This document shows positions 1 through 64,000 of a stretch of 64,000 nt of DNA, one piece after another (the first letter of the stretch is position 1; the number at the start of each line of letters is the position of its first letter). Both the position numbers and the translations under genes were made by a program. The stretch comes from Candidatus Falkowbacteria bacterium (GTDB lineage: Bacteria; Patescibacteriota; Patescibacteriia; Patescibacteriales; WJLG01): the NCBI GenBank assembly GCA_963747695.1, contig CAVVFV010000003.1, forward strand, positions 81,296-145,295, written 5' to 3'. The notes under the pieces were generated by a model. That model was not told where the DNA came from, ran no database searches, and saw only the letters and a program-made list of their open reading frames with translations.

Positions 1-454
1 TTAGCTTGGCGGCAAATGCCGGATTTTTCTTGGCTAATTCAGCAAATAATTCTTGAGCTGTCATTTTCTCTTTTTCAGCGCGTACCGGCAAATCAGGTTT
101 GATTTCCGTCAGTTGATAATTTTCCACGACTGCTTCCAGATATTGGCCCGAACCGCCGACGATGATCGGCAGCTTGCCTCGTTCCAAAATATCTTCAAGC
201 GCGGCAAACGCCTGCTGCTGATATTCGGCGACACTGAATATTTCCCCGGGATCGGCCACATCAATCAAGTGATATTTCACATCTCCGTATTCGGCCAGGT
301 CTTTTCCCGAGCCGACGTCCAGACCGCGGTAAACCTGCCGCGAATCGGCGGAAACTATTTCACCATTAAATTCCCGCGCCAAATCCACGCCAAGCTTGGT
401 TTTGCCGGAAGCGGTTGTCCCTAATATTACGACAATTTTTAAATTTTTTTGCAT
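1..454 (-). CDS. miaA: tRNA dimethylallyltransferase, N-terminal part; the gene runs off the left window edge
   Basis: Not in the ORF track because no stop lies inside the window. My translation from the ATG at 454-452 gives MQKNLKIVVILGTTASGKTKLGVDLAREFNGEIVSADSRQVYRGLDVGSGK... The P-loop GTTASGKT plus SADSRQVYRGLDVGSGK is the MiaA signature. Confidence 0.85.
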   Translation of the reverse strand, partial: MQKNLKIVVILGTTASGKTKLGVDLAREFNGEIVSADSRQVYRGLDVGSGKDLAEYGDVKYHLIDVADPGEIFSVAEYQQQAFAALEDILERGKLPIIVGGSGQYLEAVVENYQLTEIKPDLPVRAEKEKMTAQELFAELAKKNPAFAAKL

Positions 455-536
455 AATTGACTAACTGGCGATCATAATGATAAACTGATTCGATATTACC
501 AGAATTAAACGTTCATTTCAAATAAGGAGAATAAAA

Positions 537-1265
537 ATGGATAATGATATTAATCCGGTCTTCAACTTCAAAACTGGTTCAATTTTTTTGAGCGATTTTC
601 CAGCCGTGGCTGGCATCACTCCGATCGCCGCCGGTGATTTCAGCAAAAACAGCGTTCACGATGAATTCATTCTGGATCATCAGCTGACCAATCAGCTGGG
701 CGGGCATTCCTACCATAAAATCTACGACGGGCAAAGCAACGCGATCGTTTTCAGCAACGACTGCGGCGCTTATCGCTACTGCGGGGCGCTGATCAGTTAT
801 CAGGAAACCTACGAGCCGGAAGTCCTCATTTGCACGACCGCTGATAGCGCGACGGTAGTACTCGCGACCGAAGACCATAAACTGATCGCAATCATCTACT
901 GCGGCGAAGATGAAACCGCGGATTGGATCGTACCTAAGACCATCGAGGTGATCCGGCGAAGATGTAAAATTGATCCGGGAGAAATTGTGGTTGGCCTGTT
1001 CCCGGGAATTTGCCACCGTTGTAACGGATCAGTCGATGAGTCCCATCGCGACGATCCGTTGCTTCGTTTAGATGAAGGGATCGATCTCAAGCGCATCATC
1101 CAGCGGCAATTATGGGATAGCAATATTGATTCGTTGAAGGTCAGATATTCCCATCTTTGCTCCTATGAATCAAAATTCAGAGTAGACGGCAAGCCGATCC
1201 TTTATTCAGCCCGAAGGAATGATCAGCAGCGAAACGCCGTCTTCATTTCCCGCATCCCCTTTTAA
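537..1265 (+). CDS. PgeF/YfiH (laccase-domain, DUF152)-like protein with substituted conserved Cys/His positions
   Basis: 242 aa. The overall pattern matches: TTADSATVVL resembles TADCxP, AIIYCGEDE sits at the HAGWRG position, GICHRCNG, and C-terminal LCSY...YSARRND...RNAVFI resembles CT...FSYRRD...GR. Similarity is judged by eye only. Confidence 0.4.
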   Translation: MDNDINPVFNFKTGSIFLSDFPAVAGITPIAAGDFSKNSVHDEFILDHQLTNQLGGHSYHKIYDGQSNAIVFSNDCGAYRYCGALISYQETYEPEVLICTTADSATVVLATEDHKLIAIIYCGEDETADWIVPKTIEVIRRRCKIDPGEIVVGLFPGICHRCNGSVDESHRDDPLLRLDEGIDLKRIIQRQLWDSNIDSLKVRYSHLCSYESKFRVDGKPILYSARRNDQQRNAVFISRIPF

Positions 1266-2593
1266 CGAAGGGGATTTTTTTTAACAAGTTTTCCGGTCAA
1301 ACCAAAATCTTTCGCTTCAAAAATCTTGACCTTGACGAATTCACCTTTAAGCTTATCAGCCGCCGAACCGAGGATCTTGACCGTGATGAATTGCTCGTTT
1401 TTGCCCAGCCACTCTCCGCGCTTATTCTTTTCGGTAACCAAGACCTGGATAACTTTATTTTTATAACGCTGATTATTTTTCCAAGCCGTTTTTTTTAGGA
1501 TTTCATTCAAAGCTTCCTCGCGGCGTTGTTTTTCGCGGGCCGATACGTTATCCGGCAATTTAGCCGCGGCGGTTCCCGGCCGCGGACTGAAACGCGCGAG
1601 ATAGACCATATCATATTTTGCCTGTCGCATCAGTTTTTCCGTGTTAGCGAATTGGGTTTTAGTTTCGCCGGGAAAGCCAACTATAATGTCGGTCGAAATT
1701 CCGATTGCCGGAAGCGCGGCTCTTAATTTTTTAATCAAGCTTAAATAATGCTTCACAGTGTATTTACGATTCATCGCCGCGAGTATCCGGTCGTCGCCCG
1801 ACTGCACCGGCAGATGGATCTGCCGGCAGATCTTGGAATTTTTTTTCATTACCGCGATCAACTCTCTACTCATATTCTTGGGATGCGAAGTGAAAAACCT
1901 AATCCAAAAATCCCCGGGCAATCTAGCAACGGCCGCCAAAATTTCCGGGAAATAAATATCCTCGCCGATTTTCTTCCTGGGAAAATATTTCAAATCGCTT
2001 TTACCGACGATCGCCGCGTAACTATTCACATTCTGGGCGATCAAAACAATTTCTTTATATCCTTGGGCGATAAAATTCTCGGCTTCTTTGATAATCGTCC
2101 CGGCCGAACGATAAACTTCCCGGCCGCGGGCATAAGGCACCACGCAATACGAACAAAAATTATCGCAGCCATTGCCGATCGGCACATAGGCGGAAAATTC
2201 CGATTCGGTCTTGGGAAAGATATCCAGATAATCGGCGGCGATGAATTTTTTATTTTTCAGGCCAAGTTCGCGGTCAAGCTCGGGCAAATTCTTGATCGGC
2301 AAAAAGATATCCACCACACCAGCTAATCTTCTTTTCACATCCGGCCTTTCCGAAAGGCAACCCGTCAGGACTATCTTGACGGCAGGATTTTTTTTCCTGA
2401 TCTCCGGAATCAAGCCGTAATTGCGATCTTCGGCTTTTTGGCGGATACCGCAGGTATTCAAAACCACCAAACCGGCCTTGGCGCGGTTCGGTTCGTAGCG
2501 GTAGCCGTAAGATTCCAGGTATCCAGCCACTCGTTCGCTATCGGAAATATTCATCTGACAGCCGATGGTGATGATATGATAAGATTTGGTCAT
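1262..2593 (-). CDS. miaB: tRNA-i6A37 methylthiotransferase (radical SAM)
   Basis: 443 aa. N-terminal YHIITIGCQMNISDSE, radical-SAM cluster motif GCDNFCSYCVVPYARGRE, and a C-terminal TRAM-like tail. Confidence 0.9.
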   Translation of the reverse strand: MTKSYHIITIGCQMNISDSERVAGYLESYGYRYEPNRAKAGLVVLNTCGIRQKAEDRNYGLIPEIRKKNPAVKIVLTGCLSERPDVKRRLAGVVDIFLPIKNLPELDRELGLKNKKFIAADYLDIFPKTESEFSAYVPIGNGCDNFCSYCVVPYARGREVYRSAGTIIKEAENFIAQGYKEIVLIAQNVNSYAAIVGKSDLKYFPRKKIGEDIYFPEILAAVARLPGDFWIRFFTSHPKNMSRELIAVMKKNSKICRQIHLPVQSGDDRILAAMNRKYTVKHYLSLIKKLRAALPAIGISTDIIVGFPGETKTQFANTEKLMRQAKYDMVYLARFSPRPGTAAAKLPDNVSAREKQRREEALNEILKKTAWKNNQRYKNKVIQVLVTEKNKRGEWLGKNEQFITVKILGSAADKLKGEFVKVKIFEAKDFGLTGKLVKKNPLR

Positions 2594-2729
2594 TAAATGA
2601 CAAATTACAAATGAAAAATTACAAATTATTTTATAATTATTTTCTCATTATGTCAATTTCCTGGTTAAACTTAAAATTCCACTGGGCGTGGAATAATACA
2701 TATTTCATAAAATCTGTAATCTGTAATTT

Positions 2730-3611
2730 TTAATTTTTAATTTTCCGGGTCATTTCCGCCAGCTCGTCGTCGCTGTAAAAATCAATGATGATCTTGCCGC
2801 CGCGGTTGGCGCGCTTGATCTCGGTTTTGGCGCCGAAGAAGGAACGGAAAGCGGCTTCGCGGGCAAGATCGGCCGGGTCATGCTTGATGCGCGATTCTTT
2901 GGTACCGCCGATCTTCCGTACCTGGCGGCTGGTTTCTCTGACTGTCCAATCGTTTTGCAAGATCTTCCGAAAGACATTCAGCTGCTTGGCCTCCGTATCA
3001 AGTCCTAAAAGATATATAGCATGGGCTTCGCTTAATTTTCCGACGGCCAAAGCAGCGCGGATTTCCGACGGCAATGACAGCAAACGCAGCGTATTAGAAA
3101 CTTGGGGGCGCGACTTCCCGACTTTTTTGGCCGTATCTTCCAGGCTCAAATTGAAATCATCCATCAGTTGGCGATAGGCGGCGGCGGTATCGATCGGATT
3201 TAGATCTTCACGCTGCAGATTTTCCACCAAGGCCACTTCCAACTTTTTCTGATGATCATAATCACGAACGATCACGGGAACTTTGTCCAGCCCGGCGACC
3301 TTGGCGGCGCGCAGGCGGCGTTCGCCGGCGATCAATTCATAACGGCTACCCTGCTTGGTAACGATCAACGGCTGAATGATCCCGTAAGTTTTTATCGAAT
3401 CAGCTAATTCGTTGATATCGATGTCGGAAAAACTTTTGCGCGGCTGCAGCGGGTTGGCCTCGATCTCTCCGGTCGCGATTTGCAATACCCCGTCGGCAGA
3501 CGCCACATTCGTCGCCGGCGCATAATATTCATCTTGCCTGATCACGCCGCTCGATTTTTCTTTTTTCGGCGGAATTAATGCTGATAATCCTCTGCCTAAA
3601 CCGTAAGCCAT
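2730..3611 (-). CDS. parB: Chromosome partitioning protein ParB/Spo0J
   Basis: N-terminal GLGRGLSALIP and a ParB box (IQPLIV...ELIAGERRLRAAK). It lies directly downstream of parA. Confidence 0.9.
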   Translation of the reverse strand: MAYGLGRGLSALIPPKKEKSSGVIRQDEYYAPATNVASADGVLQIATGEIEANPLQPRKSFSDIDINELADSIKTYGIIQPLIVTKQGSRYELIAGERRLRAAKVAGLDKVPVIVRDYDHQKKLEVALVENLQREDLNPIDTAAAYRQLMDDFNLSLEDTAKKVGKSRPQVSNTLRLLSLPSEIRAALAVGKLSEAHAIYLLGLDTEAKQLNVFRKILQNDWTVRETSRQVRKIGGTKESRIKHDPADLAREAAFRSFFGAKTEIKRANRGGKIIIDFYSDDELAEMTRKIKN

Positions 3612-3659
3612 ATGTTCAATTAAAAATTAAAAGTTAAAAATTAAAAATAATCCGAAATT

Positions 3660-4430
3660 TTACTGTTTGCATTCCAGGTCGATAATTTCCCGGGCCAATC
3701 GCTCGTAGGCGCGGCCGCCTTTGGAATTATGGTCGTAATGCAAGATCGAACGGCCGTAACTGGGCGCTTCGGCCAAGCGGACGCTTCTAGGAATTACTGA
3801 ACGAAAAACACGATTAGGGAAATATTGATAGAGTTCAGCCATCACCGAAGAAGATAATTTGTTGCGGGCGTCGAACATCGTGATCACGGCGCCCATGATC
3901 CCCAGACTCGGCTTCAAATTATTCTGCACCAGAGAAATCGTTTCCAATAATTGCCCCAAGCCTTCCAGCGCGTAATACTCGCTCTGCACCGGGATCAAAA
4001 CTTCATCGGCGGCCACCAGACTGTTGATCGTCAAAAGTCCCAGTGACGGCGGCGCGTCGATTATAATATAATCATATTCATTTTTTGTCAGTTCTAAAAG
4101 ATGCAACAAACGGAATTCCCGATTATCAAGATTAACCAGCTCGACCCCCGCGCCGGCCAAAGCCGGTGTCGACGGCGCCAGATGATATTTTTCCTGTTTG
4201 GTTTTTTTGATGATCTCAAAAATGGTTTTTTGCTCGGTCAAGGCTTCATAAAGACCGTGCTCCAATTCCTTCGGCTCGATGCCCAGCCCGGAAGTGGCAT
4301 TCCCCTGCGGATCGACGTCGACGAGTAAAACGTGCTTCCCGGCTTGCGCCAAATACGCCCCCAGATTAACCGCGGTGGTGGTCTTGCCTACTCCCCCTTT
4401 TTGGTTGACGACGGCGATTATTTTCCCCAT
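3660..4430 (-). CDS. parA: Chromosome partitioning ATPase ParA/Soj
   Basis: Deviant Walker A in KIIAVVNQKGGVGKTTTAVNLG. 256 aa, forming an operon with parB. Confidence 0.9.
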   Translation of the reverse strand: MGKIIAVVNQKGGVGKTTTAVNLGAYLAQAGKHVLLVDVDPQGNATSGLGIEPKELEHGLYEALTEQKTIFEIIKKTKQEKYHLAPSTPALAGAGVELVNLDNREFRLLHLLELTKNEYDYIIIDAPPSLGLLTINSLVAADEVLIPVQSEYYALEGLGQLLETISLVQNNLKPSLGIMGAVITMFDARNKLSSSVMAELYQYFPNRVFRSVIPRSVRLAEAPSYGRSILHYDHNSKGGRAYERLAREIIDLECKQ

Positions 4431-4524
4431 GAAGATTGGAATTTAGAATATGGAATATGGAATTTGGAATATAAATATATAGATATTATATATAATTTTA
4501 GAGCTTTTGACAAATAACAAAGAA

Positions 4525-4553
4525 TTGACAAGAGAAATAAGATTATATATAAT
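4525..4553 (+). promoter_or_regulatory. Sigma70-type promoter upstream of tRNA-Leu (TTGACA-17 nt-TATAAT)
   Basis: TTGACA at 4525-4530, a 17-nt spacer, then TATAAT at 4548-4553, read directly. tRNA-Leu starts about 85 nt downstream. Confidence 0.6.
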
Positions 4554-4636
4554 AAAAACATTGAAAAAGCTTGCTGGAAGCTTTTTATTTTAGGAAATTC
4601 TAAATTCCATTTTCCAAATTCCAGCTTCCGAGATCC

Positions 4637-4720
4637 GGGCGTGTGGCGGAACTGGCAGACGCGCACGACTCAAAATCGTGTGGAAGCAATTCCATGAGAG
4701 TTCGATTCTCTCCATGCCCA
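4637..4720 (+). tRNA. tRNA-Leu(CAA), class II with long variable arm; no encoded CCA
   Basis: Hand fold: acceptor GGGCGTG/CATGCCC, anticodon arm CACGA-CTCAAAA-TCGTG, variable hairpin GGAA-GCAA-TTCC, T arm GAGAG-TTCGATT-CTCTC. Confidence 0.9.
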
Positions 4721-4726
4721 CAAAAG

Positions 4727-4760
4727 AAAAAGACCGGCTCTTTTGGCCGGTCTTTTTATT
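4727..4760. terminator. Intrinsic terminator hairpin after tRNA-Leu, usable in both directions
   Basis: AGACCGGC (4731-4738) pairs with GCCGGTCT (4746-4753). It is flanked by an A-run on one side and a T-run on the other. Confidence 0.75.
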
Positions 4761-4874
4761 TTGGCTTTGGAGAATCGAACGTGAGGGGTTTGGGGAACGG
4801 CAGTTCCCCACCGTTTCCGAGGGATGGTATTGGAAGGGGTGGAAACCCCTTCCAAAGAGGAGCGCCAGCGACGA
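4761..4874 (-). repeat. GC-rich hairpin module (copy E1) inserted between tRNA-Leu and a duplicate of its 3' end
   Basis: 4761-4780 is an imperfect inverted copy of the tRNA-Leu T-loop/acceptor 3' strand. Hairpins sit at 4792-4809 and 4832-4853. The reverse complement aligns over about 90 nt with 37905-37985. Confidence 0.7.
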
Positions 4875-4899
4875 TTCGATTTCTCTCCATGCCCACAAA
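4875..4899 (+). repeat. Direct repeat of the tRNA-Leu 3' end (T loop to discriminator plus 4 nt)
   Basis: TTCGATTTCTCTCCATGCCCACAAA here versus TTCGATTCTCTCCATGCCCACAAA at 4701-4724; the only difference is one extra T. Confidence 0.85.
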
Positions 4900-4902
4900 T
4901 AA

Positions 4903-4930
4903 AAAACTTCGGCGTCTAGCCGGAGTTTTT
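4903..4930 (+). terminator. Second intrinsic terminator, after the duplicated tRNA-Leu 3' end
   Basis: CTTCGGC pairs with GCCGGAG around loop GTCTA, followed by a T-run. Confidence 0.6.
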
Positions 4931-4957
4931 TAAATAAATAGAAAAAAATTCATTGTC

Positions 4958-5995
4958 TCATCTGGCAGATCGCGCATTAATGATATCGCCGATAATAATA
5001 TTAGCGGTCATCGCCAAGGGAATCGCCAGCACCGTGCCGACGATGCCGGCCAATTCAAAGCCGATCAGCATCACCGCGATGATAATGATCGGATTCAAAC
5101 CGATAATCCGTCCCATCACTTGCGGCACGATGACATGGCCTTCCAGCCAGTGAGTGAGATAATAGAGGACTGCGACGGCGATCACCAGCACCGGCGCCTG
5201 GATGAAGGAAACCAACAGCGCTGGAATGGCCGAAATCAGCGGCCCAAGATAAGGAATAAACTCGGCGATCCCGGCGATCAGCGCCAGAACCAAGGCGTAT
5301 TTGACTCCGATGATCAGCAAACCGACGTAAACGATAGTGAAAACGATCAACGATAAGAGCAACTGGCCTCTTAACCATCTGCCCACGCCGCGTTCAATCC
5401 GATCGGACAGACTCAAAGCGTAAGGCTGATTCTCCGGCGGGACGACCGACCTGATCAATTTATTCAGCGCCCGATCTTCGACTAACATATAAAACGTCAA
5501 GACCATAATCAGGATAAATGACAGAATTCCGCCAAAAAAAGTCACCAGCGAAGAAAAAATCTTTCCCGCCGCTCCCTGCCAATTTGCTCCCAGCGAGTTT
5601 ACTTCATCGACCAGCGACGCGTTGGTCTGATTACTATCCGAGTAACCGTCCAAGAAAGACAGGCTGTTCGTCACCTTGGAAATATATTCCGGGGAATTCC
5701 TGGAAAATTCAACGACTTCCCGGGCAACCGGCGGCACAAACAGATAAACCGCCATGCCGATTAAAAAAATAACAATCAAATAAAGGATCGCTGCCGACAA
5801 AACGCGGGGAATTTTTCGCCGCTGCAACCAGTCAACCGCCGGCTGGATGGCGCTGGAGAGGAGAAAAGCGACGAAAAGAATAACTAAGACGCTTCTGACC
5901 ATAAATAAAAAATAAATCGCCGCCAAAACGACGATTATTTTTAAAATTCCCTGCCAGGAAATATTAATATTGATTACCTTTTTACTTTCTTCCAT
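4958..5995 (-). CDS. AI-2E family transporter (PerM/UPF0118-type permease)
   Basis: 345 aa with multiple TM segments. The conserved C-terminal block ...LIAGIAEFIPYLGPLISAIPALLV... is typical of the family. Confidence 0.75.
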   Translation of the reverse strand: MEESKKVININISWQGILKIIVVLAAIYFLFMVRSVLVILFVAFLLSSAIQPAVDWLQRRKIPRVLSAAILYLIVIFLIGMAVYLFVPPVAREVVEFSRNSPEYISKVTNSLSFLDGYSDSNQTNASLVDEVNSLGANWQGAAGKIFSSLVTFFGGILSFILIMVLTFYMLVEDRALNKLIRSVVPPENQPYALSLSDRIERGVGRWLRGQLLLSLIVFTIVYVGLLIIGVKYALVLALIAGIAEFIPYLGPLISAIPALLVSFIQAPVLVIAVAVLYYLTHWLEGHVIVPQVMGRIIGLNPIIIIAVMLIGFELAGIVGTVLAIPLAMTANIIIGDIINARSAR

Positions 5996-6084
5996 ATTTT
6001 TATAATCCGAATGTTATTAATCAATGTTTTCGTTTCGTAGTCGTTCGTAGTATTCGGGTATTTCGTAGGTTCGGATTATTTATC

Positions 6085-7587
6085 TTACTTGATGATAATC
6101 TTTATCCGATCAACCAAGCTTGGGGCCCTGGTAATGAACGGCGGCATAAATGTTAATTTCACGTCGGAAAATTTATCCAATCCCAGCAAATATTTTTTGA
6201 TCTGGTCCGCGGTCAAACCGACCAGCTTGGTTTTATCCACCGCATTATCGATTTCCGAGAGCGCCATCGTGCCCACGATCGGAACCTGTAAATTAGCCGT
6301 ACCGTTCTTAAAATCGCTGCCGGTTAAATTGTATTGAATCGAACTTTGGTCGAGTCCGACGAATTTTTCTCCGGCCGGAACCACGGAAACGAGGCGAGCT
6401 TGGGCCAGCTTCTGCACGTCGGCTGTCTGGAAAGCGACCACATCAACATTGGCGGTAAGCGCCAGATTGAAAGAATCAATTTTATCGCCGGCCTTGATCG
6501 AACTGGAAGCCACCAGAGAATCCTTGTCCACCTGGACGATCACTTTATCATAACCTTTGTAATTATCAGTAAATTGCTGATTAACCTGATTAACCAGCGA
6601 TTCTTTGATATCCTGGGTTGCTTTGGCAATATCTGAATTTTGCACGAATTTCTGGACATCGGATTGATAAACGAAAGCAGTCGTCGACTTGGCAAAAATC
6701 TTATCCTGCAGCCCGGCCCAGAGGCCCGGTATCGTAAAGGTGGTCGGGCCGATTGCCATGTCCGCACTTGGCTCATCGGTATAGATGTCCACGTCGGTCG
6801 AACCGCCGGCCGGAATGGTAACCTGATTCTTGATGCGGAATAATTTACCATCAGGCGTCAATAATCTGGTCGTCGCCACTAAAGTCTTATCCTGGCTGTA
6901 ATTATTGATAATACTGACCTTGCCCGTAACTTCCTGACCCAGAACATTGGCGCCGGTAGCCTGATAAATTTTTTGCGCCTTGACCGGAATTTGCTCAACC
7001 GTACCGATGATATCGGCGACGTTGTTCAGATTGGCAGAGGTCGTAGTTGGCGCCGCATTGGTCACGATCAGATTCAGCTGATCGCTGATCCGTTCGGTCT
7101 TGGGCGTCACTTCGACGGTTAAGCTGACGAGGAAAAAATAAAAAGCCGCCGCGATCAACGCCAGCGTCAAGATTATAAAAAAGATAGAGATGCGGCGATA
7201 AACGCCGACCGGCCGCGAGGCTGCTTCGGACTTGGGTTTTTTCTTTTCCTTGCCATGACGACGCGATGATTCCGCTTTAGTTTCTTCGAGACGGTGGCTG
7301 ACGCGATGAAAATAATCTTTCTCATGTTTTTTATTCTTTTTCCCGACTCCATTGGCTTTGACAGAAACAAGCTTGTCCTCCGTAGCTCCGCCCGGCGGAG
7401 CGAAGGAGGAATTTTCCTTTGCCTTAAACTCTCGTCCGACGACGCGCACCGACAATTTACTTTTTTTGGGAAGATTTTCCGCGGCAATTTCCTGCTCCGG
7501 TTCGGCTTTGGGTTCGGCAATCCGCCGTTTCACCGCCACGGACTTTATCTTTGTCGAAGTGATAGAATCATTTTTTTCGGAAGCCAT
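6085..7587 (-). CDS. Hypothetical single-pass membrane protein with a Lys-rich N-terminal tail, one TM segment and a large beta-rich ectodomain
   Basis: A 500-aa ORF with a clean frame. The TM segment is ISIFFIILTLALIAAAFYFFLV. I recognise no family motif. Confidence 0.55.
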   Translation of the reverse strand: MASEKNDSITSTKIKSVAVKRRIAEPKAEPEQEIAAENLPKKSKLSVRVVGREFKAKENSSFAPPGGATEDKLVSVKANGVGKKNKKHEKDYFHRVSHRLEETKAESSRRHGKEKKKPKSEAASRPVGVYRRISIFFIILTLALIAAAFYFFLVSLTVEVTPKTERISDQLNLIVTNAAPTTTSANLNNVADIIGTVEQIPVKAQKIYQATGANVLGQEVTGKVSIINNYSQDKTLVATTRLLTPDGKLFRIKNQVTIPAGGSTDVDIYTDEPSADMAIGPTTFTIPGLWAGLQDKIFAKSTTAFVYQSDVQKFVQNSDIAKATQDIKESLVNQVNQQFTDNYKGYDKVIVQVDKDSLVASSSIKAGDKIDSFNLALTANVDVVAFQTADVQKLAQARLVSVVPAGEKFVGLDQSSIQYNLTGSDFKNGTANLQVPIVGTMALSEIDNAVDKTKLVGLTADQIKKYLLGLDKFSDVKLTFMPPFITRAPSLVDRIKIIIK

Positions 7588-7720
7588 ATCTAGATCAATT
7601 AAAAATTAAAAATGAAAAATTAACAATCATTAATTAATCATTAGTTCCTCCTGCGTTTTTAATGATGATAAAAACTAAAACTTAGAAGTTAATATTTCTA
7701 TCGTTATTATACTATATTCC

Positions 7721-10700
7721 CTATTTCGCGTCTACAACCTCGATTGAGTCGGAGAATTCTTTTTTAATGGCGCCGACCAGATTGTCATCGTTCCGCACCC
7801 GAAAACCGGCCTGAAAGATCACCGGTTCGTTATTGCGCGTTATCTTGAAGTAAACCAGGCTCGGACCGGTCGCCCCGGCGAGCAGCTCTTTCAAATGGGC
7901 CGCTTCAGTCGGATCAAGCTCGCGTTTAAAGATTAATTTCAAGGGCGGCGGCTGGATCCGCGGCGGCGGTTCGGCCGGCTGGGCATTGGGACGATACATT
8001 CCGTTGCCATTGCCGTTATTGCCATAACCGTTGAATTGCCTTTTGGCCTGCACTTCGATCTTTTTAAAATCATCGATTGATTCAGCCAGCCTGTCCAACG
8101 ACAAGACGGCGGCTTTGTCCACCAGCAATTTCACTTCCTGATCCTTATCGGAAATTTTTCCCTGCACCAAGACGACTTTGCCCTCCTGCCAAAGTTCAAC
8201 GGTTGATTCGTAGAGATTGGGAAACACTAAAAGCTCGGTTGAAGCGACCGCGTCTTCGATCTTGACGAACAGCATCGGTTTATTGCTCCGAGTGATGATC
8301 TTCTTGATCAGCGTGATCACGCCGGCGGCGCGAACCGCGTCTTCGTTCAAGTGGGATGCCAGGCTGTTGATCGGAACGATCAGCTCTCCCAGTTGTTTCT
8401 TAAAATCGTTGAAAGGATGAGCGGAAAGATAAAGTCCCAACAGTTCTTTCTCCCAGGATAATTTTTCCTGTTGGCCGACAGTCGCCGACTTATCCAGCTT
8501 GATCCTCCCGGGCATATTGTTGGTGGAATTGCCGAAAAGGCTCGATTGTTTAGAATCCCGATTGCGGCTGACTTCTTTATTGTATTCCAGAAGTGCTTCC
8601 ATATTGGCCAAAAAGAGGCCGCGGTCGCCGAATTGGTCGAGCGCGCCGCATTTCGTCAGAGATTCCAGAGATTTTTTATTCAAATCCTTGTCCACGATCC
8701 TTTCCAAAAAATCAAAAATATCCCGATATTTGCCGTTAGCTTTCCGCTCTTCGATAATCACATCAACGATATGGCCGCCGACATTCTTAATCGCGTTCAA
8801 ACCGAAGCGGATGAATTCTGCGCTGCTATTTTCATCCTTGACCACGGTGAACGAAGCGAAAGATTCGTTGACGTCCGGCGAAAGAACTTTGATCCCCATA
8901 TTGCGGCATTCTTCGATCTCGATGGCGATGCGATCGATGTCCTGCTGGTCCGAGGTCAACAAGGCAGCCATAAATTCCGCCGGATAATGAGCCTTGAGAT
9001 AGGCCGTTTGATAGCTGGTCATCGCGTAACAAGCGGCATGCGCGCGGCAAAAACCGTAACCGGCGAACGGCTCGATGAAAGAGAAAACCTGCTCGCCCAA
9101 TTCTTTGGGCACGCCGTTCTTGACGCAACCGTCAACGAATTTTTCTTTCTGTTCGGCGAGCAGCTTAGCGATCTTCTTGCCCATCGCTTTGCGCAAAACA
9201 TCGGCCTGACCCATGGTGAAGCCGGCCAGATCGCGGGAAATCTGCATCACCTGCTCCTGATAAACCGCCACGCCATAAGTTTTGTCCAGGATCGGTTTCA
9301 ATTTAGGATGAAGATATTTTACTTTTTTGGTGCCGTGTTTGCCGGCGATATAATCAGGGATCCACTCCATCGGTCCGGGACGGTAGAGCGCGCCCATCGC
9401 GATGATATCTTCAAACACGGTCGGTTTGAGATCTTTCAAATACCGCTTCATCCCCGAAGATTCGAACTGGAAGACGCCGGTGGTTTCGCCGTCTTGAAAC
9501 AATTTATAAGTCAATTTATCATCCAGCGGCAGCTGATCCATTTTCAAGTCGACGCCCCGGGTCCGTTTGATGATCTTCAACGACGATTCGATGATGGTCA
9601 AGTTCTTCAAACCCAAAAAATCCATTTTCAATAAACCCAGATCCTCGATCGGATGCAGCGAATATTGCGAAACCACGGTCAGGTCGGAAGTCGAAGCATA
9701 TTGGATCGGTACGTATTCGGTCAGCGGCTCTTTGGTGATCAAAACTCCGCAGGCGTGCGTCGAGGCATGGCGGGCGACACCTTCCAAGCGCAGCGCGTAA
9801 TCGATTATTTTTTTGGCATCCGGTTCCTTGTCATAGAGATCCCGGAATTCTTTGATATTTTCCAGCGCTTCGGAAAGGTCGGTGAACATCGGGATGGCTT
9901 TGGCTAATTTATCGCAAAAATCATAAGGGATATCCAGTACGCGGCCGACATCGCGCATTGAAGCGCGGGCGGCGATCGTTCCAAAAGTGATGATCTGCGA
10001 AACATGATCCTTGCCGTATTTTCCCTCGACGTAGCGAATTACGGCGTCGCGGCCGGTGTCAGCGAAATCCGTATCGATATCAGGCATGGAGATGCGTTCC
10101 GGATTCAAGAATCTTTCGAAAAGGAGGTCATGGACGATCGGATCGATATTAGTGATACCTAAGAGATAACAAACCAGCGAACCGGCGCCGGAGCCGCGGC
10201 CGGGACCGACAATGATCCCCGAATCTTTGGCCCAATTGATAAAATCGGCCACGATCAGAAAATAAGACGGCCAACCCATTTTTTTTATTACCGATATTTC
10301 ATAATCCAGCCGTTCTTTTCTCACCTTGTCCATTTCTTCGTAAATTTTGCCGTAACGTTTCCGGCAACCCTCATGGGCCAGATGTTCGAGATAAGAAATT
10401 CCATCAAAACCATCCGGCACAGGAAAAAACGGCAGCAGAACCTGTCCGAGAGCGATTTCAACATTGCACATCTCCGCAATCTTTATTGTATTGGCAGCGG
10501 CTTCCGGAATATCTTTAAATGCAGCGATCATTTCCTCGTTAGAACGCAAGGAAAAATCCGTACCCATCATATTCATCCGGTCTTCATCCTCGACTTTCTT
10601 TTTATTCTGCAGGCAAAGCAAAATGTCCTGCGCTTCGGCGTCATCCTTGCGGAAATAATGGACGTCATTGGTAGCAACCAGCGGAACATTCAATTCCTGG

Positions 10701-11284
10701 GAAAAAGCGATCAAGGTTTTATTCAAGAAATCCTGGCCTTCCAGTTCGGGATGATCCTGGATTTCCAGATAAAAATTATCCTGACCGAAAAGTTCGTTGT
10801 ATTCCAAAATCCTTTTCTTGGCTTTTTCCATTTGTCCAGCTTCAATCAGATGCGGGATCTCGCCGCCCATGCAGGCGGTGCAGCCGATCAGCCCGTCGTG
10901 GTATTTTTCCAATAATTCCCAATCGATTCTCGGCTTGTAATAAAAACCTTCCAAGTGCGCGGCCGAAACCAGCTTGATCAGATTTTTATAGCCTTGGTTA
11001 TTTTTAGCAAGTAACAATAAATGATGATTGGCTCGATCTTCGACCGTTTCTTTGAACATCCGGCCGCGGGGCGCCAGATAGGTTTCCACGCCGATAATCG
11101 GTTTGATCCCCTCTTTCTTACATTTTTCATAAAACTCAATCACGCCGTACATCGTGCCGTGATCGGTGATGGCGATCGCCGGCGAACCTTGCTCTTTGGC
11201 ATACTTAACCATCTCGTCGATCTTGGTCAGACCGTCGAGTAAGGAATAATGAGTATGATTGTGGAGATGGACGAAACTCATCAA
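7721..11284 (-). CDS. dnaE: DNA polymerase III alpha subunit
   Basis: 1187 aa. PHP domain start FVHLHNHTHYSLLDG, polymerase core GSGAGSLVCYLLGITNIDP and PDIDTDF, then an OB fold. A C-terminal extension of about 110 aa follows a Gly/Asn/Pro-rich linker. Confidence 0.95.
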   Translation of the reverse strand: MMSFVHLHNHTHYSLLDGLTKIDEMVKYAKEQGSPAIAITDHGTMYGVIEFYEKCKKEGIKPIIGVETYLAPRGRMFKETVEDRANHHLLLLAKNNQGYKNLIKLVSAAHLEGFYYKPRIDWELLEKYHDGLIGCTACMGGEIPHLIEAGQMEKAKKRILEYNELFGQDNFYLEIQDHPELEGQDFLNKTLIAFSQELNVPLVATNDVHYFRKDDAEAQDILLCLQNKKKVEDEDRMNMMGTDFSLRSNEEMIAAFKDIPEAAANTIKIAEMCNVEIALGQVLLPFFPVPDGFDGISYLEHLAHEGCRKRYGKIYEEMDKVRKERLDYEISVIKKMGWPSYFLIVADFINWAKDSGIIVGPGRGSGAGSLVCYLLGITNIDPIVHDLLFERFLNPERISMPDIDTDFADTGRDAVIRYVEGKYGKDHVSQIITFGTIAARASMRDVGRVLDIPYDFCDKLAKAIPMFTDLSEALENIKEFRDLYDKEPDAKKIIDYALRLEGVARHASTHACGVLITKEPLTEYVPIQYASTSDLTVVSQYSLHPIEDLGLLKMDFLGLKNLTIIESSLKIIKRTRGVDLKMDQLPLDDKLTYKLFQDGETTGVFQFESSGMKRYLKDLKPTVFEDIIAMGALYRPGPMEWIPDYIAGKHGTKKVKYLHPKLKPILDKTYGVAVYQEQVMQISRDLAGFTMGQADVLRKAMGKKIAKLLAEQKEKFVDGCVKNGVPKELGEQVFSFIEPFAGYGFCRAHAACYAMTSYQTAYLKAHYPAEFMAALLTSDQQDIDRIAIEIEECRNMGIKVLSPDVNESFASFTVVKDENSSAEFIRFGLNAIKNVGGHIVDVIIEERKANGKYRDIFDFLERIVDKDLNKKSLESLTKCGALDQFGDRGLFLANMEALLEYNKEVSRNRDSKQSSLFGNSTNNMPGRIKLDKSATVGQQEKLSWEKELLGLYLSAHPFNDFKKQLGELIVPINSLASHLNEDAVRAAGVITLIKKIITRSNKPMLFVKIEDAVASTELLVFPNLYESTVELWQEGKVVLVQGKISDKDQEVKLLVDKAAVLSLDRLAESIDDFKKIEVQAKRQFNGYGNNGNGNGMYRPNAQPAEPPPRIQPPPLKLIFKRELDPTEAAHLKELLAGATGPSLVYFKITRNNEPVIFQAGFRVRNDDNLVGAIKKEFSDSIEVVDAK

Positions 11285-11320
11285 GTAGAAAGTAAAAAGT
11301 TAAAATTAAAAAGTAAAAAA

Positions 11321-11734
11321 TCAAGTTAAATTTTTATATTCCTGTTCATATTTATTAACTACTTCTAAAATCCACTTATGTCGGAGCTTATCAGTCATTG
11401 ATTCCAGCTCTTTAAGAGACAGCCATTTCGCATCCATAATTTCATTATTCGGAACATCTAAATTACCGCCAACTATCTTTCCGGCAAAAACATGTTTGGT
11501 AACACTCGCCTTCCAAACACCAACTTTTCCAGTTAACTTCACGAAATACCCCGTCTCTTCCTTAACTTCGCGCACTGCGGCCTCCTCAGGCGTTTCATCC
11601 GGTTCTAATTTACCGGCCGGGAAATTCCAAAGTCCATAAAATTTTTCTTTTTTTTCCTGAACGAATAAATACCGGTTATTTTTTTCCAAAATGGTGGCCG
11701 CTACTGTTAGAATCTTAACAATTTCTTCCGCCAT
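11321..11734 (-). CDS. NUDIX hydrolase
   Basis: Nudix box GKLEPDETPEEAAVREVKEETGY. Confidence 0.85.
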   Translation of the reverse strand: MAEEIVKILTVAATILEKNNRYLFVQEKKEKFYGLWNFPAGKLEPDETPEEAAVREVKEETGYFVKLTGKVGVWKASVTKHVFAGKIVGGNLDVPNNEIMDAKWLSLKELESMTDKLRHKWILEVVNKYEQEYKNLT

Positions 11735-11738
11735 ATAA

Positions 11739-12161
11739 TTATACGAAGTTTTTAAAGCTTTCTTCGTATTTCATCAACGCTTCCAGGATCCAGGGTCCAC
11801 GCAATTTACCGCGCATTGATTCGATCTCCTCAAAAGAAAACCATTGGGCATCCATAATTTCATCTTCGGGAAACTTTAAATCACCGTCGGTTATTTCCAC
11901 GGCATAGGCATGCTTAACCGCGTCTTCGACTTTGTCCTGAAAAATTCCCACCTTACCGATAATTTTAACCGTATAACCCGATTCTTCCTTTGCCTCGCGT
12001 TCCGCCGCTTCCTCCAATGTTTCGCCGACATCAACCCGTCCCGCAGGAAAATTCCAAAGACCGCGTGATGGCTCTCCCTTTTCTTGAACTAATAAATACC
12101 GATAATCCTTTTCCAAAATAGCCGCCGCTACCACCGGCACTTTGATTATTTCTTTCTCCAT
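11739..12161 (-). CDS. NUDIX hydrolase, tandem paralog; start probably at the internal MEKEII
   Basis: Nudix box GRVDVGETLEEAAEREAKEESGY. It is collinear with the downstream paralog along its whole length. Confidence 0.85.
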   Translation of the reverse strand: MEKEIIKVPVVAAAILEKDYRYLLVQEKGEPSRGLWNFPAGRVDVGETLEEAAEREAKEESGYTVKIIGKVGIFQDKVEDAVKHAYAVEITDGDLKFPEDEIMDAQWFSFEEIESMRGKLRGPWILEALMKYEESFKNFV

Positions 12162-12270
12162 ATTTTTATATTCTAATAAACACAAAAAATCTCACTTTAC
12201 ATTTTGAGATTTACATTTTGCACCTTGCAAACGCCTCCTTGTCAGATACATATTATCACAAAGAAAGAAT

Positions 12271-12303
12271 AAAAAAAAGCCGCCGGATCCGGCGGCTTTT
12301 AAA
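12271..12303. terminator. Perfectly palindromic terminator hairpin
   Basis: AAAAGCCGCCGGATCCGGCGGCTTTT. Confidence 0.75.
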
Positions 12304-12310
12304 GCTAAAA

Positions 12311-12601
12311 TTACAATTTAAATATCGCTTTCATCACGCTGGCCGCGTCGGCGCGCCTTTCCTTTTCCGCGTTTTTCATCCCCCTTTTGGCCAACTCGAC
12401 GACATCCGGCCTGTTCAAAATCGGCTTCAGGCCATAATGATCAATAAGGTCTTGCAAATCGGCAACATCGCCGTTTTTAACCTCGCGCAGAAAATGCTCC
12501 AAGCCGTTTTCATCCAAACCTGTTTCTTTGCCCATTTCGGCTGCGGCTCGCTGACTTTCGCTCTGTTCCGGTTTTTCTGGTAAGACTTCAAATGAAGGCA
12601 T
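12311..12601 (-). CDS. Hypothetical protein, 96 aa, acidic
   Basis: ORF followed by a terminator. No recognisable motif. Confidence 0.45.
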   Translation of the reverse strand: MPSFEVLPEKPEQSESQRAAAEMGKETGLDENGLEHFLREVKNGDVADLQDLIDHYGLKPILNRPDVVELAKRGMKNAEKERRADAASVMKAIFKL

Positions 12602-12616
12602 AAATTTAGGGTTATT

Positions 12617-12880
12617 TTATTGATTCAAATCGTTGCCGGTTACTGCATTCAGTCCGTTACTCATGATGTTTCCGTATTGACCGGATAAACTTTTGATCTG
12701 CGGCCAGAGCATGATCAAGCCGACTACGACGGGCGCGATGATCAAAACAATCACCAGCCACTGATAAATCTCAGCGCGGACGAAGTGATTCTTGATCCCC
12801 TTAACCATTATTTTCATTTCCGCCACATCCTCAGCTAATTTTTTTAAATCTTCATCCATAGATATTAAATAAAAATGCAA
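12617..12880 (-). CDS. Hypothetical small membrane protein, 87 aa, one TM segment
   Basis: The ORF has the hydrophobic segment WLVIVLIIAPVVVGLIMLW. Confidence 0.45.
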   Translation of the reverse strand: MHFYLISMDEDLKKLAEDVAEMKIMVKGIKNHFVRAEIYQWLVIVLIIAPVVVGLIMLWPQIKSLSGQYGNIMSNGLNAVTGNDLNQ

Positions 12881-12929
12881 ATCTCAAAATATAAAATTTT
12901 TCATTTTGAGATTTTAATTTTAAATTTAT

Positions 12930-13670
12930 TTATCCTCGTCCTTCACACTTCTTCACATATTCCCGCCCGATAGCCGCAAATTTTTCCATTTCTTTAGCGC
13001 TAAATCCTGGCTGGCCGCGCAAATTCATATCAATCAAAGCCGTATCGGATTTAAAATTCTGCAAAAACCATTTATCCGCGCCCCTGATCAATTCCCCCAT
13101 TTTGGCGAAAGATCCTTCGGTGACAAAACCAGGGACGCAAGTCGTTCGAAACTCGTAAGGCAGCCCGCTCGACATAATCAGTTTAACACTTTCCTTAATT
13201 TTATTGAAATCGAATTTGGTCCCGGTAGCGCGGTGGTAATCTTCCGGCGCGGCTTTCAGATCCATCGCCAGATAGTCGATCAGCTTATCGGCCAATAATT
13301 TTTTGAGCATCTCCGGATTGGTGCCGTTGGTATCGAGTTTTATTTTATAGCCCAAATCCCGAATCCGGCGGATAAAATCCGGCAAATCCGGGTGCAAGGT
13401 CGGCTCGCCGCCGGTGATAACCACGGCGTCCAATTTATTTTTTCGGCTTTCGAGGAAAAGAAAAAGACCATCCTCGTTTAACAGAGTATGATCTTTGTCT
13501 GTTCCTTTGCCTTGCGGCAAAGTATTTCCACTCCTATCCAAACCGGACAGGACAAGCATGGGATTATAGCAAAACGGGCATTGGAAGGTGCAACCTATCG
13601 TAAAAACCACTGCTGACAATTCGCCCGGGTAATCGATCAAGCTTAATTTTTCTAATCCACCGATTTTCAT
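12930..13670 (-). CDS. nrdG: Anaerobic ribonucleoside-triphosphate reductase activating protein (radical SAM)
   Basis: GCTFQCPFCYNP (CxxxCxxC) and ITGGEPTL. It is the last gene of the nrdR-nrdD operon. Confidence 0.9.
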   Translation of the reverse strand: MKIGGLEKLSLIDYPGELSAVVFTIGCTFQCPFCYNPMLVLSGLDRSGNTLPQGKGTDKDHTLLNEDGLFLFLESRKNKLDAVVITGGEPTLHPDLPDFIRRIRDLGYKIKLDTNGTNPEMLKKLLADKLIDYLAMDLKAAPEDYHRATGTKFDFNKIKESVKLIMSSGLPYEFRTTCVPGFVTEGSFAKMGELIRGADKWFLQNFKSDTALIDMNLRGQPGFSAKEMEKFAAIGREYVKKCEGRG

Positions 13671-13709
13671 AGCCTTAGCCGGTTAGAAACCAGCTAACCG
13701 ACCATGAAA

Positions 13710-13859
13710 TTAATTAAAATCCTTTTCGACCACGGAAAAAGTTTTCCGGTCGGCAAACTCGGCCTTCTTGCCCTTGTTCCAGTTCTTCACCGGCGTCAAC
13801 CAACCGACCACGCGGCTGTAAACGATGCATTCCTGTCTCTTGATTTTTGTCGGACTCAT
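13710..13859 (-). CDS. Stand-alone glycyl-radical peptide corresponding to the C-terminus of class III RNR NrdD (49 aa)
   Basis: Below the ORF-track size cutoff. My translation is MSPTKIKRQECIVYSRVVGWLTPVKNWNKGKKAEFADRKTFSVVEKDFN. YSRVVGW...NWNKGKK.EF..RK matches the NrdD glycyl-radical region (RVxGY type). AAGGAG sits 4 nt upstream of the ATG. Confidence 0.7.
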   Translation of the reverse strand: MSPTKIKRQECIVYSRVVGWLTPVKNWNKGKKAEFADRKTFSVVEKDFN

Positions 13860-14008
13860 ACTCCTTGAGTTAAGAGATAAGAAATAAGAGATAAGAAATT
13901 AATAGGATCTTCTATTAATTTTCTCATTCCAATTAGCTTAACCCTTTATTTTTATTTTAATTTTGTAAAAAAATTTTATCTCTAATCTCTGCTCTCTTAT
14001 CTCTTATC

Positions 14009-16153
14009 TTATGCTATGGCATTGATGATATCCCTTTCCTTGCCGCTATGGTTCGCTTCCTCAGCTTCGATTGCCACCGGTCGCGCCGTCATTTCTTCCC
14101 CTTTCGCTACGGCTACGGAGGACAAGTCCGCTGCCATTTCGCGATATCCCATTTCCTCGTCGCACTTGGGGCAGAATTTATGTTCGCCCGCCAGATAACC
14201 ATGCTTAGGACAGATGGAAAAAGTCGGCGTCAAAGTGAAATAAGGCAGATGATAACCGTAAACGATCTTCTTGATCAAACGCTTGGCCGCTTCCGGATCG
14301 TCGATTTTCTGGCCGAGAAAGCCGTGCAACACCGTGCCGCCGGTATATTTGGTCTGCAATTCATCCTGCAAGTCCAAGGCTTCAAAAATATCATTGGTAT
14401 AATTCACCGGCAAATGGGTGGAGTTGGTGTAATAAGGATCAGCCCCCTGTTTCACCGCCTCGTCGTTGGCCACGATGATGTTGGGATAGACTTCTTTGTC
14501 TTTTTTGGCAAAGCGATAAGTCGTGCCCTCGGCCGGCGTGGCTTCCAAATTGTATAAATTATTGGTTTCGTTCTGATAATTCTTCAGCTTCTCGCGCATA
14601 AAATCCAGAATCTCCAGGGCAAATGCTTTGCCTTCCGGCGAGGCGATATCCCGCTTCATAAAATTCAAGAGCGACTCGTTCATCCCGTTGATGCCAATGG
14701 TGGAAAAATGATTCTGCCAAAATTTACCGAATCTTTCCCTGATCTCGGATAGATAAAATTTAGAATAAGGATAAAGCCCGTCTTCGGTAAATCTTTCCAA
14801 AATCTTCCTTTTGATTTCCAAACTTTCCTTGGCCAGATCCATCAGATGGCCCAAGCGCATTTTGTAATCTTCTTTGTCCTTGGCTAAGAAACCGACTCGG
14901 GCCAGATTAATGGTCACCACGCCGATCGAACCGGTCAAAGGGTTGGCGCCGAACAATCCGCCGCCGCGCTTTCTTAATTCACGGTTATCCAATCTTAGCC
15001 GGCAGCACATACTGCGGGCGTCTTCCGGCTTCATATCCGAATTAACGAAATTGGAGAAATAAGGAATACCATATTTGGCGGTCATCTCCCAAACTCCCTT
15101 GAGCGAGGGACGATCCCATTCAAAATTCCGGTCAATATTATAAGTTGGGATGGGAAAAGAAAACATCCGGTGTTTGGAATCGCCGTCCAGCATTATTTCG
15201 GTGAAGGTTTCGTTGAAAATATCGATCTCCGGTTGAAAATCCTTGTACTTTTCCGGCATAATTTTGCCGCCGATCACCACGCATTCCTCGGCCAAAGTGC
15301 CGATCGGTTTGACGTCCAGGGTAACATTGGTGAACGGAGTCTGAAAACCGACGCGGGTCGGCACATTCATATTGAAAACGAATTCCTGTAAAGCTTGGCG
15401 GACTTCTTTCTTGGTCAGGTTGTCATATCTGATGAACGGCGCCAGATAAGTATCAAAATTGGAAACCGCGCAAGCGCCGGCCAGTTCGCCCTGCATCGTA
15501 TAAAGGAAATTCACTAATTGCCCCAAGGCGCTGCGAAAATGCTTGGCCGGTCCGGATTGCGTCTTCTCATCGACACCGGCGAAGCCTCTGACTAACAAGT
15601 CTTTCAAATTCCAACCGGCGCAATAGGAGGCCAGCATGCCCAAATCATGGATATGCAAATCAGCATTGATATGCGCATCTCTGATTTCAATCGGATATAA
15701 TTTATTCAGCCAATATTTGGCGGAAATGGAAGAAGCCAGATAATTATTCAAACCCTGGACGGAAAAACTCATATTGCTGTTCTCTTTAAGGCGCCAATCA
15801 GCCCGGCCCAGATAATCTTCCATTAATTTTTCGTCGTTGGTCTTGGCGTTGAGATCACGCAACTGGCGGTGCTGGTCGCGATAAAGTATAAAAGCTTTGG
15901 CCAAAGGAATCTGTTTGCTCTCAATCAGGGTCTCCTCGACCATATCCTGGATCTCTTCGACGGCCGGAATACTGCGGGCATGGAATTTCCTGGACAATTT
16001 ATCGACCACCTGGTTGGTCAGCTTTTCCGCCAAATCAGGGTCGTTGCTTCCCACCGATTCCTGCGCCTTTTTGATGGCGGCGGTGATCTTTTCCCGGTTA
16101 AAATCGACGATCTCACCCGAGCGCTTACGAATTTGCGAAATAATGTTTGGCAT
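14009..16153 (-). CDS. nrdD: Anaerobic ribonucleoside-triphosphate reductase, large fragment lacking the glycyl-radical motif
   Basis: 714 aa with an N-terminal ATP-cone, class III core blocks (MCCRLRLD, GVVTINL) and a C-terminal Zn ribbon CPKHG...CPKCD. It then continues with a non-canonical 45-aa tail and a stop. No RVxGY motif lies in this ORF. Confidence 0.9.
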   Translation of the reverse strand: MPNIISQIRKRSGEIVDFNREKITAAIKKAQESVGSNDPDLAEKLTNQVVDKLSRKFHARSIPAVEEIQDMVEETLIESKQIPLAKAFILYRDQHRQLRDLNAKTNDEKLMEDYLGRADWRLKENSNMSFSVQGLNNYLASSISAKYWLNKLYPIEIRDAHINADLHIHDLGMLASYCAGWNLKDLLVRGFAGVDEKTQSGPAKHFRSALGQLVNFLYTMQGELAGACAVSNFDTYLAPFIRYDNLTKKEVRQALQEFVFNMNVPTRVGFQTPFTNVTLDVKPIGTLAEECVVIGGKIMPEKYKDFQPEIDIFNETFTEIMLDGDSKHRMFSFPIPTYNIDRNFEWDRPSLKGVWEMTAKYGIPYFSNFVNSDMKPEDARSMCCRLRLDNRELRKRGGGLFGANPLTGSIGVVTINLARVGFLAKDKEDYKMRLGHLMDLAKESLEIKRKILERFTEDGLYPYSKFYLSEIRERFGKFWQNHFSTIGINGMNESLLNFMKRDIASPEGKAFALEILDFMREKLKNYQNETNNLYNLEATPAEGTTYRFAKKDKEVYPNIIVANDEAVKQGADPYYTNSTHLPVNYTNDIFEALDLQDELQTKYTGGTVLHGFLGQKIDDPEAAKRLIKKIVYGYHLPYFTLTPTFSICPKHGYLAGEHKFCPKCDEEMGYREMAADLSSVAVAKGEEMTARPVAIEAEEANHSGKERDIINAIA

Positions 16154-16218
16154 AACGGCAAGTTAGAAGGAAGAAGTTAGAAGTAAGAAAATTTTTCCGA
16201 TTTCTCACTTCTGACTTC

Positions 16219-16689
16219 TTACTTCTTACTTTTCTTTTTATCCTCTAAAATTTTATTTAAAGTTTCTTTAAAATCCTTGGCATTATTAAACGATTCGTAT
16301 ACTGAAGCGAAACGGATGTAAGCGACCACATCGGTCTCCTTCAAGTGTTTCATAACGATCTCCCCGATCTCTGCCGACGTTACTTCGTTCTTTTTCAGCT
16401 GTTGGATATCGCGTTCGATATTGTGGACCAATTTTTTGAAATCATCTTCGCTAACCGGCCTTTTCTCCAAAGCTTTTTTCAAGCCGGAAACCAATTTGTC
16501 GCGGCTATAAGCTTCTTTTTGGCCATCACGCTTGACAACTGTCAAATCCAAAATTTCCATTTCCTCAAAAGTCGAGAAACGAAAGCCGCATTTCTCGCAT
16601 TCGCGTCGCCGGCGGATCGAAAGTCCGTCGGAAGCCACCCGTGAATCGATAACTTTGGTATCTTCGTAATAACAAATGGGACAGATCAT
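16219..16689 (-). CDS. nrdR: Transcriptional repressor NrdR
   Basis: Zn ribbon MICPICYYEDTKVIDSR...CEKCGFRFSTFE followed by an ATP-cone. Confidence 0.95.
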   Translation of the reverse strand: MICPICYYEDTKVIDSRVASDGLSIRRRRECEKCGFRFSTFEEMEILDLTVVKRDGQKEAYSRDKLVSGLKKALEKRPVSEDDFKKLVHNIERDIQQLKKNEVTSAEIGEIVMKHLKETDVVAYIRFASVYESFNNAKDFKETLNKILEDKKKSKK

Positions 16690-16871
16690 AGAATATGATG
16701 CGAATCTACGAATTAATACTAATGCCGCGAAAACCGCGAATAATTTATGCGCTCATCCGCAAGTTGATCAATTCACATTTTTTGCGGCATTCGCGCTCAT
16801 TTGCGGATTCGCGTCATAACTTAGTGGGGAAATTGACTTTAGCTACTAATTGTGTCTTAATTATGGTTCAA

Positions 16872-16887
16872 ACCCCATATCTTGTGG
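16872..16887. promoter_or_regulatory. Candidate NrdR box upstream of nrdR
   Basis: The minus strand reads CCACAAGATATGGGGT, matching 12 of 16 positions of the acaCwAtATaTwGtgt palindrome as I recall it. A TATAAT on the minus strand lies about 10 nt upstream of it. Confidence 0.3.
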
Positions 16888-16982
16888 TATCTAATTATAT
16901 TATACACCTATCAAAAAGCATCGTCAAACCCCCTTCCCCACCCGGATTTATACAAAAATTAGCCCCATAGTTCGACTAAAAA

Positions 16983-17052
16983 TTATCCACAGGCTGAGTC
17001 GTTTCCATAATTATTATTTTTTAGTTTTCTGGATAAAAATTTCTGTGGATAA
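16983..17052. promoter_or_regulatory. Cluster of DnaA boxes: two perfect and one with a single mismatch
   Basis: TTATCCACA at 16983-16991, TGTGGATAA at 17044-17052 (inverted), and TCTGGATAA at 17028-17036. An AT-rich tract lies between them. Confidence 0.55.
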
Positions 17053-17064
17053 GTAGAAAAAACT

Positions 17065-17132
17065 CCGGACCGGGTCGGTCGGGAGCATGGTGAGAGGCAA
17101 AAATTTGCTCCCCGCTCGTCGAGTCGTTCCGG
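17065..17132 (+). repeat. GC-rich hairpin block in the 5' region of the 17199 gene; possible partial member of the tRNA-linked module family
   Basis: GGGAGCA pairs with TGCTCCC. CGCTCGTCGAGTCGTTCC resembles CGCTCGTC...TCGTTCC at 37679-37708. Confidence 0.3.
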
Positions 17133-17198
17133 TTGATTGAATTATACCGGCCTTTGTACTATAATACCCCTATAATTGTTTTAAAAAATATCTGCATT

Positions 17199-18605
17199 AT
17201 GAAAAGAACGACCAATATCGCCATCTGGCTGATTTCCTTAACTATTATTTTCGGCGTGGCCAAGATTTCGTTCGCCCAGGATATCAACCCCGACTTTGAT
17301 CCGAACTATATCATCAGCGACGCGGAAATTTTTAATTATAATTCGATGGATGCCACGGACATCCAGAATTTTCTGCAGGCCAAGGGCAGCTATCTGTCCG
17401 CTTACACCGTGACCAATCCGACTGGCGTTTGTGAAACCGCCGCTCAAGCCATCTATGAAGTCTGTCAGGCCAACAAGATCAGCCCGCGTTTCGTCCTGGT
17501 GCTCTTGCAAAAAGAACAAGGCTTGATTGAAGATCCCAATCCGTCCCCGGCGAGCCTAGATTGGGCCACCGGCTATGGCTGTCCTGACGGCGGCGGCTGC
17601 AATCCGCGCTGGCAAGGTTTTTGGAAACAGATCAACAGCGCGACGCTCCAATTCTACGATTATATGGTAAATCCGCTCGAATATGCTTATCGGGCCGGTG
17701 CCACTTATACCTTTCAAAATTCCTGTTCGGCTTACAACAATCCCCCTTCCTCGATGATCACGCCTTACAATCTGGCTACGGCTGCTTTATACAATTACAC
17801 GCCGCACGTTTTTAACGGCAATTATAATTTTTACATCCTCTGGCAAAAATATTTCGCCCGCAACTACCCGGACGGGTCGCTACTCCAGATCAAGGACCAA
17901 AAAACAGTCTGGCTGATCCAGGATGGCAAGAAACGGCCCTTCGCCTCGATGAGCGTTTTGGCCTCGAGATTCGACACCAATCAGATCATTACGGTCGAAA
18001 AAGCCGATCTGGATAAATTCGGCACCAGCACGCCGATCAAATTCGCTAATTATTCATTGGTCCGCTCCCCGCACGGCACGGTTTATCTTTTGGTCGATGA
18101 CGAAAAGCGAGGTTTCACCTCCAAGGCCGTCTTTAAAAAATTCGGCTATAACCCGGCGGAAGTTGTCGCCGCGGGCTGGACTGATCTCGATTCTTATCCT
18201 GAAGGCGCGCCGCTATCCGCCACCTCCACTTATCCAACCGGCGCTTTATTGCAGGACGTAAAGACCGGCGGCGTCTATTGGGTCTATGACGGCAAAAAGG
18301 CCGCTATCGGGGATCGTGGCCTGCTCGCGTCGAGCAAATTCAAGAACAAAAAAATCATCAAATCCAACGCGGCGGAATTGGCGCAATACCCAACCACCGA
18401 CCCGATACTTTTTGGCGATGGCACGCTTTTGAGTTCACCATCCTCGCCGGCCATTTATCTCATTTATGAAGGCAAAAAAAGGCCGTTTATGTCCTCGGAT
18501 CTGCTCGCGAAACTTGGCTACAAACTTTCCAATGTCATCAAAGTCTCGCCGCAATTCCTGGCCAATTATGACAACGGCGAGGTGATAAAAGAAAACAACT
18601 TCTAA
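17199..18605 (+). CDS. Secreted protein with four C-terminal repeats of about 55 aa; hypothetical, possibly cell-wall associated
   Basis: Signal peptide MKRTTNIAIWLISLTIIFGVAKISFAQD. The repeats are WLIQDGKKRPFASMSVLASRF, YLLVDDEKRGFTSKAVFKKFGY, YWVYDGKKAAIGDRGLL and YLIYEGKKRPFMSSDLLAKLGY. Confidence 0.6.
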   Translation: MKRTTNIAIWLISLTIIFGVAKISFAQDINPDFDPNYIISDAEIFNYNSMDATDIQNFLQAKGSYLSAYTVTNPTGVCETAAQAIYEVCQANKISPRFVLVLLQKEQGLIEDPNPSPASLDWATGYGCPDGGGCNPRWQGFWKQINSATLQFYDYMVNPLEYAYRAGATYTFQNSCSAYNNPPSSMITPYNLATAALYNYTPHVFNGNYNFYILWQKYFARNYPDGSLLQIKDQKTVWLIQDGKKRPFASMSVLASRFDTNQIITVEKADLDKFGTSTPIKFANYSLVRSPHGTVYLLVDDEKRGFTSKAVFKKFGYNPAEVVAAGWTDLDSYPEGAPLSATSTYPTGALLQDVKTGGVYWVYDGKKAAIGDRGLLASSKFKNKKIIKSNAAELAQYPTTDPILFGDGTLLSSPSSPAIYLIYEGKKRPFMSSDLLAKLGYKLSNVIKVSPQFLANYDNGEVIKENNF

Positions 18606-18725
18606 AATGATACGAATACTGCGAATTATTCGCTAATACTACAAACTCCACGAAACGAATTTAAAATTCGTTAAAATGTTCGCGGTATTCGCGAAAAATT
18701 TGTAGTATTCGCATCATATTATTTT

Positions 18726-19523
18726 ATGTCGCTCAAACTCGCCGCTATCATTCCCCATCCGCCAATATTAATCCCTTCCATCGGCAAGGAAAATATTTTG
18801 CGTCTGGAAAAAACCAAGAACTCCTACAGCAAAATCGAGGAAGCGCTGATAACGGAAAAAATCGAGACGATCGTCATCATCTCTTCTCACGGACCGATCA
18901 GACAGGATGTCTGGAGCATCGATTTGGCGCCCGAGTATGAGATAAATTTTGAGGAATTCGGCGACTTTTCCACCAAGCTCAAACTGGACGGCGATCTGGA
19001 ACTGGCGCAAAACATCCGGGAAAGTCTGATCGAAAATGATAACGTCCAGGCAATCTCCGCCCCGATCCTTGACCACGGCTGCGGCGTGCCGCTTTACTCA
19101 CTACTTCTCAATCAAAAAAATATCGAAATCGTCCCGATCTATATTTCCGGAGCGAATCTTACCGAGCATTTTAATTTAGGCAAAATGATTGCGGCGAAGA
19201 TCAAGAAGGGCCGGAAAAAAATCGCCGTTTTGGCTTCCGGCGACCTGGCGCATACTTTGGAAAAGAAATCGCCGGGCGGATTTTCTTCCCGCGCCGCCAA
19301 GTTCGACCAAAAAATTATTGAATTGCTGCAAAACAAGGCGGCGGATGAATTCCTCGCGCTCGACGAGAATCTGATCGCCGAAGTCAAGCCGTGCGGACTT
19401 AGGGCGATCGCCCTGCTTTGGGGAATCCTCGGCAACGGCGGTTATGATATCGATTCGACCGCCTATGAATCCCCTTTCGGCGTCGGCTATCTGTCAATGA
19501 TTCTAAAACCTATCACAAACTAA
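18726..19523 (+). CDS. Class III extradiol dioxygenase / LigB-Memo superfamily protein
   Basis: 265 aa. N-terminal AAIIPHPPILIP and VIISSHGP resemble LigB-type catalytic subunits. Assigned by eye. Confidence 0.5.
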   Translation: MSLKLAAIIPHPPILIPSIGKENILRLEKTKNSYSKIEEALITEKIETIVIISSHGPIRQDVWSIDLAPEYEINFEEFGDFSTKLKLDGDLELAQNIRESLIENDNVQAISAPILDHGCGVPLYSLLLNQKNIEIVPIYISGANLTEHFNLGKMIAAKIKKGRKKIAVLASGDLAHTLEKKSPGGFSSRAAKFDQKIIELLQNKAADEFLALDENLIAEVKPCGLRAIALLWGILGNGGYDIDSTAYESPFGVGYLSMILKPITN

Positions 19524-19548
19524 AAACCGCCATCCGGCGGCTTTTTTA
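19522..19548. terminator. Terminator hairpin
   Basis: AAAACCGCC-ATCC-GGCGGCTTTTTT. Confidence 0.7.
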
Positions 19549-19578
19549 AATCAATTGGATCTTTTTTTACTTTCAACT

Positions 19579-19878
19579 TTATAACTTTTTACTTCTTTTC
19601 CCTTCTTCGCTGACAACTTTAAGGAAATATTTCCATTGCTCGCCGCTCTTACATAATTCCTTGGTGTCATTCAGGCATCTTTCCACGAATTCGACCGGAT
19701 AATCGCGGCAGATCTTGAAGATCGAAGCGCGCTTGAAATTCGGCACGCCTAATTCCGCCACTACCCGCAAAGCTAAATCCTGCCACGGATAAGCCGGCGG
19801 TTTTTTAACTTGGCGCCCCTTTTTCTGGATGAATATCGACCCCAGACTCTCAAATTCACCCTTTGGTACGTTTTCCAT
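19579..19878 (-). CDS. Hypothetical protein, 99 aa
   Basis: Clean ORF with no recognised motif. Confidence 0.45.
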   Translation of the reverse strand: MENVPKGEFESLGSIFIQKKGRQVKKPPAYPWQDLALRVVAELGVPNFKRASIFKICRDYPVEFVERCLNDTKELCKSGEQWKYFLKVVSEEGKRSKKL

Positions 19879-19973
19879 AATATTTGCCTTTTAGTTCATA
19901 TAATACTATAATATTTCAATAAAGATTGCAACAAAATTTTTACTTTTTACTTATTACTTTTTACTTTTTTGCG

Positions 19974-20501
19974 ATGGCTAAAGTTTTACAAATATTAACC
20001 CTGCCTGATGAAATACTGCGGAAAAAATCCGCAGTGATCGGCGAAGATCGGATTACCGCCAAGGAATTCGAAGAGCTTTGCGATGATCTGGGCGAAACGA
20101 TGATCAAAAAAGAGGGGGTGGGGTTGGCCGCGCCGCAAATCGGCCGGAATGTCCGACTGATCGTGGTTAATACCAAGAACGGCCCGGTTTTTTTATTCAA
20201 TCCCAAAATCATCAAAAAATCCTGGATCAGAGAATGGGATGAAGAGGGCTGCCTGTCCGTGCCGCTCGTCTTCGGCGATGTCCGGCGCCATAAAAAAATA
20301 ACCTGCGTCTTTTGCAACCGGCAGGGAAAAAATAGTAAAATTAAAGCTGCCGGATTCCTGGCCCGGGTTATCCAGCACGAGATCGATCACTTAGACGGCA
20401 TCTTATTCGTCGATAAGGCCAAGAATTTACACAAAATCGACGAGGCTGACGAAGAATCAGAAGTAATCCCGCCAAAGACGGGACAAGGAAGCAAAAAGTA
20501 A
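19974..20501 (+). CDS. def: Peptide deformylase
   Basis: GVGLAAPQIG, EGCLS and HEIDHLDG motifs. The start is set at MAKVLQILTLPDEILR. Confidence 0.92.
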   Translation: MAKVLQILTLPDEILRKKSAVIGEDRITAKEFEELCDDLGETMIKKEGVGLAAPQIGRNVRLIVVNTKNGPVFLFNPKIIKKSWIREWDEEGCLSVPLVFGDVRRHKKITCVFCNRQGKNSKIKAAGFLARVIQHEIDHLDGILFVDKAKNLHKIDEADEESEVIPPKTGQGSKK

Positions 20502-20519
20502 AAACAGCTCCCCTTCTTT

Positions 20520-21152
20520 TCAAGGAGGGGTTTGGGGGTGGTTATTTTTTTTTACCTGATAGATCCAATAAAATATTCCGGCTAAGACAGCCAGGATGAT
20601 AAGAACTTCGACAATCATTTTAAAATTTTCCGCGATCAATTCGATCTGCGTGCCCAGATAATATCCGCCGAGCGCCAAAACCGAAACCCAGATGGCCGAA
20701 CCCAGAAAAGTATAAAAGACGAACTTGCCGAAATTCATCTTGGAAAATCCGGCCGGAATCGAAATCAAGTGGCGCACTACGGGCAAGAGGCGGCCGAAAA
20801 AAACCGAAACCGATCCGTATCTTAAGAAAAATTTCTCAGCTTTTTCCACCTTTTCCGGAGTTATCCGCAAAAATTTGGCAATGGCGTGGTCAGCCAGGAT
20901 CAAAATCACCGCCCGGCCCAAGATCCAGGAAAGCCAGTAGCAGACTATCGCGCCGAGCAAACTGCCGATGACTCCGGCAATGATCACTAAAGATAAATTC
21001 ATTTCCCCGCGGGCCGCCAAAATTCCCGCCGGCGGAATCACCAGCTCGGACGGCACTGGAATCACCGAACTTTCCATCGCCATTAAAAAAAATATCCCCT
21101 GATAACCGAGGTGGCCGAAAATCTGCAATAAATTATCGATAAAATTCATCAT
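20520..21152 (-). CDS. DedA/SNARE-associated (VTT domain) membrane protein
   Basis: GYQGIFFLMAMESSVIPVPSELVIPPAG and FGRLLPVVRHLISIPAG blocks, multi-TM. Confidence 0.8.
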   Translation of the reverse strand: MMNFIDNLLQIFGHLGYQGIFFLMAMESSVIPVPSELVIPPAGILAARGEMNLSLVIIAGVIGSLLGAIVCYWLSWILGRAVILILADHAIAKFLRITPEKVEKAEKFFLRYGSVSVFFGRLLPVVRHLISIPAGFSKMNFGKFVFYTFLGSAIWVSVLALGGYYLGTQIELIAENFKMIVEVLIILAVLAGIFYWIYQVKKNNHPQTPP

Positions 21153-21312
21153 ATAATTAATTATAGAGACAATCTCGACAAGTGGCAATCGCCACTTTTG
21201 TCATCCTGAGCGCCGCGCGAGGGATCTATTTCGAAAAGTTTCGATATTCAACAAAAAATCCTATTAAAGTAATTCGCGTTCTACCGAATTGATTCCTCGC
21301 CAGATGCTCGGA

Positions 21313-22281
21313 ATGGCAAACAATAATATGAAAAATAAATTAAAAATAATCTTTGTTGGTACGCCGGATTTTGCCGTCCCGACTTTAAAAGCGCTGATTG
21401 CCGACGCTGATTTTGAGATTGCCGCGGTTATCACTCAGGAGGATAAGCCGGTGGGCCGCAAACAAACGCTGACTCCCCCGTCCGTCAAAATAATCGCTCT
21501 GAAAAATAATATTATAGTTTGGCAGCCGGCAAAGATCAAGGATATTAAAAATGAAATTGCGGCGCTAAAACCCGATTTTATCGTGGTGATCGCTTACGGC
21601 CAGATCATCCCCCAATCAATCTTAGATATTCCCAAGTATGGCTGCATTAACATCCATGCCTCGCTCTTGCCCCGCTGGCGCGGCGCGGCGGTGATCCAAG
21701 CGCCAATCTTAGCCGGCGACACCGAAACCGGCGTGACGATTATGAAAATGGATAAAGGCTTGGACACCGGGCCGATCATCGCCCAGATGAAAGTCAATAT
21801 CCTGAAGAATGAAACAGCCGAAACATTGCATGACGAACTGGCTAAATTGGGTGCTCAAATGCTGCCGGAAACTCTAAAGGCTTTTGCTCGCGGCGAGATG
21901 GAAATCAAACCGCAGGATGAAAAACTTGTTACTTACGCTCGTGAACTGAAAAAAGAAGACGGCCGTATCAATTGGGCTAAACCGGCAATAGAGATTGAAC
22001 GGATGGTGCGCGCTTATACTCCCTGGCCGGGAACTTATACGGAATTAAAAGATAAAAAAGAAAAAAGAAAAAATATAAAGATTTTAGAAGTTGTGAATAA
22101 TGATTTGCCGATTAATAAATTTAAAACTGGAGAAATATTTTTGGATAATGGAAAAATTGCGGTGCAGTGCGGCGACGGCGCATTAGTGATAAAAAGGTTA
22201 CAGTTGGAAGGTGGAAAACCATTAACCGCTGACGAATTTCTGCGCGGCCATGCCGATTTCATCGGCTCGATCATCAAATAA
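21313..22281 (+). CDS. fmt: Methionyl-tRNA formyltransferase
   Basis: IIFVGTPDFAVPTL and NIHASLLPRWRGAAVIQ. The start could be 21313 or 21328. Confidence 0.92.
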   Translation: MANNNMKNKLKIIFVGTPDFAVPTLKALIADADFEIAAVITQEDKPVGRKQTLTPPSVKIIALKNNIIVWQPAKIKDIKNEIAALKPDFIVVIAYGQIIPQSILDIPKYGCINIHASLLPRWRGAAVIQAPILAGDTETGVTIMKMDKGLDTGPIIAQMKVNILKNETAETLHDELAKLGAQMLPETLKAFARGEMEIKPQDEKLVTYARELKKEDGRINWAKPAIEIERMVRAYTPWPGTYTELKDKKEKRKNIKILEVVNNDLPINKFKTGEIFLDNGKIAVQCGDGALVIKRLQLEGGKPLTADEFLRGHADFIGSIIK

Positions 22282-22331
22282 AAAAAGGCACCCACTAAAG
22301 ATGCCTTTGTCGACGAATCGACGATTCTTTT

Positions 22332-22571
22332 CTACATACCAGCCGCTCTCATGTTCTTGAAAAAACTTCTGATATTTTTCGGACGCCAGGCAAAAAAGAT
22401 GCCTGTAGGGCGAAAAGAGCTAAAATAAAGAGCGATGACCAAAACCACGATCGGCCAGGTTTCAATGCTGGCGATGAAAAAATGCGCTACATAAATGACT
22501 GCCAGCGGAATGGCGACATCGCTTGCCATGCACAAGAACTGAATTACATATTTCATCCATCTCATCTTCAC
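22332..22571 (-). CDS. Hypothetical small membrane protein, 79 aa
   Basis: ORF with two hydrophobic segments. Confidence 0.4.
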   Translation of the reverse strand: MKMRWMKYVIQFLCMASDVAIPLAVIYVAHFFIASIETWPIVVLVIALYFSSFRPTGIFFAWRPKNIRSFFKNMRAAGM

Positions 22572-22758
22572 CTCCTCGGTTGAAATTTACTATATTTTAT
22601 AATACCGAGGAAAAAAAGTAAACAATTACGGGATTGACTGATTGATATATTTAGTTTATACTATTTACAAATCCAATTCGGATTTTATTTTATTTTTTCA
22701 GCCAGAGGCTGATCCGCCTTGGGCGGAAATTCTTAATTCTTAATTTGTAATTGATTTA

Positions 22759-22830
22759 GGTCCCTTCGTCTAACGGTTAGGACATCAGGTTCTCATCCTG
22801 AAAATAGGGGTTCGATTCCCCTAGGGACTA
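22759..22830 (+). tRNA. tRNA-Glu(CTC)
   Basis: Hand fold: acceptor GGTCCCT/AGGGACT, anticodon arm TCAGG-TTCTCAT-CCTGA, T arm AGGGG-TTCGATT-CCCCT. Confidence 0.9.
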
Positions 22831-22836
22831 CTAATT

Positions 22837-22865
22837 TAAAAACTCGGCCTTTCGCCGAGTTTTTA
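22837..22865 (+). terminator. Terminator after tRNA-Glu
   Basis: AAAAACTCGGC-CTTTC-GCCGAGTTTTT. Confidence 0.75.
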
Positions 22866-22870
22866 AATTA

Positions 22871-23034
22871 GTCATCTTCTATATTGGGAGTCGAACTGGT
22901 TGCGCGCGAGATATGAGCGCCGACGGAAGGAGGCGCGAATAATCGAGCGACGCTGACCATTCGGGGAATGGTCAGCGGGCAACCCCGGACAAGAGAGGCC
23001 GCCGCTTTTCCGGCGGCGGCCGAACACGACGACA
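22871..23034 (-). repeat. GC-rich hairpin module (copy E3) between tRNA-Glu and a duplicate of its 3' end
   Basis: Hairpins at 22952-22976 and 22998-23020. The reverse complement reads GCCGCCGGAAAAGCGGCGGCCTCTCTTGTCCGGGGT, versus GCCGCCGGAATGCGGCTCGCTCCCTTGTCCAGGGT at 37755-37789. A T-loop-like GGAGTCGAAC sits at 22888-22897. Confidence 0.65.
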
Positions 23035-23048
23035 CCCCTAGGGACTAC
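23035..23048 (+). repeat. Direct repeat of the tRNA-Glu 3' end
   Basis: CCCCTAGGGACTAC is identical to 22818-22831. Confidence 0.8.
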
Positions 23049-23056
23049 GGATAAAT

Positions 23057-23088
23057 AAAAATACTGACTTAATATGGTCAGTATTTTT
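23057..23088 (+). terminator. Second terminator, after the duplicated tRNA-Glu end
   Basis: ATACTGAC pairs with GTCAGTAT, followed by a T-run. Confidence 0.6.
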
Positions 23089-23114
23089 ATTTATATAAAC
23101 TTATTCTTAATACA

Positions 23115-23921
23115 CTATTCTGTAAACACAAAAGAATTGGCAATGCCTGAATCAAAACAATTGTCATGAGGATAATCGGGTGGGTAAAGACCGATCTGAC
23201 ATTCCTGACCAGTGTTCCAAAAAGCAATCTCTTTTTTTGACGGACTATATTTTAGGTAATAACTATAAAGCGCCGCACGACATTGCGACGAAATCATGTC
23301 TCCGCCATCACCTATTATATTAACATTGTAAGTCGTGGAAGAAGTAGAAACTTTAGATAATGAATATTTACAGGTCTTACCATATTCTTGCTGAATAAAA
23401 GATGCAAGTTCTTTTTCGCTACTAACCTTTTTTATTTCAATCCTCCACGTTACATTATTATAATCAGCGTCATATTGTGATTTTTCCAAATCTGAAGAAT
23501 AACCATCTGGCCTTAGAAGAAAAAGGTTGTTTTGTTGACCAACTTTATAGTTTAAAAAAACCTGATTATTTGTTGATGATGCTGGCACGCCAGAATTATA
23601 ACCACCCCAGTTGGCCTTTTCCGGATACCTGAAAGAAAAGCCATATTCAATATTTTTGTAATCAAGCCATTTAACAGTAGAAGTGGTAATTTTCCCAACG
23701 GCTATATCGTTGAGGATTAAATCCTCTGGCGAAGTTGTTGCGGAAATAGCGCTGGTCGACGTGGAAACCGTGGTCGTGGACTGAGTGGAAATTACGGCCG
23801 CCAAAATTCCTTTTTTTTCAGAATAAACAACCTTTAATTGTTCATATTTAACAAAAAGAATCATGCCAATTATTACGACGACCACGGAACAAAGACTTAA
23901 TAAAATTGCTTTTTTTCTCAT
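23115..23921 (-). CDS. Hypothetical membrane-anchored or secreted protein
   Basis: The start is probably MRKKAILLSLCSVVVVIIGMILF. It has a Ser/Thr-rich linker and is visibly AT-richer than its neighbours. Confidence 0.5.
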   Translation of the reverse strand: MRKKAILLSLCSVVVVIIGMILFVKYEQLKVVYSEKKGILAAVISTQSTTTVSTSTSAISATTSPEDLILNDIAVGKITTSTVKWLDYKNIEYGFSFRYPEKANWGGYNSGVPASSTNNQVFLNYKVGQQNNLFLLRPDGYSSDLEKSQYDADYNNVTWRIEIKKVSSEKELASFIQQEYGKTCKYSLSKVSTSSTTYNVNIIGDGGDMISSQCRAALYSYYLKYSPSKKEIAFWNTGQECQIGLYPPDYPHDNCFDSGIANSFVFTE

Positions 23922-23997
23922 AATATGTAAATTATTTAAATTTAAAGAATTGGAATGGCGCTTATTAATAAGCGCCATTCCAAACAATTGACTGCTA

Positions 23998-24663
23998 TCA
24001 TTGAATCTGATAAACCGAAAATCCTAATTGTGGCAATGCTTGTGTCGCGGTGGCATGGGATTTGAAGGCTGCATATGTTATTTTATGAACCCTCACCGTA
24101 TTATCATAATTATAATTGCAATCAATCCATGTCATAGTATCTTTCACATCGCCAAAACCATACATTATATCGCTGACAAGGATTGCAGTATGCGGGCCAG
24201 GCACGCCGGCAGCATTAGTCCACCAAATTTGCAGAATATTTCCAGGCAACATATACGGCATTGTTCCCGAGTTCCAGCTGTATTTTTTTACGACTTGATT
24301 GTTAAAGCAATCCGCGCTCAGCCATGAATGATAGTCGGGATTGCCTCCATTCGAACAAGTATTAGCGCCGATCGTAATCCCGCTAGCCGGCAAAACAACA
24401 TATGATTGCACCCACTGTTTGCATTGTAAATTAATTGACGAGTAATTATTGCCAACCATGGTTTGCGCGACAGTAAGAATCTTCGCATTTTTTTGCGTTT
24501 GCGACAAGGCATTCCAAACTTGTAAAGTTGGTGTTATTGTGCAAGTGGTAGCGACTGACGCGAGCGGCTGAACAGACTGTTCCTTGCTGCTATTCACGGG
24601 ATTATTACTGCATCCCAAAATAGCAGCCGACAAAACAAGAACAAGGCAAAGATACTTTTTCAT
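23998..24663 (-). CDS. Lipoprotein with a possible CHAP/NlpC-P60-like Cys-His peptidase core
   Basis: Lipobox LSAAILGC. QCKQWVQSYV and PGPHTAILVSD resemble the CHAP Cys and His blocks. Weak call made by eye. Confidence 0.4.
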   Translation of the reverse strand: MKKYLCLVLVLSAAILGCSNNPVNSSKEQSVQPLASVATTCTITPTLQVWNALSQTQKNAKILTVAQTMVGNNYSSINLQCKQWVQSYVVLPASGITIGANTCSNGGNPDYHSWLSADCFNNQVVKKYSWNSGTMPYMLPGNILQIWWTNAAGVPGPHTAILVSDIMYGFGDVKDTMTWIDCNYNYDNTVRVHKITYAAFKSHATATQALPQLGFSVYQIQ

Positions 24664-24902
24664 AACCAGCCCTTCTGTTGTTGAATTGATGGTTCATTGA
24701 TTTGATAACAGTAACTAATTTTGAAAAGGACGATCGCAAAAGAACCGATGTTAACTGGAATTTATCTTCACTCCAACCCCCTTGTTAAGATTATACGGTT
24801 TATTGACGACTATTAATAGAGTAGCAAAAAAAAAATGATTTACGTCAAATTTTTTAATAATTTAGGCCTAAAATTTTGCGGCAGCCAATGTCTTCATTTC
24901 TG

Positions 24903-24957
24903 AATATCCGGGCAAGAGTGAAGCGGGATTCCGCCGCCGCGCGGAAATCGCTGCTTG
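24903..24957 (+). repeat. Partial copy (E4) of the GC-rich module core plus hairpin
   Basis: ATCCGGGCAAGAGTG followed by a GC hairpin containing ATTCCG. Compare CCCCGGACAAGAGAG plus hairpin at 22983-23020, and the reverse complement of 37755-37789. Confidence 0.4.
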
Positions 24958-25023
24958 ACCTTTTACGAAAAATTTAGTAATTTTAGATGAAGTGTTCTTT
25001 TCCAAACCAAAGGGGTGCCAATT

Positions 25024-26070
25024 ATGCCGAAAATAAATGAAATACATCCAGCGGGTTTGTTTTCCACGATCAACCTCACTTATGGTTGTAATTTATGCTG
25101 CTCCTGGTGCTATGTTCCGCCGATCAGAAACGCCGAAGTTATGGACCGCGACACGTTAGGCGATATCCTAAGTCTGCTCAAAGAGTTAAAAGTTCATCGC
25201 GTGATCCTTTCCGGCGGCGAACCAACCAAACGTGCGGAAGATTTCCTCGCTGCTGTCAAACAGTGTCGGAGTTTCGGAATGAGAGTATTTGCTAATACTA
25301 ACGGTTTGGCCTTTGCCGATCGGAATTTTTTGGCTGAAGCGTTGAACAGCGGCCTGTCCACAATCCATCTCTCCTTAAAGGGGGTGAATCAGATTGACTT
25401 CCGTAACAACACCGGCTTCAATCTGTTCGACCGGCAAAAAACAGCCGTAAAAAATATCTTATCCTCAAACCGTTGCTCGCTGTTTGCCAACCTCACTTTG
25501 AATCGCTATTTCATCAAAGGCTTTGGCGAAGCGATCGAAATGGTCAATCGCTGGGGCATCAAAAGCCTGACGATCGGCGTCGCTTTGCCGGCCGAAACGG
25601 AATTCGGCGCGGCTGACGATCAAATACCTGCCCCAAAAGAGGTGGCTGACTTTGTCGAGCATCGCTTAGGAGCAATTTCCTTCGGCGATCTCGATTACAC
25701 TTTCCGTTTCACCTTGCCTTTATGTCTTTTTGACCGGAGCAAAATCGGCCAACTGCTGTCAAGAAGCGCTTTCGTGACGAATTGTTTTTTACGCGAGGGA
25801 ACTGACTTGGTGTTTGATCCGCAGGGAGGACTTATTCCCTGCAACCATCTCTCGCGGCAGGCGCTCGGCTACATTGGCCGAGATTTTTCCACCGCCGCGG
25901 AATATCACGCATTTTTAAGTCGCGATGATATTGCCGCCCGGTTAAATCATCTCCGAGCCGGTCCTGACGAAGATTGCCGATCATGCGAATGGGTCAATCG
26001 TTGCTGCCGAAGTTGTCCGGCCTTGACCTCGCAATTGGCGCATAATTCCGATATTCATCCCGAAAAATAA
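25024..26070 (+). CDS. Radical SAM enzyme with a C-terminal SPASM domain
   Basis: CNLCCSWC gives CX3CX2C. SGGEPT is present. C-terminal CFLREGTDLVFDPQGGLIPC (G-x4-C) and CRSCEWVNRCCRSC (CX2CX5CX3C) are present. An SD sequence, AAAGGGG, sits before the ATG at 25024. Confidence 0.8.
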   Translation: MPKINEIHPAGLFSTINLTYGCNLCCSWCYVPPIRNAEVMDRDTLGDILSLLKELKVHRVILSGGEPTKRAEDFLAAVKQCRSFGMRVFANTNGLAFADRNFLAEALNSGLSTIHLSLKGVNQIDFRNNTGFNLFDRQKTAVKNILSSNRCSLFANLTLNRYFIKGFGEAIEMVNRWGIKSLTIGVALPAETEFGAADDQIPAPKEVADFVEHRLGAISFGDLDYTFRFTLPLCLFDRSKIGQLLSRSAFVTNCFLREGTDLVFDPQGGLIPCNHLSRQALGYIGRDFSTAAEYHAFLSRDDIAARLNHLRAGPDEDCRSCEWVNRCCRSCPALTSQLAHNSDIHPEK

Positions 26071-26194
26071 AGGAATGACATGATCAAAAACCCGGCTTTT
26101 CTAAAAGTCGGGTTTTAAAATTCATTCGTTAATGAGAAAAAAATCTGCAAAATGACCTGTATTTATGTGATATTGACAAAATTTTGATTAATCA

Positions 26195-26223
26195 TTGACA
26201 GCCTTAATTCTTTGTGCTATACT
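26195..26223 (+). promoter_or_regulatory. Promoter of the cold-shock gene (TTGACA-17 nt-TATACT), giving a 5' UTR of about 110 nt
   Basis: TTGACA at 26195-26200 and TATACT at 26218-26223, read directly. Confidence 0.6.
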
Positions 26224-26343
26224 TCTAGTGTTAGGTAAAAACTGACCGTTCTCCGCAAAAGGGAGAATGAAGATAGCGCGTAAGGAAAGCAAGTCGAATT
26301 TCCGGCGCTAAAACTAAATTAACAAACTTGATTTCTACATTAC

Positions 26344-26541
26344 ATGCAAGGAACCATCAAAAAGTTGACTGACAGAAACTTTGGCTTCATCACCCCTGCC
26401 GACGGCAGCAAAGATCTGTTTTTCCATGCTTCGAGCTTGGAAGGAGTCGATTTCAGCGAGTTGAGAGAAGGTGACGCCGTCACTTTCGAAATCGGCGAGA
26501 CCCCGAAAGGTCCGGCCGCGGCTCAAGTTAGAAAAGCTTAA
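26344..26541 (+). CDS. cspA: Cold-shock domain protein
   Basis: 65 aa. NFGFITP (RNP-1-like) and DLFFHAS (RNP-2-like). Confidence 0.92.
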   Translation: MQGTIKKLTDRNFGFITPADGSKDLFFHASSLEGVDFSELREGDAVTFEIGETPKGPAAAQVRKA

Positions 26542-26557
26542 TACCTTTTTTAAATAG

Positions 26558-26600
26558 AAAAAAACATCCAGCTTCTCATTAGGGGCTGGATGTTTTTTTA
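26558..26600 (+). terminator. Terminator after csp
   Basis: CATCCAGC (26565-26572) pairs with GCTGGATG (26585-26592), followed by T7. Confidence 0.75.
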
Positions 26601-26652
26601 ATGGCGTAGGCGGGCAATATTTTGCGCGCTGATAAATTACTCGGCCGTAATC

Positions 26653-26674
26653 GGAACGCAAAGTATTGCGTTCC
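26653..26674. repeat. Hairpin repeat GGAACGCAA-N4-TTGCGTTCC, copy 1 of 3
   Basis: GGAACGCAAAGTATTGCGTTCC. Near-identical copies sit at 29073-29093 and 29165-29186. Confidence 0.8.
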
Positions 26675-26684
26675 TACGTATTTT

Positions 26685-28994
26685 TTATCTGGTTGCTCCG
26701 GAGTAAGCGATCGCGGCGACCGTATTCCAATCATTCGCCGAGGTTGGCACTCTGGAGAAAATGCCTTTGAAAATATTGATACTTGCGGTCTCGCTTTTTA
26801 AATTACGGTTCGCCGCCTGTTGCATCAAGCCGTAAGCCATGATCGTAACCGCGGCATTATCATGAGCATTGCTCATATCCGGCGCGCGCAGATATACTTT
26901 CTGGAATTGCTGCTCGGCCCAGGCGATCGAGCTTGAACTGGTTTGTCCCGGCCAGCGGCCATTGGCGATCTTCACCACATCGGTGAAATCCGTTTGGGTG
27001 GTTGGCAAGCGAGCGAAGGCGGATTTGAAGGAATTCACCACTGCCGCTCTTTGTCCGGCCCCCAACTTTAGCGTATTGGAATCAACTCCGTAAGTGATAA
27101 AACTGTTGATATTACTAAGCGTAGATGAAGATACCGACGCAACATTCTGCGTCAAACTTTGCAGATATTTGATCTGGGCGGCTTGCTCGGCGATCGTATT
27201 CTTCATTTCGTTCAATTGCGCCAAAAGCGAATCGATTGAACCGCTGTATAATTGGCTGGCATTGTCATTGATGGATATTACTGTCGCTGCCGGAGTTACC
27301 GGCGCGGCTGTCGTGGCGGGGCTCGCCGTTACGGCACCGGTAGCGCAAAATTCATCATAATAAGAATCAAAAGTTCCATCGTTGATGCATTGTTCCTGGA
27401 AACGGGAATTGCAGGTGTAATTGTAATAATTAGCCGTATCCAGATTTACTTCCTGCAGATAGCCATTTACCAAACGACCCGGTCCGAAACTGGTCAATTG
27501 CGGATAATTCTGGCCGACCGGCTGACCGGTGGCGCAATCTCTGATCACGCGGAAAAGGATCAGCCCGCTTTTCACCGCAGACGGATCAGTCACCTGATGA
27601 TTCAGATAATCGGCGCCATAAGTGGAACTGATCAGGCTCTTGATGTCCTGCCCGGCGGATAAAACCGGTTCGCTTTCCGATTGCGGCTTGGATGAGTCGT
27701 TGATATAATTCACACTAAAATCTTGGGAATTATAAACGGTCTGACTATCCAAAGAAACCTCTTTTATAGTTAGCGAATTAAGGCCCGATGATAAGCTGGT
27801 CACATTAGAGTTATTCAATAAATAAACGTGAACGGTTTGACTAGGGGACAAATTATACTGCTCAGTTTGTCCGGCCGTGGATTGGAGAGGCTTGTTGGTC
27901 GTGTTATCCCAAACCGAAAGAAAAAAGGAAACTGAACCGACGCCTGAATTAACCAAATCAAACTGCGGTTGGTTATCAATCGATTTGAAATTATTCACCG
28001 ACAAGTGAACGCCTTGTGTTATTTGCTCGTATGACTGGGAAAGAAAGCTGGCGTTAACATGCGTCGGGCCGGTCAGCTGGATAGTGCAAACTTGATTAGT
28101 CATCTCCGCATTGGTGACGCCGCATCCCGTCCACGATCCGAATACCGAGTCGGCCGCCGGTGCAGCGGTCAGAATTACTGTCGTACCGATGTTATATTCT
28201 CCGCTACAAGTAGTGCCGCAATTGATCGTATTTCCGTTATCGGTCACTGTCCCTGAACCAGCCGGAGTCGATCCCATTCCCACTCCAGTTTTTGTAATAC
28301 TCAATGTCGCTAATATTTGGCTGCCCACGCCGGCAGTTTGCCCCCAGATATTCGCGCTCTTAACTACAATGCCATTAGCATCCTTCGCGTTGACATAAAT
28401 AAGATAGGAGGTGGAGGGATTTAAGCCCGTCAAAACAACGCTATGATTAGTCGTTAAGGCGTCAGTCCCCTGCCATGACCAAGAAGTATCACTGCTTGCC
28501 TTGTAATAAACAATACTGTCGGTATCAACATTAGTAACCCAGGCGACAGTCAAACTACTAGAACTTACGGTAGAATCTGGAACACCCAAATTGGAAATGA
28601 TAATGCTGGCCAACGGCTGATTATAGACGGAAAGGTTAGTCAGTTTGGTTTCGCTAGTGATATTCTGGCCATCGGCTGTGGTGCAGACGGCGCGATAATA
28701 GTAGTCGGAATTCGCGGCCAGATTCGTCAATTGTGCCGAAAAATAAAAGATTCCGTTGCTTCCTGTCGTCCCCGATGAAATCAATTGGCCGTTTACACTG
28801 GACGCGCTACTGAAATCCGAACCAACGCTGTATTGGAGGATGCAAGTGGAGGTTGCGTTGACGTTCCAAAAAATATTGCCGGCATTGTCGGCATTATTAT
28901 TAATGGAAATGCTTAATGTAGTCGCGTGAGTTTGGGGAACGCTTAAAATCAGAGCCAGGGCCAAAACAAACAAAAATAATAATGTTTTTTTCAT
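26685..28994 (-). CDS. Large secreted protein (769 aa) with Ig/FN3-like beta-rich repeats; hypothetical
   Basis: Signal peptide MKKTLLFLFVLALALILSVPQTHA, with Ser/Thr/Asn-rich beta-type sequence. The gene is bracketed by the hairpin repeat family. Confidence 0.6.
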   Translation of the reverse strand: MKKTLLFLFVLALALILSVPQTHATTLSISINNNADNAGNIFWNVNATSTCILQYSVGSDFSSASSVNGQLISSGTTGSNGIFYFSAQLTNLAANSDYYYRAVCTTADGQNITSETKLTNLSVYNQPLASIIISNLGVPDSTVSSSSLTVAWVTNVDTDSIVYYKASSDTSWSWQGTDALTTNHSVVLTGLNPSTSYLIYVNAKDANGIVVKSANIWGQTAGVGSQILATLSITKTGVGMGSTPAGSGTVTDNGNTINCGTTCSGEYNIGTTVILTAAPAADSVFGSWTGCGVTNAEMTNQVCTIQLTGPTHVNASFLSQSYEQITQGVHLSVNNFKSIDNQPQFDLVNSGVGSVSFFLSVWDNTTNKPLQSTAGQTEQYNLSPSQTVHVYLLNNSNVTSLSSGLNSLTIKEVSLDSQTVYNSQDFSVNYINDSSKPQSESEPVLSAGQDIKSLISSTYGADYLNHQVTDPSAVKSGLILFRVIRDCATGQPVGQNYPQLTSFGPGRLVNGYLQEVNLDTANYYNYTCNSRFQEQCINDGTFDSYYDEFCATGAVTASPATTAAPVTPAATVISINDNASQLYSGSIDSLLAQLNEMKNTIAEQAAQIKYLQSLTQNVASVSSSTLSNINSFITYGVDSNTLKLGAGQRAAVVNSFKSAFARLPTTQTDFTDVVKIANGRWPGQTSSSSIAWAEQQFQKVYLRAPDMSNAHDNAAVTIMAYGLMQQAANRNLKSETASINIFKGIFSRVPTSANDWNTVAAIAYSGATR

Positions 28995-29072
28995 TTTTTT
29001 GTTATTTAATTATTAATTATTAGCTATTTATATTTTACCACCTTCGCCCCTCAACTCCAACTTTCGTCCATT

Positions 29073-29093
29073 GAACGCAAGGTATTGCGTTCC
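29073..29093. repeat. Hairpin repeat, copy 2
   Basis: GAACGCAAGGTATTGCGTTCC. Confidence 0.8.
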
Positions 29094-29164
29094 TACCAAG
29101 CGGTAATTTTTTTACGCCATAGGCACGCAATATTTTGCGTGCTTTTAAATTTTAGTCCGCGATT

Positions 29165-29186
29165 GGAACGCAAGGTATTGCGTTCC
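29165..29186. repeat. Hairpin repeat, copy 3
   Basis: GGAACGCAAGGTATTGCGTTCC. Confidence 0.8.
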
Positions 29187-29198
29187 TACGGGGCTTTC

Positions 29199-31112
29199 TT
29201 ACTTTACTATATTATTCAACTGAATGACAGTCCCCTTTCCGGAAGCCGTCGGATCGTCTTTAAGATTGGCGTTGATGTCGGACAGGCCGCCGGAAATTTG
29301 CGCACCGGTGAAAGCGTCGGTCGCGCTATATTGAATATTGGAAATCAAGGTCGGAACCTTGCCAAGATCGGCGGCGGTCGGAATCAGCTCCACTTCAAAT
29401 CCGGCGCGATAATTTCCGCCGCTCGCGGCCACATCATCAACCGTCCAGATGACCTTGCGGCTGATCTGGCCGAATTGGACGTCGCCTGATAAAACCGTTT
29501 TCTGATTTGTCCAGCCGATCTCGGCCGGCAGATCCGCCGTGACCGTCAAATTCTTCAATTCATTGCCGGAGTTATCGATCTCCCAGAAAATCCAATAATT
29601 TGTAGGGACGTCCACCACCGGCGGCAGCGGCCCGACGCCCAACTGATCGCCCTGGGCGCTGTAATAAAGTCCTTTGGCAACGACTTGTAAATCGGACGAG
29701 AATTTAATTTTCGGACTGAACATTTGATATTCGGCTTGCCGGCCATTAACCTGATAATTAACATCGGCGATTATCCCGGTTTGCTGATTGACGCTAGTCG
29801 TCTGGCGCGACAGCACGGCGGAAAAATCGATTTCACCGGTTTGTCCCGGCGCCAGATCGCCCACTGCCACGGTATTACCGCTTATTTTATACTGACTCGA
29901 TGAGGCAAGCGTTAAATTCTTGAGGATGACGGAATTATCGGCCGGCACGATTGAAATACTGGTATTGTCGGCGGCGGTAGTTTCTTTATTGATAAAATTC
30001 AATTTATAATTGACTGTTTCTTCGGAGTTGATGACATTCTTATCAGCCGCAATGGCGACGCCGAAGGTCGGCACGGTCACGTTGAGATTGGAGTCGGCGG
30101 TCGTTTGCTTAAGCTGCTGCCCATCCAAATTCAAATCGACTGCCAACTCAGCCGGGAATGTTCCGGCGGCGGCGCTTACCGCGGCTTCATACTGGATCGG
30201 CAAACTTTGACCGGCCTTCAAACCGTTGACGATGATAACGCCATTGACCAGATCCGCTTGATCGGCGGAGATGCTTTTCAAGCTGATCGCGCTATTGGTA
30301 AACGCCAAATCGATCTCGCCGGGTACGTCGGAGAGGCCGTTATTTTTCAAATTAATATTTCCGGCAAAATCAAGATTTTGATAGACCTGTTTCGGGGCAT
30401 CGAAGCTGACGCTCAAAACAGAGGACCCCAGCGGATAGACATAAGACCCCAGCGTATTGGCGGACCGGCCGTTCTCCTGGTAATTCAAGGAGTAAGTGAG
30501 CGTCTGTTGCGAGCCGACCGCGCCAAAGGGAGCGCCGCTGACTTTAACTTTACCGTTGGCGCCGCGGGGCAGATCGCCGATCGCGAAAGTATTGGTTTGA
30601 TCGGACCAGATATTCTGCGGACTGACGGAATTGAGAGCGAAATTTTTCGGAAAAACCAGGGAGATCGTTGCCGCTTTGATATCGACCTTGCCATTGTTCT
30701 TATATTGGATGGTAAAAGATTCATTCTGGCCGCTCGTCACGGCGCCCGGATCAATTGTGGTGGAGAGATCGATCTGCGCTTTGGGCTGCAAGGTATAGAA
30801 ATACAAAAAAGTTCCGGCCAAACCGAGGATCAGCAGGACAAAAAAGATGTCAGCGACCAGATGGAATTTGCTGTCCCGATAGAATCTCTCGTGCCGTTTT
30901 TTCAGGTGATGCTTGATCGGCTGGGCCATCACATTGAGCGTGCCGATGATGATGTTGCCGCTTTTTTTGAGATCAAGTTTTCCTTTGGCCAGCTCAATCG
31001 CTTCGTCTTTTTCGCTTTCCAAAAGCTCCTCCACCGGCTCGAGCACTTCGGTCTCGATCATCGGCAGATTTTCGCCGTTCTTCGTCATATTTTGCTTATT
31101 TTCGTTCTCCAT
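29199..31112 (-). CDS. Membrane-anchored protein (637 aa) with a large beta-rich ectodomain; hypothetical
   Basis: Acidic N-terminus, TM segment LVADIFFVLLILGLAGTFLYFY, then repetitive beta-type sequence. Confidence 0.55.
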   Translation of the reverse strand: MENENKQNMTKNGENLPMIETEVLEPVEELLESEKDEAIELAKGKLDLKKSGNIIIGTLNVMAQPIKHHLKKRHERFYRDSKFHLVADIFFVLLILGLAGTFLYFYTLQPKAQIDLSTTIDPGAVTSGQNESFTIQYKNNGKVDIKAATISLVFPKNFALNSVSPQNIWSDQTNTFAIGDLPRGANGKVKVSGAPFGAVGSQQTLTYSLNYQENGRSANTLGSYVYPLGSSVLSVSFDAPKQVYQNLDFAGNINLKNNGLSDVPGEIDLAFTNSAISLKSISADQADLVNGVIIVNGLKAGQSLPIQYEAAVSAAAGTFPAELAVDLNLDGQQLKQTTADSNLNVTVPTFGVAIAADKNVINSEETVNYKLNFINKETTAADNTSISIVPADNSVILKNLTLASSSQYKISGNTVAVGDLAPGQTGEIDFSAVLSRQTTSVNQQTGIIADVNYQVNGRQAEYQMFSPKIKFSSDLQVVAKGLYYSAQGDQLGVGPLPPVVDVPTNYWIFWEIDNSGNELKNLTVTADLPAEIGWTNQKTVLSGDVQFGQISRKVIWTVDDVAASGGNYRAGFEVELIPTAADLGKVPTLISNIQYSATDAFTGAQISGGLSDINANLKDDPTASGKGTVIQLNNIVK

Positions 31113-31166
31113 ATGGTTAAGATTAATTATATATCTAATTAATGATTTAAGCTATTAAGGACAAAC

Positions 31167-31205
31167 ATTCTTAATTCTTAATTCTTAATTCTTAATTCTT
31201 AATTC
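31167..31205. repeat. Tandem heptamer repeat (ATTCTTA), about 5.5 copies
   Basis: Read directly. It runs into the stop codon of the 31204-33342 gene. A shorter copy lies at 22728-22744. Confidence 0.85.
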
Positions 31206-33342
31206 AATATGCCGTATTCCCCGCTAAAATTTCATCCTTGCCGTCATGATTGATATCGGCCGCGACGACGGTGATGCCGGCGGTGGCTGTCTTATCATAG
31301 GCTAAGAATTGTGAAATCAATTTGCCGTATTTGTCCCAAACCCGGACTTGCGGTTGAGCTCCCGGACCGGCGCCGGTGATAATTTGCCGATCACTCGTCC
31401 CGTTAACATTTCCCACGGTGACCGAAACACCCGAGCGGGAATTCTGATCATAAGCGAAAAATCCGCCCAGAACTTTGCCGTTGCCGTTGAAGATCCGCAC
31501 TTGCGGACCGCCGCCGACACCGGCTCCGGTGAATATTTCATCTTTGCCGTCATTGTTATAATCGATCGCCGCCACATTTACGCCGCCGCGAAAATTCCGG
31601 TCATAGGCGAAAAAACCGCCGGAGAGCAGTCGGCCGTCGGCGCTAAAGATCCGAACTTGCGGACCGCCGCCTTTCCCGGCGCCGATCACCAATTCTTTCT
31701 GGCCGTTGCCTTGCAAATCGGCGATCGCCAAAGAAATGTCGCCTTTAAAGACTCCATTAAACGGTTTAAAGCTGGTAAGCACTTTGGTGCCGCGATAAAT
31801 CGTGATCGTCCCGTTGCTGTTTACCAGAGTTTCATCGATCTTGTCGTTGTCAATGTCGGCCGAAATTATCTGCGCGCCGCCGGGGTAGCGGCTGTCATAA
31901 GCGAAAAATCCGTTGCGGAGCTGGTTGCCTGATTGATCAAAAACGCGGAAGAACTCGCCATTTTTGAAGACCGCGTCGGTGATGATATTTTCCGTCGTGT
32001 TCCCCGAAGCAACCGGCTGAGCCGCGGCCGGCGGACTGGCCGGTGCCGGAGCGGCCGAGGCGGAAGGAATTTTCCGGCTCGAGAGATCGCCCAGTAAAAT
32101 TACCGCGTCATCGGCGGCAATGCTTACCAAATTTACTCTAGAACCGTTATTGATATTCGGATCTTGCGTGCCGCTTAATTTATTGAAAACTTCATCGGTG
32201 AAAACATAATTTTGCGTCTGATCGGTCGAATTGACGACCACGATACCATTAGTAAAATCGCGCCGCCACAAGCCTTTTTTAAAAGTCACATTATTCTTAT
32301 CCAAAATATTGATCGGCGCCGACACGGCGGTTCCTAAATCAGTAGAATATTCGTCATACCACCATGTTTGTCCGTGATTATTGACGCCGTAATCGAAAGA
32401 AAAGCTGCCGTCTCCCAACAGCGCCGACCCCAGGGAAAAACGCATTTTATGATAATCATCGATCCCCCAAGTATTATTGGTATTGGAATTGATGATGCCG
32501 ACGTAAGGATTGAGAAAATTTTTGCTATCAGCGTAAGTTTTCATCGAACCGGCCCAGGTGCCGTCCGCCTCCCAAGGCGCGGGAAAACTTTCCAGCATAA
32601 TGCCGTTAAGATACGGTTGATAAGACGGGTCGTGCCGGCTGTTGGCCACAATCAGATATTTATTTCCCAAAAGCGCCTGCGTCTTGGCGAGCATTTTTAT
32701 ATTTCCGGCCGCCCAAGCTTGATCCAGAACCGCGGCGCTGTCGGCTTTGCCGTCATTATTGCTGTCTAAATTACCGCTATTGAACCAGGAAATATTCGGC
32801 CAAACGTTATCATAAAAAACTCCGTCCCAAAGTCCGGTGGACATTACTTGGTCGTTGATGAATTGCGGCAACAGATCATTCCAGCGTTGGCCGGCCGGAG
32901 ACAAACCCGCGCCGTCAGTGATATTGAGTACTCTGGTCTGCGGCCAAAAAGAAGTAAAGTTACCGCTCTTGTCTTTCAGCCACCAGGACGGATTGATTTC
33001 GCCTTGCAGCTGGTTGCGCAATTTCGCAAAACTGGGATCCTCGGGCTTAGTGAATATCTCTTCCGAGGTGATATAAGCCAAAATAATTATCTTCGGGTTC
33101 AACTGGCGGATTTTTTTCAAATTAGCCAGGCTGTTATGCTGCACCTCCATATCCAAAACCAGAACATCCCACTTCGCCAGATTATTCACTTCCGTATCCG
33201 GAATAGACCAGTTCAAATAATAATTAGCCAACCGCGGATAATCGGTCTTGACCGTACCGGTATAAGCCGAACCGCACCAAGGCCAAACCAGAAGGCCGGC
33301 TACCGCGAATAAAAAACAAATTTTAGTGATATTATTCTTCAT
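31204..33342 (-). CDS. Secreted protein with an N-terminal putative glycoside-hydrolase-like domain and C-terminal FG-GAP/VCBS-type repeats
   Basis: It has a signal peptide and at least five repeats of the form FFAYDxxxRGGVNVAAIDxNNDGKDEI...GAGxGGGPQVRIF. The N-terminal domain call is weak. Confidence 0.6.
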   Translation of the reverse strand: MKNNITKICFLFAVAGLLVWPWCGSAYTGTVKTDYPRLANYYLNWSIPDTEVNNLAKWDVLVLDMEVQHNSLANLKKIRQLNPKIIILAYITSEEIFTKPEDPSFAKLRNQLQGEINPSWWLKDKSGNFTSFWPQTRVLNITDGAGLSPAGQRWNDLLPQFINDQVMSTGLWDGVFYDNVWPNISWFNSGNLDSNNDGKADSAAVLDQAWAAGNIKMLAKTQALLGNKYLIVANSRHDPSYQPYLNGIMLESFPAPWEADGTWAGSMKTYADSKNFLNPYVGIINSNTNNTWGIDDYHKMRFSLGSALLGDGSFSFDYGVNNHGQTWWYDEYSTDLGTAVSAPINILDKNNVTFKKGLWRRDFTNGIVVVNSTDQTQNYVFTDEVFNKLSGTQDPNINNGSRVNLVSIAADDAVILLGDLSSRKIPSASAAPAPASPPAAAQPVASGNTTENIITDAVFKNGEFFRVFDQSGNQLRNGFFAYDSRYPGGAQIISADIDNDKIDETLVNSNGTITIYRGTKVLTSFKPFNGVFKGDISLAIADLQGNGQKELVIGAGKGGGPQVRIFSADGRLLSGGFFAYDRNFRGGVNVAAIDYNNDGKDEIFTGAGVGGGPQVRIFNGNGKVLGGFFAYDQNSRSGVSVTVGNVNGTSDRQIITGAGPGAQPQVRVWDKYGKLISQFLAYDKTATAGITVVAADINHDGKDEILAGNTAY

Positions 33343-33491
33343 TATTAGCCCAGTTCATCAATAATTAAATTCCTTAGATTATAGGATTTTTTATGATTAT
33401 TGTCAATGCCAAAACGCAATAACAAAGAGCATGGAACAGAGAATATTTGTTTTGTATTTTTTGCTCTATGTTCCATGATCCTAGTTCTTGG

Positions 33492-34811
33492 TTAGCGGCA
33501 AATATTGTCCGCTTGACAAACAGTCGGCAGATAACAAGAACGGTTAGGACAACAAGCCGCGCCTTGGTAGCCGCAGGAAATCCGCTGGATAAAATCCTGG
33601 GTCGCGATGATATAGCCGTTGACGTAAGCGACGCCGATCCCCGATTCAGTAAAAGAAGATTGTAAAATATTGGCGCGATGGCCCGGGCTATTCATCCAGC
33701 CCAAAACGATATCGGAAGCCATTTCATCATTGCTCGTATAGGAAATGCCCGTCACATTGACGGTCGCTTCAGCGGCCAGCTCGGCGGCTCTTTTAACCAG
33801 CTCAGAGCTGATCAGATTAAGTTTATCCTGGGTGCTGATATTTGATTCCAAGCTCGCCTTCAGCGCGTCATTGGCGCTTTGCACCGCGGCATCGCAGCTG
33901 TCGATCGAACTTTGATCGGCCGCGCTCGAGTTGGTCGTGAAAACGATTTCCTTGCCGCCTTGCATGGCGATATTCTCCCCGGAATCGGCAAAGTAATCGA
34001 TGCCACGGGCCTTTAACCGGTCATCTTCATAAAGGCCAAAGACTAATCCTTCGTGATGGATCATAAAATAATCGCAGACTTTGTTGAGCGAGGTCAGCGG
34101 CAGATTTTCCCGAGCCAGATCCTGGCTGTGTTCCCGGGCCACTGCCGAAATATCGGGATTCCAGACTAGGGCAGTCAAGCCATTTTTGGCGCGCTCGGCA
34201 TTGACCAGGTTGTTTATTTTTTGTTCAAGATAACTCAAGTCATAAGGCGAGGCAGCGGTAAGAGGATTTGAAGCCGGCGGCAATACCGTCTGGCTTCCGG
34301 CGGCAGGCGGCAGAAAAGAAGGTGCGATATTAATTTGCGCCAGATTGGCATTGGAAATCCCCAAACCTAATTTTCTGATTACCGCGTTTATTCCGTCGAC
34401 CGTCAATAAATAATATCTGGTGCCATCAACCGGATTCACATACCAAGCCTGACCGTGGTCTTGGACTTGTAAAAAAATCTTTCCTTTGGCGGCGGCGATA
34501 AAATTCAACTGGCTTTGATTGGTAATCTTGGCCGTCGAACCGGCCAGCGGAATCCTCGCCAGATTGGCATTAGTGATCCCGATGCCGACTTGCCTGATCA
34601 CGGCAAACGGATCATCCAGCGGATAACGCTGATGATTCGCCGGATTGACATACCAGGCTTCTCCCCTATCCTGCACGGCCAAAATAATCCGTCCGGACAG
34701 ATGATTCGCCAGCGCCGAGTTAGCCGCCGCTTGCACCGGAATGACCGAATAAAAACAAAAAACCACCAATATCGCTACGGCTATTCTTTTCCCGCGTAAA
34801 ATCTTATTCAT
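33492..34811 (-). CDS. Secreted CAP/SCP (PR-1-like) domain protein with N-terminal duplicated repeats and a Cys-rich tail
   Basis: NAERAKNGL...AREHSQDLA, GENIA, GWMNSPGHRANIL and GIGVAY. The tail reads CGYQGAACCPNRSCYLPTVCQADNICR. Confidence 0.75.
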   Translation of the reverse strand: MNKILRGKRIAVAILVVFCFYSVIPVQAAANSALANHLSGRIILAVQDRGEAWYVNPANHQRYPLDDPFAVIRQVGIGITNANLARIPLAGSTAKITNQSQLNFIAAAKGKIFLQVQDHGQAWYVNPVDGTRYYLLTVDGINAVIRKLGLGISNANLAQINIAPSFLPPAAGSQTVLPPASNPLTAASPYDLSYLEQKINNLVNAERAKNGLTALVWNPDISAVAREHSQDLARENLPLTSLNKVCDYFMIHHEGLVFGLYEDDRLKARGIDYFADSGENIAMQGGKEIVFTTNSSAADQSSIDSCDAAVQSANDALKASLESNISTQDKLNLISSELVKRAAELAAEATVNVTGISYTSNDEMASDIVLGWMNSPGHRANILQSSFTESGIGVAYVNGYIIATQDFIQRISCGYQGAACCPNRSCYLPTVCQADNICR

Positions 34812-34823
34812 TGTAATATTATA

Positions 34824-36146
34824 TCACGAAGCTTTAATTTTGATTACCTGGCCAATCAGGCTTGACCCGCCATTACGCGCCGAGATGACTTGCTCCGGAT
34901 CAAAATAAACATCAAAATAATATTCAGTCTTTCCTTTCATTTTTTTTCCCTTTAATTTACCGGTGCGCGATGAGCGATTGTGTTCAACCACGACTTCTAA
35001 AATTTTTCCTCGAAATTTTTTGGCATATGCCGCGGTCAGCTCATCGCTCAATTTTCTTAGAATTTCCGATCGGCTTTTAATTTCCGGCGGATCAACTCGG
35101 CCGGGCAATTTGGCCGCGGCGGTCAGAGCATGGGGAGAAAAAGAAAAAACATGCAGCCGGCTGAATTTGATTCTCTTGATGAAATTTTCCGTTTGCTTAA
35201 AATCTTGTTTAGACTCTCCGGGGAAACCGACGATCACATCGGTGCTGATGGCGATGTCCGGCATTTTTAAGCGTAGTTTTTTTATTTTCGCGGCGAAATA
35301 TTTCAAATCATATGGCCGTTTCATTAAGCGCAAAATCTTATCGCAACCGGATTGCAGCGGAATATGCAAATGCCGGCACAGCTTCTTTTCGCCCGCCATC
35401 AAACTGATCAATTCATCGCTGACTTCAGTAATCTCAATAGAACTCAAGCGAAGGCGTGCCAAATCTTTTATTTTTACCAATTGCCGCAATAATTTCTCCA
35501 ACGTCGCTCCCCTCTCCCGATCTTTTTTATTCACGTTATTAATGCCAAAAAGTCCCAGATGAATTCCGCACAAAATTATTTCGCGATAACCTTTTTTAAC
35601 CGCGGCCTCGGCTTCGGCGATTATTTCTCCCGTCGAGCGGCTCTGCAATTTTCCCCTGGTGAAAGGGATGACGCAATAAGAACAAAATTGCTCGCAGCCG
35701 TCCTGTACTTTTAAAAAATACCTTGATCGGTTTTGATTATCGTTCGAGATGCTAAAACCATCTTCGCCTGCTAGCCGCGTTTCGTATTTCGTATTTGGTA
35801 TTTCGTACTTGGTATATTTTTTTATTTCATTTATCAACCCATCAAAATTTTTACTCTCCCAAATCAAATCTACGCCTAATTCTTTTTGGTTAATTTTTTT
35901 ATCGTCTGCTCGCGGCCAGCAGCCGGTGAGAATTATTTTAGCGCCGGGATTCTCCGCCCTGGCTTTATTGATCATCCACTTATTCTTGCTGATGGCGCCG
36001 GCGGTCACGGCACAAGTATTGATGATGGCCAGGTTCGCTCCATTTTTCGCTAAAATAAAACCGGCGGATTTTAGCAATCCGCCTAACTCGCCGCCGTCAT
36101 ATTGATTGACCTTGCAGCCTAAACTGTAAATCTTAAAACTGCGCAT
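34824..36146 (-). CDS. mtaB: tRNA methylthiotransferase, MtaB-like (radical SAM)
   Basis: KIYSLGCKVNQYD at the N-terminus, radical SAM motif GCEQFCSYCVIPFTRG, and a TRAM-like C-terminus. Confidence 0.8.
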   Translation of the reverse strand: MRSFKIYSLGCKVNQYDGGELGGLLKSAGFILAKNGANLAIINTCAVTAGAISKNKWMINKARAENPGAKIILTGCWPRADDKKINQKELGVDLIWESKNFDGLINEIKKYTKYEIPNTKYETRLAGEDGFSISNDNQNRSRYFLKVQDGCEQFCSYCVIPFTRGKLQSRSTGEIIAEAEAAVKKGYREIILCGIHLGLFGINNVNKKDRERGATLEKLLRQLVKIKDLARLRLSSIEITEVSDELISLMAGEKKLCRHLHIPLQSGCDKILRLMKRPYDLKYFAAKIKKLRLKMPDIAISTDVIVGFPGESKQDFKQTENFIKRIKFSRLHVFSFSPHALTAAAKLPGRVDPPEIKSRSEILRKLSDELTAAYAKKFRGKILEVVVEHNRSSRTGKLKGKKMKGKTEYYFDVYFDPEQVISARNGGSSLIGQVIKIKAS

Positions 36147-36148
36147 GA

Positions 36149-36220
36149 GCCGGCGAAGGGACTTGAACCCCCGACCTCCGCTTTACAAAAGCATTGCTCT
36201 ACCACTGAGCTACGCCGGCC
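36149..36220 (-). tRNA. tRNA-Thr(TGT)
   Basis: The reverse complement folds as GCCGGCG-TA-GCTC-AGTGGTA-GAGC-A-ATGCT-TTTGTAA-AGCGG-AGGTC-GGGGG-TTCAAGT-CCCTT-CGCCGGC-T. It ends 2 nt before the mtaB start codon. Confidence 0.88.
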
Positions 36221-36311
36221 TCGTACAACCATATTATCCTATATTTATCTTTTTTTCAATGAAAAAGCCGCTCGTATTTACCAAGCGGCTTTGCTGCGAC
36301 AAATCCTTTCG

Positions 36312-37547
36312 TCAATAATTACCGCACAACCCGGCCCGACTCTGTTGTCTGGCTAAACCAGCGGCGATATTGAGATATCCTTGAGAGTCACGGTGATCGA
36401 AATTACCGATCTTTTCCATCGACGCCCGGTCAGCGCTATAAAGCGATGTCGGTGAAGCCACGCGCAGCAATCTCATGTTCCCTTTATAAAGCTCAAAGGA
36501 AACCGAACCGCTGATATCTTTGGCCACGCTGGTGATATAACCGACGAGCTCTTTGCAATACGGAGCGAAGAATTCGCCGCGGTAGATCGCTTCGCCGAAT
36601 TCCGCCGATATCCGATCGAAAACTCGCCGGCGGTCGCGATCCAAAACCAGCTCTATCAATTTTGCGTAGGTCCGGCAGAGAATTGACAGTCCGGGCGATT
36701 CGTAAACTCCTCGCGACTTGATCCCGACCCGGCGATTTTCCACCACGTCGATGCCGATCCCGATACCATGCTGGCCGCCAATCGAATTCAGGGCCAAGAA
36801 AATGTCGAGTGGCTCGCGATGGTTAAGATAATGGACCGGACGACCCTCTTCAAAACCAATCGTGATCTCCGTCCCCTTGTCGGGTGCCGCCTGGGGAGAA
36901 TTTCCCATTAGAAACCGGACAAAATCGGTCGGCGTATTCAAATCCTCCAGCTTGTCCGCTTCATGGGTCAAGCCCAACAGGTTGGAGTCAGTCGAATACA
37001 GTTTTTCCAGAGTCGCCAAAACTTTCAGCCCTTTGGCCTGACAGTAGGCGATCATTTCTTTCCGTCCGCCAAAGTCCTTGAGAAATGCCTGATCCCGCCA
37101 CGGAGCATAAATTTGGAGTTCCGGAGCCAAGTGATAGACGCCAATTTCGAAACGGACTTGGTCGTTGCCTCTTCCGGTCGCGCCATGAGTGACAATTTCT
37201 ATTCCGCGTTGTTTGATTTCAGGAAGCGCCGCCTTGATCAAAGCCATGCGGGCGATGCCGGTCGTATTGAGATAACCGCCCTCATACGCGCCTTGGCCTT
37301 GAACAACCAGCAGACCGTATTCGGCCAGCAGCTTCTTCGCATCGACGAGGATCGCTTCCTCGGCGCCCGCCGCTATCATCCGGCGAACCACATCGCTCAT
37401 GTCGGTTTCTTCGGGTTGGCCCAAATCGCCGATCAAAGTCGTGACTTTCGCGCCGCGTTCTTTCAGCCAGCTGACCATCGTCGTGCTGTCCAAGCCGCCG
37501 GACACAAACGAGGCAACTCTTACGCCGTTCAAATCATAAACATTCAT
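36312..37547 (-). CDS. argG: Argininosuccinate synthase
   Basis: PP-loop SFVSGGLDSTT and HGATGRGNDQVRFE. The start is set at MNVYDL. Confidence 0.9.
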   Translation of the reverse strand: MNVYDLNGVRVASFVSGGLDSTTMVSWLKERGAKVTTLIGDLGQPEETDMSDVVRRMIAAGAEEAILVDAKKLLAEYGLLVVQGQGAYEGGYLNTTGIARMALIKAALPEIKQRGIEIVTHGATGRGNDQVRFEIGVYHLAPELQIYAPWRDQAFLKDFGGRKEMIAYCQAKGLKVLATLEKLYSTDSNLLGLTHEADKLEDLNTPTDFVRFLMGNSPQAAPDKGTEITIGFEEGRPVHYLNHREPLDIFLALNSIGGQHGIGIGIDVVENRRVGIKSRGVYESPGLSILCRTYAKLIELVLDRDRRRVFDRISAEFGEAIYRGEFFAPYCKELVGYITSVAKDISGSVSFELYKGNMRLLRVASPTSLYSADRASMEKIGNFDHRDSQGYLNIAAGLARQQSRAGLCGNY

Positions 37548-37663
37548 ACGATTCCTCCGCTTCCATTGGATTGGGTTTATTATTAAAAAATGTGCTTTCC
37601 ACACCAAACATTAACCAGATAAATTATCATAATTAGCACTATTTTGTCAAATGATTTTCTTTC

Positions 37664-38003
37664 GCCATGGGCGGCCGACGCTCGTCCCGCCGCGGCGGGA
37701 TCGTTCCCTCGCGAACTTTGTCTTGCTTCCAACCAGCACACACCTCGGTCACTCGCCGCCGGAATGCGGCTCGCTCCCTTGTCCAGGGTCAGCACCAACG
37801 TGCCCCGGCACGTTGGCGATCGCTCAGCTGTTCGCCGCTCGTTCCCTCGCGGCTCTCGCTTCGCTCCTGACCAGCGCACAAAAATTTGAAGCTTCGCTTT
37901 GTAAGGGGCCTCCGCCCCTTCCAATACCATCCCCCGAAAACAGTGGGAAACTTACGTTTCCCAAACCCTTCCTAGTTCAAATCTTGTTGGGACCCGCGCA
38001 CCA
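37664..38003 (+). repeat. Composite GC-rich structured module (copy E2, the longest), ending in an inverted copy of the tRNA-Lys 3' end
   Basis: The region is open in several frames on both strands and clearly GC-richer than its flanks. Hairpins sit at 37755-37770, 37795-37816, 37903-37920 and 37945-37962. 37975-38003 equals the tRNA-Lys T-loop-to-CCA sequence with a 5-nt insertion. Confidence 0.7.
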
Positions 38004-38038
38004 ATAAAAAATACCGCTTTTGCGGTATTTTTTATTGG
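38001..38038. terminator. Perfect 17-bp palindromic terminator shared by tRNA-Lys and module E2
   Basis: CCAATAAAAAATACCGC-TTTT-GCGGTATTTTTTATTGG. Confidence 0.75.
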
Positions 38039-38111
38039 TGCGCCCAACAAGATTTGAACTTGTGACCTTCTCCTTAAAAGGGAGCTGCTCTACCAGCTGA
38101 GCTATGGGCGC
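38036..38111 (-). tRNA. tRNA-Lys(TTT) with encoded CCA
   Basis: The reverse complement folds as GCGCCCA-TA-GCTC-AGCTGGTA-GAGC-A-GCTCC-CTTTTAA-GGAGA-AGGTC-ACAAG-TTCAAAT-CTTGT-TGGGCGC-A-CCA. Confidence 0.9.
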
Positions 38112-38149
38112 GAACTTATTGATCAGATTTTACTTTTCTTATATTTTCA

Positions 38150-38226
38150 AGCGACACTACTCTACCCGCCTCGCTGAAGGCGGACCAGCTGCTTACCCCG
38201 CCCTTTTGGCGGGGAGCTATGGGCGC
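38150..38226 (-). pseudogene. Decayed copy of the tRNA-Lys 5' part, interrupted by two GC hairpins
   Basis: GAGCTATGGGCGC at 38214-38226 is identical to 38099-38111. The minus strand reads GCGCCCATAGCTC-[CCCCGCC..GGCGGGG]-..AGCTGGT-[CCGCC..GGCGG]-GTAGAG. No anticodon arm or T arm follows. Confidence 0.6.
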
Positions 38227-38299
38227 TCGACGATTTTAGATTGGCGATTTTCGATTTACGATTAAGTTTACTTGTTATTAATAATAACAAAAAAGGCGG

Positions 38300-38686
38300 A
38301 AAATAAAAACGCCTGCACCAGGCACGTTTTATTTAAGAAAATCATAACAAATAACCGGCAACTTGACAAGTGGGCGGGTAAAATTAAAGCCCGCGCGCAA
38401 TTACGCAATAAATGAAAAGGAACCCGGTAGAGTAAGGGTTCCTTGACGTAGAGATGATGAATTGGCAAAAGAGCGATTGTGATGAAGGTGCGAATTTTGA
38501 AAAAAACGAGCGAGGAAAAAGCGGCTCATCAGACACTTTAAAGAATGGAACAGAAAAATACGAACAATAACTGAAACGGAAACGGATCAGCGCAATACAA
38601 GGAACTGAACTGATCCAGCCTTAATACTCGAACTACCGCTCAACCCCTCGCTCGTTCAAAAAAGGTGCGCCGGATGAAGTGTCTAT
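38300..38686 (-). ncRNA. Candidate structured non-coding RNA or long tRNA-Lys leader, family unknown
   Basis: A promoter lies at 38687-38715. A long-range helix pairs GAACGAGCGAGG (38645-38656) with CCTCGCTCGTT (38506-38516), followed by a U-run. Further hairpins sit at 38419-38442 and 38598-38626. A terminal terminator lies at 38309-38335. There is no credible ORF. Confidence 0.45.
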
Positions 38687-38715
38687 ATTATACCTCGGTC
38701 GACCGATTAGTTCAA
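38687..38715 (-). promoter_or_regulatory. Near-consensus promoter (TTGAAC-17 nt-TATAAT) overlapping the msrA stop codon
   Basis: The minus strand reads cTTGAACtaatcggtcgaccgaggTATAATatagac. Confidence 0.6.
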
Positions 38716-39284
38716 GAAGATCGGGTTTCCGGTTTAACATCGTCCGCAAAATGCTCCTTCAATTTGGCTATTTTAGGCGCGATTACGGCTTCAGAATAGG
38801 AATCGTCCGGATGGCGATCATAATAATTCAGGTGATAGTTTTCCGCCGGATAAAAGTTAGTGAATGGTTCGATGGTTGTAACGACCGGCGTTTGATATTT
38901 GCCGCTCGCGGCCAATTCGTCGCGCGATTTTTCCGCCGCGACTTTCTGTTCGTCATTATGATAAAAAATAACCGAGCGATACTGCGTGCCGACATCGTTC
39001 CCCTGCCTGTTCAAAGTCGTCGGATCAATTGAAGCCCAAAATATTTTTAAAAGTTTTTCATAAGGAGTAATGGCCGGATCAAAAGTTATCTGGGTCGATT
39101 CGGCATGGCCGGTCTTACCTGAACTGACTTCCTCATAAGAAGGATCGGCAATCCGTCCGCCGGCATAGCCCGGCATTACTGTCAGCACTCCTTTTAATCT
39201 TTTAAATAGCGCTTCGGTGCACCAAAAACATCCTCCGGCAAAAGTTGCAATTTGTAAATTATTTTGGGACATAAATTTTACCAA
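38712..39284 (-). CDS. msrA: Peptide methionine sulfoxide reductase A
   Basis: ATFAGGCFWCTEALF active-site motif. 190 aa. Confidence 0.92.
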   Translation of the reverse strand: MVKFMSQNNLQIATFAGGCFWCTEALFKRLKGVLTVMPGYAGGRIADPSYEEVSSGKTGHAESTQITFDPAITPYEKLLKIFWASIDPTTLNRQGNDVGTQYRSVIFYHNDEQKVAAEKSRDELAASGKYQTPVVTTIEPFTNFYPAENYHLNYYDRHPDDSYSEAVIAPKIAKLKEHFADDVKPETRSS

Positions 39285-39359
39285 TTAATATTTAATTATT
39301 ATAATTGACTAAAATTATCGAGCAAGGTATCTTGAAATTGGATTAGTTAATCGAAATGT

Positions 39360-40067
39360 ATGAAATTTTCTATTGTTATTCCGGTTTTCAATGAGGCGGA
39401 AAATATTACCGCGGCGATGAACGCGCTCTTGATCCAAACAGTCGGGAGAAATAATTTCGAGATCATCGTCGTCGACAATAATTCCACCGATGCTAGCTTT
39501 GTCATCGCCGAACGTTCCGGCGCCGATCTGGTGATCAAGGAGACCAGACAGGGCACGAACATGGCGAGACAGGCCGGCCTGGCCGTAGCTAAAGGCGAAA
39601 TCATCGCCTTTTTGGATATGGATTGCGTGCCGCCGCCCGGCTGGTTGGCCAAAATGGAAAGCGATCTGGCTGATCCAAGCATTGCGGCGGTTTCCGGCCC
39701 GTTCGATTATGAATTTACCGGAGTGAAAAAATATCTGGAAATAATTTACACTAACTTTATGCTGCCCAACATCTCGGCGGTCCTGAAATTATTATTCGGA
39801 AAAAAATCCGGCGTGCTCATCGGCGGAAACTTTGCCGCCCGCCGCAGCACTTTTACCGCCATCGGCGGCCTGCCCGATCTTGATTTTTGGGGAGACGATG
39901 CGGCTATTGCCATGCTGATTTCGCGCCGGGTCGGCCCGGTCCGCTTTGATCCCAAGTTGCGCGTTAAAAGTTCGCCGCGGCGCTTTGCCCGAGTCGGATT
40001 CTTAAAGTTGGTCGTGCAGTACGAAGTGGAATATTTTAAAACTTTTTTTTCTAAAAAGTATGATTAG
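39360..40067 (+). CDS. Family 2 glycosyltransferase
   Basis: KFSIVIPVFNEAENI, VVDNNSTD and FLDMDC motifs. Confidence 0.85.
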   Translation: MKFSIVIPVFNEAENITAAMNALLIQTVGRNNFEIIVVDNNSTDASFVIAERSGADLVIKETRQGTNMARQAGLAVAKGEIIAFLDMDCVPPPGWLAKMESDLADPSIAAVSGPFDYEFTGVKKYLEIIYTNFMLPNISAVLKLLFGKKSGVLIGGNFAARRSTFTAIGGLPDLDFWGDDAAIAMLISRRVGPVRFDPKLRVKSSPRRFARVGFLKLVVQYEVEYFKTFFSKKYD

Positions 40068-40074
40068 TGATTTT

Positions 40075-40680
40075 TCATTCCTTCTCGATCTTATTAGCTA
40101 GTCCGGCCGTCAATCTCTGATATATTATATAGATGAGAAAAATCAATAAGACCAGAATCCAGATAAAATACTGGCTATCGGCCAATAACCCGCTCAAGGC
40201 CCGATAGGCGCGACCGGAAAAATAGCCGATGGCCAATAAGACAAGTACTTTGGGAACGCCGATCGACAACGACGCTCTGATGAACTTTCTGATCGAGATG
40301 CGCGATGAGCCGATCGTCAGCAGGCCGGGAATGGGCAGCAAGGGAGAAAGCTTAACTAAAAGCATCGCCTTGCCCAGATGATTTTGCAAAAGATTTTCCA
40401 GCTTGGCGAAACGCCGATCGTTCAAGCCGAATTTATGGCCATGGCTTTTGATCCAGGTATTGCGGCTGGCATAACCGATAGTATAATAGATGAGATCGTT
40501 GGCTAAATCCGCACTCAACGCCAAAACTAAAATGAGCAAAGGATTGAAATATCCCAAAGCCACCGCAACTCCGCCGGCGATCGCCACTGAAACTCCTTCG
40601 ACAAAAACGGCCGCAAAGAAAAGCAGGTAGCCGTGCGAAATCACCCAATGCACCAATAAAATAAAAAAATGGCTATGCAT
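40075..40680 (-). CDS. DedA/VTT-like membrane protein
   Basis: 201 aa, multi-TM. The VFVEG... and LVKLSPLLPIPGLLTIGSSRISIRKF blocks resemble DedA. Confidence 0.55.
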   Translation of the reverse strand: MHSHFFILLVHWVISHGYLLFFAAVFVEGVSVAIAGGVAVALGYFNPLLILVLALSADLANDLIYYTIGYASRNTWIKSHGHKFGLNDRRFAKLENLLQNHLGKAMLLVKLSPLLPIPGLLTIGSSRISIRKFIRASLSIGVPKVLVLLAIGYFSGRAYRALSGLLADSQYFIWILVLLIFLIYIIYQRLTAGLANKIEKE

Positions 40681-40739
40681 AACTTTATCTATTGATACTG
40701 CGTAATAACTAAAACTTTTTAATTTTTTAAATGTGATTT

Positions 40740-41450
40740 ATGAAGCTTTCCGTGGTCATCCCGGCCTACAATGAAGCAAGTACCATCGCCAGCGCGATTA
40801 AAGCTCTTCTGGCTCAAACGACGGCGAAAAATGATTTTGAAATCATCGTCGTCGACAATAACTCCGCCGATGATACCGCCGCAATCGCCACGGCGGCCGG
40901 CGCCGATTTGGTGATTGCCGAAAAAAAACAAGGTTCAAATATGGCCCGTCAGGCCGGATTAAATAAAGCTCGGGGTGAAATTATCGCCTTTCTGGATTCC
41001 GACTCGATTCCGCCGCCGAATTGGCTGGAATCAATCGCCAATGACCTTGGCACGAAAGACTGCGCTGCAGTTTCCGGCCCCTATGATTACGGTTTCACCG
41101 GCTGGCAAAAATTTTTAGATTTGCTTTATACCAGATTCGTCATGTCCAGGATTCCGCCTTGTTTGAAATTATTCTTCGGGAAAAATACCGGGATGATTAT
41201 CGGCGGAAATTTCGCCGCCCGGCGCACGGTCCTGGCGGCCATCGGCGGCCTGCCCGCTCTTGATTATTGGCAGGGCGATGACGCCGCCATCGCGACGCTA
41301 ATCGCTCGGAAGGCCGGACCGATCCTCTTTGACACTAAACTTATCGTTAAAACTTCTCCCCGCCGCTTTGAAAAAACCGGCTTCTTACGCCAGAACCTCA
41401 AATACATGGCGGTCTATTTAAAAATATATTTTGACCGAGAATACTCTTAA
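40740..41450 (+). CDS. Family 2 glycosyltransferase, paralog of 39360-40067
   Basis: KLSVVIPAYNEASTI, VVDNNSADD and FLDSDS. It is collinear with the first copy over its whole length. Confidence 0.85.
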   Translation: MKLSVVIPAYNEASTIASAIKALLAQTTAKNDFEIIVVDNNSADDTAAIATAAGADLVIAEKKQGSNMARQAGLNKARGEIIAFLDSDSIPPPNWLESIANDLGTKDCAAVSGPYDYGFTGWQKFLDLLYTRFVMSRIPPCLKLFFGKNTGMIIGGNFAARRTVLAAIGGLPALDYWQGDDAAIATLIARKAGPILFDTKLIVKTSPRRFEKTGFLRQNLKYMAVYLKIYFDREYS

Positions 41451-42262
41451 CCCTCGCTTTTTAAAGTCATTACCACCGGATCATGATCGGACAACGGCGG
41501 TTCCAAGACGACCGGGCGGTGATCTTTAACCGTCATCCCCCATTGTTCAAAACCGCGGGCAAAAATATAATCGAGCCGGTGGGAAAAAGGCACGCGATTC
41601 GGCCACATATCGACGAACTGATTATCCTTCCGGTAAGTCGGGATGCTGAAGAGAAATTCTTCGCGCTCCGGAATATTGAACTTATTTTCAGAAAGCATTG
41701 CGGCGAAAGGTTCTTTGCCCAAGATATCGTGCTGATTGAAATCACCGCACAAAATAACCGGCTCGTCGCTCGATTTCAAACGGCTCATTATTTTCCGCAA
41801 TTGCTTAAAGCGAAATTTCTTGCCCCAAAAAATCCAGGAATGCAGATGCGTATCGACCACGCGTAATTTTCCCCGGGGGGTTTCCAAAATAGCCTCCAGG
41901 AAACCTTTGTGACCCATCATTTCGGTCAGCGAATAGTTTAAACGCCAAAAAGGAAAAAAATTCTCTTCCTTAACGGGAAAGCGGGAAAAGATCATCAAGC
42001 CGCCGCAAAAATTGGATAAACCCTTCAACCAACGTTTTTGCGAGCGATATTCGCCGAACGCGCAAAAATAATCCGGGCTCAGCTGTTCCCTCAAAAAACG
42101 CTGATTATCCGCGTCCCAAGTTTCCTGCAAACAAATGATATCGGCGTTTTGCGCTTTCAGATATTCAGCGACTTTAGCAATCCTGGCTTTCCGTTCTTTA
42201 TTAAACCAAAGTGGCAGATCCCAAACATTGAAAGTAATTATCTTCAAATCTTGCATATTCAT
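41447..42262 (-). CDS. Endonuclease/exonuclease/phosphatase (EEP) family protein
   Basis: ITFNVWDLP, ADIICLQETW, GDFN and LSDHDPV. Confidence 0.8.
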   Translation of the reverse strand: MNMQDLKIITFNVWDLPLWFNKERKARIAKVAEYLKAQNADIICLQETWDADNQRFLREQLSPDYFCAFGEYRSQKRWLKGLSNFCGGLMIFSRFPVKEENFFPFWRLNYSLTEMMGHKGFLEAILETPRGKLRVVDTHLHSWIFWGKKFRFKQLRKIMSRLKSSDEPVILCGDFNQHDILGKEPFAAMLSENKFNIPEREEFLFSIPTYRKDNQFVDMWPNRVPFSHRLDYIFARGFEQWGMTVKDHRPVVLEPPLSDHDPVVMTLKSEG

Positions 42263-42413
42263 AGTAGTAATTCTATATCTTTGGGTGAAAAAAAGCCACC
42301 ATCACCGTAGATCATGGAACATAGAACATGGAGCATGGAGCAAAAATTAATGATTTATGATCCATGATCCGATAATCTATGCTCTGATCGCAAAATTATG
42401 TTATAATAATGCC

Positions 42414-43382
42414 ATGCCAATTATTGAAACGAGGGATCTAACCAAAAAATACGGCGAACTCACGGCCGTTAACAAACTTAATCTTTCCATCGAGGAAGGA
42501 GAAATTTTCGGTTTGCTCGGCCCGAACGGCGCCGGCAAATCAACCACCCTGATGATGCTGGCGACTCTGATCCCTCCCACGTCCGGCACCGCCAAGGTCA
42601 ACGGTTTTGATATCGTCAAACAAAAAGACAAAGTTCGCGGTTCGATCGGGATGGTTTTCCAGGATCCTTCCAGCGACGACACGCTGACCGGTTATGAAAA
42701 TTTGAAACTCCACGGGATGTTGTATAATATTCCGCCGGTTCAACGCGAAGAAAGGATTAAGGAAGTTCTCGAACTCGTGGAATTGACCGCCCGCAAAGAC
42801 GAACTGGTCAAAAATTATTCCGGCGGCATGCGCAGGCGCTTGGAATTGGGGCGAGGCTTGATGCATTATCCGAAAGTCTTATTTCTTGACGAGCCGACGC
42901 TTGGTCTTGATCCGCAAACCCGCGACCATCTCTGGAGCTATATTATGGAGCTGGCTCGGAAGATGAATATCAGCGTCATCATCACTACTCATTATATGGA
43001 AGAAGCGGATATGCTTTGCGACCGGGTCGCCATCATTGATGCCGGCAAGATCGTGGCGCTGGATGCACCGGCCAAGCTTAAAGAAGTAATCGGCGGCGAC
43101 GTCGTCACCATCAAGATCAAGGAACCGAATCTGGAGGCAGTAAAGCGATTGCCTTATGTTTCTAAATCAAGCCTGAAAAACGATATTGTGTCTCTGACGG
43201 TGGCCAACGCTAACGAGCATCTGGCGGAAATTTTGCAGCTGATCGGCAAAGTCGATTCAGTCGAAGTTCACATCCCAACCTTAAGCGACGTCTTTTTGTA
43301 TTATACCGGCCGGGAAATCCGTGAAGACACGCCCGAAGGCGGCTGGGCCAATCGAGTCATTAACTTTCGGTCAAAACATTAA
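42414..43382 (+). CDS. ABC transporter ATP-binding protein (ABC-2/DrrA type)
   Basis: Walker A GPNGAGKST, signature YSGGMRRRL, Walker B LFLDEPTLGLD. Confidence 0.9.
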   Translation: MPIIETRDLTKKYGELTAVNKLNLSIEEGEIFGLLGPNGAGKSTTLMMLATLIPPTSGTAKVNGFDIVKQKDKVRGSIGMVFQDPSSDDTLTGYENLKLHGMLYNIPPVQREERIKEVLELVELTARKDELVKNYSGGMRRRLELGRGLMHYPKVLFLDEPTLGLDPQTRDHLWSYIMELARKMNISVIITTHYMEEADMLCDRVAIIDAGKIVALDAPAKLKEVIGGDVVTIKIKEPNLEAVKRLPYVSKSSLKNDIVSLTVANANEHLAEILQLIGKVDSVEVHIPTLSDVFLYYTGREIREDTPEGGWANRVINFRSKH

Positions 43383-43385
43383 AAA

Positions 43386-43474
43386 AATATCCAATATCAA
43401 ATAATCAATATTTTTAAAAAATATTTAAATATTAAAATATTTTTTGGATATTTGTTATTTGATATCGGATATTT
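43386..43474. repeat. AT-rich palindromic spacer with the ATATCCAATATCAAATAA theme, copy 1
   Basis: AATATCCAATATCAAATAATCAATA ... TTGGATATTTGTTATTTGATATCGGATATT. The same words recur at 45640-45734. Confidence 0.75.
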
Positions 43475-43487
43475 GTGAATATTTAAT

Positions 43488-44261
43488 ATGAATAGTGAAT
43501 TACGCGGCATCCTGGCCATCTGGTATCGGGAACTGAAAGTATTTCAACGGGAAAAATCCCGTTTGGTCGGCGCGATCGTCACGCCGGTGCTTTGGCTTTT
43601 AATTTTCGGCGGCGGCTTGGGTTCGGCCGTTTCGATCACCGGCTTGAATTATCAGGCTTTTATTTTCCCGGGAATTCTCGCCCAATCAGTTTTGTTTTCC
43701 TCGATCTTCTTCGGCATCTATATCGTCTGGGATAAAAAAATTGATTTTCTTAAAGAAGTTTTGGTTTCGCCGGTTTCGCGCACTTCGATCTTTCTCGGTA
43801 AAGTCGTGGGCGGCGCCACTGATTCGATGATCCAGTGCGCGATCTTACTGATCATCGGCTGGATTTTTGGTTATTTCAATGTCATTCCCGGGTTGCATCT
43901 CACTATTTTTTCTTTTATTTTTTCGCTGTTTACCGTTGCGTTCATGACCACGGCCTTGGTCAGCGTCGGCTTGATCATCGGTTCGCAGATGGAAAGTTTC
44001 GAAGGGTTCCAATTGGTTTCCAGCTTCCTGCTTTTCCCGCTTTTCTTTTTGTCCGGCGCCCTGTTTCCGATCAATCGCTTGCCGGCTTGGATCGCGCCGT
44101 TCACTTTCATTAATCCGATCACTTACGGCGTCGATGCGCTACGTAATATTATTTTAGGTGTTGCGCAATATCACCTGCTGACCGATTTCGGCGTGCTGGT
44201 CGGTTTCGCCGTCCTCACTATCATCGTCGGCACTTTCGCTTTTGAAAAAATGAAATTGTAA
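43488..44261 (+). CDS. ABC-2 type transporter permease
   Basis: 257 aa with six predicted TM segments, immediately after the ATPase. Confidence 0.85.
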   Translation: MNSELRGILAIWYRELKVFQREKSRLVGAIVTPVLWLLIFGGGLGSAVSITGLNYQAFIFPGILAQSVLFSSIFFGIYIVWDKKIDFLKEVLVSPVSRTSIFLGKVVGGATDSMIQCAILLIIGWIFGYFNVIPGLHLTIFSFIFSLFTVAFMTTALVSVGLIIGSQMESFEGFQLVSSFLLFPLFFLSGALFPINRLPAWIAPFTFINPITYGVDALRNIILGVAQYHLLTDFGVLVGFAVLTIIVGTFAFEKMKL

Positions 44262-44274
44262 TCCCGATTTTACG

Positions 44275-44313
44275 TAAAAAAATAGCGATGTCCAATGCGA
44301 CATCGCTTTTTTG
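44275..44313. terminator. Terminator hairpin
   Basis: AGCGATGTC-CAATGC-GACATCGCT, followed by T6. Confidence 0.75.
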
Positions 44314-44338
44314 AATTCAATGACCGGTGAAACACCGA

Positions 44339-44758
44339 TCAATCGCAATCCATCATTCTCTGGACTTGCCGCCGCGACCGGTCAATCCTTTCCATCCCTT
44401 GGTTCACTCCTTGCGCAAGGGATGCTTTTCTCTGCTCGAGGAATTCGGGATCGGCAATCGTTTTCTGAAGTTTCCTTTTTGCCAGCCAGCCGATCTCCTG
44501 CTGCAGAGCTTCAATCACTGCTTTAATCTTTTCGTCCTCGCCGTTTACCCCATAGGTGCGGCAGGCAATCTTCATCTCTATTTCCAGCCGCATCAGAAAG
44601 CTGAACATCGTGTGCTCGGCTTCGCTTTCCATCTCGCTCGCAAAACTCATTTTGAAAGACGTTTTTGCGCCGCTTCCTTCAAGCGCTCCGCCTTGGCGGT
44701 CGATGATTTTCAATACTTTGGCGGTTAGTTTTTTCCACAAGCCATCGCTGATATTCAC
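44339..44758 (-). CDS. Hypothetical protein (139 aa, GTG start), divergent from lexA
   Basis: An SD sequence, AAAAGGGGG, sits 6 nt before the GTG. The protein is helical and charged, with no recognised motif. Confidence 0.5.
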   Translation of the reverse strand: MNISDGLWKKLTAKVLKIIDRQGGALEGSGAKTSFKMSFASEMESEAEHTMFSFLMRLEIEMKIACRTYGVNGEDEKIKAVIEALQQEIGWLAKRKLQKTIADPEFLEQRKASLAQGVNQGMERIDRSRRQVQRMMDCD

Positions 44759-44893
44759 GATAAACCCCCTTTTAAAGAGCGATCTTATTTTAATTTTTAT
44801 ATTCTCAACTGACGATATCCTGCTTTTTTACCATATTTTTATCTTGTCGTCAATGATAATCTTACCGTCCGACTTATCAACAGCTTGGCCATC

Positions 44894-44923
44894 TTGACTA
44901 TTGAACGTTCGTTCAACTATACT
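44894..44923 (+). promoter_or_regulatory. lexA promoter (TTGACT-18 nt-TATACT) with an embedded LexA (Cheo-type) box
   Basis: GAACGTTCGTTC at 44903-44914 fits GAAC-N4-GTTC and lies between the -35 and -10 elements. Confidence 0.7.
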
Positions 44924-44924
44924 T

Positions 44925-45012
44925 GAGGGGGAAACCCTTGGTCGGGTTTCCCCCTCAATACTCCCCCTTCCAAGGTGGCTCGTGGCGCGGAATGAATCCG
45001 CCGCCACTCACC
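44925..45012 (+). repeat. Two GC-rich hairpins in the lexA 5' UTR; possible partial member of the module family
   Basis: A 13-bp perfect stem pairs GAGGGGGAAACCC with GGGTTTCCCCCTC. The following CAATACTCCCCC resembles CCAATACCATCCC at 37921-37933. A second hairpin has a GGAATGAATCC centre. Confidence 0.35.
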
Positions 45013-45068
45013 ATTTTTCGCAACCCACGGCGCATTAAAAAATTAATATAAATTTATACCAATCATCC

Positions 45069-45635
45069 ATGAATAAAAATTATCTGCGCAAAATTTCTAA
45101 ATTCTTCCACGACCGCCGGCGCATGCCGAGTTATCAGGAAATAATGGCTGCTTGCGGTTTCAAATCCAAGAACGCCGCTTATTATCTGGTTAATAAACTG
45201 ATCGGACAAGGCTTGCTCAAAAAAGATCGCACTGGAAAATTAATTCCTCTGGCGGCTTTTTTTGCCATACCGATTTTGGGCACGGTCGAAGCCGGTTTCC
45301 CTTCTCCGGCCGAAGAAGAGACGACTGACCTCTTAAGCCTGGATGAATATCTGATTGAAAACAAAGAAGCGACTTTCATCTTGAAAGTTTCCGGCGAATC
45401 GATGATTGATGCCGGCATTATGCCCGGCGATATGGTTCTGGTGGAGCGCGGCCGCGATCCCCGCGACGGCGACATTGTCATCGCCGAAGTGGACAATGCC
45501 TGGACGATGAAATATTTCCGCAAAAAAGGGAATAAGATAATTCTGGAACCGGCCAACAAAAAATTCCCGCCGATCGTCCCCAAAAGCGACCTTCGCGTCG
45601 CGGCGGTCGTCCGGTCGGTGATACGGAAATATTAA
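45069..45635 (+). CDS. lexA: LexA repressor (S24 peptidase)
   Basis: N-terminal winged-helix region, followed by VSGESMIDAGIMPGDMVLVER and a later Lys in TMKYF. Confidence 0.9.
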   Translation: MNKNYLRKISKFFHDRRRMPSYQEIMAACGFKSKNAAYYLVNKLIGQGLLKKDRTGKLIPLAAFFAIPILGTVEAGFPSPAEEETTDLLSLDEYLIENKEATFILKVSGESMIDAGIMPGDMVLVERGRDPRDGDIVIAEVDNAWTMKYFRKKGNKIILEPANKKFPPIVPKSDLRVAAVVRSVIRKY

Positions 45636-45639
45636 AACA

Positions 45640-45734
45640 AATATCCAATATCAAATAACCAATACTCAAAACAATATTAAAATATTTTAATATTAAATTA
45701 TTTTTTGGTTATTTGATATTTTTTATTGGTTATT
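45640..45734. repeat. AT-rich palindromic spacer with the ATATCCAATATCAAATAA theme, copy 2
   Basis: AAATATCCAATATCAAATAACCAATA ... TTGGTTATTTGATATTTTTTATTGGTTAT. Confidence 0.75.
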
Positions 45735-45741
45735 TTCTGCT

Positions 45742-47058
45742 ATGCCTTTTGGAACTCATCCTTTATCATCTTTCCCTCGCGCCATTCTGCATATCGATGG
45801 CGATGCTTTTTTCGCTTCCTGCGAACAATCCAGAGATCCGAAGTTGCGCGGCAAGCCGGTCATAACCGGCGCTGAACGCGGTATTGCCGCCTCGATGAGT
45901 TATGAGGCCAAAGCCTGCGGCGTCACCCGAGCGATGCGATTATCGGAAATCAAGCGGATCTGCCCGGGCGCGATAATCTTGCCTTCCGATTATGAAACTT
46001 ATAGCATCTTATCGCAGCGGCTTTATGATATTGTCCGCCGCTACACGCCCGAAGTAGAAGAATATTCAATCGATGAGTGTTTCGCCGACTTAACCGGGAT
46101 GCGCCGCACTTTGCGGATGTCTTATCCCTCTATCGCCGAAAAGATCAAAGATGATCTGGCCCGCGAACTGGGTTTTACTTTTTCCATGGGATTGGCGCCC
46201 AATAAAGTGGTGGCAAAAATCGGTTCCAAATGGAACAAACCCAACGGCCTGACTGTCATTCCGGCCCGAGACATCCCGAATTTTACCGGTAAGCTGCCGG
46301 TGAAAAAAGTTTGGGGTATTGGTCCCTCAACCACGGCTTTTTTAAATAAATTCGGCATCCGCACCGCGCTGGATTTTTCCATGAAAGATGAATCTTGGGT
46401 AAACCAATATTTAAGCAAACCATTCCAGGAAATCTGGCGCGAACTTAACGGCGAAGCGGTTTACGCACTCAATCTGGAGACTAAAGAAAGCTATGCTTCA
46501 ATCCAGAAAGTAAAAACCTTCACTCCCCCATCGCGCGATCGCGATTTTGTCTTTTCCCAGCTGGGAAAAAATATTGAAAACGCCTGCATCAAAGCCCGAC
46601 GCTATAAATTGGCCGCGGAAAAAATCTATTTTTTCCTCCGCACCCAGGATTTCCACGACCGCGGGATGGAAATTAAATTTTCCCGCCCCACTTTTTTCCC
46701 TCACGAGATAATCAAAGCGGTGGACGAAAATTTCAATCAGATTTTCCGGAAAAATACTTTATACCGTTCCACCGGCATCACGTTGATCAATCTGGTCGAC
46801 AGCGAAATCAAACAGCCGGATCTTTTCGGCGTCACCGCCAAGATTGAAAAGGTCACCCGGGTTTATGAGGCAATCGATGACATTAGAGCTAAATACGGCA
46901 AACACACTACGTATCTGGGCGCCAGTTTCTTCGCGCAAAATTTTTCCCAGCATCAAGGCGAGCGTGGCAAAGCTGCCGAGCGCAAGCATAATCTTTTCAA
47001 AGGCGAAACCGCCCGCCGCCGTCTGGAAATCCCGATGTTTCTGGGCAACGTTAATTGA
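45742..47058 (+). CDS. dinB: Y-family DNA polymerase IV
   Basis: ILHIDGDAFFASCEQ and SIDECFADLTG. 438 aa, immediately after lexA. Confidence 0.9.
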   Translation: MPFGTHPLSSFPRAILHIDGDAFFASCEQSRDPKLRGKPVITGAERGIAASMSYEAKACGVTRAMRLSEIKRICPGAIILPSDYETYSILSQRLYDIVRRYTPEVEEYSIDECFADLTGMRRTLRMSYPSIAEKIKDDLARELGFTFSMGLAPNKVVAKIGSKWNKPNGLTVIPARDIPNFTGKLPVKKVWGIGPSTTAFLNKFGIRTALDFSMKDESWVNQYLSKPFQEIWRELNGEAVYALNLETKESYASIQKVKTFTPPSRDRDFVFSQLGKNIENACIKARRYKLAAEKIYFFLRTQDFHDRGMEIKFSRPTFFPHEIIKAVDENFNQIFRKNTLYRSTGITLINLVDSEIKQPDLFGVTAKIEKVTRVYEAIDDIRAKYGKHTTYLGASFFAQNFSQHQGERGKAAERKHNLFKGETARRRLEIPMFLGNVN

Positions 47059-47091
47059 TAAAAATAAGCGATTAAACTATCATATAGCTAT

Positions 47092-47589
47092 ATGCGCCAA
47101 CCGATCAGAAAAGCCGATAAATATTTGCTAGGGAAACCAGATCCAAAGATGACTCAAGCCAAATTCAACGAATTAACGGCTGATTTGGAGCGGATGAAAA
47201 AAATCCGGCCGCCGTTAGCCGCTGAAGTGAAGCGGCTGGCCGCCATGGGTGATTTTTCCGAAAATGCCGCCTACCAGATCGCCAAAGGCCGTTTAAGAGG
47301 ATTGAATCAAGCGATGCTTGATGTCGAAGACCAGCTGGCGCACGCGGAAATAATTTCACCCAATCAGAATAAAAATATTGTCACCTTGGGCGGTTCAGTT
47401 ACAGTTGAAAATAACGGCCGGAAAAAAACTTTCCAGATTCTCGGCTCGACGGAAACTAATCCGGCAGGAGGAATCATTTCCGCTTCTTCTCCGCTCGGCG
47501 CGGCACTGCTCGGTAAAAAAATCGGCGAAACGGTAAGCGTCAAGCTGGCCAATAAAATAGTCGAGTATAAAATAATAAAAATTGAATAA
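47092..47589 (+). CDS. greA: Transcription elongation factor GreA
   Basis: N-terminal coiled-coil with GDFSENAAY, followed by a C-terminal FKBP-like domain. Confidence 0.9.
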   Translation: MRQPIRKADKYLLGKPDPKMTQAKFNELTADLERMKKIRPPLAAEVKRLAAMGDFSENAAYQIAKGRLRGLNQAMLDVEDQLAHAEIISPNQNKNIVTLGGSVTVENNGRKKTFQILGSTETNPAGGIISASSPLGAALLGKKIGETVSVKLANKIVEYKIIKIE

Positions 47590-47610
47590 ACCCATTCCTT
47601 CTTTTAACTA

Positions 47611-47650
47611 AAAACCCCGTTCGCCAATCAAGGGAACGGGGGTCGTTTAT
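47611..47650. terminator. Bidirectional terminator between greA and the convergent gene
   Basis: CCCCGTTC (47615-47622) pairs with GAACGGGG (47634-47641). Confidence 0.7.
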
Positions 47651-47651
47651 T

Positions 47652-48656
47652 TCAGGCGGCTTGGGACAATGTTTCGCAAAATCGGCTGGGAAAACGGTAA
47701 ACATTGTTATAATCGGCTGAACTTGGATACATCTTTCGGAGGTCGGTGTTCTTTATCTGGGAGAGCAGTTCGTCGTATTCCTTGTTGCTCTTAACCTGGT
47801 TACAGGATACCAAGCGGGAATAGATCGAGTGCGAATAAAACCATCTGTTCCCGACTTTCGCGTAGATCTCTCTCCTTTCTTCCATCATTTTTTCCCGGAG
47901 TGCCGGGGTGGCAAGGTCCTTGATATCCAGAAAATCGGAGCAAACGCCTTTGACCTTTCCGCCGAAGGGAGCTTCGTCGGCTTCCCAAATCGAAACGCGC
48001 GAATAGGGTCTTTTCTTGGGGACGACTTCGGCCGGCGGTTTAGCCGGCTGGACATTGCCACTTGCCTTCCTTAAGGCGGTCAGTTCCAGCTCTTGCGCTG
48101 ACAATTTCTCCCGCAACGACTCGATCTCGTTCTCAAAATTGAGAGCAGCTTCTCTGGTTACAGCCAATTCCGCATAAAGGGCGGCTAATTTTTTCCGCAA
48201 GATGCCGGATTCATTTTCGGAATCGGCGGAATTTTTTTTCTTATTTCCCGCCGGCGAACTTTTTGCCAGCGAGTCAATCCGTTGCTCGAGAAAATCGATC
48301 AGCTTGCCCTGTTTTTCGCGTTCGTCACGGCGCTCTTGCTCGCTTTTGGCAAGAGCATGCCGCATCTTGGTAAGCTCCTTGCGCAGCGGCGCGCCCTCCA
48401 GACGCCGGTACTTGTTAAAATGCTCCGTCGGCGGAGTGAAAAAGGTCGAATTATACCTTTCTTTATTCGCGTTATACACTGTGAGATCCCGGGGCCAGAG
48501 GTGAAGATCCTCGGGAGGGACAAAAGCGAGCAAGCTCAAGTACGCCGGCTCTCCCTGCGAAAGATCAATATTATTCTGCTGGGCCAGGGCATGGGCTAAC
48601 CGCCACAACTTCCGAAACGGGTGCTTCGTGTAAATATGGGCTTCCTGCATAGTCAT
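47652..48656 (-). CDS. Hypothetical protein with a central coiled-coil (334 aa)
   Basis: Clean ORF. The central region is a heptad-like charged segment. No recognised motif. Confidence 0.5.
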   Translation of the reverse strand: MTMQEAHIYTKHPFRKLWRLAHALAQQNNIDLSQGEPAYLSLLAFVPPEDLHLWPRDLTVYNANKERYNSTFFTPPTEHFNKYRRLEGAPLRKELTKMRHALAKSEQERRDEREKQGKLIDFLEQRIDSLAKSSPAGNKKKNSADSENESGILRKKLAALYAELAVTREAALNFENEIESLREKLSAQELELTALRKASGNVQPAKPPAEVVPKKRPYSRVSIWEADEAPFGGKVKGVCSDFLDIKDLATPALREKMMEERREIYAKVGNRWFYSHSIYSRLVSCNQVKSNKEYDELLSQIKNTDLRKMYPSSADYNNVYRFPSRFCETLSQAA

Positions 48657-48804
48657 CCTCCTTGGGATAAAAATTTGTGAAAGAACCAGATCAACAAAAC
48701 ATCTTAATAGTTTTACATAAAATTGTCAAACGATATAAAGGCGGCTTTCAATTTAAAAAACCGGGCAAATAGCCCGGAATTTGCCGGCAATGATCAAGAT
48801 TGAT

Positions 48805-50721
48805 TTATTCTTTTAATTCGACGCCGGATTTTTTAATGGCAAATGAGGGTTTGGTCAATTTGAGATGCAAAGTGAAGAGTCGCAGGGAATTAAACATCGG
48901 AAAAAAATCAGTGATGAAATTGTAAGCCGAAGCGCCGACCGGACTTAGGATGTTAGCAAAAACGAGAGAAAATCCGATCACGTTGGCAATCCCCCAGATC
49001 CAAAAATCTTGCCGCGATACCTGTGTAGTATATTTTCCCAACTCGATCATTTCCGGCAATTCGGAAAGATCATCCTTCATCAAAGCGACATCGGCCGCTT
49101 CGATGGCGGCATCGGAACCGATCGCACCCATCGCTACGCCGATATCGGCTAAAGAAATCGCCGCTGCGTCGTTGACCCCGTCCCCGACCATAATGGTCTT
49201 GAATTTTTTGCTTAAAGATTTCTTGATAAAATCCAATTTATCCTGAGGCAAAAGATTGGCGTGATATTCCTTGATTCCTAATTGTCGGGAAATGCGCGCC
49301 GCCACGCGGTTGTTGTCGCCGGTAAGCATAATGACTTTCTTGATGCCCAACTCATAAAGCCGCTTGACCACTTGATCGGTCCCCGGACGAATGATATCGG
49401 CCAAGGCAATGAATCCGACCGGCCGGCCGTTATACCCAACCGCCACCAGCGTATAGCCCTTGCCTTCTTCGCGGGCAATGATTTTCTTTTGTTCCTCAGA
49501 GAATTGGACGTTTTCTTTTTCCAAAAAGGAAACCTTGCCGCAAACGATCTTCTCGTCTTTACCGCCGACTTCAATCCCCTGGCTGGTCGATTCCTTAAAA
49601 ATATCCGGCTGGGTTATTTTTATGCCGCGGAATTTCAGATATTCTAAAATTGATTTGGCGATCGGATGGCTGGAAATGACTTCCGCTTTGCCGGCGTAAG
49701 ACAATAATTGCTGCTCGGTAAACCCCGGGAAGACCAGCAGATCCTCGGCCTTGAGACGCCCTTCAGTGACTGTACCAGTCTTGTCCAAGAGGACTTGCTT
49801 GACGTTGGTCAATCCTTCCAAGAATTCCCCGCCTTTGATGATTACGCCGCGCCTGGCCGCATATCCGACCGAAGCGAGAAATGCGAGCGGCACGGCCACG
49901 GCAATGTCATCGGCGCAAGCAACCAGCAGCAATGATAAAACCAGATTAAAATTACGCGTGAACAATAAAACCAAAATCGCGCCGCCGATCGTCAGGACGA
50001 TGTACCAGGTGGCAAAAATTTCCGCCGTCGTTCGGATCTTGGATTTATTTTTTTGCGATTCCTCCACCATTTTGACGATCTTCTCCAGCGTCGTATCGCG
50101 ACCGACCTTATCCGCCTTCACCGTTAAAGAACCGGCGACATTAAGCGTCGAGCTGTAAACGGAATCGCCGATCTTTTTGGCCACCGGTACGGATTCGCCG
50201 GTCAACGACGATTGATCGACATCAGCTTCGCCCTGAGTCACGGTGCCGTCGACGGAAATCCGTTCGCCCGCTTCAATAATGACCTGATCGCCGACTCTGA
50301 TTCGCTCGGTTTTAATTTTGATGATCTTGCCATTACGCTTAACCCGCGCTTTTTCCGGACGCAATTTTAGCAAACTTTGCAAAGCGGAGCGCGCTTTATT
50401 TTCCGTATAATCGCCGAAAATTCTGGCCGAAGTCAACATCAGGTTGATGAAGACTACCGAAGTCCATTCGCCGGCGATCATCGCGGCGATCAAAGCGATG
50501 CTGGCTAACAGATCAACCGAAATCTGACGCTTGTTGATCGAACGGATCGCGCTGATCAAAACCGGCACCAGACCGGCAAAAGAAGCAATAATAAAAACAA
50601 CGTATAGGTCGGCAGCCGATACGAAGCGTAAATAATAAACGATCAGCAAAATCAACAAAATGACGGCGAAAATCCGGTCAAAATATGATTCGATTTTTTT
50701 CATCAGCATGAATTTAAACAC
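48805..50721 (-). CDS. P-type ATPase, heavy-metal (P1B)-like architecture without an N-terminal metal-binding domain
   Basis: DKTGTVTEG, MLTGDN and GDGVNDAAA. VACADD occupies the position where P1B pumps carry CPC. Confidence 0.8.
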   Translation of the reverse strand: MFKFMLMKKIESYFDRIFAVILLILLIVYYLRFVSAADLYVVFIIASFAGLVPVLISAIRSINKRQISVDLLASIALIAAMIAGEWTSVVFINLMLTSARIFGDYTENKARSALQSLLKLRPEKARVKRNGKIIKIKTERIRVGDQVIIEAGERISVDGTVTQGEADVDQSSLTGESVPVAKKIGDSVYSSTLNVAGSLTVKADKVGRDTTLEKIVKMVEESQKNKSKIRTTAEIFATWYIVLTIGGAILVLLFTRNFNLVLSLLLVACADDIAVAVPLAFLASVGYAARRGVIIKGGEFLEGLTNVKQVLLDKTGTVTEGRLKAEDLLVFPGFTEQQLLSYAGKAEVISSHPIAKSILEYLKFRGIKITQPDIFKESTSQGIEVGGKDEKIVCGKVSFLEKENVQFSEEQKKIIAREEGKGYTLVAVGYNGRPVGFIALADIIRPGTDQVVKRLYELGIKKVIMLTGDNNRVAARISRQLGIKEYHANLLPQDKLDFIKKSLSKKFKTIMVGDGVNDAAAISLADIGVAMGAIGSDAAIEAADVALMKDDLSELPEMIELGKYTTQVSRQDFWIWGIANVIGFSLVFANILSPVGASAYNFITDFFPMFNSLRLFTLHLKLTKPSFAIKKSGVELKE

Positions 50722-50792
50722 GAAAATGGCATTGGTGATGATGCCCCTCGCTTGACGCCCGGTCCTTAACCATATCTTAAAATCAAAAACGA

Positions 50793-51323
50793 TTACCTGA
50801 TCCCTGAATCGAAATTTATTTCGATCGCAGTGTAGCCCCCGGCTTTAACTATAACTGCTTGGGTAATCCCGCGCGGATATACGTTCGCGCTCTGCGGAAC
50901 CAAAAGATACGTTCCGGCCAACAGATTTACTTTGAATTTACCGTCGGCTCCGGTATTAAAACTAGTTACCTCGCTTGATCCGTCGGCTGTTTTGACAATG
51001 ATCAAAGCCGGAAAAGGCCGCGGAGCGCAATTGGGATCTGGCGGAATTCTTTCCACCGGGCAAGTCGGGCCAATCAAACTCGTCCCCATGATACCGGTTC
51101 CGCTGGCAGGTTCAGGTGGCGTAGGCGTGGTAGTCGCGACTGGTTTTATCGGACAGGCAGAAAATTCACAGTTTGGTCCGACTCGGCCGACGTAACTTCC
51201 GTCCGGGCACAGCTTAGCTTCCAGTGTGCAGGCGGTCGGTTTTACCGGCACGCTCCTAGCGGGCAAATATATTTGACAGCCGGAAAGAAAAATCACCAGC
51301 AATATTAACGACGAATATTTCAT
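50793..51323 (-). CDS. Lipoprotein, hypothetical
   Basis: Lipobox FLSGC. C-terminal beta-sandwich-like segment GKFKVNLLAGTYLLVPQ. Confidence 0.5.
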   Translation of the reverse strand: MKYSSLILLVIFLSGCQIYLPARSVPVKPTACTLEAKLCPDGSYVGRVGPNCEFSACPIKPVATTTPTPPEPASGTGIMGTSLIGPTCPVERIPPDPNCAPRPFPALIIVKTADGSSEVTSFNTGADGKFKVNLLAGTYLLVPQSANVYPRGITQAVIVKAGGYTAIEINFDSGIR

Positions 51324-51326
51324 ATT

Positions 51327-51908
51327 TTATTTTTGCTGCTCGTACTTGCCCATCAGCACCGCTTCATCGATGATGTGCCCGGTCATGGATTTAAGCAAAG
51401 TCTTAACGTTTGATCCCGCGGGCAGATTCAATTTTTCGTCCAAAGCATAAAGACGATAATAATAATGGTGCGTACCGGATGGCGGGCAAGGCAAGACATA
51501 TTTATTAGTCCCGGACGAATTGACGCCGGCCATCGCTTGCGGCGGCAATTTTTTGGCATCGATCGCGGTAACCGATGGATTGATATTCCAAACCAAAAAA
51601 TGAGTAAAAACTCCGGCCGGCGCGTCCGGGTCATCGACGACGAGGGTAAGCGTTACCGTGCTGGTCGGCACATTGGCAACCTGTAAAAGGGGCGCTCTCC
51701 CCGCGCCCGGGCAAGACAGATCGGCAGGCATAAAATCGCCGTTAACAAAATCCGGGCTGGTCATCATCATATAAATTTTGCTGGCAACGATTGGCGTGTC
51801 CGTGCCTTCGAAACTTTGATAAACAACCTGCGGCTTCGGCGCCGCGGTCGCGCAACCGGTTAGCGCCAGAATTGCCAAAATTAGAATAACTTTTTTTATC
51901 ATCATCAA
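51327..51908 (-). CDS. YbhB/YbcL (PEBP, Raf-kinase-inhibitor-like) family protein, secreted or lipoprotein
   Basis: VDDPDAPAGVFTHFLVWNI and PCPPSGTHHYYYRLYAL. Lipobox LTGC. Confidence 0.85.
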   Translation of the reverse strand: MMMIKKVILILAILALTGCATAAPKPQVVYQSFEGTDTPIVASKIYMMMTSPDFVNGDFMPADLSCPGAGRAPLLQVANVPTSTVTLTLVVDDPDAPAGVFTHFLVWNINPSVTAIDAKKLPPQAMAGVNSSGTNKYVLPCPPSGTHHYYYRLYALDEKLNLPAGSNVKTLLKSMTGHIIDEAVLMGKYEQQK

Positions 51909-51953
51909 GACATTATCACCGATTTGATCGGGCTAGCCATCAAATAATCTTAT

Positions 51954-53960
51954 TTAGAGCTGAACAAAAAAATGGCTGCCTTGGTTTTCCGCCGATTCGA
52001 ACCAGATATCGCCCCCCATCTTTTGAATAAATATCTTGACCATATACAACCCCAATCCGGTGCCGGGAATTTTTTTATCCGTGACATTTTCCGCCCGATA
52101 AAAACGGGTAAAAATCTTATCCTGTTGATCGCGGGGAATGCCATAACCGGTATCAGCGACGATCAACAGACAGGCGTCTTTGGCTAACTTCCGGTTACCG
52201 AAAGTTTCGCCGGCTTTCGCCCGGACCAATTCCACGGTGATCTTGCCGTTCTCGGGAGTATATTTAATGGCGTTGGAGAGCAGATTATCCACGATCAATT
52301 TGAAAAGATTGGGGTCGGCATTGATCGCGCACATTCCGCGATCGAATTTTTCCTCCGCCTGTATTTTTTTCTCATCGAGTTTGACTTTGAATTGCTCCTT
52401 GATGATCTCGGTGATCAGCGGACCGACATTGACGGGCATCGATTGCACCGGATTGATGCCATATTCGATTTTCGAGACGTTCAAAAAATCCGTGATCAGA
52501 TCGGAAATTTGCCGGTTAGCCTGATAAACCTCATCAATCATCGCCCGTTCGTCGCTCGAAAGTTTCGCGCCGTATTTTTCCAGGAACATTTCGATCCGCC
52601 AGCCGATCGCCGTGGAAGGACTGCGCAATTGATGCGAAGCGAATGAGACAAATTCGCTTTTCGCCTGATCGATTTCCACGTCGGCGGAAATATCGCGGAA
52701 AACATCGATCGCACCGGAAATCAAACCGTTGATCATTACCGGCGCAACCGTGATCGCCAAAGGAATTTTTTTGTCGCCGACCGCGTAATAATAAGGTTCG
52801 CTGACAGAAGAGGATATTGTTTTACCGCTGATCAGCGCCGCTTGCAGAGGCCGGTCTTTTTTCAATAAAGCCTTGCCGTCGGCGGCAAAAATCGACCAGA
52901 GTTTGAAAACTGACTTGCCGATCGCCTTTTCCGCCCTGATCCCGGACATCTTTTCCGCTGAATGATTAAAGAGTATCACCACTCCTTGTCGGTCGGTGGC
53001 GACTACGCCGACGCCGATACTATTGAGCAGGGCATCATCCAGAGCTTTGGCCTGGCTGACCGCCTGCTGATTTTTTTCTCTTTCGTTTTCCAATCCGTCA
53101 ATCACCAAAGCGTAATTCAGAACGAAAAATTCGAAGAGCAGGATATTTAAAGCTAAGATCAAGGCGATCCCCAATTGAAAATCAAAAAAACCGGCAATCA
53201 CCATCCGGTCGCCGATATAGGCTAGAATTACCGGTACGATCAAGGTTAAGGCAGCCAACTGACGGGCCAGCAGACCCCCGCCGCTTTGACTCATTAAAAT
53301 ATTCGTCAAACCGACATTCGGCCGCAAAAAAAGAATCGCCAAAGATAAAATAATGAAGTTAACCACGCCATGCAAAGCCAGCGGACTGAAAAAAATAAAC
53401 GAGGAGGAAAACGATGAATTAAACAAAAAAGCCAGCAGCATGAACAAAGCAAAGCTGCCGGTGATCAAGGCCAAATATTGCGCCAGCCGATGACCGAAAC
53501 CTTTGAAATCCAAGATAAAAATCGCCAGGCCGAACAGAATGAAATTAATCGCCGTGATCGGCGGCATCCGGCTGGGCGGCGTAAACTTGCCTAATTTGGC
53601 GGCAAACAAGATCCGGTCAACGGGAATATTTATCCCGAAAATATCGAGCAATTTCAGCGCGGACAAAACGATGATCAGTCCGGCCAGAAAAAAAGATATC
53701 CGGCGGGCCAGGACGGAAGAAAAAAAATAGGCGGCGCCAACGCTCAAACCGCAAAGGATAAAGATGATCGCGGCCAGAGGATTCATCGGTACCAATCCCA
53801 GAACCAGCGTTTGCAGTCTGGTGATATCATATTGCCAGCCGATCAAAACTAAAACTCCGATTAGGCTGACGAAGATCCCTCCGATCAAAGCTGACAATCG
53901 CAATCTTCCCGCCAAGCGCAAGCCGACGCCCAGCCGGCGATTATTTTTTTCTTCAGGCAT
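51954..53960 (-). CDS. Sensor histidine kinase with a multi-TM N-terminal domain, PAS, HisKA and HATPase domains
   Basis: H-box FASHQLRSP, N box NLLSNAIKY, and G boxes DTGYGI and GTGLGL. No response regulator gene is adjacent. Confidence 0.85.
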   Translation of the reverse strand: MPEEKNNRRLGVGLRLAGRLRLSALIGGIFVSLIGVLVLIGWQYDITRLQTLVLGLVPMNPLAAIIFILCGLSVGAAYFFSSVLARRISFFLAGLIIVLSALKLLDIFGINIPVDRILFAAKLGKFTPPSRMPPITAINFILFGLAIFILDFKGFGHRLAQYLALITGSFALFMLLAFLFNSSFSSSFIFFSPLALHGVVNFIILSLAILFLRPNVGLTNILMSQSGGGLLARQLAALTLIVPVILAYIGDRMVIAGFFDFQLGIALILALNILLFEFFVLNYALVIDGLENEREKNQQAVSQAKALDDALLNSIGVGVVATDRQGVVILFNHSAEKMSGIRAEKAIGKSVFKLWSIFAADGKALLKKDRPLQAALISGKTISSSVSEPYYYAVGDKKIPLAITVAPVMINGLISGAIDVFRDISADVEIDQAKSEFVSFASHQLRSPSTAIGWRIEMFLEKYGAKLSSDERAMIDEVYQANRQISDLITDFLNVSKIEYGINPVQSMPVNVGPLITEIIKEQFKVKLDEKKIQAEEKFDRGMCAINADPNLFKLIVDNLLSNAIKYTPENGKITVELVRAKAGETFGNRKLAKDACLLIVADTGYGIPRDQQDKIFTRFYRAENVTDKKIPGTGLGLYMVKIFIQKMGGDIWFESAENQGSHFFVQL

Positions 53961-53977
53961 ATCTTTAGATTAATCAG

Positions 53978-54391
53978 TCACGACAACCCGTGCTGATGGA
54001 AACATTCGATATATTCCTGATCAGAATGATTGATATGATGAATCCACCAAAAATTAATGAAATCGGACAGCTCGGAAATGGTTTGCGCTTTTTGTTCTCC
54101 GTAATAATTATCTCTAAGTTCCTCAATTTTCCGGCGATAATCATCATGCTCCTTGATGTGCGGTTCGGTCTGATCGTAATCAAATTCCCGAAAATATATT
54201 TCTTCGTTGGTGAAATGATAATGCGCGTAATCAGTCAACTCTTGCAGAATGCTGAGCAGCTCCAGGTCGGAATAATCTCCGGCCGAGATCAGCCGCGAAA
54301 TCCGGTTGATGATCTCGATTATTTTCTGATGCTGCTCATCAAGCTCCTTGACACCTACCGAAAACTTATCCTCCCATTTTATTTCCGGCAT
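53978..54391 (-). CDS. Bacteriohemerythrin
   Basis: WEDKFSVGVKELDEQHQK, HFTNEE and WWIHHINHSDQEY. Confidence 0.85.
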   Translation of the reverse strand: MPEIKWEDKFSVGVKELDEQHQKIIEIINRISRLISAGDYSDLELLSILQELTDYAHYHFTNEEIYFREFDYDQTEPHIKEHDDYRRKIEELRDNYYGEQKAQTISELSDFINFWWIHHINHSDQEYIECFHQHGLS

Positions 54392-54438
54392 ATAATTTAA
54401 TTATTTAATAAATATATAAAGTCGCTTTCGCTATTTGG

Positions 54439-54852
54439 TTAAAATAATCCGTGATCATGGAAACATTGCGTATATTCCTTATCCGAATGATTGATATGCC
54501 AAACCCACCAGCCATTTAGGAAATCCGCCAGATCAACGAGAACTTCTTTCTTCTTGCCGTCTCCATAATTATCTTTCAGCTCCTTGACCCGGGCGCGATA
54601 ATCATTGTGCGTTTCGATATGGCTTTCGGTTTTGGGATAATCAAACTCGCGGAAATATCTTTCTTCGGTGGTAAAATGATAGTCGGCGTAATCAACCAGT
54701 TCATTCAAGATATTGGAAACCGCCGCGTCGTTAAAATTCTTATTTTCCACCATGGCAAACAATCGATTGATGATATCGATCATTTTCTGGTGCTGGCCGT
54801 CGATTTCCTTAACGCCGACGGAATAAGTCTTGTCCCAGACAATTAGAGGCAT
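54439..54852 (-). CDS. Bacteriohemerythrin, tandem paralog
   Basis: WDKTYSVGVKEIDGQHQK, HFTTEE and WWVWHINHSDKEY. Confidence 0.85.
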   Translation of the reverse strand: MPLIVWDKTYSVGVKEIDGQHQKMIDIINRLFAMVENKNFNDAAVSNILNELVDYADYHFTTEERYFREFDYPKTESHIETHNDYRARVKELKDNYGDGKKKEVLVDLADFLNGWWVWHINHSDKEYTQCFHDHGLF

Positions 54853-54945
54853 AAATTATAGATATTAAACTGAATTATTAATCATTAATTATAGCATTTT
54901 CCCGCTTGACCGTCCAAAATGCAAAAAGCCGGGAAGCGGCTGATT

Positions 54946-55653
54946 TTACCTTTTTCCCCAGGCTTTCATAACCGAATGATAATTGCGCAGAGCGATTTTT
55001 TTATCAAATTCATTCATTTCTTCAAGCATTGTCCCCTGTTCGGCGGCGGAAAAATATCCCATCGACTCGGGAAAGAATATTTCGTCTTCGCTTTTAATAT
55101 GGCGCGGATAAAGTTCGATCAAAAACTTCAGCGCTTTGATTATTTCCGCCGAGCGCTCTGAGCTTTCCCCGGCCGCGGCGGCAGCGGCCATGGCTTTAAC
55201 CGTCTCTCGCGCCGCCTGATGCTCGCTCACCAATTGATCAAGCAGCTCCCGCTCGTCAGCTTTGATTTCTTTGGCCTTTAGTTCGCGGAATAAAATATCT
55301 TCTTCTTTGCCATGATGGAATAAATCGGCATAATTATGAAAAAAATCAGCGGCCTGGATCAAAAACTCCCCATCCACCGGCAAACCTTGTTCGATTTTCG
55401 CAACCTCTTTGACTAGCACTGGAACAATCTTCTCGATCAGCCGATGTTCGATCATCAGCAAGCCGATCGGTTCCATCGGCCGGGCGGTCGGCTGATCGAT
55501 CTTTTCGAATCGATCTTGACGAGCGCCGCAAACCGGGCAAACCCAATCTAAGGGCAAATCAGTAAATTTTGTCCCGGGTTTGATGCCGCGGGTAGGGTCT
55601 CCTTTTTCTTCATTGTAGATATAGCTGCAAGGTTGGCAGCGGAAAAGCGCCAT
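54946..55653 (-). CDS. Rubredoxin-domain / hemerythrin-like (HHE cation-binding) fusion protein
   Basis: N-terminal CQPCSYIY...CPVCG is rubredoxin-type. It is followed by helical His/Glu-rich blocks [20 protein letters not shown] and [11 protein letters not shown]. Confidence 0.7.
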
Positions 55654-55718
55654 AATTTTGAATAATTGATTGCTTAATGCTAAAATGTTAAAAGACTAAT
55701 CAAGTTAATTTTAATCTT

Positions 55719-55904
55719 ATGTCAAAAATTGTCGTTGATCGTGAAAAGTGCCAAGGTTTCGGCGTCTGCGTTTCGATCTGTCCCGAAGTCTTCCAATTGG
55801 ACAAAGACGGTAAATCCACCGTCATCAAACAGGATTGCCAGAATTGTGATTGCCAGCGCGCCGCCAATAGCTGCCCGACTCTGGCCATTTCCATCGAGGA
55901 ATAA
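55719..55904 (+). CDS. Small single-cluster ferredoxin
   Basis: 61 aa. DREKCQGFGVCVSICPEVFQLDKDG...ANSCP. Confidence 0.8.
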   Translation: MSKIVVDREKCQGFGVCVSICPEVFQLDKDGKSTVIKQDCQNCDCQRAANSCPTLAISIEE

Positions 55905-55907
55905 ATA

Positions 55908-56732
55908 TTATTCCCGCATCAATTCATCAAAGGTCGGTTCTTCGACTTGATAGAAAATGCCCAGCGGAATTTTTGGCGAGCTGACATCGGAATAATCCCA
56001 TTCTCTAGCCTTGGCCAGCGCGGCTGACTTATCCGACGGATTATGCTGTTCGTCCAAATGATAAACGCTGTTGCGATAATATTCGTAGGTGTTGAAAAAA
56101 GTAAAACACGGCTGCAAAACTTCCACAAAAGAAAAGCCCTGATGCGTCACGGCTTTTTTTATTATTTCGCGCAAAAATTCCGCGTCGCCGGCAAACCCGC
56201 GGGCGACGAAAGTCGCGCCGGTGATGATCATTAATTCGAGCGGATTGAACGGCTTGTCCAACGAACCGTCGGGAGTCGATTTACCTCTGAATTTCTGCGG
56301 CGAAGTCGGCGAGACTTGGCCGGTGGTTAGCGCGTAAACGCGATTATCATGGATGATCGAAGTGATATTGATATTCCGCTTGGCCGCAAACAGCAGATGA
56401 TCAATCCCCTCCCCATAGGAATCGCCATCGCCGGCCAGGGCGACGACGGTTAATTCCGGGCGGGCAATTTTTATTCCGGTCGCCGGAGCCACGGAACGGC
56501 CATGCAGAGAATAAAAAGAATTTACCTTTAGATAATCGGCGATCTTGCCGTGGCAGCCGATGCCGGTCGTCACCGCCAGATTTTCCCGTTTGACTTTTCC
56601 TTCATTGATCAATTCGGCAAAAGCTTTTTTTACGGCGATCTCGATCCCGAAATTGCCGCAGCCCGGGCACCAGGTGTTCGGACAGGCGGTGCTTAAATCG
56701 GCCACCGCCACGTTTGTTTTAACCGCTTCCAT
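55908..56732 (-). CDS. 2-oxoacid:ferredoxin oxidoreductase, beta (TPP-binding) subunit
   Basis: WCPGCGNFGI and GDGDSYGEGIDH. Confidence 0.9.
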   Translation of the reverse strand: MEAVKTNVAVADLSTACPNTWCPGCGNFGIEIAVKKAFAELINEGKVKRENLAVTTGIGCHGKIADYLKVNSFYSLHGRSVAPATGIKIARPELTVVALAGDGDSYGEGIDHLLFAAKRNINITSIIHDNRVYALTTGQVSPTSPQKFRGKSTPDGSLDKPFNPLELMIITGATFVARGFAGDAEFLREIIKKAVTHQGFSFVEVLQPCFTFFNTYEYYRNSVYHLDEQHNPSDKSAALAKAREWDYSDVSSPKIPLGIFYQVEEPTFDELMRE

Positions 56733-56747
56733 ATTTTTAGAGTTTAA

Positions 56748-58406
56748 TTATAAATATTGTTTGATTTTTTCCGCCAATTCCTTGACCGTGAACGGCCGGC
56801 CGTCATATTTTAATATTTTGGCGTCAATCTTGAAACCCGCCGCCTCTACCAAACCGCACAACTGACCGGTGCTATTACACTCAACACCGATAATTTTCTT
56901 AGCGCCTTTCAATTTTTCCTTTAGCTCCCCAACCGGCAGCGGATGAACGACCAGCGGCTGCACCACCCGGCAGCCCAATCTCGCGGCCGCCTCAACCACG
57001 CTGCCTTTAGTCGACCCCCAAACCAAGAGAACAACTTCGCTTTTTTCATCGCCGTAAGTTTTAACCGTTTGGCGTTTTTTTAATTCTGCCTCGATGGTTG
57101 CCGCTTTTTTTCTCCTTTTTTCGACATTCTTCACCGTCCATTCCCCTTCCTCGGTGGTGATACCGTCTTCGTCATGCTCATAGCTGTCGGATTTAACGAC
57201 CGCACCGGCTTGGCCAGGGAAAGCCAGCGGCGAAATACCATCATCAGTTAAGAGATAACGGCGGTACTCCCCTGCTTTATCCCAAAGTTTGATTGGCCTG
57301 ATCTCGCCGGCGATTTTGTCTGGATCAGTTGAAAAAGTGCTTTCACACAAATGTTTATCGCCCAAAATGATCACCGGAATCTGAAATTGCCAGGCCAAAT
57401 TCTGCGCGTCGCGGGCGGCTTCGATCGCTTCTTCAGTATCGCCCGGAGCGATCAGGATCCGGGGAAATTCACCGTGGCCGGCATACAAAGCGAATAATAA
57501 TTCACCCTGGCCGGTATAAGTCGGCAAACCGGTTGCCGGACCCGGGCGCATACCCAGAATTATCACCAGGGGAATTTCCGCTTGACCCGCCAAGCTCAAA
57601 TGCTCGACCATCAAGGCAAATCCCCCGCCCGAAGTTGCGACCATCGAGCGTTTGCCGGCATAAGCCGCGCCTTCGGCCATCCCGATCACGCCGATTTCAT
57701 TTTCCGCATGCACCACGCTTAAATTATATTTCTGTTGATTTTCCGCCAGATAATGCAGAATGGCGGTGACCGGAGTCATCGGGTAAGCCGCATAAAATTC
57801 CAGCCCGCCCTTTACCGCGCCGATCGCCATGGCTTCGTTGCCAGTCATCAATTGCGCAGGCGCTTTATCCAGTCGGTTAAGCGCAAATTTTTTCCCCGAA
57901 CTCGCCGCCAGATCATAAGCTTCACGGGCGATCGCCAAGTTCTCGTCCACTTTCTTATTGAGAGAATTCCTGATGACTTTTTCCACCAGGGAAAAATCAA
58001 CGCCTAAAACCGCGGCTAATACTCCCAACACCGCCGTATTGCGGACAATCGGCGGCAAATTGCTCTTTTTAACCATCGCCGTCAGCGCAAAACCGGCTCC
58101 GTCGGCTTTTACCGTGTCAGAATCGAAAATGACCAAGGAATTTTCTTTGAGGTGAGAAGAATGACGGCTGATCGTATTCTGGTCCATCGCGATCAGAATA
58201 TCGATTTGATCTTCGTGAGCCAGGATCTTTTCGGAAGCCGCGCGGATGATGGAAAAATTATGGCCGCCGCGGATAATCGAGGGATAATCCTCATAAACGA
58301 AAATCCAATAACCGAATTCGTTCAGCAGGCCGGCAATACTGGCTCCCGCCTGCCGTACCCCGTCTCCGGCTTTACCGCCGATCAGAATCGAACATTCATT
58401 AAGCAT
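56748..58406 (-). CDS. 2-oxoacid:ferredoxin oxidoreductase, fused gamma-alpha subunit
   Basis: 552 aa. N-terminal gamma-like IGGKAGDGV, followed by the alpha domain YPMTPVT. Adjacent to the beta subunit. Confidence 0.9.
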   Translation of the reverse strand: MLNECSILIGGKAGDGVRQAGASIAGLLNEFGYWIFVYEDYPSIIRGGHNFSIIRAASEKILAHEDQIDILIAMDQNTISRHSSHLKENSLVIFDSDTVKADGAGFALTAMVKKSNLPPIVRNTAVLGVLAAVLGVDFSLVEKVIRNSLNKKVDENLAIAREAYDLAASSGKKFALNRLDKAPAQLMTGNEAMAIGAVKGGLEFYAAYPMTPVTAILHYLAENQQKYNLSVVHAENEIGVIGMAEGAAYAGKRSMVATSGGGFALMVEHLSLAGQAEIPLVIILGMRPGPATGLPTYTGQGELLFALYAGHGEFPRILIAPGDTEEAIEAARDAQNLAWQFQIPVIILGDKHLCESTFSTDPDKIAGEIRPIKLWDKAGEYRRYLLTDDGISPLAFPGQAGAVVKSDSYEHDEDGITTEEGEWTVKNVEKRRKKAATIEAELKKRQTVKTYGDEKSEVVLLVWGSTKGSVVEAAARLGCRVVQPLVVHPLPVGELKEKLKGAKKIIGVECNSTGQLCGLVEAAGFKIDAKILKYDGRPFTVKELAEKIKQYL

Positions 58407-58520
58407 AAAATTTAATAATAATTTATGAACGATTATTTATGCTTCAATTATATCATTTCCTCATAATTAACAAAAATCCCGACTTGCATCGGGATTTTAA
58501 ATAACTGAAAAAAATATCGA

Positions 58521-59003
58521 TTACGGAGCGACGACGAACCAGACGCCGTTGAAATTCTGACCGGTGGTATCGCCGGGTTTGATATCCTTTGACCAATAAT
58601 ACAAAGGTAAACCCTGATAAGTTATCTGACTGGTGCCATCGGCGCGGGTAATCGTGCCGAGCGTGCCGCTAAGACCGCTGCCGGCCTTCAAGGTCATACC
58701 GGCCGTTAACAAATAAGGCGGCCAAAGTGTTGCGCATTGCCCGGCGCAATTGCTGACGCCGATCTTATCATTGTTGAATTTATAAAGCGTCAGGCCATTG
58801 GCGGCGACCAGATAATCGCCCAAGGAGGCGTTATTGGCAACTGTTACGGTCGCAGTCGACGGCTGCACCGTTTGTGATGTGCTCGGGGTTTGCGTCAGGT
58901 AGGCGTTTTTGTTTTGCGCCATCATCCACCACCAATACCAGCCGATCAGCACGATTACAATTACGAGAAGCACAACCAGCCAGATGGTTGTTGATTTCTT
59001 CAT
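58521..59003 (-). CDS. Secreted repeat protein of the COG4315 / Y-x-[FWY]-x-x-D lipoprotein type
   Basis: TM or signal segment at the N-terminus. GLTLYKFNNDK...C...C...WPP and GLPLYYWSKDIKPGD. Confidence 0.7.
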   Translation of the reverse strand: MKKSTTIWLVVLLVIVIVLIGWYWWWMMAQNKNAYLTQTPSTSQTVQPSTATVTVANNASLGDYLVAANGLTLYKFNNDKIGVSNCAGQCATLWPPYLLTAGMTLKAGSGLSGTLGTITRADGTSQITYQGLPLYYWSKDIKPGDTTGQNFNGVWFVVAP

Positions 59004-59098
59004 AACGTTTGAAGTTAGTTAATTAAGCTTGCTTGTATTATATCAAAATTGAATTTGCTTGAAAATGCCGAACAAAAACGAATTTATCGCGCCTATTT

Positions 59099-59725
59099 TC
59101 AAGTGCGCGGATCATTTTTTTGCCATTCCTTGAACCGGTTGGCTTTCCGCTCCATCCGATCCGGCGGGCGGATCAGATGCAGATTTTTTTTCGGCGCCAC
59201 CGGAAAATGGCGGACATCGTCGATCGCCCCGGCTAGTTCGAATAAATTTTCCTCGTCAGTGATCCATTTTTTTCCGAATCTTTTCAGATTGATCGGCTTG
59301 GAATAACTGCGCAAAGTCTTCCGATGCGTCCGGTCGTGCAGATATTCATGGAAATAGGACATCGCCAACTCGCGCGGCGACCGATAAACCGGATCGCGCC
59401 AACGCAAGCCGACATGATTGGTCTTGCTGATCGCCCCCCAATAACCGTTTATTTTATACAAGGCGATAACATGATCGGCATCGCCGCCCGTGGCCTTAAA
59501 ATCCATCACCAGCGGTTCCCGACCATTCAGCCAAAAGGCGGTAGCGGCCAAAAGCGCCCCTTCGATGCAATGCATCTTCTTGGTTTTTAAAACTACCCGC
59601 GGCGACATGCAAGTGTCGCCGTTCTTTTCCCAATTCCGCGGAAATGTATCCAAAAAATCCTGAATTTTGACCGGCGTATTCAATTTTTTCAAAATCGTGA
59701 TTTCTTTTTTAGATAATCCGAACAT
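59099..59725 (-). CDS. Hypothetical protein with a possible Cys/His (papain- or transglutaminase-like) core
   Basis: MHCIEGALLAA and DADHVIALY. Weak call. Confidence 0.4.
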   Translation of the reverse strand: MFGLSKKEITILKKLNTPVKIQDFLDTFPRNWEKNGDTCMSPRVVLKTKKMHCIEGALLAATAFWLNGREPLVMDFKATGGDADHVIALYKINGYWGAISKTNHVGLRWRDPVYRSPRELAMSYFHEYLHDRTHRKTLRSYSKPINLKRFGKKWITDEENLFELAGAIDDVRHFPVAPKKNLHLIRPPDRMERKANRFKEWQKNDPRT

Positions 59726-59728
59726 TTC

Positions 59729-60034
59729 TTAGCTTTGAATGAATAAGCAAACTCCTTTGACCAACTGATAAAGCAAAACGAGCGTACAAAAATTCTGAAC
59801 TAAAATCAAGGGAATGCCGAAATAAAAATACCACTTGCGGGTTTTGTGATGGAAAGTGAACATGCCCAGATAAATTCCCAGCCCGCCGAAAAAAATCGCC
59901 AGGAAAAACAACGCCCCCTCGCTTATCCGCCATTGGCCGCTCTCGGAAAAATTCTTATCCAACAGCATGATGATAAAAGACAGGAGATTGATCAGGCCGA
60001 GAAAAATCAAAAAATAAATAATAATTGTATTCAT
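59729..60034 (-). CDS. DUF1294 family membrane protein
   Basis: MLLDKNFSESGQWRISEGALFFLAIFFGGLGIYLGMFTFHHKTRKWYF. Confidence 0.75.
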   Translation of the reverse strand: MNTIIIYFLIFLGLINLLSFIIMLLDKNFSESGQWRISEGALFFLAIFFGGLGIYLGMFTFHHKTRKWYFYFGIPLILVQNFCTLVLLYQLVKGVCLFIQS

Positions 60035-60115
60035 GCCTTCATTTTAGCATAAAACAAAACCGCAGTCTTCCGGCTAAGCCTGCGGCGATAAAAAATTTTA
60101 TCTTCGATTCTTTGT

Positions 60116-60298
60116 CTAACTCTTCCGGGAAAGCAGAAATATGTTAGCCGAAAGCAGAATGATCAGGCCAAACAAAACTACCGCCTGGACAGTGGCGATG
60201 CCTTTGAATCCTTCTTCCATACCGTTGTATAGAATCCAGAGAATATAAACTATATTTCCCGCGATCACCGCACCGCGAAAAAATTTAAAAATCGTCAT
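60116..60298 (-). CDS. Hypothetical small membrane protein, 60 aa
   Basis: Two hydrophobic helices. Short ORF. Confidence 0.35.
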   Translation of the reverse strand: MTIFKFFRGAVIAGNIVYILWILYNGMEEGFKGIATVQAVVLFGLIILLSANIFLLSRKS

Positions 60299-60336
60299 GC
60301 CGACTGATTAACAATTATTATTAATGGTTCGAATTT

Positions 60337-60657
60337 TTATTTGGCAACTTCAACCGGTTCTTTCTTTTTATCCAGTTTATCCAGGCCGATCAATTTCACG
60401 CCGAAATAAACCACCAGCGCGACGACAATGAAATCAATGCCGACACTGATCAGATCCCCGTAAAGAATCTGAGCCGAACCAACATTGATTGCCGCCGTAT
60501 TCAAACCTTTAGCCGCTCCCAAAGCGAGCCCCAAGAGCGGATTGATGATATCCGTGACCAGCGCCGTCACCACTTTGGCAATCGCGCCGCCCAGGATAAA
60601 ACCCACTGCCAGGCCGACTACGCCTTGTTCGCGGATGAAATTAAAAAATCCTTTCAT
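60337..60657 (-). CDS. mscL: Large-conductance mechanosensitive channel
   Basis: FIREQGVVGLAVGFILGGAIAKVVTALVTDIINPLLG. Confidence 0.85.
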   Translation of the reverse strand: MKGFFNFIREQGVVGLAVGFILGGAIAKVVTALVTDIINPLLGLALGAAKGLNTAAINVGSAQILYGDLISVGIDFIVVALVVYFGVKLIGLDKLDKKKEPVEVAK

Positions 60658-60720
60658 ATTTTTAATTTAATGAATAAAATAAAATTTTGCGCCAGCCGGC
60701 GGAAGAATGGTTTACCCGGC

Positions 60721-61107
60721 CTAAAATTTGAACCGGTCGGCAAACTTGCCGATCACCGGCAAGGGTTCTTCTTTGCCGTTGGCGGCGTTGACGATGCCGA
60801 TAATCAGCAAAATAAGCGTTCCCAAATTGAGCAGCGTGTCGATCACCGACCAGAAAAAGAACGGGATGATCCGATTAACCACCGCGATAATGACGCCGGC
60901 GATGAATAAAACCAACCCTTGTTTGACGTGGTATTTCACGAAGGGATCCTTTTTGGAATCGCCGGTCAAAAGCGGAACAAAAAAAATGATATAGGCGATG
61001 ATCGCCATTGCCGTGTTTCTCTTTCCGCCGCCGGCAGTTTCGTTGGCGGCGGGCGGCGTCGCTGGCGCGGCCGGTGCGTTTTGTCCCGTCGGATTGTTTT
61101 GATCCAT
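60721..61107 (-). CDS. DUF4870-like membrane protein
   Basis: AIIAYIIFFVPLLTGDSKKDPFVKYHVKQGLVLFI. The start is probably MDQNNPTG. Confidence 0.6.
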   Translation of the reverse strand: MDQNNPTGQNAPAAPATPPAANETAGGGKRNTAMAIIAYIIFFVPLLTGDSKKDPFVKYHVKQGLVLFIAGVIIAVVNRIIPFFFWSVIDTLLNLGTLILLIIGIVNAANGKEEPLPVIGKFADRFKF

Positions 61108-61157
61108 AGAAATTAGGTTAGAATTAGTTATTAAAAATATCAATTTTAGCCCGCCGA

Positions 61158-61940
61158 TCAATGAAAAAAACAGAATAATTTCTCGCCGGGCGATGCTGGC
61201 TTCAGATTTACGTCGTCGATCAAATCAAGATGAGCGTAAACTTCCTTGATCCTTTGATATAAACAATAGTCATGAAAATTACCTTGCCGGTCGAAGTAGT
61301 CGGTGAAAACAAACCAGTCATAGCGTAGCTCAAAATAATCCTGATTTTTAAAAGCCAAAAATTCGTCAGACAAATATTTATGGCCCTCGCCCTGGCAATA
61401 ATAAGCGGGATTTTCCAGATGGTTTTGGGCGTGCGTCAGTTCATGCACCAGAATACCGGCCAAAAAATAAGGCATGCCGTCAGCCACCGACTGGGGTTTG
61501 AAATAAACCGTGCCCGGACTATTTTTTTTCGAACACCGGTTGGCGATATTATCGTAGCAGGCGTCATCGCCGCCGCAATATTGCGCGGCCCCGGCAGCGG
61601 AAACGGTAATTTTAATCTTATTGGCGATGGCATACTGCGCCAGATAGCTGAACTTCGGATCTTGCTCGATCAGATAAAATTCGGGAAGCAGCTGCGGGTC
61701 GACCAAAGCCGCGACTTCTTTAGTAGGCGGCGGAATTTCTTTGGGCACCGCCATCGCGCGATGGTTAATCAAATAAACCGTTTCGTCAACCCAATCTTTG
61801 GGATTCCAAACAAAGGCGAAATTATCAATCGAGATCAGAAAAAAATAGCAAACTAAAACCACGATAACCAAAATAATTATCCGCCGCCAAATCCTTCTTT
61901 TCGGCCGCTCTGACGCGGGAAATATTTTATTCTCGGACAT
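61158..61940 (-). CDS. Membrane-anchored hypothetical protein with an HExxH motif; putative metallopeptidase
   Basis: N-terminal TM segment. ILVHELTHAQNH. Confidence 0.45.
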   Translation of the reverse strand: MSENKIFPASERPKRRIWRRIIILVIVVLVCYFFLISIDNFAFVWNPKDWVDETVYLINHRAMAVPKEIPPPTKEVAALVDPQLLPEFYLIEQDPKFSYLAQYAIANKIKITVSAAGAAQYCGGDDACYDNIANRCSKKNSPGTVYFKPQSVADGMPYFLAGILVHELTHAQNHLENPAYYCQGEGHKYLSDEFLAFKNQDYFELRYDWFVFTDYFDRQGNFHDYCLYQRIKEVYAHLDLIDDVNLKPASPGEKLFCFFH

Positions 61941-61962
61941 AAAGTGCTAATGCTTTTTAGGA

Positions 61963-63801
61963 TCAAGGGCAGACAGTCACATTTTCGGCATCCATACAAG
62001 CTGCCGAACATTTTGATTGATCAGATAAGCCTTTTTCCCAATTGCCGATACAGATATTTGAGCAATCGGCTTTTTTTAAAAGATCATCTAAATTCCCGCA
62101 GGCGCTAATGCAAGCACCATATGTTTTACCGTTATCATTTTCGGTGGCACAACCAGCATTACATTTTGCGTATGCAGATTGTTTTGTCTGCGCGCAAGTC
62201 GGAACCGGCGGCTTAGGCGTTGGCGGCTTAGGCGTTGGCTGGACAATGGTGATCGGGGTTTTAACTGGAGTTTTTTTAACCGGTGTCGGAGTCAGAGGCA
62301 TGGTTTCATAACCGCTGCCATACAGATATCCCATCGGATTAAGTTCTATCCCCTTGTTTTGATCAGGGATACTAAGACGATCGACAATTCCATTTTCCAT
62401 ATAAGCAAGCAAATTACCGGGGATTGCAAGAATAGCCTTACCTTGCTCACAAAATTCTGTTGGCGCGAGCCCGTATTTGCAGACTTTATTAAAGATATCC
62501 GCTGCTTGAGAAAGATTTTCGGTGATTGGTACCCCCGCAATATGATCTATCAAATTCTTAATTTCGCCCACTGCCCCATAACCGCCGAGAACTGTATTCC
62601 AAATACCGGGTAAAGAAGACGCGTCAGGCATTTTATCATTAACCAAAAGATCGGTGGCCACCGAATAAACGACGGCGCAACCAATCTGCGCTTCAATACT
62701 CAAACCGCCAGTGGCAATCCCCAAAACGACGCTGCCAGCCGCTACCCAAAAATTTTGATCATACCTCAACTTATCATACAGCGCCCCGCCGAGCAGTTCG
62801 GCCTGTTCTGAAAGACTTTCATCACGGAGGCAATTTACCTCAAGACCCAAAATCGTATCCGCGGTTCCTCCTAAATCTGGAATGCTTTGACAGTCAGTAC
62901 CGGCTGCTTCGGCCGCCGGGATAAGCGAGGATACGCTTTTTTTAACCGCAAACAAGCCGTGCTCCTCGGCTGAACCAAGATAACCGGAAAAAAGGGCATC
63001 AAGCCAGGCAATCTTTGCGGCATCCAAAACCGCCGTACCGCCATCGGTGGTTGTTAATTTAACGGACGCTTGGGGATTTTTTATATGCCCGTCCAAAGCC
63101 GAGAGCAAGTCTTCCATTCCCTTCTCTGATTTAGCCAGCGAAGCAACAAGCTCCGTGCTGCTGGCCGGCGTATTAGTTTGGGCATTCTTCAGGCTTTCTA
63201 TGGCCGCAACCACGAACGCCCGCGTAATCGTCCCAGCCGGCAGATTAACGGCGTCAGCGCGATTCATTACGCTCGGAGTTGCCGGCGCTGATACCTGAAT
63301 TCCGGCGATCTCGTTCGATGTTTTAACATCCAATTTCTCCCCGTCTTTTTTTACTTGAATAACCTTAAGCGAAACAATATCAGCTTGAAACTTTCCCGAA
63401 TCCTTATTATATTTAAACGGCGGAACCGCCGCAACCACCGACGTAGACGTAACGCTTAAAGCAGGAATCGTGATAATTTCCTGTTCTTGGGAGGTAAAAA
63501 TAATTGAAGTAGCCGCGTCGGGATCAAGATTTCTCCCATCGATTTCCAGGATATCAAAAGGGGCAAGGCTTAGCTTATCTATCTTAATAGAAATGTTTTC
63601 ACTGGGAACTTCATTGATAGTCGATGATGCTTCCGTCGAGGATGCCTCTGTCGAAGATGCCTCTTTTGAAGCTTCTTTAGATAGCATCGGCGCGTTTTTT
63701 ACCGGCTCGGGCGATTTATTCCGCAATAAAAACATCCCTCCAATACCCAACACGATAACCAAAATTGCAATGATCCATATCGCTGGTTTTATGTTTTTCA
63801 T
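61963..63801 (-). CDS. Secreted or anchored hypothetical protein (612 aa) with an EASST repeat and a Cys-rich C-terminus
   Basis: N-terminal TM segment, (EASST)x3, and a Pro/Thr/Lys linker followed by a 14-Cys tail. Confidence 0.55.
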   Translation of the reverse strand: MKNIKPAIWIIAILVIVLGIGGMFLLRNKSPEPVKNAPMLSKEASKEASSTEASSTEASSTINEVPSENISIKIDKLSLAPFDILEIDGRNLDPDAATSIIFTSQEQEIITIPALSVTSTSVVAAVPPFKYNKDSGKFQADIVSLKVIQVKKDGEKLDVKTSNEIAGIQVSAPATPSVMNRADAVNLPAGTITRAFVVAAIESLKNAQTNTPASSTELVASLAKSEKGMEDLLSALDGHIKNPQASVKLTTTDGGTAVLDAAKIAWLDALFSGYLGSAEEHGLFAVKKSVSSLIPAAEAAGTDCQSIPDLGGTADTILGLEVNCLRDESLSEQAELLGGALYDKLRYDQNFWVAAGSVVLGIATGGLSIEAQIGCAVVYSVATDLLVNDKMPDASSLPGIWNTVLGGYGAVGEIKNLIDHIAGVPITENLSQAADIFNKVCKYGLAPTEFCEQGKAILAIPGNLLAYMENGIVDRLSIPDQNKGIELNPMGYLYGSGYETMPLTPTPVKKTPVKTPITIVQPTPKPPTPKPPVPTCAQTKQSAYAKCNAGCATENDNGKTYGACISACGNLDDLLKKADCSNICIGNWEKGLSDQSKCSAACMDAENVTVCP

Positions 63802-63810
63802 ATTTTTTTG

Positions 63811-64000
63811 TTATTTACAATTAAGATTTTGACAGGCGGCTTTAATCGCGGCATCGGTAGTTTGCTTGCAAATCGAGCAGGGATCGATAGTCGTCGTATT
63901 GGTCGGAATAGATTTCATCATCTGATCAAAATCCGTAAACTTAACTCCGGCAGGCAGATCAAATTTAGAATTATCAACCGACCAATTATGGCAATCAAAA
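63811..64000 (-). CDS. C-terminal fragment of a hypothetical Cys-containing secreted protein; the gene runs off the right window edge
   Basis: My translation is ...FDCHNWSVDNSKFDLPAGVKFTDFDQMMKSIPTNTTTIDPCSICKQTTDAAIKAACQNLNCK, with the stop at 63811-63813. Confidence 0.4.
   Translation of the reverse strand, partial: FDCHNWSVDNSKFDLPAGVKFTDFDQMMKSIPTNTTTIDPCSICKQTTDAAIKAACQNLNCK

What the first reader, a model, noticed from the sequence alone, without database searches (positions are those of the whole stretch)
4637..4930. tRNA-Leu locus: a 175-bp hairpin-rich insert bracketed by inverted and direct copies of the tRNA 3' end
Seen in sequence, in order:
- An intact tRNA-Leu(CAA) lies at 4637-4720, followed by a terminator hairpin at 4731-4753.
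- 4761-4780 (TTGGCTTTGGAGAATCGAAC) is an imperfect inverted copy of the tRNA T loop and acceptor 3' strand. The terminator palindrome is therefore extended to almost 40 nt per arm.
- A GC-rich block carries two strong hairpins: GGGGAAC-GGCA-GTTCCCC at 4792-4809 and GGAAGGGGT-GGAA-ACCCCTTCC at 4832-4853.
- 4875-4899 is a direct repeat of the last 24 nt of the tRNA region (TTCGATT[T]CTCTCCATGCCCACAAA), followed by a second terminator at 4905-4930.

Inference: the order is tRNA with one 3' end and terminator, then the insert, then a second 3' end and terminator. Site-specific integration into a tRNA 3' end leaves this footprint. The insert is tiny, however, and encodes nothing.
Basis: partly seen in the sequence, partly recalled or inferred. 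Interest (0 to 1): 0.62.

Follow-up and report, generated by a model that had tools for sequence, protein, structure and literature searches.

The report
Small hairpin element copying tRNA tails
The 175-bp insert behind tRNA-Leu is one copy of a small non-coding hairpin element, seen in several Patescibacteria genomes behind different tRNA genes, whose two arms always repeat (one inverted, one direct) the tail of its neighbouring tRNA; I found no description of such an element.

Summary
The interpretation, a footprint of integration into a tRNA 3' end, is only partly right.

**What it is.** The insert belongs to a family for which I found 12 copies.
- Two are in this window: behind tRNA-Leu(CAA) at 4758-4899, and a decayed copy behind tRNA-Lys(UUU) at 37874-38003 on the minus strand.
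- The others lie behind tRNA-Leu(CAA), tRNA-Arg(CCG), tRNA-Arg(GCG) and tRNA-Lys(UUU) in other Patescibacteria contigs.

**Layout of every copy.** The order is tRNA, terminator hairpin, left arm, ~94-nt core, right arm. The left arm is the reverse complement of the neighbouring tRNA from G53 onward. The right arm is a direct copy from T54 onward. The core has covarying hairpins and an invariant AAAGAGGAGCGnnAGCGACGA block.

**Evidence for mobility.**
- The arms change with the tRNA, while the core stays 91-96% identical.
- Orthologous sites are occupied, empty, or filled with other DNA in a patchy way.
- Old copies decay.

**Best reading (confidence 0.55).** It is a non-autonomous mobile mini-element that inserts by recombination in the T-loop-to-3'-end segment. 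Its arms form a hairpin that mimics the target duplex, as in the CTX phage attP. No enzyme was found, and how the arms get re-specified is unexplained.

No matching Rfam family or paper was found.

The parts
4525..4553 (+). Consensus sigma-70-type promoter (TTGACA-17-TATAAT) upstream of tRNA-Leu. It is the only promoter-like site that could drive the downstream element.
   Evidence: 12/12 match. No promoter-like site was found between terminator 1 and the core.
4637..4721 (+). Intact tRNA-Leu(CAA). Its segment G53-A73 (4700-4720) is 'copy 1' of the repeated target segment.
4727..4757 (+). Terminator hairpin T1, two-way (A run before the stem, T run after).
   Evidence: (I6). The exact 19-mer GGCCGGTCTTTTTATTTTG recurs as the distal terminator T2 in L133.
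4761..4780 (+). Left arm: reverse complement of the tRNA from G53 outward. It is exact for 11 nt (4770-4780) and degenerate beyond that.
   Evidence: (I11).
4781..4874 (+). Conserved 94-nt core.
- H1: 4792-4809, GGGGAAC-GGCA-GTTCCCC.
- H2: 4810-4828, variable.
- H3: 4830-4855, with a GGAA loop.
- Invariant block AAAGAGGAGCGCCAGCGACGA: 4854-4874.
- Candidate loop pairing: GGC at 4799-4801 with GCC at 4864-4866.
4875..4899 (+). Right arm: direct copy of the tRNA from T54 to A73 plus AAA, with one extra T after TTCGATT. It pairs with the left arm to close the core.
   Evidence: (D1).
4900..4932 (+). Terminator hairpin T2, two-way, 25 nt from the stop codon of the convergent AI-2E permease gene. 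It resembles T1 of the L133 and L004 copies.
   Evidence: (I10).
38036..38111 (-). tRNA-Lys(UUU), the neighbour of the second copy in the window.
38004..38035 (-). Terminator hairpin of the Lys-linked copy. It forms a perfect palindrome with the tRNA end (GCGCACCAATAAAAAATACCGC / its complement).
37975..38003 (-). Left arm of the Lys-linked copy: reverse complement of tRNA-Lys from G53 to CCA, with 5 extra nt. Its T-loop part is TTCAAAT, matching tRNA-Lys rather than tRNA-Leu.
   Evidence: score 70.
37891..37974 (-). Core of the Lys-linked copy, 83-90% identical to the other type I cores. Its 3' conserved block is partly deleted.
   Evidence: (68.2 bits, E = 3e-15).
37874..37890 (-). Degenerate right arm of the Lys-linked copy (TTCAAATTTTTGTGCGC).

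Best explanation
The insert is one copy of a family of miniature, non-coding, non-autonomous mobile elements of Patescibacteria. They insert into the T-loop-to-3'-end segment of tRNA genes.

**Shown:**
- The inserted DNA lies between the tRNA body and its native 3' flank.
- The segment T54 to the 3' end is present twice in direct order, a Campbell-type (att-like) duplication, so the tRNA stays intact.
- Between the two copies lie a terminator hairpin, an inverted copy of the same tRNA segment, and a ~94-nt structured core.

**Inferred:**
- The free form is a small circle or single strand of about 175-180 nt (segment A, T1, inverted A', core).
- A' and A pair into a stem of about 15-20 bp with one bulged T or one mismatch at T-loop position 58-60. 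This stem imitates the double-stranded target, with the core as a forked ~95-nt loop. The geometry is that of the CTX-phage attP(+) hairpin, which host XerCD recombines with dif.
- A recombinase supplied in trans, by the host or another element, exchanges strands within segment A.
- Spread to the same tRNA locus of related cells needs only DNA uptake and homologous recombination.

**Not explained:** how both arms get rewritten when the element moves to a different tRNA.
For: **(1) Family.**
- A metagenome pattern scan found 5 more copies.
- A covariance model built from 7 copies found a second window copy (68 bits), L060 (29 bits) and a remnant in L136 (24 bits).
- A search with spurious-ORF peptides found L151.
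- About 108 tRNA-Leu(CAA) loci of other phyla gave no hit.

**(2) Arms follow the neighbouring tRNA.**
- The direct arm matches the tRNA-specific 12-mer of its own tRNA at 9-12 of 12 positions, against 5-9 for non-cognate tRNAs.
- The inverted arm starts at G53 in all 11 aligned copies. It matches 17/17 nt for Lys and Arg(GCG) and has the cognate T-loop variant in the Lys copy and L060.

**(3) The core is not tied to one tRNA.** The window Leu copy is 95.7% identical to an Arg(GCG) copy and 94.7% to an Arg(CCG) copy, but only 78.6-85.7% to copies at the orthologous Leu site of relatives. The L134 genome appears distant: its ABC ATPase is 42% identical.

**(4) Patchy presence at the Leu site, by permease identity to the window.**

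| State | Loci |
|---|---|
| Occupied | window; L004 (85%); L006 (82%); L151 (69%); L133 (permease gene absent) |
| Empty | L011 (74%); probably the 82% and 71% relatives |
| Other content | L002 (85%); L009 (78%); L152 (81%) |

Sources.

**(5) Empty versus occupied within one contig.** In L134, tRNA-Arg(GCG) is followed directly by its flank. At the occupied tRNA-Arg(CCG) the homologous flank follows copy 2.

**(6) Terminators are swapped.** Window T1 equals L133 T2, and window T2 resembles T1 of L133 and L004. This is expected if a circle carrying its own terminator recombines within segment A in hosts with different native terminators.

**(7) Decay.** The Lys-linked copies are eroded differently in the window and in L136, and several arms are degenerate. 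This is how selfish insertions behave.

**(8) Structure under selection in the tRNA-sense strand.**
- 92.8% of cells are paired, and 19 pairs change on both sides; 0 of 500 shuffles reach either value.
- G-U to A-C counts in core helices are 28:5.
- A loop-to-motif pairing covaries: GGC/GCC, GUC/GAC, GGU/GUC, GAU/GUC.

**(9) Precedent.** The CTX-phage ssDNA carries two target-like sites in opposite orientation about 90 bp apart. They form a 150-nt forked hairpin recombined by host XerCD, and integration leaves one functional site and two non-functional copies (PMC3089051).
Against: - No recombinase, reverse transcriptase, HUH or transposase gene lies in the 64-kb window or next to any copy.
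- No free or circular form, and no copy in viral contigs.
- A sequence-specific recombinase would not be expected to accept arms that differ between tRNAs. No known hairpin-att system rewrites both strands of its stem for a new target.
- The GNRA-type GGAA loop, the G-U excess and the loop pairing fit an RNA at least as well as folded DNA.
- T1 is locus-specific within the window (Leu versus Lys) but nearly identical at the two Arg sites of L135. Whether T1 travels with the element is therefore not settled.
- Only 12 copies are known, the alignments used for pair counts were fitted to the model, and the collection scans needed exact patterns. The census is incomplete.
Confidence: 0.55

Rival explanations
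1. Same mobile family, but only the core is transmitted, as RNA or single-stranded DNA. Both arms are synthesised from the target at each insertion.

One possible route:
1. A nick at G53/T54 primes copying of the core.
2. The new strand snaps back on the primer strand, which produces the inverted arm.
3. It then switches template at the terminator palindrome.

The element would re-target itself to any tRNA gene that has a T-loop and a downstream hairpin.
For: - Both arms match four different tRNAs while the core stays 91-96% identical.
- All arms begin at the same tRNA position, G53/T54.
- In L004, T1 and T2 are direct near-duplicates, as this route predicts.
- The right arm always carries an extra T or a substitution at T-loop positions 58-60, which could be a junction or copying error.
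- The structure, with its GNRA loop and G-U excess, suits an RNA template.
- From memory, not checked here: Neurospora retroplasmids capture tRNA sequences by template switching and integrate at tRNA genes.
Against: - No reverse transcriptase is in the window or beside any copy.
- In L134 the empty tRNA-Arg(GCG) site has no terminator next to the tRNA, and T1 of the occupied site differs from what follows copy 2. T1 there looks element-borne, not copied from the target.
- The T1 hairpins of the two Arg sites in L135 are near-identical.
- The route needs three template switches and has no documented bacterial precedent.
Confidence: 0.2
2. It is a functional structured small RNA encoded in the tRNA 3' trailer and co-transcribed by read-through of T1. 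Its antisense and sense arms interact with the tRNA 3' half or mimic it (processing by RNase P/Z, decoy or regulator). It spreads by duplication and is not mobile in itself.
For: - Strong fold, z = -6.5.
- Covarying helices, a GGAA tetraloop, G-U to A-C of 28:5 and a covarying loop pairing, all on the tRNA-sense strand.
- The element always has the orientation of the tRNA and usually has its own terminator T2.
- In the read-through transcript, the left arm can pair with the tRNA 3' half and the tRNA 5' end with copy 2.
Against: - A strong terminator lies immediately upstream and no promoter lies between it and the core.
- Distribution among close relatives is patchy, with empty sites.
- Copies decay and arms are often degenerate.
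- Near-identical cores occur in apparently distant genomes.
- No Rfam family matches.
Confidence: 0.15
3. It is the decayed remnant of a larger integrative element (prophage or island) that once integrated in the tRNA 3' end. That would make it a cis-mobilizable-element-like scar with attL and attR.
For: - A direct repeat of the tRNA 3' end brackets the insert.
- The site is a hot spot with other cargo in relatives.
- Cis-mobilizable elements are defined as elements that kept attL and attR but lost their integration and transfer genes (PMC5704250).
Against: - The same ~94-nt core, of the same size, lies behind four tRNA species with arms re-specified. Independent decay of large elements would not converge on this.
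- The inverted arm is not part of an attL/attR pair.
- There are no gene fragments inside, and the core hairpins covary.
Confidence: 0.07
4. The second 3' end belongs to a decayed tandem duplicate of the tRNA gene (a pseudo-tRNA).
For: - The 24-nt 3' end is duplicated.
- The closing stem plus three hairpins is topologically a cloverleaf.
Against: - No tRNA match in 4758-4900 even at E <= 10, and ARAGORN finds none.
- The copy starts exactly at T54, and the 5 nt before it (GACGA) do not form a T stem.
- The same core lies behind tRNA-Arg and tRNA-Lys genes.
Confidence: 0.02

Closest known systems
CTX-phage-type IMEX: integrative elements that use host XerCD through a folded single-stranded attP hairpin
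   Same: - Two target-like sites in opposite orientation about 90-95 nt apart pair into a forked hairpin of about 140-150 nt.
- The hairpin stem imitates the double-stranded target and carries an imperfection.
- The element encodes no recombinase.
- The integrated state has one functional target plus two extra copies (PMC3089051; window).
   Different: - The target here is a tRNA gene segment (T54 to the 3' end), not dif.
- The whole element is about 175 nt with no genes and no replication module.
- The arms differ between copies according to the tRNA.
- Neither single-stranded DNA nor Xer involvement is shown.
Cis-mobilizable elements (CIMEs) and other integrase-less att-flanked remnants at tRNA 3' ends
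   Same: It is non-coding, lies 3' of a tRNA, and is bracketed by direct copies of the tRNA 3' end. Any mobility would need an enzyme in trans (PMC5704250).
   Different: - CIMEs are decay products of ICEs or IMEs, with arbitrary content.
- Here a conserved structured core of fixed size recurs at several tRNA species.
- It also carries an additional inverted copy of the site.
Bacterial MITEs and palindromic repeats (Correia, RPE, REP/BIME; from general knowledge)
   Same: It is small, non-coding, folds as a long hairpin with terminal inverted repeats, occurs more than once per genome, and is mobilised in trans.
   Different: - The 'terminal inverted repeats' are copies of the target, not of the element.
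- The duplication is 15-24+ nt, not 2-10 nt.
- Position and orientation relative to tRNA genes are strict.
Integron attC sites (from general knowledge)
   Same: An imperfect hairpin of one strand, with an extrahelical base, is recognised by its structure. Length is 60-140 nt, and strand choice matters.
   Different: - The R''/R' consensus (RYYYAAC / GTTRRRY) is not met: ATCGAAC / ATTCGAT.
- There are no cassettes and no integron integrase nearby.
Group IIC introns, which insert just after intrinsic terminators (from general knowledge)
   Same: The structured element sits directly 3' of a terminator hairpin and contains a segment antisense to upstream sequence, in the manner of EBS-IBS pairing.
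   Different: - The core is about 94 nt, with no domain V/VI and no reverse transcriptase.
- The antisense segment is about 17-20 nt and is matched by a sense copy.
Integration at the 3' end of tRNA-Leu(CAA)/leuX by P4-type integrases (from general knowledge)
   Same: The same tRNA species is used, and the same about 20-nt T-loop-to-acceptor segment serves as the repeated site.
   Different: Those elements are kilobases long, encode their own integrase and use one tRNA. None is known with an inverted copy of the site.

Membership tests
tRNA / pseudo-tRNA (Rfam RF00005) | Cloverleaf scoring above threshold, or at least a recognisable D arm, anticodon arm and T arm. | tested here: not met
   No tRNA match in 4758-4900 at E <= 10. 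ARAGORN reports only 4637-4721 in this region.
Any Rfam 15 RNA family | Covariance-model match at the gathering score. | tested here: not met
   The only hit above the gathering score in the region is the tRNA. The best sub-threshold hits on the insert are terminator look-alikes or score <= 22 bits.
CTX-type IMEX (folded ssDNA attP) | Two target-like sites in inverted orientation that pair into a hairpin stem mimicking the target, separated by about 90 nt. | tested here: met
   The left arm (4761-4780) and right arm (4875-4899) are 94 nt apart and pair as a stem. The same holds in 11 other copies.
CTX-type IMEX (folded ssDNA attP) | The target is the chromosome dimer resolution site dif, recombined by XerC/XerD. 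| tested here: not met
   The target is the tRNA T54-to-3'-end segment. No Xer gene lies in the window. Activity cannot be tested here.
CTX-type IMEX (folded ssDNA attP) | A single-stranded circular replicative form. | not testable with these tools
   No free form was seen, and there are no copies in viral contigs.
Cis-mobilizable element (CIME) | Flanked by attL and attR (direct repeats of the target end), without integration or transfer genes. | tested here: met
   The direct repeat 4701-4724 / 4875-4899 brackets an insert with no credible ORF.
Cis-mobilizable element (CIME) | Derived by decay from an ICE or IME, so that related full-length elements use the same att sites. | tested here: inconclusive
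   No full-length relative was found in the loci, viral contigs or pattern scans. The collection scans were limited to exact patterns.
MITE | Terminal inverted repeats that belong to the element and are the same in all copies. | tested here: not met
   The arms differ between copies and match the neighbouring tRNA.
MITE | Short target-site duplication (2-10 bp). | tested here: not met
   The duplicated segment is 15-24 nt or longer.
Integron attC | R''/R' core sites RYYYAAC / GTTRRRY, within a cassette array next to an integron integrase. | tested here: not met
   The inner arm ends read ATCGAAC and ATTCGAT. The neighbours are parA and a permease gene.
Group IIC intron | Catalytic domain V/VI and usually an intron-encoded reverse transcriptase. 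| tested here: not met
   The core is 94 nt. There is no group II intron hit in Rfam and no reverse transcriptase in the window.
Retron non-coding RNA | An msr-msd RNA closed by inverted repeats, with a reverse transcriptase gene adjacent. | tested here: not met
   The closing stem is present, but the neighbouring genes are parA/permease and argG/msrA.

The most novel reading that the evidence does not exclude
Only the ~94-nt structured core is inherited. The element rewrites both of its arms from whichever tRNA gene it enters. This could happen by target-primed or fold-back synthesis starting at a nick at G53/T54, or by some other templated step. On this reading it is a self-retargeting, protein-less insertion element (or guide-like RNA) that can colonise any tRNA gene, a mechanism without a described bacterial counterpart.
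Probability: 0.3. Interest if true: 0.9.

Novelty: new variant of a known kind. Interest (0 to 1): 0.75.

Why it matters
**If it is mobile.** It would be one of the smallest site-specific insertion elements known, at about 175 bp with no gene. It would show that the hairpin trick of imitating the target, known from the cholera-toxin phage and from integrons, is also used at tRNA genes in the reduced genomes of Patescibacteria.

**The arms.** Both an inverted and a direct copy follow the neighbouring tRNA while the core stays constant. This points to a step that reads the target sequence. Working out that step could reveal a new way of programming DNA insertion.

**Practical consequences.**
- These elements create long palindromes and duplicated tRNA ends, which may contribute to broken metagenome assemblies; contigs ending at this site were seen for other GC-rich inserts, not for this element.
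- They produce spurious small ORF calls (P0241, P0242).
- They could be mistaken for prophage att sites.

**If it is instead an RNA gene.** It would be a new structured RNA class tied to tRNA 3' ends.

Tried and rejected
- **Rfam, gathering and permissive thresholds.** Only the tRNA is found. The weak hits are terminator look-alikes.
- **Decayed second tRNA.** Rejected (the core also lies behind Arg and Lys tRNAs).
- **Viral-contig scans** with the tRNA 3' end, the conserved block and the H1 region. No hits. A looser 17-base pattern gave 13 loci, all chance matches by the covariance model.
- **Genome-collection scan with the tRNA-Leu anticodon-arm pattern.**
  - It did serve as a negative control: no element at about 108 non-Patescibacteria loci.
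  - It also yielded the distant copy in L060.
- **Search for an enzyme.** Pfam on about 50 window ORFs and on the neighbours of the L134 and L135 copies. All are housekeeping genes. An IS4-type transposase lies 9 kb from the L134 copy and is probably unrelated.
- **Small ORF in L002/L009 at the same site.** The two are homologous but have no Pfam match. It was not pursued as a candidate enzyme.
- **Literature.** No description of such an element was found.
- **Ribozyme or other known motifs** (hammerhead, HDV-like, twister, SRP, 6S, tmRNA, Y-RNA-like). These were considered from the anatomy. None is supported by Rfam or by the conserved sequence.
- **Fold-back model with T1 copied from the target terminator.** It fits L004 but conflicts with L134 and L135, so it is kept only as a rival.
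- **Bridge-RNA (IS110) and TnpB/IscB guide-RNA analogies.** These were considered because the arms match the target. They were rejected as membership claims: both arms cover the same target segment and pair with each other, no such protein is nearby, and the scaffold is too small.
Full report
**1.

The window comes from a Patescibacteria genome; the closest named relative is GCA_028716485.1, 'Patescibacteria group bacterium'.

- tRNA-Leu(CAA) lies at 4637-4721 (+), downstream of a perfect TTGACA-17-TATAAT promoter at 4525-4553.
- The order after it is: terminator hairpin T1 (4727-4757), an inverted copy of the tRNA T-loop/T-stem/acceptor strand (4761-4780, exact over 4770-4780), a GC-rich block with hairpins at 4792-4809 and 4830-4855, a direct copy of the last 24 nt of the tRNA region with one extra T (4875-4899), and a second hairpin T2 (4900-4932).
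- The + strand of 4758-4935 folds at -86.2 kcal/mol, z = -6.5. The inverted and direct copies pair as a closing stem around three hairpins.
- As DNA, the tRNA 3' end, T1 and the inverted copy form one long hairpin, z = -9.1.

**2. It is an insertion**

Synteny (dnaE, a 500-aa gene, AI-2E permease, tRNA-Leu, parA, parB) is conserved in relatives found through permease homologues.

| Locus | Permease identity to window | State of the tRNA-Leu 3' site |
|---|---|---|
| L004 | 85% | Homologous insert |
| L006/L007 | 82% | Homologous insert |
| L151 | 69% | Homologous insert |
| L133 | permease gene absent | Homologous insert |
| L010/L011 | 74% | Only tRNA plus terminator |
| Two further relatives | 82% and 71% | Spacers of 303 and 341 nt against 527 here; DNA not retrievable |
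| L002/L003 | 85% | A small homologous ORF instead |
| L009 | 78% | A small homologous ORF instead |
| L152-L154 | 81% | A different GC-rich hairpin block |

The site is therefore polymorphic in a way that does not follow relatedness.

**3. It is a family, and the arms follow the neighbouring tRNA**

- A metagenome scan with the block conserved among the first three copies (GAGGAGCGNNAGCGACGATTCGATT) returned four contigs with five copies. One lies behind tRNA-Leu(CAA), three behind tRNA-Arg(CCG) and one behind tRNA-Arg(GCG).
- A covariance model built from seven copies then found three more:
  - a second copy in this window, 37878-37987 (-), 68 bits, E = 3e-15, directly 3' of tRNA-Lys(UUU);
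  - a diverged copy behind tRNA-Leu(CAA) in Parcubacteria GW2011_GWB1_40_14 (L060);
  - a remnant behind tRNA-Lys in the genome that also carries L006 (L136).
- In all eleven aligned copies the inverted arm begins at G53 and the direct arm at T54 of the adjacent tRNA.
- The tRNA-specific 12-mer after the T-loop is found in the direct arm at 9-12 of 12 positions for the cognate tRNA, against 5-9 for other tRNAs.
- The inverted arm is exact for 17 nt at the Lys and Arg(GCG) sites. It carries the cognate T-loop variant at Lys (TTCAAAT) and in L060 (TTCGACT).
- The core between the arms is 94 nt. Its identity between the window Leu copy and the four Arg-linked copies is 90.4-95.7% (L135 Arg(GCG) 95.7%, L134 94.7%). 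Against copies at the orthologous Leu site of relatives it is only 78.6-85.7%. There are thus at least two core subtypes.
- The L134 genome appears distant from the window: its ABC ATPase is 42% identical, though orthology was not established.
- No copy was found at about 108 tRNA-Leu(CAA) loci of other phyla, nor at 11 of the 12 other candidate-phyla loci fetched.

**4. Which DNA is the insert**

- L134 carries an empty tRNA-Arg(GCG) that is followed at once by a TTCAAATT(G/C)CGAATTACGA flank. At its occupied tRNA-Arg(CCG) the homologous flank follows the direct copy, not the tRNA.
- The inserted DNA therefore lies between the tRNA body and its native 3' flank, and the T54-to-3'-end segment is duplicated. 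This is the layout expected from Campbell-type recombination of a circle that carries that segment.
- The terminators agree with this. Window T1 shares an exact 19-mer with T2 of L133, and window T2 resembles T1 of L133 and L004. That is expected if the element brings its own terminator into hosts whose native terminators differ.
- T1 is not uniformly element-borne, however. It differs between the window's Leu and Lys copies, yet is nearly identical at the two Arg sites of L135.

**5. The core is a folded single strand under selection**

- On the model-fitted alignment of 11 copies, 92.8% of cells pair and 19 of 40 pairs show changes on both sides. 0 of 500 shuffles reach either value, and slid controls give 45-59% paired.
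- Hairpin 3 is 98.8% paired, with six pairs changed on both sides. In L060 its sequence is entirely different, but the hairpin is kept.
- Core helices contain 28 G-U pairs against 5 A-C pairs. The structure therefore belongs to the tRNA-sense strand.
- The tetraloop of hairpin 1 covaries with the two variable bases of the invariant block GAGCG-NN-AGCG: GGC/GCC, GUC/GAC, GGU/GUC, GAU/GUC. This suggests a loop-to-strand tertiary pairing.
- The arm stem always carries a bulged T after TTCGATT or a mismatch at position 58.
- Caveats: there are few sequences, the alignment was fitted to the model, and arm covariation is automatic because both arms copy the tRNA.

**6. Behaviour of a selfish element**

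- The Lys-linked copy in the window has lost part of the conserved 3' block and most of its right arm.
- The orthologous Lys copy in L136 keeps only the left arm and hairpin 1.
- Several left arms are riddled with indels.
- Secondary insertions occur inside copies: a ~20-nt palindrome in the hairpin-3 loop of both L135 copies, and about 190 nt inside hairpin 2 of L133.

**7. Mechanism**

- No integrase, Xer, reverse transcriptase, HUH or transposase gene lies in the 64-kb window or beside the copies. The element is therefore non-autonomous.
- The anatomy is two target-like segments in opposite orientation about 94 nt apart, pairing into a forked hairpin of about 140 nt whose stem imitates the target duplex and has one imperfection. 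The integrated state has one functional and two extra copies of the site.
- This matches the CTX-phage attP(+) hairpin that host XerCD recombines with dif (PMC3089051). It also recalls integron attC sites (general knowledge).
- I therefore favour integration by recombination between a folded hairpin site and the T54-to-3'-end segment, catalysed in trans. Spread between related cells could then occur by DNA uptake and homologous recombination.
- The insertion, the duplication, the hairpin geometry and the patchy distribution are shown. The free form, the enzyme and the strand-exchange chemistry are inferred.
- The model does not explain how both arms are re-specified for a new tRNA while the core and sometimes T1 are kept.
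  - A target-templated route (nick at G53/T54, copying of the core, snap-back synthesis) would explain this and fits L004, where T1 and T2 are near-duplicates.
  - It conflicts with L134 and L135, where T1 looks element-borne.
- A purely RNA-level function remains possible. In the read-through transcript the left arm can pair with the tRNA 3' half and the tRNA 5' end with copy 2. Against it stand the upstream terminator, the lack of a promoter, the empty sites and the decay.

**8. Comparison with known systems and novelty**

- It is not a tRNA, not any Rfam family, not a MITE in the strict sense (the arms are target copies and the duplication is long), not an attC site, not a group II intron and not a retron RNA. 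The membership table gives the tests.
- It shares the att-flanked, gene-less state of cis-mobilizable elements (PMC5704250), but it has a conserved core and an inverted site copy.
- It works most like a CTX-type hairpin attP, but at tRNA genes and with retargetable arms.
- Five literature searches found no description.
- I rate it a new variant of a known kind (miniature integrative element with a hairpin site). There is a substantial chance, about 0.3, that the arm-rewriting step is a new mechanism.

Noticed in passing
window 4437-4472 and 4595-4629: GGAATTT/GGAATAT-rich 33-nt inverted repeats (82-86% complementary) bracket two back-to-back consensus promoters: 4525-4553 (+) for tRNA-Leu and 4513-4485 (-) for parA. 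They could be a regulator or ParB-type binding array, or a processing stem.
   Followed up: no
window about 37600-37873 (minus strand): A GC-rich stretch of about 270 nt lies between the Lys-linked element remnant and argG. It contains a repeated GCGAGGGAACGA, and a GGAGCGAAGCGAGAGC that resembles the element's GGAGCGCCAGCGACGA block. It may be a second, unrelated or partial insertion.
   Followed up: no
window 44900-45020: Another GC-rich double-hairpin block sits in an AT-rich spacer: GAGGGGGAAACCC...GGGTTTCCCCCTC, then GGTGGCTCGTGGCGCGG...CCGCCGCCACTCACC. It lies upstream of an S24 peptidase (LexA/UmuD-like) gene and a Y-family polymerase gene (45069-47058).
   Followed up: no
L002 5141-5485 (-), L003, L009 5121-5381 (-): A small conserved ORF (114 aa; 34% identity between the two genomes, E = 3e-12; no Pfam match) occupies the same tRNA-Leu 3' site in two relatives.
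   Followed up: partly
L002 about 5530-5570 (-); L135 about 405-425 and 735-755 (-): A palindrome of 16-20 nt (CCTGCCGGCAGGCAGG / GCCTGCCTGCCGGTAGGCAGG) is inserted in the T-loop of a partial tRNA 3'-end copy in L002. It is also inserted in the hairpin-3 loop of both element copies of L135, but not in the orthologous copy in L132. It may be a tiny mobile palindrome.
   Followed up: no
L133 about 320-510 (-): An AT-rich insertion of about 190 nt, with 18-nt inverted ends, lies inside hairpin 2 of the element. L133 also lacks the permease gene, so the tRNA-Leu region abuts the 500-aa gene.
   Followed up: no
L152, L153, L154 (3533-3761): Three independent contigs of one relative (permease 81% identical) all end about 230 nt past the permease gene. 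They end in a different GC-rich hairpin block (GTGGGCGCAGCCCAC, GTGGGCGCGGCCCAC), which suggests a repeat that breaks assemblies at this hot spot.
   Followed up: no
L132 115-140 (+): A 5' fragment of tRNA-Arg(CCG) (GCTCTCGTCGTTCAACGGAT) is duplicated about 90 nt upstream of the intact gene and is followed by unrelated sequence. tRNA 5' ends are therefore also disrupted or duplicated in these genomes.
   Followed up: no
L135 872-944 (-) versus L134 2388-2460 (-): tRNA-Arg(GCG) at the occupied site has C70, which gives an A3-C70 mismatch in the acceptor stem. The empty-site allele in L134 has T70. This hints that the 3' end of the working tRNA at an occupied site is not the original one.
   Followed up: no
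L134 about 400-470 and 100-160 (-); 2340-2385 and 2465-2500 (-): The tRNA-Arg genes of this genome are flanked on both sides by TTCGAA-rich mutually complementary sequences. These could form a long precursor-processing stem.
   Followed up: no
window 4590-4898 (-) and 4643-4933 (+); P0241, P0242: The element is open in several reading frames. Gene callers have deposited spurious 55-56-aa 'hypothetical proteins' that are translations of its minus strand. These peptides can be used to find further copies.
   Followed up: yes

Follow-up and report, generated by a model that had tools for sequence, protein, structure and literature searches.

A probable two-subunit class III ribonucleotide reductase with a separately encoded 49-residue glycyl-radical peptide

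Organization of the Locus

The window analysed here, a stretch of 64,000 nucleotides from a Candidatus Falkowbacteria bacterium, carries on its minus strand a gene cluster for a class III (anaerobic) ribonucleotide reductase (RNR), in which nrdR, a large nrdD gene (nrdD-large), a 149-nt AT-rich spacer, a 49-aa ORF and nrdG follow one another. The parts of the cluster are:

16219..16689, minus strand: nrdR, 156 aa, NrdR-type repressor and first gene of the cluster, assigned by Pfam matches
14009..16153, minus strand: nrdD-large, 714 aa, class III RNR catalytic body without the glycyl-radical segment
15866..16135, minus strand: ATP-cone of nrdD-large, aa 7-96 (Pfam PF03477, E = 3.7e-22)
15002..15007, minus strand: Cys383-Cys384 in the SMCCRL finger-loop motif of nrdD-large, presumed thiyl-radical site
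14162..14212, minus strand: Zn ribbon C648-x2-H651 ... C661-x2-C664 of nrdD-large, read from the sequence
14012..14146, minus strand: C-terminal tail of nrdD-large, 45 aa, Y670-A714, from the sequence and comparison with homologues
14011-14009, minus strand: stop codon TAA of nrdD-large
13860..14008, minus strand: intergenic spacer, 149 nt, AT-rich, with an imperfect palindrome inside
13861..13866, minus strand: AAGGAG, Shine-Dalgarno sequence for the small ORF; a single base separates it from the ATG at 13859
13710..13859, minus strand: small ORF, 49 aa, predicted glycyl-radical subunit MSPTKIKRQECIVYSRVVGWLTPVKNWNKGKKAEFADRKTF..., assigned by its Pfam NRDD match
13803-13805, minus strand: predicted radical Gly19 of the small ORF, with Trp next to it
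12930..13670, minus strand: nrdG, 246 aa, radical-SAM activase (TIGR02495 NrdG2)

The repressor gene is defined by matches to Zn_ribbon_NrdR (E = 7e-20) and to the ATP-cone (E = 4e-22), and in most of the split loci described below nrdR precedes nrdD. At the other end of the cluster, nrdG follows the small ORF at a distance of 39 nt and matches the NrdG2 model with E = 2.1e-59 and 200 bits (cut-off 131). The small ORF is read in a frame different from that of nrdD-large, whose own frame contains six stop codons within the spacer. No second RNR is encoded by the ten largest of the remaining ORFs in the window.

An earlier note, made from this DNA alone, had described a 714-aa ORF containing ATP-cone, catalytic core and Zn ribbon, a 45-aa tail after the Zn ribbon that stops at 14009, and a separate ORF with its own AAGGAG, followed directly by nrdG and supplying the missing glycyl-radical segment with Trp after the glycine. 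Pfam matches and our reading of the sequence bear out this description.

The Large Subunit

On the 714-aa protein, the Pfam NRDD profile aligns with aa 124-667 and covers profile positions 1-530 of 562 (E = 2.9e-179), while the 49-aa protein matches precisely positions 531-562, the RVVG motif included, with E = 1.1e-8 and above the gathering score. The same complementarity of domains between large and small protein is found with the NCBIfam models, of which NF006126 matches the 714-aa protein with 1034 bits (cut-off 548) over profile positions 3-660 of 684. Neither the 714-aa protein nor any of its 120 closest homologues (0/120) has the glycine motif [YFW]SR..G[YFW], which indicates that the contiguous form is absent from the clade in the data seen.

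The catalytic features of the large subunit are retained. Residues M382, C383, C384, R385 and L386 of the SMCCRL motif (aa 381-386) do not vary among 12 diverse NrdDs that were aligned; the presumed thiyl-radical role of Cys383-Cys384 follows from the NrdD structures described in PMC9669993. Of 77 loci, 71 have the CxxH...CxxC pattern of the Zn ribbon. Cys11, which is conserved in the small peptide, was considered as a possible fourth zinc ligand, and a covariation with CxxH versus CxxC was sought; all sequences have CxxH, which leaves nothing to covary. The middle of the 45-aa tail is acidic and variable, whereas its end, ...SGKERDIINAIA, is conserved; in the homologues of the sub-clade every tail ends in ER[DN]II..[IL]A. 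An AlphaFold2 prediction of large and small protein as one chain, based on 118 homologues, reached a mean pLDDT of 51.6 and left the barrel unmodelled.

The Small Glycyl-Radical ORF

The 49-aa protein belongs to the NRDD type; PF13597 (NRDD) is its only Pfam match at E <= 0.1, without a match to PF01228, the glycyl-radical domain of the pyruvate formate-lyase (PFL) type. A phmmer search with the peptide against the PDB gave no match at E <= 1, the query being too short. The homologues closest to it are small free-standing proteins: all 113 clusters (90% identity) found with the 49-aa query are 41-70 aa long, and a profile search among 1.84 billion cluster representatives gave 4703 matches, the best 150 of which all measure 47-123 aa. 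Of the 146 sequences newly retrieved from these best 150 matches, 141 start with Met. A part of the short database entries may, however, be truncated genes at the ends of contigs.

Invariant residues of the family are R8, Y14, R16, V17, G19, P23 and E34, with Gly19 unchanged in 114 sequences. The start of the ORF is likewise conserved, comprising the ATG and the residues Met-Ser-Pro. In the comparison with the closest relative, L082, conservation of the DNA sets in exactly at this ATG, and there, too, an AAGGAG-like sequence precedes it. For 26 loci of clade A, the median pS of the small ORF is 0.83 (saturated) and the median pN 0.18; dN/dS amounts to about 0.07 (pairs with finite dS). The residue following the radical glycine is Trp in this clade, and GY or GF is found in other split clades; judged from these homologues, the Trp is a clade trait which is unrelated to the split.

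Conservation of the Split

Over 5001 nt, the window agrees at every position (100% identity) with a Logan assembly of run ERR11748453, which speaks against an assembly artefact, and the architecture recurs in a JGI relative whose NrdD is 93% identical. The split occurs at the same point in 44 of 76 species-representative loci and is common to relatives down to about 60% NrdD identity. It recurs in Patescibacteria, a Moranbacteria-type clade, Caldisericota and a clade of Leptospirales that is nested among contiguous NrdDs. In contiguous relatives, the distance from the CxxC of the Zn ribbon to [CT]EVYSRV is 2-8 residues, in agreement with the few residues that had been expected for an ordinary NrdD; the minimum of extra sequence in the split forms, family-wide, is a tail of about 10 aa plus a lead of about 10 aa.

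The spacers of the split loci mostly measure 11-201 nt (276 nt in one locus and about 1.5 kb in two; median 72 nt), and the relative frames 0, 1 and 2 of large and small gene are represented by 24, 9 and 11 of the 44 loci, respectively. The order nrdR, large gene, small gene, nrdG is retained, with the small ORF nearer to nrdG than to the large gene; in most clade-A relatives, nrdG lies 9-20 nt past the small ORF. Of the 44 split cellular loci, 42 have the large gene next to the small one. In two loci of Caldisericota, those with spacers of about 1.5 kb, an unrelated gene is placed between them and the small gene still adjoins nrdG. On the comparison of these sequences, the split is conserved across deep divergence with both pieces under purifying selection, and it is ancient, extending across many cellular lineages.

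The Spacer and Its Palindrome

From stop codon to ATG, the spacer has a GC content of 24%. The imperfect palindrome that had been noticed in it consists of arms of 35 nt each, at 13868-13902 and 13975-14009, which are 80% complementary, and the folding energy of the spacer RNA is -40.5 kcal/mol, compared with -28.1 +/- 3.5 for dinucleotide shuffles (z = -3.5; 0 of 200 as stable). The word AAGAGATAAG, with at most one mismatch, occurs eight times in the window (3.15 expected), four of these inside the spacer. Further intergenic gaps of the window have palindromes of this kind, too, each built from a different word; the suggestion that AAGAGATAAG forms a window-wide repeated element had to be given up.

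Among the relatives, neither sequence nor length of the spacer is conserved, and most lack the palindrome. Since the spacer of L082 differs in sequence, is devoid of the palindrome and shows no significant fold (z = -0.8), the palindrome is taken to be a generic intergenic hairpin. Because the split is common to relatives that are mostly without it, the palindrome lies in an already existing gap and is not the cause of the split. A scan for promoters and terminators found neither a sigma-70-like promoter nor a canonical terminator in the spacer of the window. In one sub-clade of relatives, the motif TTGTAA-N17-TATAAT recurs in the spacers, with each occurrence being marginal against shuffles (p about 0.03-0.1); the window is without this motif.

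Copies of the Small Gene in Phages

The small gene is also present on viral contigs. In 69 of 73 IMG/VR viral loci (among the loci listed; tblastn and HMM), it occurs without an nrdD within 10 kb, the extent of the flanks examined, most viral contigs being incomplete and an nrdD beyond 10 kb being possible. The viral label was confirmed through hallmark genes in a few loci; neighbours of the small gene include those for a tail fibre protein, the terminase large subunit and an endolysin. These orphan copies suggest a trans-acting, replaceable radical module and, at the same time, a very small, new auxiliary metabolic gene.

Interpretation of the Two Pieces

Conservation of the split, purifying selection on both pieces and a start of the small ORF of its own argue for a naturally two-subunit class III RNR, composed of a 714-aa body and an independently translated 49-aa glycyl-radical peptide. 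This reading, the first of three offered in the earlier note, is given a probability of roughly 0.86. The best reading of the peptide itself is that it would be an obligate subunit and not a back-up, because the large subunit is without a glycyl-radical domain of its own.

A different relationship between the pieces is conceivable but improbable: the 49-aa protein might be a GrcA-like spare part for a full-length NrdD encoded elsewhere, with the 714-aa protein being a non-catalytic or regulatory paralogue. As the genomes were seen as loci, a contiguous nrdD could sit elsewhere in the genome, and the phage orphans show that the peptide can be of use away from an adjacent large gene. Against this stand the adjacency of the two genes in nearly all split cellular loci, the strong conservation of finger-loop cysteines, ATP-cone and Zn ribbon in a protein that would be non-catalytic, the lack of the Gly motif throughout the 120 homologues nearest to the large protein, and the absence of another RNR from the window's ten largest remaining ORFs.

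The two remaining possibilities of the earlier note, removal of the roughly 300-nt insert at the RNA level and recent disruption with decay, fare worse. A self-splicing intron or another RNA-level element, yielding a contiguous NrdD from spliced mRNA, would find some encouragement in the long hairpin of the spacer, which draws the stop codon of nrdD near to the start of the small ORF, and in the group I introns known from phage nrdD genes (PMC3653736). However, an Rfam E-value scan of 13300-14700 on both strands detected no intron and nothing below E = 1, the spacers of relatives go down to 11-35 nt and the shortest total extra sequence, about 90 nt, is too small for self-splicing. The variability of spacer sequence and length, the insignificant hairpin of L082, the conserved ATG and Met-Ser-Pro of the small ORF, and the separate gene between the pieces in Caldisericota equally oppose this explanation, which we regard as very unlikely.

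Likewise, little credence can be given to a recent break of nrdD by a palindromic element, followed by decay, or to an assembly or frameshift error. The palindrome does resemble those in other intergenic gaps of the window, and the spacer, with 149 nt, exceeds the family median of 72 nt; yet, the independent assembly contains identical DNA, relatives as distant as about 60% NrdD identity are split as well, mostly without a palindrome, and the low dN/dS of the small ORF (about 0.07) is accompanied by invariant catalytic motifs in the large one.

Translational hopping, frameshifting or readthrough across the spacer, in the manner of T4 gene 60, would produce one fused protein, and the hairpin directly after the stop codon superficially resembles the take-off site of gene 60; this is highly implausible in view of six stops in the nrdD frame and a small ORF in another frame, of spacer lengths (11 to about 1500 nt) and relative frames that vary freely among relatives, of the absence of matching take-off and landing codons, of the conserved initiator ATG and own Shine-Dalgarno sequence of the small ORF, and of phage small genes without an upstream nrdD.

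An intein or split intein was also considered and rejected, with no Hint or intein match in Pfam for either protein.

Proposed Mechanism

In the two-subunit enzyme, the 714-aa protein would supply the ATP-cone, the alpha/beta barrel with the finger-loop cysteines and the Zn ribbon, without contributing a radical site, whereas the 49-aa protein, translated from its own ATG and Shine-Dalgarno sequence, would supply the segment that follows the Zn ribbon in an ordinary NrdD. We infer three steps. In the small subunit, Gly19 would lose a hydrogen atom to NrdG; the peptide would then sit non-covalently at the place of the canonical glycyl-radical domain in the barrel, a docking proposed from homology; and the glycyl radical would be passed on to form a thiyl radical on the finger loop, with nucleotide reduction proceeding as in single-chain NrdD.

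Oxygen destroys the radical site of such enzymes via cleavage of the backbone at the glycine. Therefore, a detachable carrier of 49 aa would leave only a small peptide to be replaced, and it would also let phages provide a copy of their own. Non-covalent assembly and activation by NrdG are probable attributes of the enzyme; an advantage of the separate peptide in repair or replacement is hypothesized by analogy with GrcA. As a more tentative proposal, for which we see slightly less than even chances, the small protein of many Patescibacteria and of several other lineages may be a free and consumable radical carrier that is charged by NrdG, docks into an NrdD body lacking a radical and is swapped after cleavage by oxygen, and the phage mini-gene may serve to keep the host RNR charged during infection.

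Significance

In glycyl-radical enzymes, the radical domain is thought to swing out of the barrel to become accessible to the activase. A natural enzyme with this domain on a separate 49-aa chain would offer naturally separable parts on which activation, docking and radical transfer could be studied. If the proposal is true, no glycyl-radical enzyme before this one would have had a radical subunit that is obligatorily separate, and it would also be the first spare-part system beyond the formate lyases. The spare-part idea would, thereby, extend from pyruvate formate-lyase (PMC13450708) to ribonucleotide reduction, which is essential in small-genome anaerobes that may meet transient oxygen.

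No description was found in the searchable literature for split or two-piece NrdD, for NrdD of CPR/Patescibacteria or for autonomous glycyl-radical proteins of RNR. Annotation pipelines take the large protein for a complete NrdD and label the small one as hypothetical or as a fragment, and length-filtered phylogenetic surveys drop the small proteins (PMC9531940).

Comparison with Known Systems

The single-chain NrdD/NrdG systems (phage T4, 1H7A; Thermotoga maritima, 4COI; Prevotella copri, 8P23) have the same domains in the same order—ATP-cone, barrel, finger-loop Cys, Zn ribbon, RVxG[YFW] segment and adjacent nrdG—and the closest contiguous relatives of the NrdD described here share about 60% identity with it. 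In contrast, the chain is cut here between Zn ribbon and glycyl-radical segment, with the large pieces having gained a tail of 10-69 aa and the radical segment an initiator Met and about 10 N-terminal residues.

Interruption of the same gene near conserved regions is known from the group I intron of T4 nrdD (sunY) and from phage nrdD genes split by introns or inteins (PMC3653736); here, however, intron and intein signatures are lacking, the added length is insufficient and the ORFs appear to be translated independently. An RNR large subunit made from two separately translated genes is likewise present in Aeromonas phage Aeh1, whose nrdA-a/nrdA-b is functional though in pieces (PMC3045599, PMC3653736). 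That split is a single phage case resulting from insertion of the homing endonuclease mobE, whereas the present one is ancient, found in many cellular lineages and without an endonuclease. The split class II RNR NrdJa/NrdJb (Pseudomonas aeruginosa; Thermus phage phiYS40) resembles our case in its two consecutive genes with a short spacer, the second chain, NrdJb, carrying the C-terminal functional module with its Zn-finger and Cys-pair region (PMC9669993, PMC3653736). It differs in RNR class and cofactor, and NrdJb is a folded multi-domain protein that bears no radical and not a peptide of about 50 aa.

The analogy with GrcA/YfiD, raised already in the earlier note, is a partial one. GrcA/YfiD, too, is a small free-standing glycyl-radical protein acting in trans to a barrel enzyme, PFL. 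It backs up a PFL that has a radical domain of its own, whereas the large subunit here has none, and it belongs to family PF01228, whereas the peptide is of the NRDD type. Phage-encoded versions exist in both systems, in the form of T4 Y06I, an autonomous glycyl-radical spare part for pyruvate formate-lyase, for the GrcA type and of the orphan viral small genes for the enzyme described here. According to a 2026 review, formate lyases are the sole class of glycyl-radical enzymes with known spare-part proteins (PMC13450708).

Gene Anatomy

The class III ribonucleotide reductase (RNR) of this Candidatus Falkowbacteria bacterium is encoded by two co-localised, independently initiated genes, which are under purifying selection, jointly make up one complete NrdD, and lie adjacent to the activase gene. 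Their arrangement in the window is as follows:

nrdR: 16689-16219, minus strand, first in gene order
nrdD-large: 16153-14009, minus strand, 714 aa, Pfam NRDD profile positions 1-530 of 562
spacer: 149 nt, minus strand, between nrdD-large and the small ORF
small ORF: 13859-13710, minus strand, 49 aa including the radical glycine Gly19, Pfam NRDD positions 531-562 (E = 1.1e-8)
nrdG: 13670-12930, minus strand, last in order, NrdG2 by NCBIfam

On the Pfam profile, the two proteins are therefore exactly complementary, and the models NF006126 and TIGR02487 of NCBIfam concur with this division. Beyond the Zn ribbon (C648-x2-H ... C661-x2-C664), nrdD-large continues for a 45-aa tail up to a TAA codon; six further stops in the nrdD frame are found within the spacer, and the small ORF is read in a different frame. 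An AAGGAG sequence stands one base ahead of its ATG. This Shine-Dalgarno sequence is the strongest among the three genes in the window, which is consistent with, albeit no proof of, a higher synthesis of the small subunit. The nrd system displays all sequence characteristics of a class III RNR except for a radical motif on the barrel polypeptide, and the ten largest other ORFs of the window include no RNR.

Two NUDIX hydrolase genes (137 and 148 aa; 11321-12185) stand in tandem between dnaE (7721-11284) and the nrd cluster, so that a cluster of several nucleotide and replication genes results; in L082, the closest relative, this position is taken by a single NUDIX gene. Elsewhere in the window (55908-58406), a 552-aa ORF (56748-58406) gives matches to the POR and POR_N domains of pyruvate:ferredoxin oxidoreductase, which would fit an anaerobic lifestyle with sole reliance on an oxygen-sensitive RNR.

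Conservation of the Two Subunits

The glycyl-radical motif is absent from all 120 best homologues of nrdD-large (71-100% identical, 674-742 aa), while an alignment of 12 diverse NrdDs shows no variation in the SMCCRL finger-loop motif, in the Zn-ribbon ligands and at many barrel positions. In the sub-clade of the window, the tail comprises an acidic, variable middle and a strongly conserved end, ER[DN]II..[IL]A, corresponding to the last 13 aa of nrdD-large (14012-14050, ...SGKERDIINAIA); this conservation suggests a short putative docking motif. The large subunits of other sub-clades terminate in a CxxC pair instead. AlphaFold2 modelling of the fused large and small sequences gave a mean pLDDT of 51.6, too low for use.

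Searching with the 49-aa protein retrieved 113 clusters at 90% identity, all of 41-70 aa and all carrying the NRDD Pfam mark, although fragments may occur among the short database entries; those with a named source are mostly from Patescibacteria or Falkowbacteria. Residues R8, Y14, R16, V17, G19, P23 and E34 are invariant among these homologues. For 26 loci of clade A, a group of relatives with split nrdD, the median pS is 0.83 (i.e., synonymous sites are saturated) and the median pN 0.18, with a dN/dS of ~0.07 for pairs with finite dS. When 1.84 billion cluster representatives were searched with a profile, 4703 matched at E ≤ 1e-3; the top 150 range from 47 to 123 aa in length, and of the 146 sequences newly retrieved, 141 start with Met. 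The earlier note had pointed to a Trp in place of the usual Tyr after the glycine. This residue is indeed present in the window; however, it is a trait of the clade rather than of the split, since other small proteins mostly have Tyr or Phe there (among the best profile matches, 109 have Y, 20 F and 10 W).

Distribution among Relatives

Zn-ribbon and Gly-motif regions were located in 80 species-representative loci from GTDB genomes, 76 of which were informative: 44 are split and 32 contiguous. Whereas in contiguous loci the CxxC is joined to [CT]EVYSRVxGY by 2-8 residues, nrdD-large of split loci stops 9-48 aa beyond the Zn ribbon. Mostly, 11-201 nt separate the two ORFs (276 nt in one locus, ~1.5 kb in two; median 72 nt). 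The relative frame is 0 in 24, 1 in 9 and 2 in 11 loci; the small ORF starts with ATG in 40/44 and with GTG or TTG in the remaining four. Split loci retain the order nrdR, large, small, nrdG; nrdG typically lies 9-20 nt from the small ORF, an adjacency that is kept even where another gene parts small from large. This is the case in the Caldisericota MAGs L050 (6044-7525) and L063, in which large and small are ~1.5 kb apart and nrdG follows the small ORF after ~100 nt; direct reading of L050 revealed an unrelated intervening ORF, annotated at 526 aa, overlapping the end of nrdD-large.

In a simple neighbour-joining tree of NrdD bodies, the split sits in four places—Patescibacteria, a Moranbacteria-type clade, Caldisericota and a Leptospirales MAG clade—hence, a break at this very point has been acquired, or retained, on more than one occasion. 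The large Patescibacteria clade is split throughout, with L028 as the single contiguous exception. Moranbacteria-type small subunits (L041, L057, L064) are 87-110 aa in size, have GF in place of GY or GW, and carry an extra CxxC...CxxC ribbon N-terminal to the radical motif. The Leptospirales/Spirochaetota MAGs (L038, L040, L056, L058, L067) form a split clade nested among contiguous NrdDs, and their split appears to be independent. Their small ORFs (~60 aa) lie 24-51 nt downstream with good AGGAG sites; the large subunits of three or more of these loci carry CP[FY][ED]H at the position of the second CxxC in other NrdDs. Split class III RNR is widespread in uncultivated bacteria.

Alternative Explanations and the Spacer

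Of the three readings in the earlier note, the natural two-piece RNR is the correct one, and the split is real. Removal of the insert at the RNA level is rejected: an Rfam scan of 13300-14700 on both strands returned noise only (best E = 1.6) and no intron, and the gaps of relatives can be as short as 11-35 nt, amounting to ~90 extra nt in total in the shortest case, which leaves no room for a self-splicing intron, intein or bypass element. Recent disruption followed by decay is likewise rejected. An assembly artefact is dismissed, given that the window agrees with a Logan assembly of run ERR11748453 at 100% identity across 5001 nt; the exact 49-aa protein is also recorded in other assemblies.

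The palindrome described in the spacer was confirmed, with arms at 13868-13902 and 13975-14009 that are 80% complementary and an RNA fold of z = -3.5 versus dinucleotide shuffles. In L082, the closest relative of a different strain (NrdD 93% identical), the spacer sequence is unrelated and the hairpin not significant (z = -0.8), with DNA conservation restarting precisely at the small-ORF ATG. Spacers of relatives vary in both length and sequence and have a very high AT content. Other long imperfect palindromes, each with a different short word as its repeated unit, lie in many intergenic gaps of the window, at:

2595-2743
12864-12929
16160-16240
16694-16818
18603-18721
43385-43474
45636-45731

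They include the nrdR-nrdD gap (word AAGAAGT) and the gap after nrdG; CGAAT-type words build the palindrome upstream of nrdR. Because similar palindromes fill other gaps and L082 has no significant hairpin, the spacer palindrome is interpreted as one of a genome-wide class, located in an already existing gap. Such elements may act as terminators or in RNA stability, or may be hairpins that evolve fast. A promoter-like TTGTAA-N17-TATAAT motif, absent from the window, recurs in the variable-length spacers of L003, L006, L009, L013, L017, L023 and L029 and suggests a separate promoter for the small ORF and nrdG in that sub-clade, each instance being only marginal versus shuffles.

Phage-Borne Copies

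Scanning IMG/VR with the small-protein alignment gave 73 viral loci (L237-L309; e.g., L237:10001-10135, L246:7028-7156 and L301:10001-10138), the motif residing on a short free-standing ORF in 68. Flanks of 10 kb on each side were searched by tblastn with a 77-sequence panel and with an HMM from 12 diverse NrdDs. By both methods, nrdD was found within 10 kb in only 4/73 loci, most viral contigs being incomplete, and a clear nrdG in only 2/73. Since 69/73 loci have no nrdD within 10 kb of the NrdD-type mini-gene (roughly 45-60 aa), phages apparently bear the radical mini-gene alone. Neighbours, some several kilobases off, include a collagen-like tail fibre protein (PHROG E = 1e-59), terminase large subunit, M23 endolysin and RNase H. 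A phage-only peptide would be hard to explain unless it acts in trans on a large subunit elsewhere, presumably that of the host; the phage copies, an unexpected extension, may represent a very small auxiliary metabolic gene.

In L221:3001-6042 (IMG/VR contig 3300000477_000201), a viral nrdD match covers 3042 nt for 664 query residues, pointing to an insertion of ~1 kb, possibly an intein, intron or homing endonuclease.

Proposed Mechanism and Comparison with Known Systems

Solved structures of NrdD show the C-terminal glycyl-radical domain inside the barrel, beside the finger-loop cysteine (PMC9669993), and glycyl-radical enzymes (GREs) are cleaved at the glycine by oxygen (PMC13450708). In the two-piece enzyme, NrdG would place the radical on Gly19 with the peptide either free or loosely bound, and the peptide would dock non-covalently in the barrel. 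After oxygen damage, the peptide alone would need replacement, and phages could exploit this by providing their own copy.

Split RNRs are known from class II (NrdJa/NrdJb; PMC9669993, PMC3653736) and class I (nrdA-a/nrdA-b of phage Aeh1; PMC3045599, PMC3653736), and so are phage nrdD genes interrupted by an intron or intein (PMC3653736). In the searchable literature, we came across no account of a class III enzyme encoded by two genes in which the radical peptide is separate. Large RNR phylogenies dropped sequences under 400 residues (PMC9531940), by which the small subunit would be hidden. A June 2026 review confines spare-part proteins among GRE classes to the formate lyases (PMC13450708). 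With GrcA/YfiD, the spare part of pyruvate formate-lyase, the small ORF would share the supply of a radical segment in trans; however, it is not of that family, having no PF01228 match and a partner without a radical domain of its own. In contrast to single-chain class III RNR, with the radical motif on the barrel polypeptide, the motif here resides on a separate 49-aa ORF, and the split nrdD represents a known enzyme in a new structural form.

Follow-up and report, generated by a model that had tools for sequence, protein, structure and literature searches.

Bases 22832-23034 of the 64,000-nucleotide stretch of DNA analysed here (the window) lie between an intact tRNA-Glu(CTC) gene and an exact copy of the last 14 nucleotides of that gene. 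This 203-nt insert contains a GC-rich module which has a conserved fold and is found behind several different tRNA genes. The module family is undescribed, in that searches of Rfam and of phage, plasmid and viral-contig collections gave no match. We tentatively interpret the insert, with our doubts slightly outweighing our confidence, as a member of a family of small integrative cassettes, non-coding and non-autonomous, which in a group of Patescibacteria reside at tRNA 3' ends.

Organization of the tRNA-Glu locus

The initial annotation had described a tRNA-Glu gene at 22759-22830 followed by a terminator, a reversed T-loop-like sequence, a GC-rich block, a repeat of the tRNA end and a second terminator. 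Its observations at this locus were confirmed, and its interpretation was supported with two corrections. ARAGORN and Rfam both recovered the tRNA gene (Table 1). The first terminator, reported at 22837-22865, is contained in the longer stem of T1, and the second, reported at 23057-23088, corresponds to the hairpin T2. The T-loop-like sequence GGGAGTCGAAC, which we call X', is present one base upstream of 22887-22897, where it had been placed. Its reverse complement, GTTCGACTCCC, agrees with the tRNA-Glu sequence GTTCGATTCCC at 10 of 11 positions. Two hairpins are found in the GC-rich block, at 22952-22976 and at about 22997-23021, and the GC content of the block is 0.52-0.53 compared to 0.32-0.43 in the flanks. 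The window contains exactly two copies of the 14-nt repeat CCCCTAGGGACTAC (22818-22831 and 23035-23048); in shuffled sequences, 0.01 matches were expected even when one mismatch was allowed. Both borders of the insert therefore carry the tRNA 3' end as a direct repeat, as for integrative elements that target tRNA genes, and passages of PMC9897764 that cite Reiter 1989 and Williams 2002 treat such a repeat as the classic footprint of integration.

Relative to the tRNA and to the orthologous locus of a relative (L033), an A-to-G change in X' is offset by a T-to-C change in the 3' strand of the closing stem P0, and the pair is kept. We propose that T2 is the original terminator of tRNA-Glu. A single terminator lies directly 3' of tRNA-Glu in the cassette-free relatives L002 and L038.

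Table 1. Features of the tRNA-Glu locus and of its sister loci in the window.
Feature	Position	Strand	Description
tRNA-Glu(CTC)	22759-22831	+	ARAGORN; Rfam 22759-22830, 64 bits
X			last 22 nt of tRNA-Glu(CTC), T-loop to 3' end; source of both downstream copies
Hairpin H1 (X-T1-X')	22810-22896	+	one long imperfect palindrome in three parts; fold -45.7 kcal/mol
H1, outer stem			T-loop and 3' strand of T-stem paired with X'
H1, middle and inner parts			internal loop over acceptor 3' strand; 19-bp terminator stem
T1, intrinsic-terminator hairpin	22830-22872	+	19 pairs, then T-run; begins at last bases of tRNA-Glu
Spacer	22873-22885	+	worn inverted copy of acceptor 3' strand; unpaired side of H1 internal loop
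X'	22886-22896	+	inverted T-loop and start of T-stem 3' strand; 5' strand of closing stem P0
Module B, subtype B1	22896-23032	+	137 nt, GC-rich; five conserved helices, GGAA tetraloop, tandem G.A pairs
P0 3' strand, CGACGACACCC, running into X copy	23027-23048	+	P0 pairing in folds
Direct X copy	23035-23048	+	exact last 14 nt of tRNA-Glu
T2, second terminator hairpin	23051-23094 (approximate)	+	from folding; A/T-rich symmetric arms
Leu(CAA) unit	4722-4903	+	T1, X' (GGAGAATCGAAC), module A (4783-4863), direct 3'-end copy (4877-4896), second terminator
Lys(TTT) array	37640-38035	-	T1, inverted copy, module A, worn direct copy, module B, more GC-rich sequence
Lys(TTT) array, inverted copy			24 nt of tRNA 3' end, including CCA
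Lys(TTT) array, module A	37891-37971	-
Lys(TTT) array, module B, subtype B2	37740-37874	-

The 14-nt repeat and the T-loop-like sequence within the insert are what a decayed tandem duplicate of tRNA-Glu might have left, and this had been the null hypothesis of the earlier reading. A tRNA-model search of 22832-23050 found no second tRNA-like match at E <= 10, the T-loop-like piece is inverted, and the 137 nt in between have their homologues in the modules that follow tRNA-Lys and tRNA-Ser and not in a tRNA body. The null search and the homology behind other tRNAs refute such a duplicate, to which we assign hardly any probability.

A conserved fold on the tRNA-sense strand

The Glu insert had been said to be homologous to a part of the sequence next to tRNA-Lys and to have no likeness to the insert at the Leu locus. 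Local alignment of the Glu and Lys modules bore out the first statement (z = 6.8 against dinucleotide shuffles, none of 500 as good), and that of the Glu and Leu inserts the second (z = 1.9). The architecture is nevertheless common to the Glu, Leu and Lys loci, with module B as the insert at Glu and module A at Leu. The module B covariance model R1 scored the Glu copy at 155 bits and the copy behind tRNA-Lys(TTT), at 37740-37874 on the minus strand, at 119.7 bits. Further copies exist in other Patescibacteria sequences, where they lie behind tRNA-Lys(CTT), tRNA-Ser and an orthologous tRNA-Glu; all module B copies scored 120-156 bits except that of L033 (65 bits). A module of about 137 nt with the same boundaries was thus seen behind four different tRNAs (Glu, Lys-CTT, Ser and Lys-TTT). 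The window module is 82-83% identical to those of L016 and L015 and 53% identical to that of L033. Identities among the copies range from 53 to 86%, with 86% for the most alike pair, and nearly all copies still fold.

Compensatory changes, with both sides altered, were found at 24 of the 42 pairs of module B, and 92% of its cells were paired compared to 73% in shuffled and 29-43% in slid controls (0/500 shuffles as good), figures that favour the structure to some extent since the alignment was fitted to the covariance model. An independent run with MAFFT and RNAalifold gave 17 compensated pairs. Compensated pairs beyond the controls are what would be looked for in a conserved structured RNA or single-strand element. 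The tRNA-sense strand folded better in all six module copies, by 6-19 kcal/mol, and carried G.T pairs more often than A.C pairs (10 vs 4). GNRA-type loops were confined to this strand (GGCA/GTAA/GAGA and GGAA in module A, C-GGAA-G in module B), tandem G.A pairs were also present, and one helix of module A contained four conserved G.U pairs. The single-stranded motifs GAGCG, CGGGG and GGACAAG were invariant, and the closing stem P0 was present in every copy. At the level of sequence, these comparisons show that the fold of module B is conserved on the tRNA-sense strand.

No conserved open reading frame runs across the module, and alignment gaps of 1-3 nt between copies break any common frame. 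Coding potential was rejected: each copy has several open frames on either strand, an effect of GC richness, and these are not common to the copies. An origin from tmRNA or RNase P, suggested by a resemblance of GGACAAGAGAGG to their sequences, was supported by neither ARAGORN nor Rfam and was discarded.

A fold of this kind could belong to an expressed family of structured small RNAs, the main alternative to a cassette, though one that we consider rather unlikely. X'-M-X (M being the module) would then be transcribed in the direction of the tRNA, either by transcription that starts at the strong tRNA promoter and passes T1 or from a promoter that escaped recognition, as a five-helix RNA closed by a T-loop-derived stem, with the 3' strand of the acceptor as a free tail. 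Such an RNA might act in tRNA biology, for instance as a decoy or antisense to the T-arm and 3' end, or as a processing signal, and the tRNA-end copies would be functional parts of it and not scars of recombination. The strong covariation, the strand preference, the loops and pairs typical of RNA, the invariant motifs and the compensatory change that maintains the closing stem in the window all speak for an RNA, as do the orientation of the module, which is always that of the tRNA, and the persistence of the fold in diverged copies, as expected of genes under selection. For the GNRA-type loops, tandem G.A pairs and G.U pairs, an expressed RNA is indeed the simpler explanation, and they count against a cassette. 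On the other hand, the module is preceded by a terminator hairpin of 19-24 bp with a T-run, the stretch from T1 to the module contains no sigma-70-like promoter, and the module has hairpins on either side. The Rfam searches also speak against an RNA gene of a described family. At gathering score, only tRNAs were found in the window and eight further loci; at E <= 10, only tRNAs in the Glu and Lys regions and in L023 reached the gathering score of Rfam 15, and every match to the inserts fell well under that of its own family.

Filled and empty alleles of tRNA-Glu in relatives

Relatives with Fmt proteins 77-83% identical were compared at tRNA-Glu. The site is filled in the window and in L033 and empty in L002/L003, L004, L035 and L038; that is, the cassette is absent from five of the six relatives in which tRNA-Glu could be identified, L033 being the sixth. 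The tRNA-Glu of L002, L004, L033 and L035 is identical to that of the window, and among the five cassette-free relatives the tRNA is sequence-identical in four, with L038 as the exception. Empty and filled alleles therefore occur at the same tRNA in related genomes. Since the cassette is absent from five relatives, four of them with a sequence-identical tRNA-Glu, it is dispensable, which argues against a functional small RNA.

T1 of L033 is orthologous to that of the window, and its whole stem has been kept by compensatory changes (TAATTT/AAATTA in the window vs TGAATT/AATTCA in L033, and CTCGGC/GCCGAG vs GACTGGC/GCCAGTC). The spacer is about 80% conserved (GTCATCTTCTATATT vs GTCATCTCTAAAAT), and X' of L033 is a perfect GGGAATCGAAC. 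The L033 copy is half broken by an insertion and a partial duplication, which again counts against a small RNA. The two orthologous Glu loci carry different module subtypes, yet their T1 and X' are homologous.

Units behind other tRNA genes

The sequence next to tRNA-Lys(TTT) had been taken as a single long copy. The homology held, but the locus makes better sense as units arranged in tandem, with A followed by B and then by more, and with a junction that has decayed: in GCTTCAAATTTTTGTGCGC, which comes after the Lys module A, a worn copy of the 3' end of tRNA-Lys, in direct orientation, is joined to CTGG, the start of module B. The end of the array ('module C') showed no significant similarity to the element upstream of tRNA-Lys or to the first module of L013. 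CGACGA had been proposed as a motif that precedes the duplicated tRNA end. The sequence is indeed present at 4869-4874 and 23027-23032, but a role as a junction signal was rejected, as it occurs 65 times in the window compared to 39 expected, and every homologous copy has CGCGGAA instead.

A scan of metagenomes gave 11 matches, of which only L013, L015 and L016 were true members, and a scan of a genome collection with a 19-mer of module A gave 14; L023 alone was real, and the other 13 arose by chance in unrelated phyla. L006, L009 and L011, from GC-rich organisms, have in common a GGGG-loop hairpin followed by ACCCYGGACAAGGGAG and nothing else; they had no Rfam match and were set aside as chance or unrelated. 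A comparison made to gauge relatedness found no protein common to L013, L015 or L016 and the window.

Wherever the tRNA of a unit is intact, the sequences of X' and X agree with it, and at Glu, Lys-CTT, Ser and Lys-TTT both ends of the module fit the adjoining tRNA. The direct repeats of L016 and L013 are 16-19 nt long. In L013, tRNA-Ser is followed by two tandem cassettes, which gives the succession X T1 X' M1 X T2 X' M2 X. The three-part shape of H1 was found in seven units behind six tRNAs; the outer stems measure 10-15 bp and the inner ones 19-24 bp, and the internal loop between them lies over the acceptor strand. In the seven units located behind an intact tRNA, each cassette carries a T hairpin. 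After the last X, there is no hairpin in L013, L016 and L033 and a terminator in the window. Because a T is present in each cassette and what comes after the last X depends on the host, T travels with the cassette. The same pattern fits the parse T+X'+M+X better than X'+M+X+T, the order that would be expected of a transcribed RNA. The L023 unit has no adjoining intact tRNA, which counts against the integrative reading. A tRNA-Arg gene in L016 is followed by a bare, worn copy of its 3' end without a module.

The units could also be passive scars, that is, remnants of deleted islands or prophages, or duplications of a tRNA end and terminator with GC-rich filler, with nothing mobile or functional at present. 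Direct repeats of tRNA ends are described as common footprints of integration in the passages of PMC9897764 that deal with them, the bare copy at tRNA-Arg would be of this kind, and T1 and T2 are alike at the Leu locus and in L015. Random leftovers would not be expected to be homologous across loci, to form five helices with 24 compensated pairs, or to keep a closing stem in every copy and a module of about 137 nt with constant boundaries behind four different tRNAs. In L013 and L016, moreover, no terminator follows the last X, which speaks against a tRNA end duplicated together with its terminator, and we consider passive scars very unlikely.

A possible route of integration

An integrative cassette would consist of the T hairpin, X' (an inverted copy of the 3' part of the target tRNA from the T-loop onward), the GC-rich folded module M of about 100-140 nt and the proximal part of the direct copy of X. 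It may plausibly, though we hold this with some reservation, have recombined into the T-loop and 3' end of the tRNA with the X-T1-X' hairpin as attachment site. In the free cassette, X-T-X' would form a single long hairpin with a stem that mimics the double-stranded end of the tRNA gene, and a recombinase supplied in trans would exchange strands between this hairpin and the tRNA gene, in the T-loop or close beside it. The order X-T-X'-M-X is that left when a target exchanges strands with one arm of a hairpin site, as for CTX phage. The tRNA would keep a working 3' end and gain the cassette terminator T1, and the original 3' end (23035-23048) and terminator (T2) would be displaced downstream. 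Because the target would be regenerated, more cassettes could stack in tandem. The mobilising machinery might recognise the folded module, closed by the X':X stem, on the tRNA-sense strand, as either single-stranded DNA or RNA. The sequences themselves show how the parts are arranged, their homologies, the conserved fold and the strand on which it lies, the filled and empty alleles, the tandem arrays and the lack of coding capacity; that recombination gave rise to the units, where the crossover lies, that a single strand is an intermediate and which kind of enzyme acts, we infer.

The patchy presence among relatives, the tandem stacking, the T in each cassette and the shared shape of H1 are in keeping with a cassette. 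The compensatory maintenance of the fold in a module with no promoter or conserved reading frame, and the occurrence of one module behind several tRNAs, with differing subtypes at orthologous Glu loci, also favour it. Several results count against it. The 43 open reading frames of the window compared with Pfam include no recombinase, transposase or reverse transcriptase, and none was seen in the other loci examined. Viral contigs searched with the module A 19-mer and a module B pattern gave no match, nor did phage and plasmid collections searched with blastn in distant mode, and no free or circular form or autonomous parent element was found. As there are no near-identical copies, there is no sign of a recent burst. 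Finally, X' and X both track the local tRNA, for which a simple integrase model would need cassettes specialised for each tRNA along with swapping of modules, or local homogenisation of the ends.

A more far-reaching form of the cassette reading, which we regard as unlikely, is that of a programmable, protein-less mobile cassette in the Candidate Phyla Radiation. Its target would be written as a hairpin of direct and inverted tRNA 3'-end copies, and a module folded on one strand, as RNA or single-stranded DNA, would recruit host machinery. One and the same module might then be directed to any tRNA by rewriting the hairpin, with the universal palindromic T-loop (TTCGAA) as the crossover point.

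We also considered a non-autonomous derivative of an HUH-type (IS200/IS605-like) transposon. T1/H1 would be its left-end hairpin and the last helix of the module its right-end hairpin, and the module would double as an omega-RNA-like guide scaffold with the flanking tRNA end as the 3' guide. The hairpins near both ends, the strand-specific fold and the succession of a 137-nt module and, directly, 14-19 nt of target sequence, reminiscent of scaffold plus guide, are compatible with such an element, as is the lack of classical terminal inverted repeats and short target duplications. Elements of this type, however, neither make nor carry long copies of their target, and both inverted and direct tRNA-end copies are present here. 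The proposed guide would be partly buried in the closing stem and would match the intact tRNA gene, leading to self-targeting. TnpA, TnpB and IscB domains were absent from the window, the modules matched no omega-RNA-type family in Rfam, and we consider this origin highly improbable.

Implications

If the units are integrative cassettes, tRNA genes in these tiny genomes would serve as docking sites for stacked, very small, gene-less elements that bring their own terminator and tRNA-end copy. Integration into tRNA genes would then have its smallest form so far, with the target chosen by sequence mimicry and not by a dedicated protein gene. If they encode RNAs, they would represent an undescribed, covariation-supported class tied to tRNA 3' ends; to our knowledge, the RNA biology of the Patescibacteria phylum has barely been explored. 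With either reading, partial tRNA copies and GC-rich islands can confuse tRNA annotation, and the units mark the 3' flanks of tRNA genes as hot spots of rearrangement in Patescibacteria.

Comparison with known systems

REP/BIME sequences, Rickettsia palindromic elements and MITEs resemble the cassette in that they are non-coding, form GC-rich hairpins within AT-rich spacers and lie downstream of genes, close to terminators. They occur, however, as many near-identical copies with fixed ends and no tie to tRNA ends, whereas cassette copies are few and diverged, with tRNA-dependent ends and a fold of several helices. The many near-identical copies, constant inverted-repeat termini and short target duplications of a MITE are replaced here by ends that vary with the tRNA, a duplication of 14-22 nt of tRNA along with an inverted copy, and a top identity of 86%.

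Bacterial 3' external transcribed spacers and mascRNA-type mimics are, like the module, structured, directly downstream of a tRNA and tRNA-like in sequence. RNAs derived from tRNA precursors lie within the precursor, upstream of its terminator, whereas the module lies beyond a strong terminator and is dispensable in relatives.

The palindrome-associated miniatures of the IS200/IS605 group and the guide RNAs of TnpB and IscB have in common with the cassette hairpin ends, strand-specific structure and a structured, RNA-like scaffold of about 130-150 nt that abuts the target. The cassette differs from both in carrying copies of its target, in having no adjoining transposase or nuclease and in matching no described scaffold.

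Sites of recombination that take the form of hairpins are used by the CTX phage, whose attP integrates at dif with the host Xer recombinases, and by the attC cassettes of integrons. As in these systems, the cassette has a target-mimicking hairpin stem with an unpaired centre, which is seen as the imperfect hairpin H1 in seven units. The integrated order of target copy, loop, inverted arm, element and target copy, the tandem arrays, the strand-specific folding and the non-coding or promoterless units are also alike. The target here is the tRNA 3' end and not dif or attI, and the cassette has neither IntI nor phage genes. In place of the attC core RYYYAAC/GTTRRRY, the cassette ends read ATTCGAAC and GTTCGAAT/GAATCC, with one extra base, and share with the core only AAC/GTT, which derives from the T-loop.

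The islands and prophages of tyrosine integrases, with their integrase-less, cis-mobilisable derivatives, likewise have an intact tRNA at one side and its 3' end, copied in direct orientation, at the other. Like the cassette, elements that target tRNA genes rebuild the gene with sequence of their own, can form arrays at the regenerated target and are patchily distributed among relatives. They extend over kilobases, compared to 200 nt without genes for the cassette, which adds to their plan an inverted copy of the target beside the site, an internal fold kept by covariation and a module linked to several different tRNAs.

The tRNA-Glu locus

The tRNA-Glu(CTC) gene lies in a housekeeping neighbourhood of this Patescibacteria (CPR) genome, with def and fmt upstream, and the closest named relatives of the window's Fmt protein belong to "Patescibacteria group bacterium" MAGs. 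Behind the gene, a terminator (T1) and an inverted copy (X') of the tRNA 3' part from T-loop to end (X) precede a GC-rich block, a direct copy of X and a second terminator (T2). The layout described in the initial annotation is present, except that the T-loop-like GGGAGTCGAAC sits one base to the left. The 14-mer CCCCTAGGGACTAC was found at two sites only, the tRNA end and its downstream copy, against a chance expectation of 0.01 matches. A decayed tandem tRNA-Glu duplicate, which had been raised as an explanation of this repeat, was refuted, as the insert gave no second tRNA-like signal even at E <= 10; it is also ruled out by the insert's membership in the family captured by the covariance model below.

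Positions of features at the tRNA-Glu locus and of other elements
Feature	Source	Position
tRNA-Glu(CTC)	window	22759-22831
T1, 19-pair hairpin with T-run, directly 3' of tRNA-Glu	window	22830-22872
AT-rich spacer, 13 nt, after T1	window
X', GGGAGTCGAAC	window	22886-22896
GC-rich block after X'	window	ends 23034
Direct X copy, exact last 14 nt of tRNA-Glu, CCCCTAGGGACTAC	window	23035-23048
T2, hairpin terminator	window	~23051-23094
Double hairpin, tRNA-Glu leader	window	22699-22731
Double hairpin, tRNA-Glu leader	L004	4993-5026
Double hairpin	L031	~7725-7765 (-)
Double hairpin	L013	3815-3845, 4098-4128, 4165-4195
GIY-YIG genes	L004	3562-3990, ~5050-5300
GIY-YIG gene	L031	7851-8108
GIY-YIG gene	L035	2071-2472
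tRNA-Lys 5'-half copy	window	38112-38240 (-)
tRNA-Lys 5'-half copy	L016	4166-4240
tRNA-Arg(TCG) with worn end copy	L016	3050-3190
Module A unit	L023	300-760 (-)
34-nt elements (repeat family D12)	window	26645-26678, 29064-29097, 29157-29190
AT-rich inverted/direct repeats (pairs I3, I5, I6, I13; family D6)	window	43381-43476, 45635-45731
GC-rich hairpin block	window	44920-45010
Family-2 glycosyltransferase genes	window	39360-40067, 40740-41450
GGGG-loop hairpin	L009	~4700-4800
GGGG-loop hairpin	L011	~6140-6240
GGGG-loop hairpin	L006	1805-1842

A family of modules

Behind tRNA-Lys(TTT) lies a long GC-rich sequence, to whose second section the tRNA-Glu insert could be aligned (z = 6.8 compared with dinucleotide shuffles; nothing on the reverse strand); its first section is 83% identical to the tRNA-Leu insert. 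The claim that the two inserts are homologous to different sections of this long copy is therefore borne out, and both the observation and the family-level interpretation of the initial annotation hold. We call the Leu-type module A and the Glu-type module B. A metagenome scan with the conserved unpaired bases of module B returned three more copies, behind tRNA-Lys(CTT) (L016), tRNA-Ser(GCT) (L013) and a sequence no longer called as a tRNA (L015), and a genome scan returned one further module A copy, in Patescibacteria MAG STD1_31 (L023). Family spread was judged from these two scans, with exact patterns only, and the sample comprises six B and three A copies. One of the metagenomes concerned also contains L037, a close relative of the window organism (Fmt 83%), so the L013, L015 and L016 copies need not stem from distant lineages. 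Members scored 120-156 bits with a covariance model built from five B copies, and the sixth copy, behind the orthologous tRNA-Glu of the relative L033, scored 65 bits. No Rfam family matches the module.

The L023 unit has a terminator, X' and a direct T-loop/3'-end copy without an intact tRNA; it lies downstream of a gene resembling by eye a Vsr-type endonuclease, with ~200 nt of GC-rich hairpins before it. A GGGG-loop hairpin followed by ACCCYGGACAAGGGAG, as in module B, occurs in unrelated GC-rich organisms (L006, L009, L011), the latter two sharing ~200 nt of conserved, non-coding-looking sequence around it; this element has no Rfam match, and its likeness to module B is probably a coincidence with the search pattern.

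Alignment of five copies with MAFFT and RNAalifold gave 42 pairs, 17 with compensatory changes. In a model-guided alignment of six copies, which is fitted to the model and favours structure, paired cells amounted to 92%, compared with 73% in shuffles and 29-43% when partners were slid; both sides had changed in 24 of 42 pairs, and 0 of 500 shuffles reached any of five measures. In each of the six copies the tRNA-sense strand forms the more stable fold, by 6-19 kcal/mol over its complement; there are 10 G.T pairs and 4 A.C pairs, and hairpin loops of GNRA type are confined to this strand (module A: GGCA/GTAA/GAGA and GGAA/GGAG/GGAA; module B: C-GGAA-G, flanked by tandem G.A). Four G.U pairs are kept in one module A helix, and the unpaired stretches GAGCG, CGGGG and GGACAAG are invariant. 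The hexamer CGACGA, earlier taken as a junction motif, turned out not to be a signal: it is common (65 copies in the window), is replaced by CGCGGAA in homologous copies, and in the window forms the 3' strand of the closing stem. An expressed small-RNA family would best explain the RNA-like fold, but a strong terminator, with no promoter found, stands in front of the module, the cassette is absent in relatives and the L033 copy is half broken, and we consider this explanation rather unlikely.

Anatomy of the units

Units behind an intact tRNA keep the order X, terminator hairpin (T), X', module (M) and direct X copy. X' is well preserved in its T-loop and T-stem 3'-strand portions and worn in the acceptor-strand portion; it matches the local tRNA at 10/11 (Glu, window), 11/11 (Glu, L033) and 11/12 positions (Leu), over 15 nt (Ser) and over 24 nt including CCA, with a 4-nt bulge (Lys-TTT). 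X-T-X' folds as a single long hairpin (outer stem of 10-15 bp, terminator stem of 19-24 bp; -39 to -56 kcal/mol in seven units), with an internal loop because of the wear over the acceptor strand. X' also pairs with the downstream X in a stem, P0, that closes the module. Compared with the tRNA and L033 sequence, X' in the window P0 has changed from A to G and the opposite base from T to C, a compensation which shows that the X':X pairing itself matters here, not ancestry alone.

Two complete units with unrelated modules stand in tandem behind tRNA-Ser, and the tRNA-Lys long copy is an array as well: the start of module B is joined to a degraded direct repeat of the tRNA-Lys end, which comes after module A. 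Since each unit behind an intact tRNA has its own T, the sequence after the last X varies (T2 in the window, no hairpin in L013, L016 and L033), and relatives without an insert (L002, L038) have a terminator directly after tRNA-Glu, the natural parse of the sequence is a cassette of T, X', M and the proximal X; the final tRNA-end copy, together with its flank, then represents original host sequence.

A partial copy of tRNA-Lys stands just upstream of the gene in the window; it covers the 5' half, from the acceptor 5' strand through the D-arm to the beginning of the anticodon stem, and GC-rich hairpins break up its D-loop. An AT-rich spacer separates this copy from the tRNA-Lys gene proper. L016 has this construct too, upstream of its tRNA-Lys(CTT) and sharing the hairpin CTTCAGCGAGGCGGGTAGAG (alignment score 62); neither the Glu nor the Leu locus has anything comparable.

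Presence and probable exchange among relatives

Among eight relatives (Fmt 75-83% identical), the tRNA-Glu cassette was found in L033 only. It is missing from L002/L003, L004 and L035, whose tRNA-Glu is sequence-identical, and from L038, whose tRNA-Glu is not; L031 shows a different arrangement, and the stretches fetched for L034 and L039 contain no tRNA-Glu. The Fmt identities form a star-like pattern, and the window does not group with L033 as a sister, so several losses or gains are required to account for this distribution. Homology between the window and L033 covers the tRNA leader, T1 and the X' flank, and the whole T1 stem is kept by compensatory changes. The modules are of different subtypes: that of the window tRNA-Glu is 82% identical to L016 (Lys-CTT) and 83% to L015, yet 53% to its L033 ortholog, which in turn is 72% identical to L013 (Ser). 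Because the hairpin parts are homologous while the modules differ in subtype, modules appear to move, or to be swapped, without being tied to the tRNA-specific hairpin part. Passive scars of larger elements would leave the conserved fold and the recurrent boundaries unexplained and are improbable. An IS200/IS605-like element with a guide-RNA scaffold would fit the hairpins and the scaffold-plus-target layout but not the carried target copies and self-matching guide, and we regard it as very improbable.

Other elements at tRNA ends and in the window

A small double hairpin (CAGCC-NNN-GGCTG, one base, CCGCC-NNN-GGCGG) recurs at several sites. The L013 and L031 copies interrupt, in direct orientation, the T-loop (GGTTC[..]GATTCC) of partial copies of tRNA 3' ends, which lie downstream of tRNA-Arg and tRNA-Glu; in L013, one copy bears the 3' end of a different tRNA. 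The double hairpin seems to represent a second and smaller class of modules tied to tRNA ends. In several relatives, small GIY-YIG nuclease-domain genes sit beside fmt or abut tRNA-Glu, those in L004 flanked by small GC hairpins, and this family could be linked to turnover at the tRNA flank. In L016, a degraded direct repeat of the T-arm/3' end of tRNA-Arg(TCG) (CGGGTTCGAGTCCTGACGGGCGCAC) begins 20 nt behind that gene with no module between, which could be an emptied or never-filled site.

Elsewhere in the window, three copies of a 34-nt element with hairpin GGAACGCAAGGTATTGCGTTCC (76-88% identical) occupy spacers around two large secreted-protein genes, and repeats of AAATATCCAATATCAAATAA... 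bracket a segment with an ABC-2 permease gene and a LexA-like (Peptidase_S24) gene. Two paralogous glycosyltransferase genes (1380-nt repeat spacing, 72-86% identical in patches) have a VTT-domain gene on the opposite strand between them.

A possible integrative cassette

In the reading that we tentatively favour, at somewhat below even confidence, the insert would be a miniature, non-autonomous integrative cassette which entered the T-loop/3' end of the tRNA by recombination. This reading would account for the direct tRNA-end repeat, for a tRNA end rebuilt with an imported terminator, for relatives with empty alleles, and for the tandem stacking and fixed orientation of the units. A direct tRNA-end repeat is described in PMC9897764 (citing Reiter 1989 and Williams 2002) as a known footprint of integration into tRNA genes. 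No recombinase was found among the window ORFs scanned, and no free form of the cassette was observed. Both ends may come to match a new tRNA by crossover in the universal, palindromic T-loop core TTCGAA, or by being homogenised locally with the tRNA next to them.

What is unusual is the inverted copy X'. The order X-T-X'-M-X would arise by strand exchange between the target and a single arm of a site folded as a hairpin, and a fold specific to one strand is consistent with an intermediate in single-stranded form. Such an exchange underlies the integration of CTX phage at dif, and integron attC sites are handled similarly.
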